The notes beneath the pieces were generated by a model. That model was not told the origin of the DNA, did no database searches, and was given only the letters and a program-made list of their open reading frames with translations. This document shows, one piece after another, positions 1-27,222 of a stretch of 27,222 nucleotides of DNA. Where the stretch lies: contig JAXGNR010000017.1 in assembly GCA_040767965.1 (NCBI GenBank), forward strand, positions 1 to 27,222, in the 5' to 3' direction. The translations under genes were made by a program, and so were the position numbers. Source of the stretch: Atribacterota bacterium (lineage in GTDB: Bacteria; Atribacterota; Phoenicimicrobiia; Phoenicimicrobiales; Stramentimicrobiaceae). Every line of letters starts with the position of its first letter. The first letter of the stretch is position 1.

Positions 1-36
1 GACCAAACTTTTAAAATAATATTTAAAATTTAAATT

Positions 37-54
37 TGTTGACACCTGACCCCC
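37..54 (-). repeat. REP-like repeat family A, single copy (TGTTGACACCTGACCCC)
   Basis: 16/17 match to TGTTGAGACCTGACCCC at 6816-6832. Confidence 0.7.
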
Positions 55-131
55 ATAAATAAATAAATAAATGATAAATAGGATGTTTAGACCTGTTCAA
101 GACCATATTTAAATTAAGTCAGGAGGTCAAA

Positions 132-3100
132 ATGAAAACAAAACAGGTTTTTGTTCTTATTTTATTTCTATTGTCTAGTCTATTTCTTATTCATTTGGGA
201 GTTTTTTCAGCTGAACAAATCAGATTGTTAAACACGGACAGCATGGAAGAAGCAGCTACAATAAAAGCAGGTCTTTACACTGGCAGCCTAGGTGAAATAA
301 GGTCTGACGAAAAGAAGGACAATGAAGATTATTACCAGATTGAAGTAGAAGAAGGACAGATTGTTTCTCTTAAATTGACTGTTCCTGGAAACGCTAATTT
401 TAATCTAACATTGTTTAATCCCGGTAAAAATTCTCGAGGATCTTCAGTGACTGAAAAAGAACATAAGTTTTTGGAATATATAGCTGATTCAACAGGTATC
501 TGGACTGTCAGGATTAGCCGTTCTTCCGGAGAAGGGGAGTATCTATTGTCAGTGGAGGTGAAAAATCAAAACGATGGAGAAAGCGGAAAAGATGCCGGGA
601 AAACTACAGAGGGATCCATACCGATTTTCCCATCAACAATCACCGGTTTTTTAAAAGCAGGAGATAATGAAGACTATTATTCTATCGAAGTTGAAGAAGG
701 TCAGATTATCCGTTTAAAGATGGCGATACCGGGTAATGCAAACTTTAATGTAACTCTTTTTAATCCTAATCGTAATTCGCGAGGAACATCTTCAACTCAG
801 GGTGATTTTAAGATTTTAAATTATGTTGCCGATTCAACTGGTATCTGGTTCATTAAAATTTCCCGCTCATCAGGAGAAGGAGAATATCAGCTTGCTGTGG
901 AATTAGAGAATCAAAATGATGCCGGATCGGGACAGGATGCAGGAGATTCCAATGAAAAAGCAATTTCTCTTTCCACAGGGGTTTACCAGGGATTTTTAAA
1001 AGCAGGAGATAATACTGACTACTACAGTATTCATCTGCAGGATGGTCAATCTATTTCCCTTCGATTGGCAATTCCCGGCAATGCTAATTTTGGGATTACC
1101 TTATTTGACCCTGGTCACAATTCTCGTGGTTCTTCACTCGCTGAGGGTGATTCTAAGACTTTAGAATATATGGTGAACTCAACCGGGATCTGGTTTATCA
1201 GGATCAACCGCACTTCAGGAGAAGGTGAATATCAACTGAACATTAACCTGAATACGATAATAACAGAAGGTACAACTGGAGAAACCAATTTAGATGATTC
1301 CATAGCCAGGGAAGAAGCGGAAGAAAAAGATAAGGAAGCAGAACAAAGAGGATTCAGGGAATCTGAAAGTCTGGTTGCCCAATTTACCTATCAGTTAGTT
1401 GATAGTGAAGATAAAAATCACTTTTTCTTTGATAGCTCAACTTCTTATGGCCCCAGTCCTATTGCAGAATACGAATGGGATTTTGGGGATGGGAGTAGCC
1501 TTGAAACTGGCAAACAGGTAGAACATAAATTTGAGATTCCTGGAATATACCTGGTAACTCTGACTGTTGTTGATGAAAACGGAGAGCGGGCTAAAGAGAT
1601 AAAAGAAATTGATACCACACTTTTACTGACAGCTTCTTTCATGTTTTTCCCTGAAGAGCCTGGGATATTGGAAACTGTGAAATTTGATGCTTCTTCCTCT
1701 TATAGTCCTGTAAGCATTGAAACCTATCAATGGAATTTTGGTGATGGGAGAGAGGAGGTTTTCGGGATAAATGTTGAACACAGCTTCTCAGCTCCGGGAA
1801 GCTATTCTGTGCAATTAATGATTACTGATAATTTTGGGGAAACCAGCATTTCTTCTCATGAGGTTAATGTCCTGGCAATTGATGAAGATGCATTTATCCA
1901 GTGTGGTGTTATCCAGGCTTCCAATCACCAGAGAATTCCCTTCCGGTCTTCTTTCCCCGGCCAACCAATTGTTTTAACCTCTGCTGTGATGGGAGATGGA
2001 AATGTCCTCCTCAGTACCCCAATCAATATCACTGATGGTTTTTTTGATATTGCCATCAATAATTTTCAAGGGGATCCGGTTTCTAATGCTCTGGTACATT
2101 GGATTGCCTTTATCCCTGATTCAGCCAGGGGATGCCTGGGAGGAATTGCCCATACCGGAGGACAGGCTAATATTTATATTCCCTTTACTGAACCTTTGAA
2201 TGTGAGAGAAAATGAACAAATCATTGTGTTAACCAATGCAGAAAAAAATAGAGCTTATCTCAGCAGAATAGCTCAAATTGATGAGCAGGGAAGCCAGATT
2301 TGGGTTACAGATCAGGATGGTAATCCGGTCAGTGCAAATGTTTACTGGATGGCCGTAGTTCCCAACGACTTAAATGGTTTTCAGGGTTCTCAGGAAACTC
2401 TCAGCCATGGAGATACGATAATATTTGAAAATCCTTTTGTCAATCAAGCAGCCTGTGTATGTTCCAGCTCTACCCAGAATGTTCTGTCTGCTGCTTCAAA
2501 CAGCGATCAAAATCAGTTTGTCATCAACATATCTGCTGATCAGGCAAATGTGAACTGGTTGGCTTTTGGAGGAGCTGTTCCCCCAATTCAGCCCGGTCAG
2601 ATCCAGATAAGTTCAAATCCCTCCGGAGCAACAGTCTATTTAAATGAAACAAATGTTGGAATAACTCTGGCTGATGTTATTCTGGAAATTTCAGATTTGT
2701 TTCCAGGGACGTATGCATTGAGAATAGAATTAGCCAATTACAATGCCTTTGTAACAGAAGTCACCGTTAGTCCGGATGAAGTTGTCATTATCAATCCCAA
2801 CTTACATTTTACTTCCGGCAAGATTATTATCGGATCTGAACCATCTGGTGCTATCATTCGAATTGATGATTCTCCGAATTATCCATTTTATTGGGATAAT
2901 GAACAGGGTTGGGTGAGTCCGGAATATGGTATTACCGGGATCACCCCTGTTAACTTGTATCCCATTCCTCCTGGTGAACACGCCATAACCCTTGAACTGG
3001 ACAATTATGCCATTTGGTCAGAAACAGTCAATTTAGAACCTGGCGGAATTCAAAATATTCAAGCTGTTTTAGAGCCTGATCCCGGGGTAATCTCAGTGAC

Positions 3101-6100
3101 TTCAACTCAATCCGGAGCAACAATTTACCTGGCAGAAGGGGATTGGACCCAGCAACCCGATTCAGAAGAGATCGTTTGGATTGAAAAAGGAATGACTCCC
3201 ACAACTGATATTTATGGAACACCTGTACCTTTGGTTCTGGAAAATATTGTTGCTGGTACTTATACCATAAAATGTGTCTCAGAATATTATCAGGAAATCA
3301 TCCAGAAAATTGAGGTTGATTCAAATATGATTGCAGCAGTGCATTTTGAGCTGATTCCTGCACTTGCTTATGTAAAAATCATTGCTCAGGATGAACTGGG
3401 GATTCCTGTTTCAGGTGCATATACCAGTTTTTCTCCATGTTTTGGAACGGGATGCAGTCAGGGACCTACAAACGATGATGGAATTTCAAAAGGTTCTCTG
3501 AATGCCGGTTCTTATAATGTTACAGTTTGGAGACAAAATTATCAGACTTTCACCAGGGAAATTCATTTAACCGATTCCTATCCTTCCGAAAATCCTCTGA
3601 CTATACAGGTCACCTTAATCGGTAATCCAGGGACTATTCAGGTAACTTCCAATCCACCGGGAGCAATCATCTATCTGGCTGCAGGAGAGCAAAATGATGA
3701 TAGTGACAGTTCGGTTTGGGAAGAGCTGGGATTGACTCCACAATCAATTACCGGATTAAGTCAGGGAGATTATACTCTTAAAACTTTTCTGGAAGGATAT
3801 ACTCCTGTTGAGTTATCAGATGATATAATGATTCCTTCTGAGGGATATGCAGATTTCAATACTTTTTCCCTAAATCCAGGGGAAACGAAAAATGTCAATA
3901 TTCAGTTTAAACAGATGACTGGAAATCTGCTCGTTTCCTCCAATGAAAGCAATCCAGAAGTCTTTTTAAATAATCAGTCATTAGGATTTCTCCTGACTGA
4001 AAATGGTATCAATAGCAGACTTTTTGAGGATATCCCCATTGGTACTTATCATTTAACTGTCAGCAAGGAGAACTATCTGCCTTACCAGGAAAATGTGGAA
4101 ATCCTTTATCAGGATACAACCAATACACAGGCAAATTTATATTTATCCCAATTTTTAACCGCTTATATCACCATGACTCCCTCTTTTGGTCAACCGCCTT
4201 TAGAGGTTAATTTTACCGGGGAGGGGTCAGGGCCGGCAGGAACAAATATTGAGAGTTATCATTGGGATTTTGGTGATGGGAATTCTTCTTCTGAACAAAA
4301 CCCGACTCATATTTTTCAGGAAGCAGGTCAGTATAATATAACCCTAACTGTAACTGATCAGCAAGGTGATATGGCATCGAAAGACCTTTATGTTAATGTA
4401 ATAAGCGGGGATCAACTGATAGTGAATCCTGCTTCAGGATGTCTGACTATAAGTGCTGACGGTGCAATGGTGGAAACCGGTTCAATGACCTATTCGGGCA
4501 ATGTACTTTTGAATGGCTTTCTTGAAATAACGGATTCAGTCACTGTTCAGGATGGAGAGAATGGAGAAATTTTCGGGAATGGAGACCTATCCACTGGTAT
4601 TGATTTCATAGATTCAGCTATGGCTGGGATAAATACAGAAAAAAGCTTCACCATTGAGCCAAAAGAATATGATATAGGTGGCTGTTATCGGGAAATCTCT
4701 TTTATGGATAGTGTTTCCAATTTTAGTTTTACTTACTATGGCTTAAACTTTGAGGCTGCTGATCCCAAGTTATATACAGATAGGCTTTCTTTTAATGGAA
4801 CCGTATCATTTTTCAGCACCTTATTACCCACGGTTGGACTAGGATTAAGCGTAGATCAATCCGGGTTTGATTTTGGCACGAGAATTGAATTACCAGAGTT
4901 GAGCATCCAGGGATTTGGCATTGAAGATGCTTATCTTGAGCTTGATTTAGGCTGCGGAAATTGCTGGGGAGCAGGCATAACTTTTGGTTTGCCACCATCG
5001 GTAGGAATAAAGGTAGGTGGGACTCTGGGAATACTAAATGGGAATGTCAATAAAGTATCAGCTAAGGCTGCCAGTTTAGGTCTTCCCATTGGTAATACCG
5101 GTGTATTCTTAGGAAGTATTGATGGGGGTCTTGAGCACATTCCTCCTGATCCGGAACCTTTAGTCTTAAAGGCTGGAGCAGGATTTTATGCTGGACCGAA
5201 AATAACCATCCCACCCATAAATTTATTAGATGGAGCTTTAGAGGTATCAGGAGGAGAACTTCATCTTTTGGGAGGGGATGTGGATTTAATCTTTGACTGC
5301 AGCGGAAAGATGACGGCTGAGGGGATAGCTTATATTTTAGATAAAAATTTCGGTGAAATCGGCAGTGCAGAATTATTAGTCGATCTAAACAGGGGTTTTT
5401 ATGCTAAAGGGGAGTTGAGATATCCACCAGGGAGCTTTGCCCTATTAAAAGGTACACTAGCCAGTAAATTGGATTTTGACCTGGAGTTTCAGGCAAGCAT
5501 TGCGGGAATATTACAAGTTCCGGAAGCATTACCAATTATCGGTGGAATGCATTTTGGTGAGGCTGCCGGATACATTGATAATGACTTAATTGCTGCAGGT
5601 GTTTCCATAGGCGATGAAGTTTGCCTGCCGGTAGTGGGATGTTATGATTTTACCTTTCCGGTTTGTTTGATATTTTCCTTTGATGATCCTGGATTTGAGG
5701 TTGTTACCAATTGGGATGCTATTCAGGAGGTCAGTTTAACCCAATTACCATTACCCTATATTAGCCAGATGCCTTTACAATTTGCCGGGGTAGGTTTACC
5801 ATTGTTTTCCCTGGCGCAAGCAGGCAGGAATCCGACTATTGAAAAAGTGTTTGAAGTGCCGGAAGGATTAGAAGTAGCCATATTTCATATGAATATATCT
5901 CCTGGAGGTATTTTACCGGAATTTAGAGTGACCTCACCAAATGATCTGGTCTATGAACAAGAAAGAGATTCTGCCATCTGGCATGGGAATGAAACGACTG
6001 GTGATCTCTGGTGTGCTGTTTCAAATCCTTTACCTGGAAGATGGGTGGTTGCTTCTGATATGCTTTTATCTGATTTAGAATATAAGATTACCCTTTATAA

Positions 6101-6728
6101 ACTAAATCAGAAACCAACAATTGAATTAACCACACCAATAAATGAAATCATTACAGAGGTTGGAACTCAAATTCCGATAAACTGGAAGGCTGAAGACCCT
6201 GATAATGATGCAATGATACGTCTTTGTTATACTGAATCACCTTTGTTACTGGAAAAAACAAATCTTCCGGCCTTCCCGGGAAATACAATTGTAAAAAATA
6301 TTTCTGAAGACAATTCCAAAAATACTCACATCTGGGATACAAAAGGAGTTGCACCTGGCAATTACTATGTCTATGCTGTAATATTTGACGGGAAGAATTT
6401 CCCCGTATATTCCTGGAGTAAAGGCAGTGTTACCATTACTGATAGCAAGTTTATACCTCCAAAAGGAGTCAATGCATACCAGGATAGTTCTGTAATACGG
6501 GTTGAATGGAATAGTATGCCAGATGCAATTGGATATCATGTCTATTATCAGGATATCCAGGACCAGACACCTTTGATACTGTCTCCTTCACTGGCTATCT
6601 GGGAAGAAAATGAAACTGAAATAAGACATTTACAATCTGGTAAAACCTACCGGATAGCAGTCACAGCTTTCCGGGAAGATGGTTATGAAAGCTATCATAG
6701 CAAACCCATTGAAGTTAGTTATAGATAA
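132..6728 (+). CDS. Giant secreted multi-domain surface protein: 3x PPC-like repeats, 3 PKD, H-type-lectin-like region, ~5 PEGA, carboxypeptidase-regulatory-like, beta-rich region, Ig-like, C-terminal Fn3
   Basis: AGGAGG RBS at 121-126; N-terminal signal peptide; 115-aa repeats (DxxDYY..GNANF..STGIW..SGEGEY); WDFGDG/WNFGDG PKD motifs; SNPSGATVYL/SNPPGAIIYL PEGA motifs; W..GYHVYY..LQSGKTYRIAVTA Fn3. Confidence 0.9.
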   Translation: MKTKQVFVLILFLLSSLFLIHLGVFSAEQIRLLNTDSMEEAATIKAGLYTGSLGEIRSDEKKDNEDYYQIEVEEGQIVSLKLTVPGNANFNLTLFNPGKNSRGSSVTEKEHKFLEYIADSTGIWTVRISRSSGEGEYLLSVEVKNQNDGESGKDAGKTTEGSIPIFPSTITGFLKAGDNEDYYSIEVEEGQIIRLKMAIPGNANFNVTLFNPNRNSRGTSSTQGDFKILNYVADSTGIWFIKISRSSGEGEYQLAVELENQNDAGSGQDAGDSNEKAISLSTGVYQGFLKAGDNTDYYSIHLQDGQSISLRLAIPGNANFGITLFDPGHNSRGSSLAEGDSKTLEYMVNSTGIWFIRINRTSGEGEYQLNINLNTIITEGTTGETNLDDSIAREEAEEKDKEAEQRGFRESESLVAQFTYQLVDSEDKNHFFFDSSTSYGPSPIAEYEWDFGDGSSLETGKQVEHKFEIPGIYLVTLTVVDENGERAKEIKEIDTTLLLTASFMFFPEEPGILETVKFDASSSYSPVSIETYQWNFGDGREEVFGINVEHSFSAPGSYSVQLMITDNFGETSISSHEVNVLAIDEDAFIQCGVIQASNHQRIPFRSSFPGQPIVLTSAVMGDGNVLLSTPINITDGFFDIAINNFQGDPVSNALVHWIAFIPDSARGCLGGIAHTGGQANIYIPFTEPLNVRENEQIIVLTNAEKNRAYLSRIAQIDEQGSQIWVTDQDGNPVSANVYWMAVVPNDLNGFQGSQETLSHGDTIIFENPFVNQAACVCSSSTQNVLSAASNSDQNQFVINISADQANVNWLAFGGAVPPIQPGQIQISSNPSGATVYLNETNVGITLADVILEISDLFPGTYALRIELANYNAFVTEVTVSPDEVVIINPNLHFTSGKIIIGSEPSGAIIRIDDSPNYPFYWDNEQGWVSPEYGITGITPVNLYPIPPGEHAITLELDNYAIWSETVNLEPGGIQNIQAVLEPDPGVISVTSTQSGATIYLAEGDWTQQPDSEEIVWIEKGMTPTTDIYGTPVPLVLENIVAGTYTIKCVSEYYQEIIQKIEVDSNMIAAVHFELIPALAYVKIIAQDELGIPVSGAYTSFSPCFGTGCSQGPTNDDGISKGSLNAGSYNVTVWRQNYQTFTREIHLTDSYPSENPLTIQVTLIGNPGTIQVTSNPPGAIIYLAAGEQNDDSDSSVWEELGLTPQSITGLSQGDYTLKTFLEGYTPVELSDDIMIPSEGYADFNTFSLNPGETKNVNIQFKQMTGNLLVSSNESNPEVFLNNQSLGFLLTENGINSRLFEDIPIGTYHLTVSKENYLPYQENVEILYQDTTNTQANLYLSQFLTAYITMTPSFGQPPLEVNFTGEGSGPAGTNIESYHWDFGDGNSSSEQNPTHIFQEAGQYNITLTVTDQQGDMASKDLYVNVISGDQLIVNPASGCLTISADGAMVETGSMTYSGNVLLNGFLEITDSVTVQDGENGEIFGNGDLSTGIDFIDSAMAGINTEKSFTIEPKEYDIGGCYREISFMDSVSNFSFTYYGLNFEAADPKLYTDRLSFNGTVSFFSTLLPTVGLGLSVDQSGFDFGTRIELPELSIQGFGIEDAYLELDLGCGNCWGAGITFGLPPSVGIKVGGTLGILNGNVNKVSAKAASLGLPIGNTGVFLGSIDGGLEHIPPDPEPLVLKAGAGFYAGPKITIPPINLLDGALEVSGGELHLLGGDVDLIFDCSGKMTAEGIAYILDKNFGEIGSAELLVDLNRGFYAKGELRYPPGSFALLKGTLASKLDFDLEFQASIAGILQVPEALPIIGGMHFGEAAGYIDNDLIAAGVSIGDEVCLPVVGCYDFTFPVCLIFSFDDPGFEVVTNWDAIQEVSLTQLPLPYISQMPLQFAGVGLPLFSLAQAGRNPTIEKVFEVPEGLEVAIFHMNISPGGILPEFRVTSPNDLVYEQERDSAIWHGNETTGDLWCAVSNPLPGRWVVASDMLLSDLEYKITLYKLNQKPTIELTTPINEIITEVGTQIPINWKAEDPDNDAMIRLCYTESPLLLEKTNLPAFPGNTIVKNISEDNSKNTHIWDTKGVAPGNYYVYAVIFDGKNFPVYSWSKGSVTITDSKFIPPKGVNAYQDSSVIRVEWNSMPDAIGYHVYYQDIQDQTPLILSPSLAIWEENETEIRHLQSGKTYRIAVTAFREDGYESYHSKPIEVSYR

Positions 6729-6733
6729 AATAA

Positions 6734-6837
6734 GGGGTCAGGTCTCAACATTTGACATAAAGTAATCCTTTGAGGTCAGGTCTCAACATTTGACATTTCT
6801 AATTCTTATGTCAAATGTTGAGACCTGACCCCAAAGG
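6734..6837. repeat. REP-like family A cluster: two direct copies plus one inverted copy of GGGGTCAGGTCTCAACATTTGACAT
   Basis: Copies at 6734-6760, 6767-6796 and inverted 6806-6837; copies 2 and 3 form a 30-bp stem with one mismatch. Confidence 0.95.
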
Positions 6838-6853
6838 AAGGGAGTACAGAAAG

Positions 6854-7399
6854 ATGAAAAAAATGATTTTATTTTGTTTCTTATGTCTTTTTATTTTTAA
6901 CTTTACTGTTTATAGTCAGCAGCAGGAGTTACCGAACGAGATAAAAACTCCGGAAGGATATATTTTCTATAATTATCAGTATGCCTATCTGGATATCTCT
7001 TTGATTTATCCGGAAAAATGGATGAATTATTCCTCCCAGGAAAGAGGGGTCTTGATCGATACTCCTGATTCCAAAGGTTCCATTATGATTTTAGGAACTC
7101 CATTATTTGGAGAAGATTACACCTTAGAAAAATTATGGGCAGAAAATAGAGAATGTTTAGAATTAGCCGGGGCAATTTTTCAGGAACCAGTTTCGGATAC
7201 ATTTTCAGGATACCCGGCAATTAAAGGCCTGCATACAATCAAGATTGGCAACAGTAATCACCAGTATCTTCGCTATAGTGCTATTATAGATGATTTGTTC
7301 TATACCTTTAGCTTCCATGCCCCTGTTGCAGAATTTGAAAAATATTTGGAAGAGGTTCTTTTTGTGGCTCATTCAGTGGTCATAAAGCTAGTAGAATAA
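6854..7399 (+). CDS. Secreted hypothetical protein, possibly PsbP/DcrB-like fold
   Basis: Start moved from 6815 (inside repeat) to MKKMILF, with GGAG RBS at 6841; signal peptide; SLIYPEKW, FSGYPA and C-terminal helix pattern resemble PsbP-like proteins. Confidence 0.7.
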   Translation: MKKMILFCFLCLFIFNFTVYSQQQELPNEIKTPEGYIFYNYQYAYLDISLIYPEKWMNYSSQERGVLIDTPDSKGSIMILGTPLFGEDYTLEKLWAENRECLELAGAIFQEPVSDTFSGYPAIKGLHTIKIGNSNHQYLRYSAIIDDLFYTFSFHAPVAEFEKYLEEVLFVAHSVVIKLVE

Positions 7400-7509
7400 T
7401 GGTGTATTTAGAAAAAAGATATTAAATGGAGACGTTTTTATAGATAAGTTTTAGTCTTTTGGACATCATTTTTTGTTCATTTGAAGAAAAACAACTGGAG
7501 GACGAAGAC

Positions 7510-8271
7510 ATGAGCCAGGTTTATGGAAAAGCATTTTCTAGAATATACAATCAGATGTTGGGTGGTTTTTCTAAAAAAGCTGCCTTACAGATCATGAAAT
7601 ACTATCAAGGGAAGGATATTTACAAAACCAACAGAAATGTATTAGACATCTGTTGTGGTACCGGTCAGTTAGCTCTGGAATTTTTAAAAAACAATTACCA
7701 GGTGACCGGAATTGATCTTTCTCCTTATATGCTTGTTTATGCCCGGGATAATACCAGAGACTATGAAGGCAGGGGTACTGTTAATTTCTTAGAAGCAGAT
7801 GCATCTAACTTTAATCTTAAGAGAGAATATGGTTTAGCAGTTTCAATTTATGATTCCATGAATCATCTCCAGAATAAAGATCTTTTAAAAGGATGTTTCG
7901 AATCCGCTTATCAATGTGTGATTGAAGGCGGATATTTTATTTTTGATTTAAATACTAAAATTGGATTTCAAAATTGGAATGGTGTCCGTATTACAGATAA
8001 AGAAAATATCTTCTTAATTATTAAAGGTATTTTTGCTGAAGATAAGGGCGAAGCAGTAACCAGAATATCTGGGTTTATAAAAGAAGGAGATGATCTTTAC
8101 AGCCGATTCGAAGAAATTGTTTACAATTATGTTTATCAGCTGGAAGAAGTACAAAAAATACTGGAGGATACTGGTTGGCATCAGGTTTATTTTACACGAA
8201 TAGACGATCTGGAAAAGAATATTGAAAATCCTGAAACAGAAGAAAGAGTTTTTATTGTGGCCAAAAAATAG
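7510..8271 (+). CDS. Class I SAM-dependent methyltransferase
   Basis: VLDICCGTG motif I, GIDLSPYML, GGYFIFD; GGAGG RBS at 7497-7501 supports ATG 7510. Confidence 0.92.
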   Translation: MSQVYGKAFSRIYNQMLGGFSKKAALQIMKYYQGKDIYKTNRNVLDICCGTGQLALEFLKNNYQVTGIDLSPYMLVYARDNTRDYEGRGTVNFLEADASNFNLKREYGLAVSIYDSMNHLQNKDLLKGCFESAYQCVIEGGYFIFDLNTKIGFQNWNGVRITDKENIFLIIKGIFAEDKGEAVTRISGFIKEGDDLYSRFEEIVYNYVYQLEEVQKILEDTGWHQVYFTRIDDLEKNIENPETEERVFIVAKK

Positions 8272-8342
8272 AAAATACAAAACAATCTACATTATTGGTC
8301 GCTATAGGAATAACCTTGATTTTGCCACATAATAGACTGTTT

Positions 8343-8384
8343 TGTCATTGCGAGCAGGCTTTGTAGCCTGCGTGGCAATCTCAT
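8343..8384 (+). repeat. Palindromic repeat family B, copy 1 (TGTCATTGCGA-hairpin-GTGGCAATCTCAT)
   Basis: Inner stem GCAGGCT/AGCCTGC; nearly identical to the copy at 24999. Confidence 0.9.
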
Positions 8385-8497
8385 GCGCTTATACCCACGG
8401 TATTTTTAATTCAAAGATTGACGGATTCCTGAACCTTTCTTGTCCGATGATCAGAAGACTCTGATGCTAATGGTGAAATATCATCGACTAAATACTA

Positions 8498-11107
8498 TTA
8501 ATCTGAAAAACTTCTAATCCATTCCGGTTCATCCGGCCCACCATTGTTTTCCAATATCTCCCGCCAAGCCTCATCTGTTAACCGTTCGCTCATAGGCTGT
8601 TTGAATTCATAGTAACTGAAAACAGGCCCCATACCTAATACAATATGTCCCTGGGGCAGTTTGTAGGCTACGATAACTGTTTTGATAAAACCTGTTCCTT
8701 CCTCCAGCACTTTTTTGGTATTTCCTTCAGTATGAACATCAGCTATCATAACTGATTTCAAGGAGCCTGGATTTATATCCCCCCCTGCAATTAAACCGAT
8801 CAAACTGGCAGAGATAGTGCCAAAATTTTCTATAAAGTCATAATCCGACTCTCCAAGTGATTTATTTTCCAACTCTTTTAGGGATATATCCAGCAATCTT
8901 TGCAATATCTCAGCAAATCTGTTCAATCCCGATTCTATTCCCAAACCCTCCAATTGCTGCTGAGGAATCAATTTTCTAAAACCCGTTAAAGTCACGTTGG
9001 TTAAATTCAGAAGTCTATTATAAAATTCTGGTACTGGTTCCACATAACCCACTACCGATGGTCTAAAGAATCCCCCTCTTTCGGCCATGGTATAACTTTG
9101 TTTTACATATAAAATCGTATCATGCCGCAACTGAGCCCAGGAAGCTAAAGTTGTGTTAAGCTCTTTATCCTGCCAGGCTTCAGTTTGCATAAAAGTAGGG
9201 TATCCTGCACTAAACTCTCTGTGTAATGCCTTTAAAACATAAAGCCAGTTTAAATAAAGATTACCGTACCAGTCTTTCTGCTCCATAGAATCCAGCTCAC
9301 ATTTAAGTCGTAGGAAGGCCTCTTCAAAATCACTATACTGAGTATCTCCGGACTTTTCCAAAATTTCCCAGGCTCTCTCCGAGCCCAGTAAAGCCATTAA
9401 ATCCAATCCCCGGGGAAATCCCCGCACTTCCCTGGAAGCCGGAAGAGGGCAGGAAGCAACCTCTGTTTTAACCCAGGTAAATGGCCTGTTATCCCTGAAT
9501 TCTTCATAACTATCATCCCAGCTAAAAGTAAATGGCTTTTCCTCTGTTGGTAAGGACAGTGTCGACCCATAATATTCACCACTATAAGGAGAAACAAGCT
9601 CTGAAAAAAGCCAGGAATCCAGAGTAAATCTTTGTCCCATCAATCGGAACCCTTTGGTTTGAGACAAAAGGTCTTTTGCCTGGAGCTTCAAATTCTGGAT
9701 ATCATTATCACTAAGCGGAGGGCAGGGCATCAATAATTCACATGCACCCAAACCACTATATATTTTTGGTTCATAAGGGTATTTTCTTATCACATTTTTC
9801 AGCTCATTATATTTATCAGTAATCCATTCTGTATTTTCCATGCCATTTTTCTCTGCAAAAAATTCCTGTAATACAGCACTGTATTCATAAGGTCCTAAAT
9901 CGTCAGAGAAACCGACCATAAAAGAGGTAATATGATAAATTCTTTCCCATCGTTCCCGAATATTCTGGCTGCTGATAAATTTATCTGCCAGCAAAAATGC
10001 CTGAATGGTCTGTATCCGGGCATCGTATTCAGAGATAATTCCTCCCACACTCCCACTGCACATGGATTCTCCTGCAGCCAAAAATGGAGAGCCTTCAATT
10101 AAGGCAGTCATTCTCCCATACCAAATCAGTGCTTTAAAGTAATTTTTCAGCTTCTCAGATTTGGTATAATGTCCCCGGGGAACATATTGAGAATAATCTT
10201 CCTGATAAATAAAGATAGGAGAATATTCCCAACCTTTATGTTCTTCGATCAGTCCTATTTCAGCCATCACCTGATCCTGAATAATTTCTGGAATATCAAA
10301 GCTATACATATCAAATTCTTCTTTACTAAAATATTGATAGCTGGTTTGCTTGCCATAAACATCTTTTACCCCATTGATCATCATCTCGCAAAATTCCGGT
10401 TCCATATCCGGCGTACAATATTCCTCTTTTAACATTTCATCACTGATAACCTGGTTTTTTGCAGGCTTTAAAAGTTCCAAAGCCACAGAAAGATAGGCCA
10501 GATTCCTTCTGGCTGCTTCTTGTCCATCACCAGACAAGTGATGATAATCTTGTACTGATTTCTCAAATAATTCCTGGCTGATTTCCCAGATATCCTGATA
10601 AAAAAGATCTCTTTCCAGACGCATTAACGTGGTATCGAAAAAGATATGATAATAGTGCAGCAAAGAATCTGAAGTTATAAAAATAGGTACATCTATATTT
10701 TTTAATACCTGATAATAAGCAACAAAATCATCCTTAGGGTTGGCTAATTCACGGGTGAAATTAAGAAAAACTTCCTGTTCGGCAATATCCAGGGGGGTAG
10801 GGATGACTACAAAGGCATTTTTTTTCAATAATTTTAATGCCTCATTTTTCAAAGGCATTTTTTCAAAGAAATCCGGATAATTTTCAATATCAGTAGTATT
10901 CAGAGGCAGGGAATGCCCTTGAATATTAGCTTCGAATTGAATCGATTCCATAAAAAAATCTCCAGGATTAATCAATTGTTTATTGATCTGGTCTGCAATT
11001 GCAGTAAGCTGGCAAAAAATTAAAGAAAGCAAAAATATAATAACAATCGGAATTAAAATACCTTTAAAACAAAAATGTTTTTCTTTTAATATTCTTAATT
11101 TTTTCAT
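8498..11107 (-). CDS. DUF3160 domain-containing exported protein
   Basis: EDYSQYVPRGHYT, LASWAQLRHDTILYVKQ, GYVEPVPEFY and GPVFSYYEF...RLTDEAW motifs; N-terminal hydrophobic segment. Confidence 0.88.
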   Translation of the reverse strand: MKKLRILKEKHFCFKGILIPIVIIFLLSLIFCQLTAIADQINKQLINPGDFFMESIQFEANIQGHSLPLNTTDIENYPDFFEKMPLKNEALKLLKKNAFVVIPTPLDIAEQEVFLNFTRELANPKDDFVAYYQVLKNIDVPIFITSDSLLHYYHIFFDTTLMRLERDLFYQDIWEISQELFEKSVQDYHHLSGDGQEAARRNLAYLSVALELLKPAKNQVISDEMLKEEYCTPDMEPEFCEMMINGVKDVYGKQTSYQYFSKEEFDMYSFDIPEIIQDQVMAEIGLIEEHKGWEYSPIFIYQEDYSQYVPRGHYTKSEKLKNYFKALIWYGRMTALIEGSPFLAAGESMCSGSVGGIISEYDARIQTIQAFLLADKFISSQNIRERWERIYHITSFMVGFSDDLGPYEYSAVLQEFFAEKNGMENTEWITDKYNELKNVIRKYPYEPKIYSGLGACELLMPCPPLSDNDIQNLKLQAKDLLSQTKGFRLMGQRFTLDSWLFSELVSPYSGEYYGSTLSLPTEEKPFTFSWDDSYEEFRDNRPFTWVKTEVASCPLPASREVRGFPRGLDLMALLGSERAWEILEKSGDTQYSDFEEAFLRLKCELDSMEQKDWYGNLYLNWLYVLKALHREFSAGYPTFMQTEAWQDKELNTTLASWAQLRHDTILYVKQSYTMAERGGFFRPSVVGYVEPVPEFYNRLLNLTNVTLTGFRKLIPQQQLEGLGIESGLNRFAEILQRLLDISLKELENKSLGESDYDFIENFGTISASLIGLIAGGDINPGSLKSVMIADVHTEGNTKKVLEEGTGFIKTVIVAYKLPQGHIVLGMGPVFSYYEFKQPMSERLTDEAWREILENNGGPDEPEWIRSFSD

Positions 11108-11127
11108 TTTCTGTTCCCCCAGATTTT

Positions 11128-12848
11128 TTATCTTACCAGTTCCAGTTCTATTATACCTTTTTTAATGCTTTTCCATAATCTCATACTGGATCTTTGAGCC
11201 AGGTTTTCGAGAAATATTTCGGCCTCTTTCTTATTCATTAGCATTGGTTGGCCGTCTATCTTCTTTATTGGAAAGAGTCGAAAGGTGAGTTGGTCCCTTT
11301 CTATTACCGTGCCAATCAATAAACCTTCCCTTGTTTCCGGCAAAAATTGCTGATCAAAGATAAAATTACCCAAAGAATAAAATACCGGCTTACCTTGAAT
11401 AAGCTCAATCCCCTGCACTACATGAGGATGATGTCCTACAATTATATCAGCTCCGGCAGAAATGATCTGATGGGCCAATTCTCTTTGTTCAGAAGAGCTG
11501 TTTAATTCATATTCATTACCCCAATGCATGCTTACAAAGATAACCTTTTCTGGATTTGACTGTCTTGTTTTTTGCACTTCTTTAATGATTTCTTCTCGAA
11601 AGTCAATAAAGGGCAATACCCGGTTAAACGCTAGAAAAACAGTCTTTTTACCATAAAAGAGATGATATTTTGTTTCCGAAGAAGGTAAAAGGGGAGAACT
11701 GATAAAATGAATCTGGTATTCTTGCAACCAGCTTTTTGTTTCTTCTAAACCATCTTTTCCCAGGTCAGTTGTGTGATTGTTGGCTAATGAAAACAAATTA
11801 ATCCGGCTCCATTTTACAGCCTCCAGCACATTTGGATGAAAAGAAAATTCCCATTCATTATCTATAAAATTCCGTGAATTTTCCACCACAGATCCCTCAA
11901 GATTAGCAAATACAATATCAACACCTCTTAAAAGCTGCACAATGTTTTGAAATGGATAATAAATACTCTTTTCCTTCATTAATTTTTCCAGACCACGCGC
12001 TAACATCATATCTCCTGCCAACAGGATTGTTTCAACCTGGTTATTTTCTTCCCAACTTCCTTTTTGAAAAATTACACTGAAATAAGAAGTGGTAGAATCT
12101 AGATCATATGGCAAAAAATCAACAGAGTTATTATAGACAATATTTATTGGTTTTTCGCTTTCCCGCAATTTGGCAAAAAGCCGAGCAGCATATAGGGATT
12201 GCCAGCTATCCACCTCTATATTTTCAAAAATATCTTCCTCAAAGTTTAATAAGACCCTTATGCTTTTTAAATCATGTAATACTGCAGCTTCTGCTGGCAG
12301 ATAATGAGAAAAATCCACGCTGGCAACAAGTAAAATGTTAGTAGTATGTGCAAACATATTAATTGTTGATGTTAATTGATTTAGTTGTTCTCGTGAAGTA
12401 TTCCTAGGTATAACAACAGGAATTATTTTGGTTCCGGTAGATATTTTTTGATAAAAGGAAGTAAATTAGTAATACCAAACTCTGCAAGGACAACGCTTCG
12501 GTCCAGAAGAATATTATTATTAATTTTCAGTTTTTTTAATAACTCAATATCTATCGGTATTCCTGCCAGTTCAGCAGAACCTTTCTCCCAATCAATACTA
12601 ATAAATGAATTATCATCCTTAAGAGTTGAACAGTTAAAATGATCCGGGCTAAAAAGAATAATTGTTTCAGGATGCTGCTGCTGGCTGGCTATAAAAATGA
12701 AAAAATTTTCTATGATTTCTTTTGCCAGCATATGGTGAGGGATCACTCCGGCAGAAATATTATATTCTGCAGAGAAACTAACAAAAACAGATAGAATACT
12801 TATAAAAAAAATCAATAAAATTAATAGTAATTGTATAATTTTTTTCAT
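11128..12848 (-). pseudogene. Memo-like (AmmeMemoRadiSam protein B) domain fused to a CapA/PGA_cap metallophosphoesterase; split by one frameshift at ~12432, possibly a sequencing error
   Basis: ORF 12423-12848 has GVIPHH and SPDHF; ORF 11128-12357 has VASVDFSHY, then GDMML, NLEG, LANNH, HWGNEY, GHHPHV, YSLGNFIFDQ; one added base gives continuous PETKIIPVVIP... Confidence 0.85.
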
Positions 12849-12957
12849 AATTATTAAATTAAATATTTTTGATATTTTAAACTAAAATTTTTTTATTGTT
12901 TTTATTATAGCCATAATTTTACTATTGAAAAGAAGATTAAAGTTTTGTATATCAATA

Positions 12958-13014
12958 TTGACAAAAAGGATAAAATAGAATATATAGTAAATATTACTTT
13001 TTAATATTTACTAT
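12958..13014 (+). promoter_or_regulatory. Putative sigma70 promoter with overlapping 13-bp inverted repeat
   Basis: TTGACA at 12958, TATATA 17 bp later; ATAGTAAATATTA-ctttt-TAATATTTACTAT at 12984-13014. Confidence 0.5.
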
Positions 13015-13215
13015 TATTTTTTACAATTAATAGATGTAAAAAATTATTTACAGGATTTGTAATTTTATAAATATATTTTGTAGATTAATTAAATTAATCT
13101 GCACATAGTAAAAAAATAATTTACTTATTTTAAAAAAGTAATGACTTTTAGGAGGTGATAATTAACAGTTAAGATATTATTTTAAGATTATAAAAAATTT
13201 AGGAGGTAATATATT

Positions 13216-13707
13216 ATGAAAAAAGGTTTATTTATTATTTTGTTTATGGTTATAGCGATATTATTCAGTGGTTGTTCAATATTTGAACCTGAACTTGATA
13301 TTGTTGATACTGCAATCCAAAATGGCAATTTTACAACCCTTGTTAGTGCTTTGACTGAAGCTGACCTGGTTTCAACATTAAGAGGAACTGGTCCATTTAC
13401 CGTATTTGCCCCCACAGATGCTGCTTTTGCTAAAATCGATGCAACCGTTTTAAGTGACCTGGTTGCTGACAAACCTAATTTAACCAAAGTGTTAACTTTT
13501 CATGTGGTAAGCGGAGAATATATGGCAGCTGATGTTGTGGGAATGACAGAGCTTACCTCAGTAGAAGGCAGTGATTTAGTTATTGATGTTTCAGGCAGCA
13601 CAGTTAAAATCGATGTTGCTGAAATTACTATCACTGATATTGAATGCAGCAATGGGGTAATTCATGTAATTGATACGGTTATGATACCCCCAACCGTTAC
13701 TCTATAG
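13216..13707 (+). CDS. Fasciclin (FAS1) domain lipoprotein
   Basis: Lipobox LFSGC; GPFTVFAPTDAAF and NGVIHVIDTV motifs; AGGAGG RBS. Confidence 0.95.
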   Translation: MKKGLFIILFMVIAILFSGCSIFEPELDIVDTAIQNGNFTTLVSALTEADLVSTLRGTGPFTVFAPTDAAFAKIDATVLSDLVADKPNLTKVLTFHVVSGEYMAADVVGMTELTSVEGSDLVIDVSGSTVKIDVAEITITDIECSNGVIHVIDTVMIPPTVTL

Positions 13708-13722
13708 CTAGTTTTTAAAGTC

Positions 13723-13747
13723 GGGAGGGTTAAAAACCCTCCCCTTT
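13723..13747 (+). terminator. Intrinsic terminator-like hairpin
   Basis: GGGAGGGTT-aaa-AACCCTCCC followed by CTTT, just after the fasciclin stop. Confidence 0.7.
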
Positions 13748-13770
13748 CATTGATAATTAATATTATAAAT

Positions 13771-13817
13771 AAAAAATCAGCCCACACATTATTTTTTTAA
13801 ATGATAAGGGCTGATTT
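13771..13817 (-). terminator. Hairpin downstream of SDR copy 1
   Basis: AAATCAGCCC (13774-13783) / GGGCTGATTT (13808-13817), flanked by A and T tracts; long loop. Confidence 0.45.
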
Positions 13818-13842
13818 ATTTTTAAACATTAAAATGGGTCTA

Positions 13843-14610
13843 TTATCTTCCCATTAAATCATTTCTTCCTCCATTAGAGGCAATTATTTCACCGGTAATC
13901 CAGGATGATTCATCTGAAGCTAAGAATAAAGCTAAATTGGCAATATCCTCAGGTACCCCAATACGTCCCAGTACTGCATTTTCAACTCCGCCACGAACAA
14001 ATTCTTCTACCTGTTCAGGGGTTCTTTCGCTGTATACTATATTGGTTAATATTCTGCCAGGGCAAATTGCATTAACATTGATGTTGTAAGGTCCAAACTC
14101 AAAGGCGCTGGCTTTGGTAAAACCGTTAACTGCAAATTTTGAAGTTACATAAGCTGCACCGGAAACGAATTGTCCCAGGGCTGCAGTTGAAGAGATATTA
14201 ACAATTTTTCCGTACTTTTTTTCCATCATATGCTTGGCAACTGCCTGTGTGCAAAATAGAACGCCCTTTACATTTGTATTCATGACAAAATCCCATTTTT
14301 CTTCTGTAAAATCAACAATTGACATTTTTCCGCCAACACCGGCATCATTAACCAGAATGTCTATTTTGCCAAATTCTTTAATAACTTTATCAACCATGCT
14401 TTGCACCTGTTCTTTGACAGTCACATCAGCAGTAACTGGCAGGGCACGTCTTCCTTTTTCTTCGATTTCTTTAGCTGTTTGGGCTAAATTTTCCATCTTT
14501 CGACTGCTGATTGCAACATCAGCACCTTCGCTGGCAAAAAGTAAAGAAATTGATCTTCCGATTCCGGTTCCTCCGCCGGTTACCAGGGCTACTTTATTTT
14601 GTAGTCTCAT
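13843..14610 (-). CDS. SDR family NAD(P)-dependent oxidoreductase (FabG-like), copy 1
   Basis: TGGGTGIG, NDAG, NISS, catalytic YVTSK, NAICPG. Confidence 0.95.
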   Translation of the reverse strand: MRLQNKVALVTGGGTGIGRSISLLFASEGADVAISSRKMENLAQTAKEIEEKGRRALPVTADVTVKEQVQSMVDKVIKEFGKIDILVNDAGVGGKMSIVDFTEEKWDFVMNTNVKGVLFCTQAVAKHMMEKKYGKIVNISSTAALGQFVSGAAYVTSKFAVNGFTKASAFEFGPYNINVNAICPGRILTNIVYSERTPEQVEEFVRGGVENAVLGRIGVPEDIANLALFLASDESSWITGEIIASNGGRNDLMGR

Positions 14611-14727
14611 TAAATCCTCCTTTTACTACTGTTTATATTATTTCATTGACCAATCATTTATTTGACTGATAACTGACATTAATATTTTTAGCTATTAAGA
14701 AACAAAAAGCACATCATTGCTAGTTAA

Positions 14728-14756
14728 ATACTATACTTCAAAAATTGAGATGTCAA
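14728..14756 (-). promoter_or_regulatory. Sigma70-type promoter of SDR copy 1
   Basis: Minus strand TTGACA-N17-TAGTAT; conserved upstream of the paralog. Confidence 0.7.
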
Positions 14757-14960
14757 CAACATTCCTGCTTATTAGCCCGGTATTTTTCTTTTCTAAAAAA
14801 ATCAAATTATTTTCAATAAAATAAATAGAAATAAATACAATAAATATCAAAAATATTGAAAGAAATTTATCTTTTTGTGCGTATTAGCAGATGAAAGGAA
14901 ATTTTAAGTTATAAAATTCAAATAAAAATATCCAGTGGAAAAAAGAAGGAGTTTATACTT

Positions 14961-15818
14961 ATGCCACGTAAGAAAAGTAAAAGTTATTGGCTGCGAACCA
15001 TAATTCAGGTGTTCTTTTTGACATTGATTGCCTTAATCAGTTATAATCGCTATCGAATTACTAATGGACTAGCATCTCTTCCTGTCAGCGCCTCTACCAT
15101 ACATTCTCTTTGTCCTTTTGGGGGAGTTGTTACCCTCTATCATTATTTTACAGAAGGCATTTTTATCAGGCAAATTCATCAGTCTTCTCTAACTCTTTTG
15201 TGGCTGGTTCTTCTACTTACCTTATTTTTTGGCCCTGTTTTTTGTGGATGGATCTGCCCTATTGGAAGTATCCAGGAATTTATAGGAAAAATCGGGAAAA
15301 AGCTGTTTCCTAAAAAATACAATCGGTTTATACCTTCTAAAATTGATGTCTGGTTTAGATATATACGCTATTTAGTTTTAATCTTAATAGTAGTATTAAC
15401 TGCCCAGCAGCTCAGACTGGTATTTCAGGATTATTGTCCTTATTTCTCAATCTTTAATATCTGGGCTAGCGGAATAGCTTTTTCATCTTTAATTTTGCTT
15501 GGTTTTATTTTGATTGGCTCTTTATTTGTGGAACGCCCCTGGTGCAAATATTTATGCCCTTTAGGCGCATTGCTGGGAATATTTAATCTGTTTCGAATAA
15601 TTAAGTTAAGAAGAAATACAGAAACCTGTATTAATTGTACAAAATGCAACAATGTTTGTCCGATGAATATTCCTGTATCAACTAAAAAAGTAATTAGAGA
15701 CCATCAATGTATTTCATGCCTGTTATGCACCGATGAAGGAGCCTGCCCGGTAAGCGGTTCTTTAAATTTTAGTCTTTTTACTAAAAAAAGCAGAATAAAT
15801 AATGCAGGAGGAAAATAA
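14961..15818 (+). CDS. Membrane 4Fe-4S binding protein (NapH/MauN/YccM-like)
   Basis: CPFGG, FCGWICPIG, WCKYLCPLG, CINCTKCNNVCP, CISCLLC..CP; several TM helices. Confidence 0.92.
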   Translation: MPRKKSKSYWLRTIIQVFFLTLIALISYNRYRITNGLASLPVSASTIHSLCPFGGVVTLYHYFTEGIFIRQIHQSSLTLLWLVLLLTLFFGPVFCGWICPIGSIQEFIGKIGKKLFPKKYNRFIPSKIDVWFRYIRYLVLILIVVLTAQQLRLVFQDYCPYFSIFNIWASGIAFSSLILLGFILIGSLFVERPWCKYLCPLGALLGIFNLFRIIKLRRNTETCINCTKCNNVCPMNIPVSTKKVIRDHQCISCLLCTDEGACPVSGSLNFSLFTKKSRINNAGGK

Positions 15819-16684
15819 TGAAATTTAAACATATTCATATATTCTTTTTTATAATTGTATTTTTTGGTGGAGGCATCTGGTTTGCAAGTGAACAGGGTTA
15901 TTTTAATACCACCAGATCTTCTGCTCATCCAGCAGCATCGCCTGGTAGAGGAAGAGGCAGAAGTCAAATAAGCGCTACCAGTGAATTATCCAAGATAAAC
16001 CAACCAGTACAACCAAATCAGACATCTCAGTTGAATCAAAGTGAAGAAGCTCAGATTTTAGAAAAATTAAGCACAGAAGTGACAGAAGTGCATGATATTA
16101 ACGAGATAAGAGGCTCTTTTACTTTAACAGAATTAGAAAATATATATAAGGTTCCTGCCGGAGCTTTTATAGAGTCTTTTCTTCTGGATAAATCAACAAA
16201 TACATCGATTTTTAGATTAAGGGATTTAAAAGAGCTTTATAATTCTTACGAAATTGATGGAACTGAATATCATGTGGAAACTGATATGGTAAAAGTATTT
16301 GTATCCCTTTATACAGGCATTCCTTATATATCTCATGAGACTTTTTATTTGCCGGAAACTGCTGTGAATTACCTGCTTGACAATAACAGGTTAAGCTCTG
16401 CTGTGGAAAATTACTGGAAAGAACATACTTTTGATTTAGCTTCTCTGAAAATAAATGAATCAGCAGCAGCCCCAATAGAAATCAAAACATTTTCCCTTAC
16501 CGGTAACACAACTGTAGCTGATTTGCTGTCAATGGGAATGGATGAAGAAATGTTTCAAGGGATAGTAGGGGCAAAAGTGCCGGAAGATAAAAGGATAACT
16601 ATCAGAAATTTCCTGGTTCAACATGGATTAGGGTTTGATGATGTAAAAGAGACAGTAGAAGAGTACTTTACCTCAGAGGAGTAA
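15818..16684 (+). CDS. Membrane-anchored hypothetical protein, translationally coupled to the 4Fe-4S protein
   Basis: TAATG stop/start overlap, AGGAGG RBS, one N-terminal TM, GRGRGR/Q-rich linker. Confidence 0.8.
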   Translation: MKFKHIHIFFFIIVFFGGGIWFASEQGYFNTTRSSAHPAASPGRGRGRSQISATSELSKINQPVQPNQTSQLNQSEEAQILEKLSTEVTEVHDINEIRGSFTLTELENIYKVPAGAFIESFLLDKSTNTSIFRLRDLKELYNSYEIDGTEYHVETDMVKVFVSLYTGIPYISHETFYLPETAVNYLLDNNRLSSAVENYWKEHTFDLASLKINESAAAPIEIKTFSLTGNTTVADLLSMGMDEEMFQGIVGAKVPEDKRITIRNFLVQHGLGFDDVKETVEEYFTSEE

Positions 16685-16695
16685 AGTACTCTTCT
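16657..16695. terminator. 15-bp perfect inverted repeat over the stop codon between convergent genes
   Basis: AGAAGAGTACTTTAC-N9-GTAAAGTACTCTTCT. Confidence 0.55.
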
Positions 16696-16732
16696 CTAAT
16701 GTTGATATGTTAAAATAAGCTATTAAAATTGC

Positions 16733-17503
16733 CTATCTTCCCATTAAATTGGTTCTTCCTCCATTAGAGGCAATTATTTCACCGGTAATCCAGGATGAAT
16801 CATCAGATGCCAGGAATAAAGCTAAATGAGCAATATCTTCAGGTTCCCCAATACGGCCTAAAACAGAAGATTCTATTCCTACCCGGACAAATTCGTCCAC
16901 TTGTTCCTGAGTTCTTTCTTTGTAAACTATATTAGTCAGTATCCTGCCAGGGCAAATTGCATTAACATTAATTCCATAAGGTCCAAACTCAAAGGCGCTG
17001 GCTTTGGTAAAACCATTAACCGCAAACTTGGAAGTTCCATAGGCAGAACTGCCAACTGCAAATTGTCCCAGGGCTGCAGTAGAAGAAATATTAATAATTT
17101 TCCCGTATTTTCTTTCCATCATATGTCTGGCAACTGCCTGGGTGCAGAACATAACACCTTTTACATTTGTATTCATTACAATATCCCAGTTTTCTTCTGT
17201 AAAATCAACAATGGGCATACTTCTGCCAACACCGGAATTATTCACCAGAATATCTATCTGGCCAAACTCTTCAATAACCTTATCAACCATTCTTCGTACT
17301 TGTTCCTTGACAGTTACATCTGCTGCTATCGGCAAAGCACGTCTCCCTTTTTCCTCTATTTCTTTAGCTACTTTAGTTAGATTTTCCATTTTTCGGCTGC
17401 TGATTGCTACATTTGCACCAGCGCTTGCAAATTCTAAAGAAATAGCCCTTCCAATCCCGGTCCCGCCACCGGTCACTAAAGCTACTTTATTCTGTAATTT
17501 CAT
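16733..17503 (-). CDS. SDR family NAD(P)-dependent oxidoreductase, copy 2
   Basis: TGGGTGIG, NNSG, YGTSK; closely similar to copy 1 along its whole length. Confidence 0.95.
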   Translation of the reverse strand: MKLQNKVALVTGGGTGIGRAISLEFASAGANVAISSRKMENLTKVAKEIEEKGRRALPIAADVTVKEQVRRMVDKVIEEFGQIDILVNNSGVGRSMPIVDFTEENWDIVMNTNVKGVMFCTQAVARHMMERKYGKIINISSTAALGQFAVGSSAYGTSKFAVNGFTKASAFEFGPYGINVNAICPGRILTNIVYKERTQEQVDEFVRVGIESSVLGRIGEPEDIAHLALFLASDDSSWITGEIIASNGGRTNLMGR

Positions 17504-17619
17504 AAAATCCTCCTTTTCTTATTAACTTTCTTTTATATTATGGAAAAATGTGTAAATATATTCTTAAACAATATTTTGAAGATAACAATGCAGCCCATAC
17601 CGTAAGTAAAATTAACTAA

Positions 17620-17648
17620 ATAGTATACTTCAAAAATTGAAGTGTCAA
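17620..17648 (-). promoter_or_regulatory. Sigma70-type promoter of SDR copy 2 with palindrome in the spacer
   Basis: Minus strand TTGACA-N17-TACTAT; ACTTCAA-aaa-TTGAAGT at 17627-17643. Confidence 0.7.
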
Positions 17649-17871
17649 TAAGTAGCAGGTTTTGTTTATTCTAAAATTTTCTTTTATTTATTATAAAAAA
17701 GAATTTTACGCAAAACAGTGTCAAAAAATGAAGAAATTATGATTATAACAAAAATTAAATTTTGTTTGAAAAATATTTAACCTGGTGATATTTATCAAAA
17801 TAAAAATCGATGTTATAAATATTTTAAAAATTCAGCAACCTGTAGTATATTAAAGCAAAAAGGATATTTAT

Positions 17872-19479
17872 TTGAATAATAACTTTGATCTCTTAATATT
17901 AAATAGTTCAATTATCGATGGTTCCGGAAATCCATTAGTGCATGCTGATATAGGCATAAAAGATGGGAATATTAATAAGATTGCTAAATTAACAGCTGCC
18001 ACTGCAAAAGAGATTATTGATGCAAAAGGCTTAACCGCATCACCGGGATTTATTGATATTCATAACCATATTGACCATGCCATTCTGGCTTTTCCTAATG
18101 CCGATTCTTATATAATGCAGGGAGTTACCACATCTCTGGTAGGTAATTGTGGATTGTCTATGGCACCCCTTAATCCGCATAACCTGCAGTTGCTAAAAAA
18201 ATATCTCACCCCTTTTTTACGTACTGATTTTAATTATCAGTGGGATTGGAATAGCACCCGGGAATATAGTGAAAAAATTAGCAAAAAGGGTACAGCTGTA
18301 AATTTGGCTTTTTTAGTTGGGCAAGGCACTCTTAGAATAGCAGTAAAAGGATTTGAGATGACCCCTGCTACCATAGAAGAAATGAAAAATATGCAAAATA
18401 TTCTCAGGAAAGAGCTTGAAGAAGGAGCATTTGGATTATCCACAGGCTTGGTTTATCCTCCGGGAAGCTATACCAGCACCGAAGAACTGATTGAGTTAAC
18501 TACAGTATTAAAAGATTATAATGCACTTTATACTACCCACCTTCGAAATCAAAGCGAACAGCTTATTCAGTCCACCGAGGAAGCTATTAAAATAGGAGAA
18601 GCAAACAATATTTCAGTGGAAATCTCACATCATAAAGCTATTGGGAAAGACAACTGGGGTAAAGTAAATAGATCCATGCAGATAATTGCAGATGCTCGCC
18701 AAAGAGGAATAAATGTCAACTTTGATGTTTACCCTTACACTGCCGCCATGACTACAGTCAGCTCCCTTTTACCCGGCTGGGTCCTGGAAGGTGGCATCGA
18801 AAACATGCTGCAGCGTTTAGAAGACAAAGCTGTCAGAAAAGAAATAACTATAGATATAGCAGAAGGGAGAATGAAAGGGGAAAACAGAATAAAAAGTATT
18901 GGCTGGAAAAATATTGTAGTAGCTGAATGTCCTTTAGATAGAAGTTCTGAAGGTAAGTCTTTACATGATCTTTTTAAAGAATTCCCTGAACCGTTCAATC
19001 CTTTGTTTGATTGGCTGCTCCATATTAAAGGAGAAGCCACCATGCTCTTTTTCTGCATGGACGAAGAAGATGTCAGAGCAGTTATTAGAAATCCCCTTTC
19101 AATGATAATTTCTGATGCCTGGGTAACTGCCCCCAGTGGTGGCGGAAAACCGCACCCTCGAGGATACGGCTCATTTCCCAGGGTAATAAGTAAGTATGTA
19201 AGAGAGGAAAAACTGTTAACTTTACCAGAAGCAATTAGAAAGATGACTTCTCTACCTGCCCAAAAAATAGGCTTACAGGATAGGGGATTGATAAAAGAGG
19301 GTTATTGTGCTGACCTGGTTTTGTTCGATACTGAAAAAATTAAAGATATGGCCACCTTTGAAAACCCGCATCAGTATCCGCAAGGGATTGATAGGGTAAT
19401 AGTAAACGGACAATCTGTAGTAAAAAATGGACAAATAACCGGTGTAAAGCCTGGCAAAATCCTGAGAAGAAAAAAATAA
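17872..19479 (+). CDS. N-acyl-D-amino-acid deacylase (D-aminoacylase, amidohydrolase family)
   Basis: PGFIDIHNH, GVTTSLVGNCG, STGLVYPPG, SHHK, DVYPYTA, PHPRGYGSFPR, DRGLIKEGYCADLVLFD; TTG start. Confidence 0.93.
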   Translation: MNNNFDLLILNSSIIDGSGNPLVHADIGIKDGNINKIAKLTAATAKEIIDAKGLTASPGFIDIHNHIDHAILAFPNADSYIMQGVTTSLVGNCGLSMAPLNPHNLQLLKKYLTPFLRTDFNYQWDWNSTREYSEKISKKGTAVNLAFLVGQGTLRIAVKGFEMTPATIEEMKNMQNILRKELEEGAFGLSTGLVYPPGSYTSTEELIELTTVLKDYNALYTTHLRNQSEQLIQSTEEAIKIGEANNISVEISHHKAIGKDNWGKVNRSMQIIADARQRGINVNFDVYPYTAAMTTVSSLLPGWVLEGGIENMLQRLEDKAVRKEITIDIAEGRMKGENRIKSIGWKNIVVAECPLDRSSEGKSLHDLFKEFPEPFNPLFDWLLHIKGEATMLFFCMDEEDVRAVIRNPLSMIISDAWVTAPSGGGKPHPRGYGSFPRVISKYVREEKLLTLPEAIRKMTSLPAQKIGLQDRGLIKEGYCADLVLFDTEKIKDMATFENPHQYPQGIDRVIVNGQSVVKNGQITGVKPGKILRRKK

Positions 19480-19587
19480 TTAAATATTTTTAAAAAGTTG
19501 AGGTGGCATTATTAAAAAAATATTGCTTATCATACTATCATTAATAATAGTAACAGCTTTAATTCTAAGAAGGATATATGATTGCTG

Positions 19588-19630
19588 ATTACTAAGGCCT
19601 GGTTTTATTGCCAGACCTTAGCAATTTTTT
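19588..19630 (+). terminator. Terminator-like hairpin between convergent genes
   Basis: ATTACTAAGGCCTGG-N8-CCAGACCTTAGCAAT followed by a T tract. Confidence 0.6.
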
Positions 19631-19660
19631 ATTAAAATCTTTGGCATTTTTTCATTAATT

Positions 19661-20110
19661 TTATTTTACAACTAGCACGCTGCAGCCTTCTGCCTCCTGT
19701 ACTACTGCATTACTGACACTCCCAAGTAAAAACTTTTTCAAGCCTCCTATACCTCTGCTGCCAATAACAATCATATCAAATCCTTCTTCTTTTGCTACTT
19801 TAACAATTACAGAAGAAGGGTGCCCTTCTTTTAAGATTGTTCTTGCTTTTATATTATTTTTTTCTAGAAAACCTGAGGCTTTAGTTAAAAGTTTTTCTCT
19901 TTCTCTTTTCTGACCTTCCAGCATATTTTGGTAGTTTTGCATTTGTTCCGCGGTAATGCTTTCATAATGGGGAAAAGTTGTATCAAGGGCCGGATCGTGA
20001 ACATGAATTACAGCTGCCTCCACAACATTACAACCTTGAGCAATTACTTTTGCTTCTTCCAGAGCTTTCTGGCTGGATTCTGAACCATCTGTACAAATTA
20101 ATATTTTCAT
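19661..20110 (-). CDS. Universal stress protein (UspA family)
   Basis: KILICTDGSESS; DMIVIGSRG..GLKKFLLGSVS; SVLVVK; RBS present. Confidence 0.95.
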   Translation of the reverse strand: MKILICTDGSESSQKALEEAKVIAQGCNVVEAAVIHVHDPALDTTFPHYESITAEQMQNYQNMLEGQKREREKLLTKASGFLEKNNIKARTILKEGHPSSVIVKVAKEEGFDMIVIGSRGIGGLKKFLLGSVSNAVVQEAEGCSVLVVK

Positions 20111-20528
20111 AATATTCCTCCTTTTACTAATTATTAACTAATAATTTTATCATAGAAATATAAAATGTAAAAACTATCCAAATTATTTCAATTAGAGCTT
20201 GTGTAATTAAAGAGAAAAAAATTAAAGAAAGTAATTTAGTATGTATGACTGTAAATTGAATAAAAGAAGGGGTATTTGATGTGTATTAAAACTAATATAG
20301 TCTTTTCTAATCTGTAAGGTAGCTCTGCCTTAAACAATAAGCATTTTGGCAGTGGAAAAAGTATCTACAAAAATTTAACACAGATATATTATCTGAGTAT
20401 TTTTAGGCAAATCTACATCTTTTTTATGTCAGCGGGCAAGTTTTAAGTATCTTTAGTACCACAGTAAATTTTACACTAACAAAATATTAACTAAATCTTT
20501 GTATTGTTAAAGTAACATGATGAAATTT

Positions 20529-20560
20529 TGTCATTGCTCCAAGCGGCGAAGCAATCCCAT
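20529..20560 (+). repeat. Family B repeat, degenerate copy
   Basis: TGTCATTGC...GAAGCAATCCCAT. Confidence 0.75.
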
Positions 20561-20845
20561 CCATTAATTTTTCACCAGATATTAACAATCAACAACTAAT
20601 TTTATTCTGCAGCTTTTTTATGTCCGGCAAAATATTATCTTATATTTAATCACTTGAGATTACATGCCCTTATTATATACATACTAGAATGTCTAAAACA
20701 TATTAAAATAGGGAATAATAAAATTAGTACCATTTATTAAAAAAATTCTAATTAACCGGAAATGTTTGGTTATTCTAAAACACAATACTATATCCCCGAT
20801 ATGGGATTTATACTATACTATATACAATTTTCAAAAGGAGTGCCT

Positions 20846-21397
20846 ATGGAATGGTATCTTGAAGTCATAAAAAAATATGCAGTTTTTAATGGCAGGGCCA
20901 GAAGAAAAGAATACTGGATGTTTTTCCTGATAAACTTTATTATAGGAACCTTATTAGGCATAATGGATAAATCTATCAGTAATATTGGATTACTGGGGGC
21001 AATTTACAGCCTTGCCGTATTCATTCCCAGCATGGCAGTTACAGTCAGAAGGCTTCATGACACTAATAGAAGCGGATGGTGGATGTTAATTGCTCTGGTT
21101 CCTTTAATCGGTTGGATTTTTTTCTTTATCTTTACAATTCAGGATAGCACTCCCGGGAGAAACCAGTATGGTACAAATCCAAAGGAAGAAGATATCGAAT
21201 ATTCTAATCAAACACCATCAGATTTAAAAAAATGTCCACAATGTGCAGAATTAGTCAAAAGAGAAGCGCGAATCTGTCGTTTTTGCGGGCATGAATTTTA
21301 TCAGAAGCCAAAGACAGTTGAAGAAGAGATCAATGAATTTGAGAAAAAGCAAAAAAAATCGAGTACTGATGACTTTGAAGATGATGAGATAATCTAA
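20846..21397 (+). CDS. DUF805 (YhaH-like) membrane protein with C-terminal zinc ribbon
   Basis: KKYAVFNGRARRKEYW, VRRLHDTNRSGWW, CPQC..CRFC; AAGGAG RBS at 20835 supports start 20846. Confidence 0.92.
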   Translation: MEWYLEVIKKYAVFNGRARRKEYWMFFLINFIIGTLLGIMDKSISNIGLLGAIYSLAVFIPSMAVTVRRLHDTNRSGWWMLIALVPLIGWIFFFIFTIQDSTPGRNQYGTNPKEEDIEYSNQTPSDLKKCPQCAELVKREARICRFCGHEFYQKPKTVEEEINEFEKKQKKSSTDDFEDDEII

Positions 21398-21473
21398 ACA
21401 ACCTCCCGAGCAGGGTTTAATTATTACCATTTACTTAATCGAAAGGTAAGAATTTACCTATTTAACTTCTTCT

Positions 21474-21504
21474 TATCATTGCGAACATAGTGAAGCAATC
21501 TCAT
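21474..21504 (+). repeat. Family B repeat, short-hairpin copy
   Basis: TATCATTGCGA-ACATAGT-GAAGCAATCTCAT. Confidence 0.85.
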
Positions 21505-21846
21505 CCATTTACATCAGAACGGTTTTACATTTATATTGTATTAAACTAGAGACGGACTAATAGCTACCAGATACTAACTTTATCTTGCAATTTGTAATGA
21601 GAAACTCGCATCTTTATTTTGACCGGCAGACTGGTAATTTTCACTCAACGAATATTGTTTCTGTCATTGTGAATCCCGTTATCATTTCCTCTCCCTTGAA
21701 CCAGAGATTGCTTCTTACATTTCCTCAACCAAAAAGTGAGAATTTCCCTGCATAGTCTCTTCCCGCTCGAGAGGAACACTATACTTTTTCTATCTTCTAT
21801 CCCTTGAGGCGAGAATTAACTCTTATTCAGTCTCCTCCCCCCTTTA

Positions 21847-21908
21847 ATGAAAGGATTTCCCCAACCCAGTCTCCTCCCCCTTGAGGGGGGAGGACTAAGG
21901 TGGGGGTG
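21847..21908 (+). repeat. Family C repeat copy 1 (TCTCCTCCCCCTTGAGGGGGGAGGACTAAGGTGGGGGTG core at 21870-21908)
   Basis: 62 bp identical to 22905-22966. Confidence 0.95.
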
Positions 21909-21937
21909 AATATTATACGTTATACATTATATGATTC

Positions 21938-21977
21938 TGTCATTGCAAGCCAATTTTAATTGGCGTGGCAATCTCAT
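21938..21977 (+). repeat. Family B repeat
   Basis: Inner stem GCCAATT/AATTGGC. Confidence 0.9.
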
Positions 21978-22007
21978 ACAAATATACCCGGAAAGAATAG
22001 TATTTCT

Positions 22008-22063
22008 CTGCAATTTTCCATCCTTCCATTATTGCATCCTTCCATTTTTCCAATCTTGCAAAC
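22008..22063 (+). repeat. Degenerate 8-bp tandem array TT(C/G)CAnnn x7
   Basis: ctgcaatt ttccatcc ttccatta ttgcatcc ttccattt ttccaatc ttgcaaac. Confidence 0.85.
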
Positions 22064-22133
22064 TGTAACCTATGTCCTGGTTAAATAATTAGTCTAAAAA
22101 CCAAAGACCTTAAACTGATAACTGTTTTTTCCC

Positions 22134-22190
22134 TTGTAAAATAATAAAATATTATTATAATATATTAATATAATAATAAATTATTAATAT
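22134..22190 (+). promoter_or_regulatory. Promoter and putative operator of TA pair 1
   Basis: TTGTAA-N16-TATAAT (22134-22161); ATATTAATA/TATTAATAT inverted repeat at 22162-22190; region is very AT-rich, so chance matches are possible. Confidence 0.45.
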
Positions 22191-22207
22191 CAATACAGGT
22201 GATAAAG

Positions 22208-22483
22208 ATGGACAAAATGACCAAAATTAGAGACAACTCTCAAATAACCATTCCCAAAAATATAATGGATAAATTGGATTTAAAAAAGGGAGATACTATC
22301 TCTATTGAACTTCGGGATGACGAAATAATATTAAAACCAGTTGTCATTATTGATAAAAGCCAAACCTGGTTCTGGAGCAAAGATTGGCAAAAAGAAGAGA
22401 GGGAAGCGGAAGAAGATATAAGAAAAGGCAGAGTAAAAACTTTTAATAATACCGACGATTTAATGAAAGATTTAAAAAAGTAA
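22208..22483 (+). CDS. AbrB/MazE/SpoVT family antitoxin
   Basis: QITIPKNIMDKLDLKKGD swapped-hairpin motif; QTWFWSKDWQ..E.EAEEDI..GRV tail; AGGTGA RBS. Confidence 0.92.
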   Translation: MDKMTKIRDNSQITIPKNIMDKLDLKKGDTISIELRDDEIILKPVVIIDKSQTWFWSKDWQKEEREAEEDIRKGRVKTFNNTDDLMKDLKK

Positions 22484-22756
22484 ATGAAGATCCAAATAAC
22501 CCAACGGTTTAAAAGAAGTTTTCAGAAATTAATAAAAGAAGAACAACAAACATTTCAAAAACAGATAGATCTTTTTTTACAAAATCCAACAGTACCATTC
22601 CACCCTTCTTTACAGATAAAAAAAATCCAGGGAACTGCAGAAATATTCGAATGCAGGATCAATCGGGATATTCGCATGACCTGGCAATATCACCTTTCAG
22701 GATATATCTTACTTCGCAATATTAGTAAGCATGACCGAACACTGAAAAGACCATAA
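22484..22756 (+). CDS. RelE/ParE superfamily toxin (putative mRNA interferase)
   Basis: T.RFKRSFQKL, HPSLQIKKIQG, IFECRINRDIRMTW, HD; starts immediately after the antitoxin stop. Confidence 0.85.
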   Translation: MKIQITQRFKRSFQKLIKEEQQTFQKQIDLFLQNPTVPFHPSLQIKKIQGTAEIFECRINRDIRMTWQYHLSGYILLRNISKHDRTLKRP

Positions 22757-22904
22757 AATAAAAAACAGTATGTAGTGTTTAGTATCGCGTATCGAGTCCA
22801 AATTTGGCAAGCTATATTTTCAGTTAGCAGAAAATCTCACTCTTATCATTGTTACTAGCTATTTCTTCTGCCATTGTAAATCCCGGATCATTCCCCCCTC
22901 CTTG

Positions 22905-22966
22905 ATGAAAGGATTTCCCCAACCCAGTCTCCTCCCCCTTGAGGGGGGAGGACTAAGGTGGGGGTG
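22905..22966 (+). repeat. Family C repeat copy 2
   Basis: 62 bp identical to 21847-21908. Confidence 0.95.
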
Positions 22967-23029
22967 GAACAATCTTTATTTTTTACTAAACACTAACGAC
23001 CAGCGGCTAATTCTATCTTTCATATTTTT

Positions 23030-23065
23030 TTGACAAATACCTTTAAGTATGATAATAATATCATA
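23030..23065 (+). promoter_or_regulatory. Promoter and operator palindrome of TA pair 2
   Basis: TTGACA at 23030; TATGATA-ataa-TATCATA at 23048-23065 overlapping the -10 region. Confidence 0.65.
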
Positions 23066-23081
23066 TAAAGAGGTGATACAA

Positions 23082-23303
23082 ATGCCAAGACATACTATAT
23101 ATTTATCAGAATCTGATAGTAAATTACTCCAGGAATTAAAAGAAAAACATGGCTCAGTTTCTAATGTAATTAGAATATCTCTCAACAAATTAAGAGAAGA
23201 CAAATTAAAAGAATATTATACAAATAAATCTGAATCCTATTCTGAGCTACGCAAAGCCCAACAAAAAGTTATCAAAAGACAGGAAAAAGAGGAGCAATTA
23301 TGA
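23082..23303 (+). CDS. Putative ribbon-helix-helix antitoxin
   Basis: RHTIYLS strand followed by two helices (SVSNVIRISL); GAGGTG RBS; ATGA overlap with the toxin. Confidence 0.75.
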   Translation: MPRHTIYLSESDSKLLQELKEKHGSVSNVIRISLNKLREDKLKEYYTNKSESYSELRKAQQKVIKRQEKEEQL

Positions 23304-23617
23304 TTTTCCCAAAAAGAGGAGAGGTATACTGGGGACCCGGTAAAAAGAAGATCAGACCACTTTTGGTTGTTTCAAATAATTTGGGGAACCAGTACAGCAG
23401 TGATGTTGTAGTCATCCCTGGTACTACTCAAAATACAGATACTGTCTATCCAATAGAAGTCCTGGTAAAAGATGGATTTTCTAATCCTACAAAATTTCAG
23501 GCAGATTCAATCTTTACTATTGAAAAAACAGACCTAGGTGAAAAAATTACTTCTCTTTCCCCTGATATTATGAAAGAAATAAACCGGGCACTTCAGATTG
23601 AACTTAATTTAGAATAA
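23300..23617 (+). CDS. mazF: PemK/MazF family endoribonuclease toxin
   Basis: PKRGEVYW, KIRPLLVVSNN, VVVIPGTT, IFTIEKTDLGEKITSL. Confidence 0.9.
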   Translation: MIFPKRGEVYWGPGKKKIRPLLVVSNNLGNQYSSDVVVIPGTTQNTDTVYPIEVLVKDGFSNPTKFQADSIFTIEKTDLGEKITSLSPDIMKEINRALQIELNLE

Positions 23618-24022
23618 TAAACAAAGTCATTGGTTTTTGGTTTATCGTTTTTATTTAGAATATTTTTGATTTGATACTTTTTGCTCATTATCACTGATTA
23701 TTATCTTAATCGGTAACCAGTAAACATTATTTTCCTACATCATGCATTTACTGACAGATTTTTCTTGTATACAAACGTTTTATGTAATATGCTATACGGT
23801 TTACTGTTTCTTTTTTATTGAGGTGAGAATTTCCCAGCCCAGTTTCCTCCAACTTGAGCCTCAAAGCTATAATAAATTCCATAGCTAGCGCCGGAGATAA
23901 TTCCAGAGTCATTTTCTTTTCTATTAATCACTACCTCCCTTGGGTTATGATAGATGTTTGAGGGAAGGATTTCCCTGCTTAATTTCCTCCTTCTTGAGGG
24001 CAGAATTAACTCTTCTTTTATA

Positions 24023-24059
24023 TCCTCCCCCTTGAGGGGAGAGGACTAAGGTGGGGGTG
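24023..24059 (+). repeat. Family C repeat copy 3
   Basis: TCCTCCCCCTTGAGGGGAGAGGACTAAGGTGGGGGTG; degenerate partial copies upstream at ~23822-23858 and ~23965-24000. Confidence 0.93.
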
Positions 24060-24163
24060 AAAACTATTGCATTGGGGAACGAATTGCCAAAGCCTGTGAT
24101 TCTGATTTAATAATTGATTTTGTTCCTAAAAAGAAGTAGCTAATTACTTAAATAAAAGCAAAA

Positions 24164-24192
24164 TTGAAAATATGAATCCCTTAATTTATAAT
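24164..24192 (+). promoter_or_regulatory. Promoter of hicAB
   Basis: TTGAAA-N17-TATAAT. Confidence 0.6.
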
Positions 24193-24254
24193 ATAATAAG
24201 AAATAGGAAAAAATATTAAAAAGTTTTTAATAATTAAATAACAAGGAGCAAGTT

Positions 24255-24440
24255 TTGAAATTCAGCGAATTAGTTAGAATCTTAGAAAGAAACGGTTACT
24301 CTATTGTCAAAGAAAAAGGTTCAATTCGCTATTATAGCAAACCCGGAATAAAGAAGTTAATTAGAATTGATTACCATGGCTCGAAAGAAGTGCCAACAGG
24401 TACCTGTAAGTTTATTTTAAAAAGTGCAGGTTTAAAATAA
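24255..24440 (+). CDS. hicA: HicA family toxin
   Basis: ELVRILERNGY, KGS, YHGSKEVPTGT..ILKSAGL; TTG start with AAGGAG RBS. Confidence 0.87.
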   Translation: MKFSELVRILERNGYSIVKEKGSIRYYSKPGIKKLIRIDYHGSKEVPTGTCKFILKSAGLK

Positions 24441-24455
24441 AGGAGAACTTATAAA

Positions 24456-24704
24456 ATGATTAATTTAAAATATTCGCTGGTAATAGAAGCAACAGAAGAT
24501 CCCATCTTCTTTACTTTTTATTCTCCTGATATTGAAGGGTTCACTGGAGTTGGACATTCTGTAGAAGATTGTATTTATCAGGCAAGATGGGGAATGGAAG
24601 AACATCTGGATTTATTAAAAGAAAGAAAATTGCCGATTCCTAAAGAAAACAAAAACCCGGAAATTATAATCAGAAATGAGAATAAATCAAATGTAGCAGT
24701 GTAA
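24456..24704 (+). CDS. hicB: HicB family antitoxin, short form
   Basis: YSLVIE, YSPDIEG..GVGHSVEDC, LPIP; AAGGAG RBS. Confidence 0.88.
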   Translation: MINLKYSLVIEATEDPIFFTFYSPDIEGFTGVGHSVEDCIYQARWGMEEHLDLLKERKLPIPKENKNPEIIIRNENKSNVAV

Positions 24705-24872
24705 TAAGGGAAAATAATATTTTTCAATTATATTAGTTTTACCAAGTAACTTTTTATTACTATATCTATTAAATTTGAATTGTTTTATAGTAATATGTTA
24801 TACGCAATACGATATACTTCTTTGTCATCGTGTGTATTTCTCCCTTTTTGGTCAGCACGAACTTCCTTCTTA

Positions 24873-24913
24873 TCTCCTCCCCCTTGAGGGGTGGGAGGAC
24901 TAAGGTGGGGGTG
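24873..24913 (+). repeat. Family C repeat copy 4
   Basis: Core with a one-base T insertion in the G run. Confidence 0.93.
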
Positions 24914-24998
24914 TAATTAGATGAACATTATACATTATGTCTTTTTTAGTTGTCGCAGGGTATCCTTTTCCCGTCATCGAGAGTGATTATTCCTCTTC

Positions 24999-25039
24999 TG
25001 TCATTGCAGCAGGCTTTATAGCCTGCGAAGCAATCTCAT
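24999..25039 (+). repeat. Family B repeat
   Basis: Inner stem GCAGGCT/AGCCTGC. Confidence 0.9.
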
Positions 25040-25238
25040 CCAAATATACCCAAAAGTTTTGTATTTATATTTTATCAACTAGTTACCAGCTACCGCATTT
25101 CAAACTAATGAACGAATTAACCAATTAATTAATGAACTAATATACTTATAATGATCAATCTAGCAAACTACCAGGAAATCAAGATAAATTTCTGGTAAAA
25201 TAAAAATGATTACTTAATAATAATAAGGAAGATATACA

Positions 25239-26221
25239 ATGTCTAAAATAAATGAAATTATTATTTATACTACAGAAGATGGTAAAGAAACATTTGAAGT
25301 AAACCTGAAAGAGGAGACTGTCTGGCTATCCCAAAGGCAGATGGCGGAGTTGTTTGAGAAAGATGTGCGAACAATTAATGAACATATAAAGAATATATTT
25401 TCCGAAGGTGAATTAGAAGAAAATGCAGTTATCCGGAAATTCCGGATAACTGCAGCGGACGGGAAAAAATACAATACCAATATGTACAATCTTGATTTGA
25501 TCATCTCGGTTGGCTATCGGGTAAACTCCAAACGAGGTACCCAATTCCGCATCTGGGCAACAAATGTTTTAAAAAACCATCTTATTCAGGGATACTCGAT
25601 CAATCAAAAAAGATTACAGGAAAATCAGACTAAACTAAAGGAATTGCAGAAAACAACCAGAATGATAGAAAGACTCCTTTTACAGAAAAACCTGGAATCC
25701 GTCAGAAGCAACTGGCTTACTGCAAGTTATTTTGGAATACCAGAAAGCCCTGCACTTACTTGATGAATATGATCATCAGGAGCTTCAGATAAAAGAGATT
25801 ACAACCCAGGAGAAATTTAAATTAACCTACGAAGGCCCGAAAAGAATTAAGTAATTTGAAGGGTTACTACAGCTCAGGTTTATTCGGTCTGGAAAAAGAC
25901 CAGTCTTTCTCCGGTTCTATCGGTGCTATATATCAAAGTTTTGATGGCAAAGAAGTTTATCCCAGCATAGAAGAAAAAGCAGCCCATTTGCTCTACTTTG
26001 TAGTAAAAAATCATTCCTTTGTGGATGGAAACAAACGCATTGCAGCATCACTTTTTATCTGGTTCTTAAATGAAAATGGCATTCTTTACAAAGAAGATGG
26101 CAGCAAAAGAATTGCTGACAATACACTGGTAGCATTAACATTACTTATCGCTGAAAGCAAACCGGAAGAAAAAGACATTATGATAAAAGTTATTGTTAAT
26201 CTCATCAACCGGGAGAATTAA
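25239..26221 (+). pseudogene. RhuM-like/Fic-Doc fusion protein interrupted by two frameshifts (~25704, ~25834)
   Basis: ETVWLSQRQMAELF and YNLDLIISVGYRVNSKRGTQFRIWA (RhuM); middle frame EATGLLQVILEYQKALHLLDEYDHQ; HSFVDGNKRIA Fic motif. Confidence 0.88.
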
Positions 26222-26303
26222 ATTGAGATCAAAGGTTTTTAGCTTTTAGTTAATAGTTTTTCGTTTTGAGATGTAATATTTCCGACTTTATTTTTTGCTA
26301 TTT

Positions 26304-26347
26304 CTTATCACCTACCACTTATTACTTAACACTTATCACCCATAACT
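26304..26347 (+). repeat. Degenerate 7-bp tandem array
   Basis: cttatca cctacca cttatta cttaaca cttatca cccataa. Confidence 0.8.
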
Positions 26348-26409
26348 ACATTCAACCATTATATCTTGTAATCTTCTCTTGTCATTGCGTATATTTCTCT
26401 CTCTTTTTT

Positions 26410-26452
26410 TGTCATTGCGAAATTTGCTAAAAGCAAATTGAAGCAATCTCAT
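26410..26452 (+). repeat. Family B repeat, preceded by a half copy at 26380
   Basis: Inner stem AATTTGCT/AGCAAATT. Confidence 0.9.
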
Positions 26453-26561
26453 GCATTTATACTTGAATTCTTAGTATTAGCCTAAAAACTGACAACTGAA
26501 AACTTTTGTAATTAACTGGCAAACCGGTAAATTGGTATTTTAAATTAAAGAATATTGACTC

Positions 26562-26606
26562 TGTCTTTGCGAGAAATGATTTTTAATCATTTCGTGGCAA
26601 TCTCAT
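26562..26606 (+). repeat. Family B repeat
   Basis: Inner stem GAAATGATT/AATCATTTC. Confidence 0.9.
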
Positions 26607-27134
26607 CAAATTTTACTTGCAGCATTGACTGTTGCTGTTTTTTACCAACAGGGTGGATTTTTGTATTTCGACTCGATACAACATACTCGATACACGATAC
26701 GATTTCAAAAAGCTTGAAAGGAATGCCTTTTATGCAACACTGGAAAACTGGAAGGATGCAAAAATGGTAAATAAATAAAATATAACATAGAAATCCAGGT
26801 CTTTTAAAAAGTCATTATTCCAATATTGCAGCTTTCCATCATTGCTAAATATACCCCTAGGATTATTTTTACTGAAAAACGAAAACCGATAACTGAAAAC
26901 TTTCCCCAACCTCTGGAACTCTGTTCCCTAAAGTGTTAAAATAATAAAATAGTATAAAAATAAATAAACAAATAGCAGCATTCAGCCAGCACCAAAAACC
27001 CAACAAAATTCACAGCAAGAAACGCAGAAATTTTTACCCTCTCTTTTTTTGCCTGTAATAGGAAAGAAAGAATTAATAAGAGTTAATCCTATGTCTTATG
27101 AGAATATAACTAAGGGAAGTAATAACAAATACTA

Positions 27135-27222
27135 ATGAAAAATTTTATTACAAACAGCTCTTATGTAAGGCTCAAAAAACGGATCATTGATTTAATTGAA
27201 AAATCTGATGAACTCAAATTTT
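27135..27222 (+). CDS. Partial CDS, probable N-terminus of a PLD-nuclease/SNF2-type helicase
   Basis: Open to the window end: MKNFITNSSYVRLKKRIIDLIEKSDELKF; resembles the FITN...LI..S.ELKFLVG N-terminus I recall for such helicases; only 29 aa visible. Confidence 0.45.
   Translation, partial: MKNFITNSSYVRLKKRIIDLIEKSDELKF

Follow-up and report, generated by a model that had tools for sequence, protein, structure and literature searches.

The window analysed here is a stretch of 27,222 nucleotides that forms the complete contig C17 of an uncultured Atribacterota genome (G000; 2.33 Mb, 98% complete), so the array at its right-hand end runs into the contig end. As listed in Table 1, a DUF805 gene, three toxin-antitoxin (TA) pairs and a RhuM-Fic gene follow one another in tandem; gene calls and Pfam matches place all five modules on the + strand, as originally predicted. 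The universal stress protein gene is the final ordinary gene left of this island. A Pfam search with the 84-aa partner of PemK/MazF returned no match. The RhuM-Fic gene is broken into three reading-frame pieces, and its counterpart in the relative G020 is a single 327-aa ORF with 79% DNA identity. Between the RHH-MazF and HicAB pairs, an XRE-type antitoxin gene survives as a 3' remnant; its 5' part and the gene in the toxin position are absent, and a 50-nt piece of it was found again in four other loci. The spacers between the modules are 290-800 nt long. Additionally, a DUF805 copy with 73% identity adjoins HicAB on contig C10 of G007.

Table 1. Positions of genes, repeats and promoter-like sites in the island and at its left border
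Feature	Position	Strand	Evidence or remark
Universal stress protein gene	19661..20110	-	PF00582, E 6e-30 (Pfam)
Family B copy 1, weak inner stem	20530..20568	+	profile match 20546-20568; -5.6 kcal/mol, z -0.35
DUF805 membrane protein, C-terminal zinc ribbon	20762..21397	+	PF05656 E 4e-34, PF10571 E 1e-8
Family B copy 2, degenerate inner stem	21474..21516	+	profile, fold
Family C cluster 1, degenerate ~37-nt units, then full copy of putative triplex type	21736..21908	+	profile E 1.4e-14
Family C full copy 1	21861-21908	+	
Family B copy 3, two-tier hairpin and 3' tail	21939..21993	+	-13.2 kcal/mol, z -1.96
Promoter-like site, AbrB-RelE	22134..22161	+	TTGTAA/TATAAT, 10/12 matches
AbrB-RelE pair	22199..22756	+	profile matches
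AbrB/MazE-type antitoxin	22199-22483	+	PF04014 E 5e-11
RelE/YafQ-like toxin, weak match	22484-22756	+	PF15738 E 0.0018, TIGR02385 E 5e-4, both below cut-off
Family C copy 2 and one upstream unit	22895..22966	+	full copy from 22919
Promoter-like site, RHH-MazF	23030..23059	+	TTGACA/AATAAT, 11/12 matches
RHH-MazF pair	23049..23617	+	Pfam
84-aa MazF partner, antitoxin position	23049-23303	+	small gene
PemK/MazF toxin gene	23300-23617	+	PF02452 E 6e-19
Family C cluster 3, degenerate units, then full copy	23823..24059	+	
Family C full copy 3	24012-24059	+	
3' remnant of XRE-type antitoxin gene	24060..24140	+	compared with complete gene on contig C9 of G017
Promoter-like site, HicAB	24164..24192	+	TTGAAA/TATAAT, 11/12 matches
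HicAB pair	24255..24704	+	Pfam
HicA toxin	24255-24440	+	PF07927 E 5e-14
HicB-like antitoxin, weak match	24456-24704	+	PF15919 E 0.005, below cut-off
Family C copy 4	24866..24913	+	profile E 2e-13
Family B copy 4, two degenerate 5' half-units	24952..25056	+	-18.2 kcal/mol, z -3.84
RhuM-Fic/Doc gene, three reading-frame pieces (pseudogene)	25239..26221	+	
RhuM N-part	25239-25763	+	PF13310 E 6e-25
Fic/Doc part, separate ORF from RhuM	25856-26221	+	PF02661 E 8e-11
Family B copies 5 and 6 and 5' half-unit	26383..26620	+	profile, fold
Non-coding tail, short tandem repeats of 7-8 nt	26621..27222	.	up to contig end

Two families of short repeats are displayed in the spacers. The four co-oriented family C repeats predicted ahead of the modules were recovered with starts at 21861, 22919, 24012 and 24866, that is, with spacings of 1058, 1093 and 854 nt. 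A profile search of the 2.33-Mb genome found 11 family C copies (E 5e-4 or better), and four of them within 3.1 kb are many more than chance would give (Poisson P ~2e-9 per window, ~750 windows). Upstream of every full copy come 1-4 degenerate units, each ~37 nt long. The full copy is built of three G/C-rich blocks, in which a pyrimidine arm is followed, after a loop of 4 nt, by a purine arm and, after a loop of 5 nt, by a mirror purine arm, and the mirror relation of the two purine blocks is kept across different sequence families. Generic matches to this three-block motif numbered 13 in the genome, compared to 0, 0 and 0 in three shuffled genomes. Judged from sequence, family C is built like the intrastrand-triplex motifs known as TMECO in E. 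coli, and its triplex is putative. The published TMECO pattern is matched exactly by 4 further copies in G000; the copies in the window fail the literal pattern because they carry the arm CCTCCCCC instead of CCCTCNCCC and a second loop of 5 nt. The C hairpins reach -15 to -23 kcal/mol, with z of -0.8 to +0.2 against shuffles of the same composition. GGAGG-like and AAGGTGG-like words occur in the purine arm and tail, and a search of Rfam matched no family to the repeats.

Family B forms a two-tier hairpin, in which the outer stem is fixed and the inner stem varies among copies yet always pairs. Seven profile matches were found in the window (starts 8371, 20546, 21491, 21963, 25025, 26440 and 26593). 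With 7/7 B matches and 4/4 C copies on the + strand, the shared orientation claimed for the full copies holds, and the profile matches also bear out the B repeats stated to bound DUF805 and RhuM-Fic. An additional B copy (copy 3) lies between the first C copy and the AbrB gene.

The expectation that each of the three TA pairs has its own promoter agrees with the promoter-like sites (10-11 of 12 matches) that precede all of them; a scan counted 50 of them across the region, compared with 31.8 in shuffled sequence, which makes a single site weak evidence. Among relatives, the same modules appear in other orders and combinations (G000, G015, G007 and G013). In alignments, homology starts at the -35 hexamer in 8/8 copies of AbrB-RelE and 6/6 copies of RHH-MazF, and C is absent from the aligned upstream 200-330 nt in 5/8 and 2/6 of them, respectively. 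The reordering that had been predicted was observed, but the breakpoints of these two modules fall at the promoter and not in the repeats, a result that the original prediction itself named as refuting it. C is present upstream of RHH-MazF in 4/6 genomes even though the left-hand gene differs, so it may travel with this module or mark its edge. In G008, the stretch 21932-22124, which holds B copy 3, has no match, and C is located ~10 nt from the AbrB module. In G017, no C was found in the 200 nt upstream of AbrB, and the first loop in the counterpart of C copy 2 is enlarged by an insert of ~200 nt. Module DNA shares 75-94% identity with copies in other genera, compared with only 71% for the neighbouring amidohydrolase gene, which points to horizontal exchange of the modules.

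Beyond the array, both families are found throughout the order, and C occurs far outside it. Of the 52 genomes of the order, 34 match the 31-nt C core, with 1-19 copies per genome, and a reversed control pattern gave 0 matches in the same search. A survey of one C locus per genome covered 29 genomes of the order. TA-type genes were located within 1.5 kb of C in 5 of these loci (2/23 in the sister family), and the remainder comprised 2 loci with a restriction gene, 3 with a prophage lysis cassette and 19 with housekeeping or other genes. Spacers outside TA loci in the sister family include those between purF and purM and between udk and HAD, and those upstream of wzz, argG or pilM; the purF-purM and LysR-MoCF spacers each hold C in three genomes. 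At least 126 stretches carry the exact 31-mer, and their contig labels span at least 10 phyla (among them Atribacterota, Alphaproteobacteria, SAR202, Dadabacteria, Elusimicrobia, Planctomycetes and Omnitrophota), in which it must be considered that the genomes compared are metagenome bins and that phylum labels on short contigs may be wrong. The G+C of these loci ranges from 0.33 to 0.69, and 40 copies were counted in one 6.3-Mb genome and 19 in a SAR202 genome. C is thus a general dispersed repeat. An identical element of 31-39 nt across phyla implies active horizontal spread or strong selection, and no enzyme able to move it was found in this analysis.

In Atribacterota, C was co-oriented with the downstream ORF in 24 cases and opposed in 4 (28 of 33 copies having a downstream ORF, the longest ORF being taken by a crude rule), and the called start lies 14-396 nt away. 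In divergent spacers, six copies face the downstream gene; convergent spacers contain none. The co-orientation within the array is therefore explained by this rule, that C usually lies upstream of the next gene and in the same direction. The bias is absent in two non-Atribacterota genomes, with 14 copies co-oriented and 15 opposed by equally crude ORF calls. Also, the ugd gene holds an in-frame block of ~105 codons built of B and C-like units, and G005 has the block at this site, while G003 and G024 lack it; here and in the differences seen in G008 and G017, the repeats act like insertions.

Repeat density was further compared by gene class. In G000, a B, C or TMECO-type copy is found no more than 1 kb from 10/15 toxin genes, compared with 2.0% of the genome, for toxin families that were picked after some had already been seen near repeats. 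Of the C copies in this genome, 7/11 immediately precede a TA or Fic module and share its direction, and in five genomes of the same family a TA-type gene is located no more than 700 nt from 13/36 C copies. A second array of uniform orientation, at 680-683 kb of contig C4, contains ParE-like and HicAB pairs. The proposed enrichment near TA genes thus stands for this genome, in which the repeats gather around TA and defence genes, whereas housekeeping spacers dominate across the order. Together with the differing module order, this enrichment suggests that the repeats may mark or promote unstable DNA.

As to the integron-like cassette array of the original prediction, the layout of repeat, module and repeat, the differing orders and the concentration of TA genes were retained, and the undescribed capture or shuffling system was not. 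No integrase is in view within the window, as had been stated, and none of the integron type was found in the 98% complete genome, which has only XerC/XerD-like tyrosine recombinases. There are two of these: the first, with 340 bits, exceeds the XerD cut-off of 329.6; the second stays below that of XerC (321, cut-off 335) and is accepted by the general tyrosine-recombinase model. Against the integron-integrase model TIGR02249 (cut-off 265), both reach 125-135 bits. B and C are hairpins of 39-45 nt without the R''/R' cores of attC, consistent with their description as non-attC hairpins. Among 23 Y1-transposase loci of six genomes, 0 had C within ~1.5 kb and one had a B-like copy nearby, and the SAR202 genome that has 19 C copies was negative for Y1. 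On the recombinases, the lack of attC features, the promoters carried by the modules, the length of the spacers, the start of homology at the -35 hexamer and the general dispersal of C, an integron-like array was rejected. A variant, in which B and C would be sites of an unrecognised recombinase or hairpin nuclease that captures and excises promoter-bearing TA cassettes, is very improbable. The regular layout with its strict co-orientation and the second array speak for it, and chromosomal integrons typically hold TA cassettes equipped with promoters of their own; however, the majority of copies in relatives adjoin single housekeeping genes, the ugd gene contains one cluster in frame, the module boundaries lie at promoters, and a precise site-specific system would not leave nested and degenerate copies in the spacers. 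A site-specific cassette system has already been largely refuted.

The locus is probably an accessory island of autonomous type II TA operons, whose spacers were colonised by dispersed structure-forming repeats without any cassette machinery. The island would comprise these operons, the DUF805 gene, the decayed RhuM-Fic gene and the antitoxin-gene remnant, and the two repeat families would have entered its long spacers. Their pile-up may reflect insertions tolerated in dispensable, horizontally exchanged DNA, and the motifs may in turn leave flanking DNA prone to deletion, insertion and reshuffling, with no dedicated cassette machinery involved. Tolerated junk may not fully explain the enrichment near TA genes. 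It is rather unlikely that the repeats themselves are hot spots which stall replication or offer short homology, and so assemble and erode TA islands without an integrase. The differing module orders, the XRE loss abutting the third C copy, the G017 insert within a C loop, the unmatched stretch beside the first C copy in G008 and the TA enrichment are consistent with this, as is the link of TMECO loci with rearrangement in E. coli (Holder 2015, PMC4666352). Conversely, the homology of two modules ends at a promoter, sister-family C copies mostly stay in the same housekeeping spacer across genomes (purF-purM, three), which indicates stability, and a link with variable DNA is no proof of a causal role. 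Possible recombination or instability at these sites would belong to a class of repeats already known and would not point to a cassette system. A regulatory role, in which C acts in the transcript or promoter of the downstream gene (as an inter-operon insulator, RNA-stabilising hairpin or ribosome-binding-site mimic) and is kept for this role, is improbable. It would account for the orientation bias, the copies in divergent spacers, the ribosome-binding-site-like words and the strong hairpins, but C folds no better than shuffles, distances to the start codon vary widely, the bias is missing in the two other genomes, Rfam holds no match, and Holder 2015 (PMC4666352) found neither a functional class nor a regulatory pattern for TMECO.

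Like the Vibrio superintegron (VCR-type attC), the array has co-oriented small modules between similar repeats, and, as in chromosomal integrons, many modules are TA pairs with their own promoters and the content varies among relatives. Unlike chromosomal integrons, it has no IntI, attI or Pc, its repeats are separated by long mosaic spacers, and the same repeats flank housekeeping genes and sit inside one. REP/BIME and REPIN-RAYT elements are likewise short GC-rich extragenic hairpins, dispersed and clustered in mosaics with other repeats, with inner stems that vary and still pair (as in B) and copy numbers that differ among relatives; however, the repeats described here lack a GTAG-type 5' tag, do not form inverted doublets within the window and have almost no Y1 neighbours. 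Rickettsia palindromic elements are in-frame repeat insertions in genes, with one element of 100-150 nt. The units in ugd resemble them in leaving the reading frame intact, in two genera, and differ in sequence, size and host, the insert here being a cluster of several short units.

According to Holder 2015 (PMC4666352), TMECO copies are intergenic and more often upstream of ORFs, show no strand bias, lie in loci rearranged more often among E. coli strains than control sites, and were found in 262 proteobacterial genomes, with other G/C-rich triplex motifs in Cyanobacteria. Relative to that description, family C differs in its arm and second loop, in its hosts (Atribacterota and contigs labelled with many other phyla), in its orientation bias in Atribacterota, and in the degenerate half-units before each full copy, and its triplex is putative. 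It resembles TMECO in its layout on one strand, where a loop of 3-6 nt joins a C-rich arm to a G-rich arm and a short loop leads on to the mirror G-rich arm, in its length of ~37-39 nt with near-identical dispersed copies, in its intergenic position with a preference for sites upstream of ORFs, in the variability of its loci among related genomes, and in the four G000 copies that fit the published pattern exactly.

The part of the window that lies beyond 20.5 kb, up to the end of the contig, is best supported as an ordinary accessory island of autonomous toxin-antitoxin (TA) operons that is partly decayed. The genome concerned, G000, is a bin of 2.33 Mb in 30 contigs, with 32-36% G+C and 98% completeness, and the array runs to the end of its contig C17, which the window covers in full. 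Every gene from 20.5 kb to that end is carried on the plus strand. Upstream of each of the three TA pairs is a sigma-70-like site that matches at 10-11 of 12 positions, in line with the original observation that each has a promoter of its own; judged by these promoters and by their small, adjacent or overlapping genes, the three pairs are all predicted to be type II TA modules. In the relative G020, the counterpart of the RhuM-Fic/Doc gene is a single ORF of 327 aa with 79% DNA identity. A tRNA scan of the window, directed at a possible integration site, returned 0 genes, and Rfam gave 0 matches over 19400-27222 at E up to 1. Parts of 20500-27222 occur in public sequencing runs, landfill and digester samples among them (20 rows, 13 studies), and no row contains more than 0.45 of the sampled words.

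Features of the island and of related loci in G000 and its relative G017
Feature	Position	Strand	Remark
DUF805 membrane protein with zinc ribbon		+	island gene
AbrB/MazE-type antitoxin and RelE/YafQ-like toxin		+	toxin match weak
Small gene (family of partner not assigned) and PemK/MazF toxin		+	RHH-MazF pair
HicA and HicB-like antitoxin		+	HicB match weak
RhuM-Fic/Doc gene		+	three frame pieces in G000
XRE-type antitoxin gene tail	window 24060-24140		between MazF and HicA; complete with partner in G017
Family C, full copies	window 21861, 22919, 24012, 24866		
Family B, copy 3	window 21939-21993	+	
Stretch between Usp and DUF805 genes	window 20180-20392		about 210 nt
Repeated 300-nt stretches	window 13844-14467 and 16734-17360		2.9 kb apart, 84% identity
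Tandem arrays of 7-nt units	window 26299-26340, 26674-26700, 26871-26901		short; in the non-coding tail
Second co-oriented C array	G000 C4:680329-682958 (locus L001 4329-6958)	-	four C copies
C copy beside a MazEF pair	G000 C16:1503	-	
Exact copy of the E. coli motif pattern (TMECO)	G000 C16:1756	+	beside the same MazEF pair
ugd (UDP-glucose dehydrogenase)	G000 C4:390708-392366 (locus L002 2708-4369)		
Insert in ugd	about L002 3177-3490		in surface loop
Insert in a C copy of G017	G017:C9 (locus L033 about 4330-4545)	-	about 200 nt

Several other repeats are present in the window. The stretch between the Usp and DUF805 genes has five further copies in G000 (C5, C6, C7 twice, and C10) with 89-92% identity and is carried by relatives at 71-86% identity, without an Rfam match; a dispersed element and a small RNA gene are both possible. 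The ORFs covered by the repeated 300-nt stretches, one of 256 and one of 257 aa and both on the minus strand, resemble a gene duplication that has diverged. Short tandem arrays are found in the non-coding tail.

The repeats reported to cluster around the modules are real. Family C, a G/C-rich repeat of about 39 nt, has four copies in the window, spaced 1058, 1093, and 854 nt apart, and a profile search of G000 recovered 11 copies; since four of these lie within 3.1 kb, the clustering is far beyond chance. Family B, a hairpin repeat of 35-45 nt, has 7 copies in the window and about 25 in G000 (23 profile hits, some of them weak, and two found by pattern alone). The shared orientation claimed for all full copies was confirmed for 4/4 C and 7/7 B copies in the window, the latter all on the plus strand. 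In family B, the outer stem ATTGC/GCAAT is constant and the inner stem of 6-8 bp varies among copies yet always pairs; the element starts with GTCATT at its 5' end, and a conserved 3' tail follows the hairpin. Family C is composed of CCTCCCCC, TTGA, GGGGGGAGG, AYTAA, and GGTGGGGG, its third block being the mirror of the second with T in place of A, and the other three-block sequence families found here obey the same rule. In both families, 1-4 degenerate 5' half-units precede a single complete copy. The degenerate units preceding C, each about 37 nt long, went undetected by Tandem Repeats Finder, whose hits all have periods of 6-21 nt. B-like hairpins were also seen adjoining C in a few contigs outside the order. 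No paper printing the exact B or C sequences was found in the literature searched; the supplementary tables of Holder et al. 2015 may list related motifs. A second co-oriented array in G000 has its C copies among a ParE-like pair and a HicAB pair and adjoins pilin and PilD genes; a similar HicAB-C-pilin-PilD layout is found on contig C268 of G010, another of the genomes compared.

The design of family C is that of TMECO, an intrastrand-triplex motif of E. coli. According to Holder et al. 2015 (PMC4666352), TMECO has one C-rich arm followed, after a loop, by two G-rich arms that a 3-nt loop separates; 23 near-identical intergenic copies, commoner upstream of ORFs, are present in E. coli K-12, and its literal pattern was found in proteobacterial genomes. 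The same paper describes TMECO as being without a link to known mobile elements, and its loci as rearranged between strains more often than control sites. A generic three-block search (arms mirrored, stems of at least 8) gave 13 hits in G000 versus 0, 0, and 0 in shuffled genomes. These hits take in window copies 1-3, copy 4 with its bulged arm being missed, and 12/13 fall within islands of TA or defence genes. The literal TMECO pattern, CCCTCNCCC-N3-6-GGGNGAGGG-N3-GGGNGAGGG, is fitted by 0/4 window copies and is matched by four further copies in G000, three on C16 and one on C19. The common design indicates that family C belongs to a repeat class already described, as a sequence variant that is new and occurs in new hosts. 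On C16, a C copy faces an exact TMECO-pattern copy at a distance of about 250 nt, recalling the inverted pairs of type A and type B described for E. coli by Holder et al. 2015 (PMC4666352).

The succession of repeat, module, and repeat had originally been read as a possible integron-like system that captures or shuffles cassettes by means of non-attC hairpins, and a dedicated system of this kind is not supported. Three features that distinguish an integron from the island are missing. The sites of integrons, attC, are imperfect palindromes of 57-141 bp with RYYYAAC and GTTRRRY cores, and direct reading of the B and C sequences revealed neither core. No IntI-type recombinase was found in G000, the two PF00589 hits both being XerC/XerD-like and scoring 125 and 135 bits on TIGR02249 (integron integrase), for which the cut-off is 265 bits. 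Compact cassettes bounded by repeats were not seen; the spacers measure 290-800 nt and contain several nested repeats. The order of modules does vary as anticipated, the same modules being held in other orders by the relatives G015, G007, and G013. For two of the modules, homology between genomes breaks at the promoter and not within a repeat. When upstream sequences of AbrB-RelE (eight copies from seven genomes) and RHH-MazF (six genomes) were aligned, similarity started at the -35 hexamer, give or take a few bases, in 8/8 and 6/6 cases, respectively, and further upstream the aligned sequences formed unrelated groups. A C copy is absent from the aligned 200-330 nt upstream in 5/8 AbrB-RelE and 2/6 RHH-MazF cases. 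Homology from -35 onward indicates that the conserved unit is the promoter, the operator, and two genes, not the interval from repeat to repeat, and such a unit is as expected of autonomous TA operons. Two other readings were considered and set aside. As the sole tyrosine recombinases are Xer-like, C might have belonged to Xer/dif modules; a dif-like word follows only 2/4 C copies. The period of the units of about 37 nt raised the idea of a type III (ToxI-like) RNA antitoxin; the units are merely 64-78% alike, and promoter-bearing type II pairs lie downstream.

Identity of the modules across genera is 75-94%, compared with 71% for the adjacent amidohydrolase gene, which indicates that the modules moved horizontally. 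The order AbrB-RelE, C, RHH-MazF, HicAB is retained in G017 with 92-94% identity. The 200 nt upstream of AbrB contain no C there, and G017 possesses a complete two-gene XRE module where G000 has the C cluster and a gene remnant. One C copy of G017 is interrupted, exactly where its C-rich arm meets the first loop, by an insert of about 200 nt, and nothing in the window region 19400-27222 matches this insert. The segment 21932-22124, which contains B copy 3, has no match in G008, where C is about 10 nt from the AbrB module. In ugd of G000, an in-frame insert of about 105 codons is made of B and C-like units. G005 carries an insert at the same site that differs in its number of units, the site is empty in G003 and G024, and the reading frame is open in both filled genomes.

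Enrichment of TA genes beside the repeats, a check proposed originally, is seen in G000 and, to a lesser extent, in its own family. In G000, a TA or Fic module directly follows 7/11 C copies, and 10/15 toxin genes have a B, C, or TMECO-type copy at a distance of 1 kb or less, a zone that takes up only 2.0% of the genome. In five genomes of the family, a TA-type gene is at most 700 nt from 13/36 C copies (for two of the 13 the assignment comes from DNA homology instead of Pfam). From these counts, the TA association appears as a real tendency in the family, strongest in G000, and not a rule. Across the order, the neighbourhood survey returned one locus per genome (29 loci, 33 copies; flanking ORFs searched against Pfam). 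A TA-type gene was found within 1.5 kb in 5/29 loci, a restriction subunit in 2/29, and a prophage lysis cassette in 3/29; the remaining 19 loci hold housekeeping or other genes. Spacers recurring with C in different genomes are purF|purM (three times), LysR|MoCF (three times), udk|HAD (twice), and that upstream of wzz (twice). The ORF downstream of C is co-oriented in 24 cases versus 4 opposed, so co-orientation in the window reflects a general habit of C in the lineage. In three loci (L055, L056, and L057 of G045, G039, and G046), C lies antisense in a prophage-like lysis cassette, flanked by its M15 peptidase and holin genes, and these loci account for three of the four exceptions. An M15 peptidase gene also adjoins a C copy in locus L275 of G006.

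With two mismatches allowed, the 31-nt core of C occurs in 34/52 genomes of the order, at 1-19 copies each, and a reversed control pattern had no match in the same 52 genomes. A search of one genome per species yielded the exact 31-mer in at least 126 stretches, and among the matches listed, contig labels come from at least 10 phyla, Atribacterota included, with G+C of 33-69%, although short contigs may be mis-binned. A 6.3-Mb genome whose scaffolds reach 1.8 Mb (40 C copies) and a SAR202 genome (19 copies) are the results free of this doubt. Only about 39 nt are conserved across the exact-31-mer loci. A letter-identical core in at least 10 phyla implies either horizontal spread or strong selection. 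To our knowledge, no enzyme that moves the C element has been described.

These findings suggest that permissive spacers of the island have collected dispersed triplex-type and hairpin repeats, and that the repeats may promote a local instability which reshuffles such islands, as proposed for TMECO. A bolder reading, which we regard as improbable, is that B and C are tiny elements that spread horizontally across phyla and preferentially mark and destabilise the borders of TA and defence modules, so that modules in Atribacterota are gained, lost, and reshuffled free of an integrase by an unrecognised moving or cutting enzyme. With regard to the original question the outcome is deflationary, as the cassette-capture lookalike resolves into a TA island and repeats of a described class. 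Two side results may be of use. One is that the TMECO-type motif, found in its literal pattern in proteobacterial genomes by Holder et al. (PMC4666352), has a variant with an identical 31-nt core across phylum labels. The other is that the enrichment of C by TA genes in this lineage and its in-frame seat in a housekeeping enzyme offer a natural system in which to ask if the motif makes genomes unstable.

Compared with other classes of small repeats, B and C lack the features of REP-RAYT and REPIN systems. Inverted doublets are missing, all window copies being co-oriented, and so is the 5' tetranucleotide tag (C has none, and B starts with its GTCATT). C was found within about 1.5 kb on either side of 0/23 Y1 loci in five genomes (G000, G013, G046, G050, and G052), and a B-like copy adjoins 1/23; a further genome, G053, with its 19 C copies, gave no Y1 match. 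Family C does not behave as the REP of a RAYT. As for MITE features, the filled and empty sites of ugd show insertion, the loop region is too diverged for a target-site duplication to be read, and, apart from the hairpin, B and C have no terminal repeats. The closest likeness is to TMECO: apart from the in-frame exception within ugd, family C is intergenic, dispersed, and near-identical, and is situated in loci that vary between relatives.
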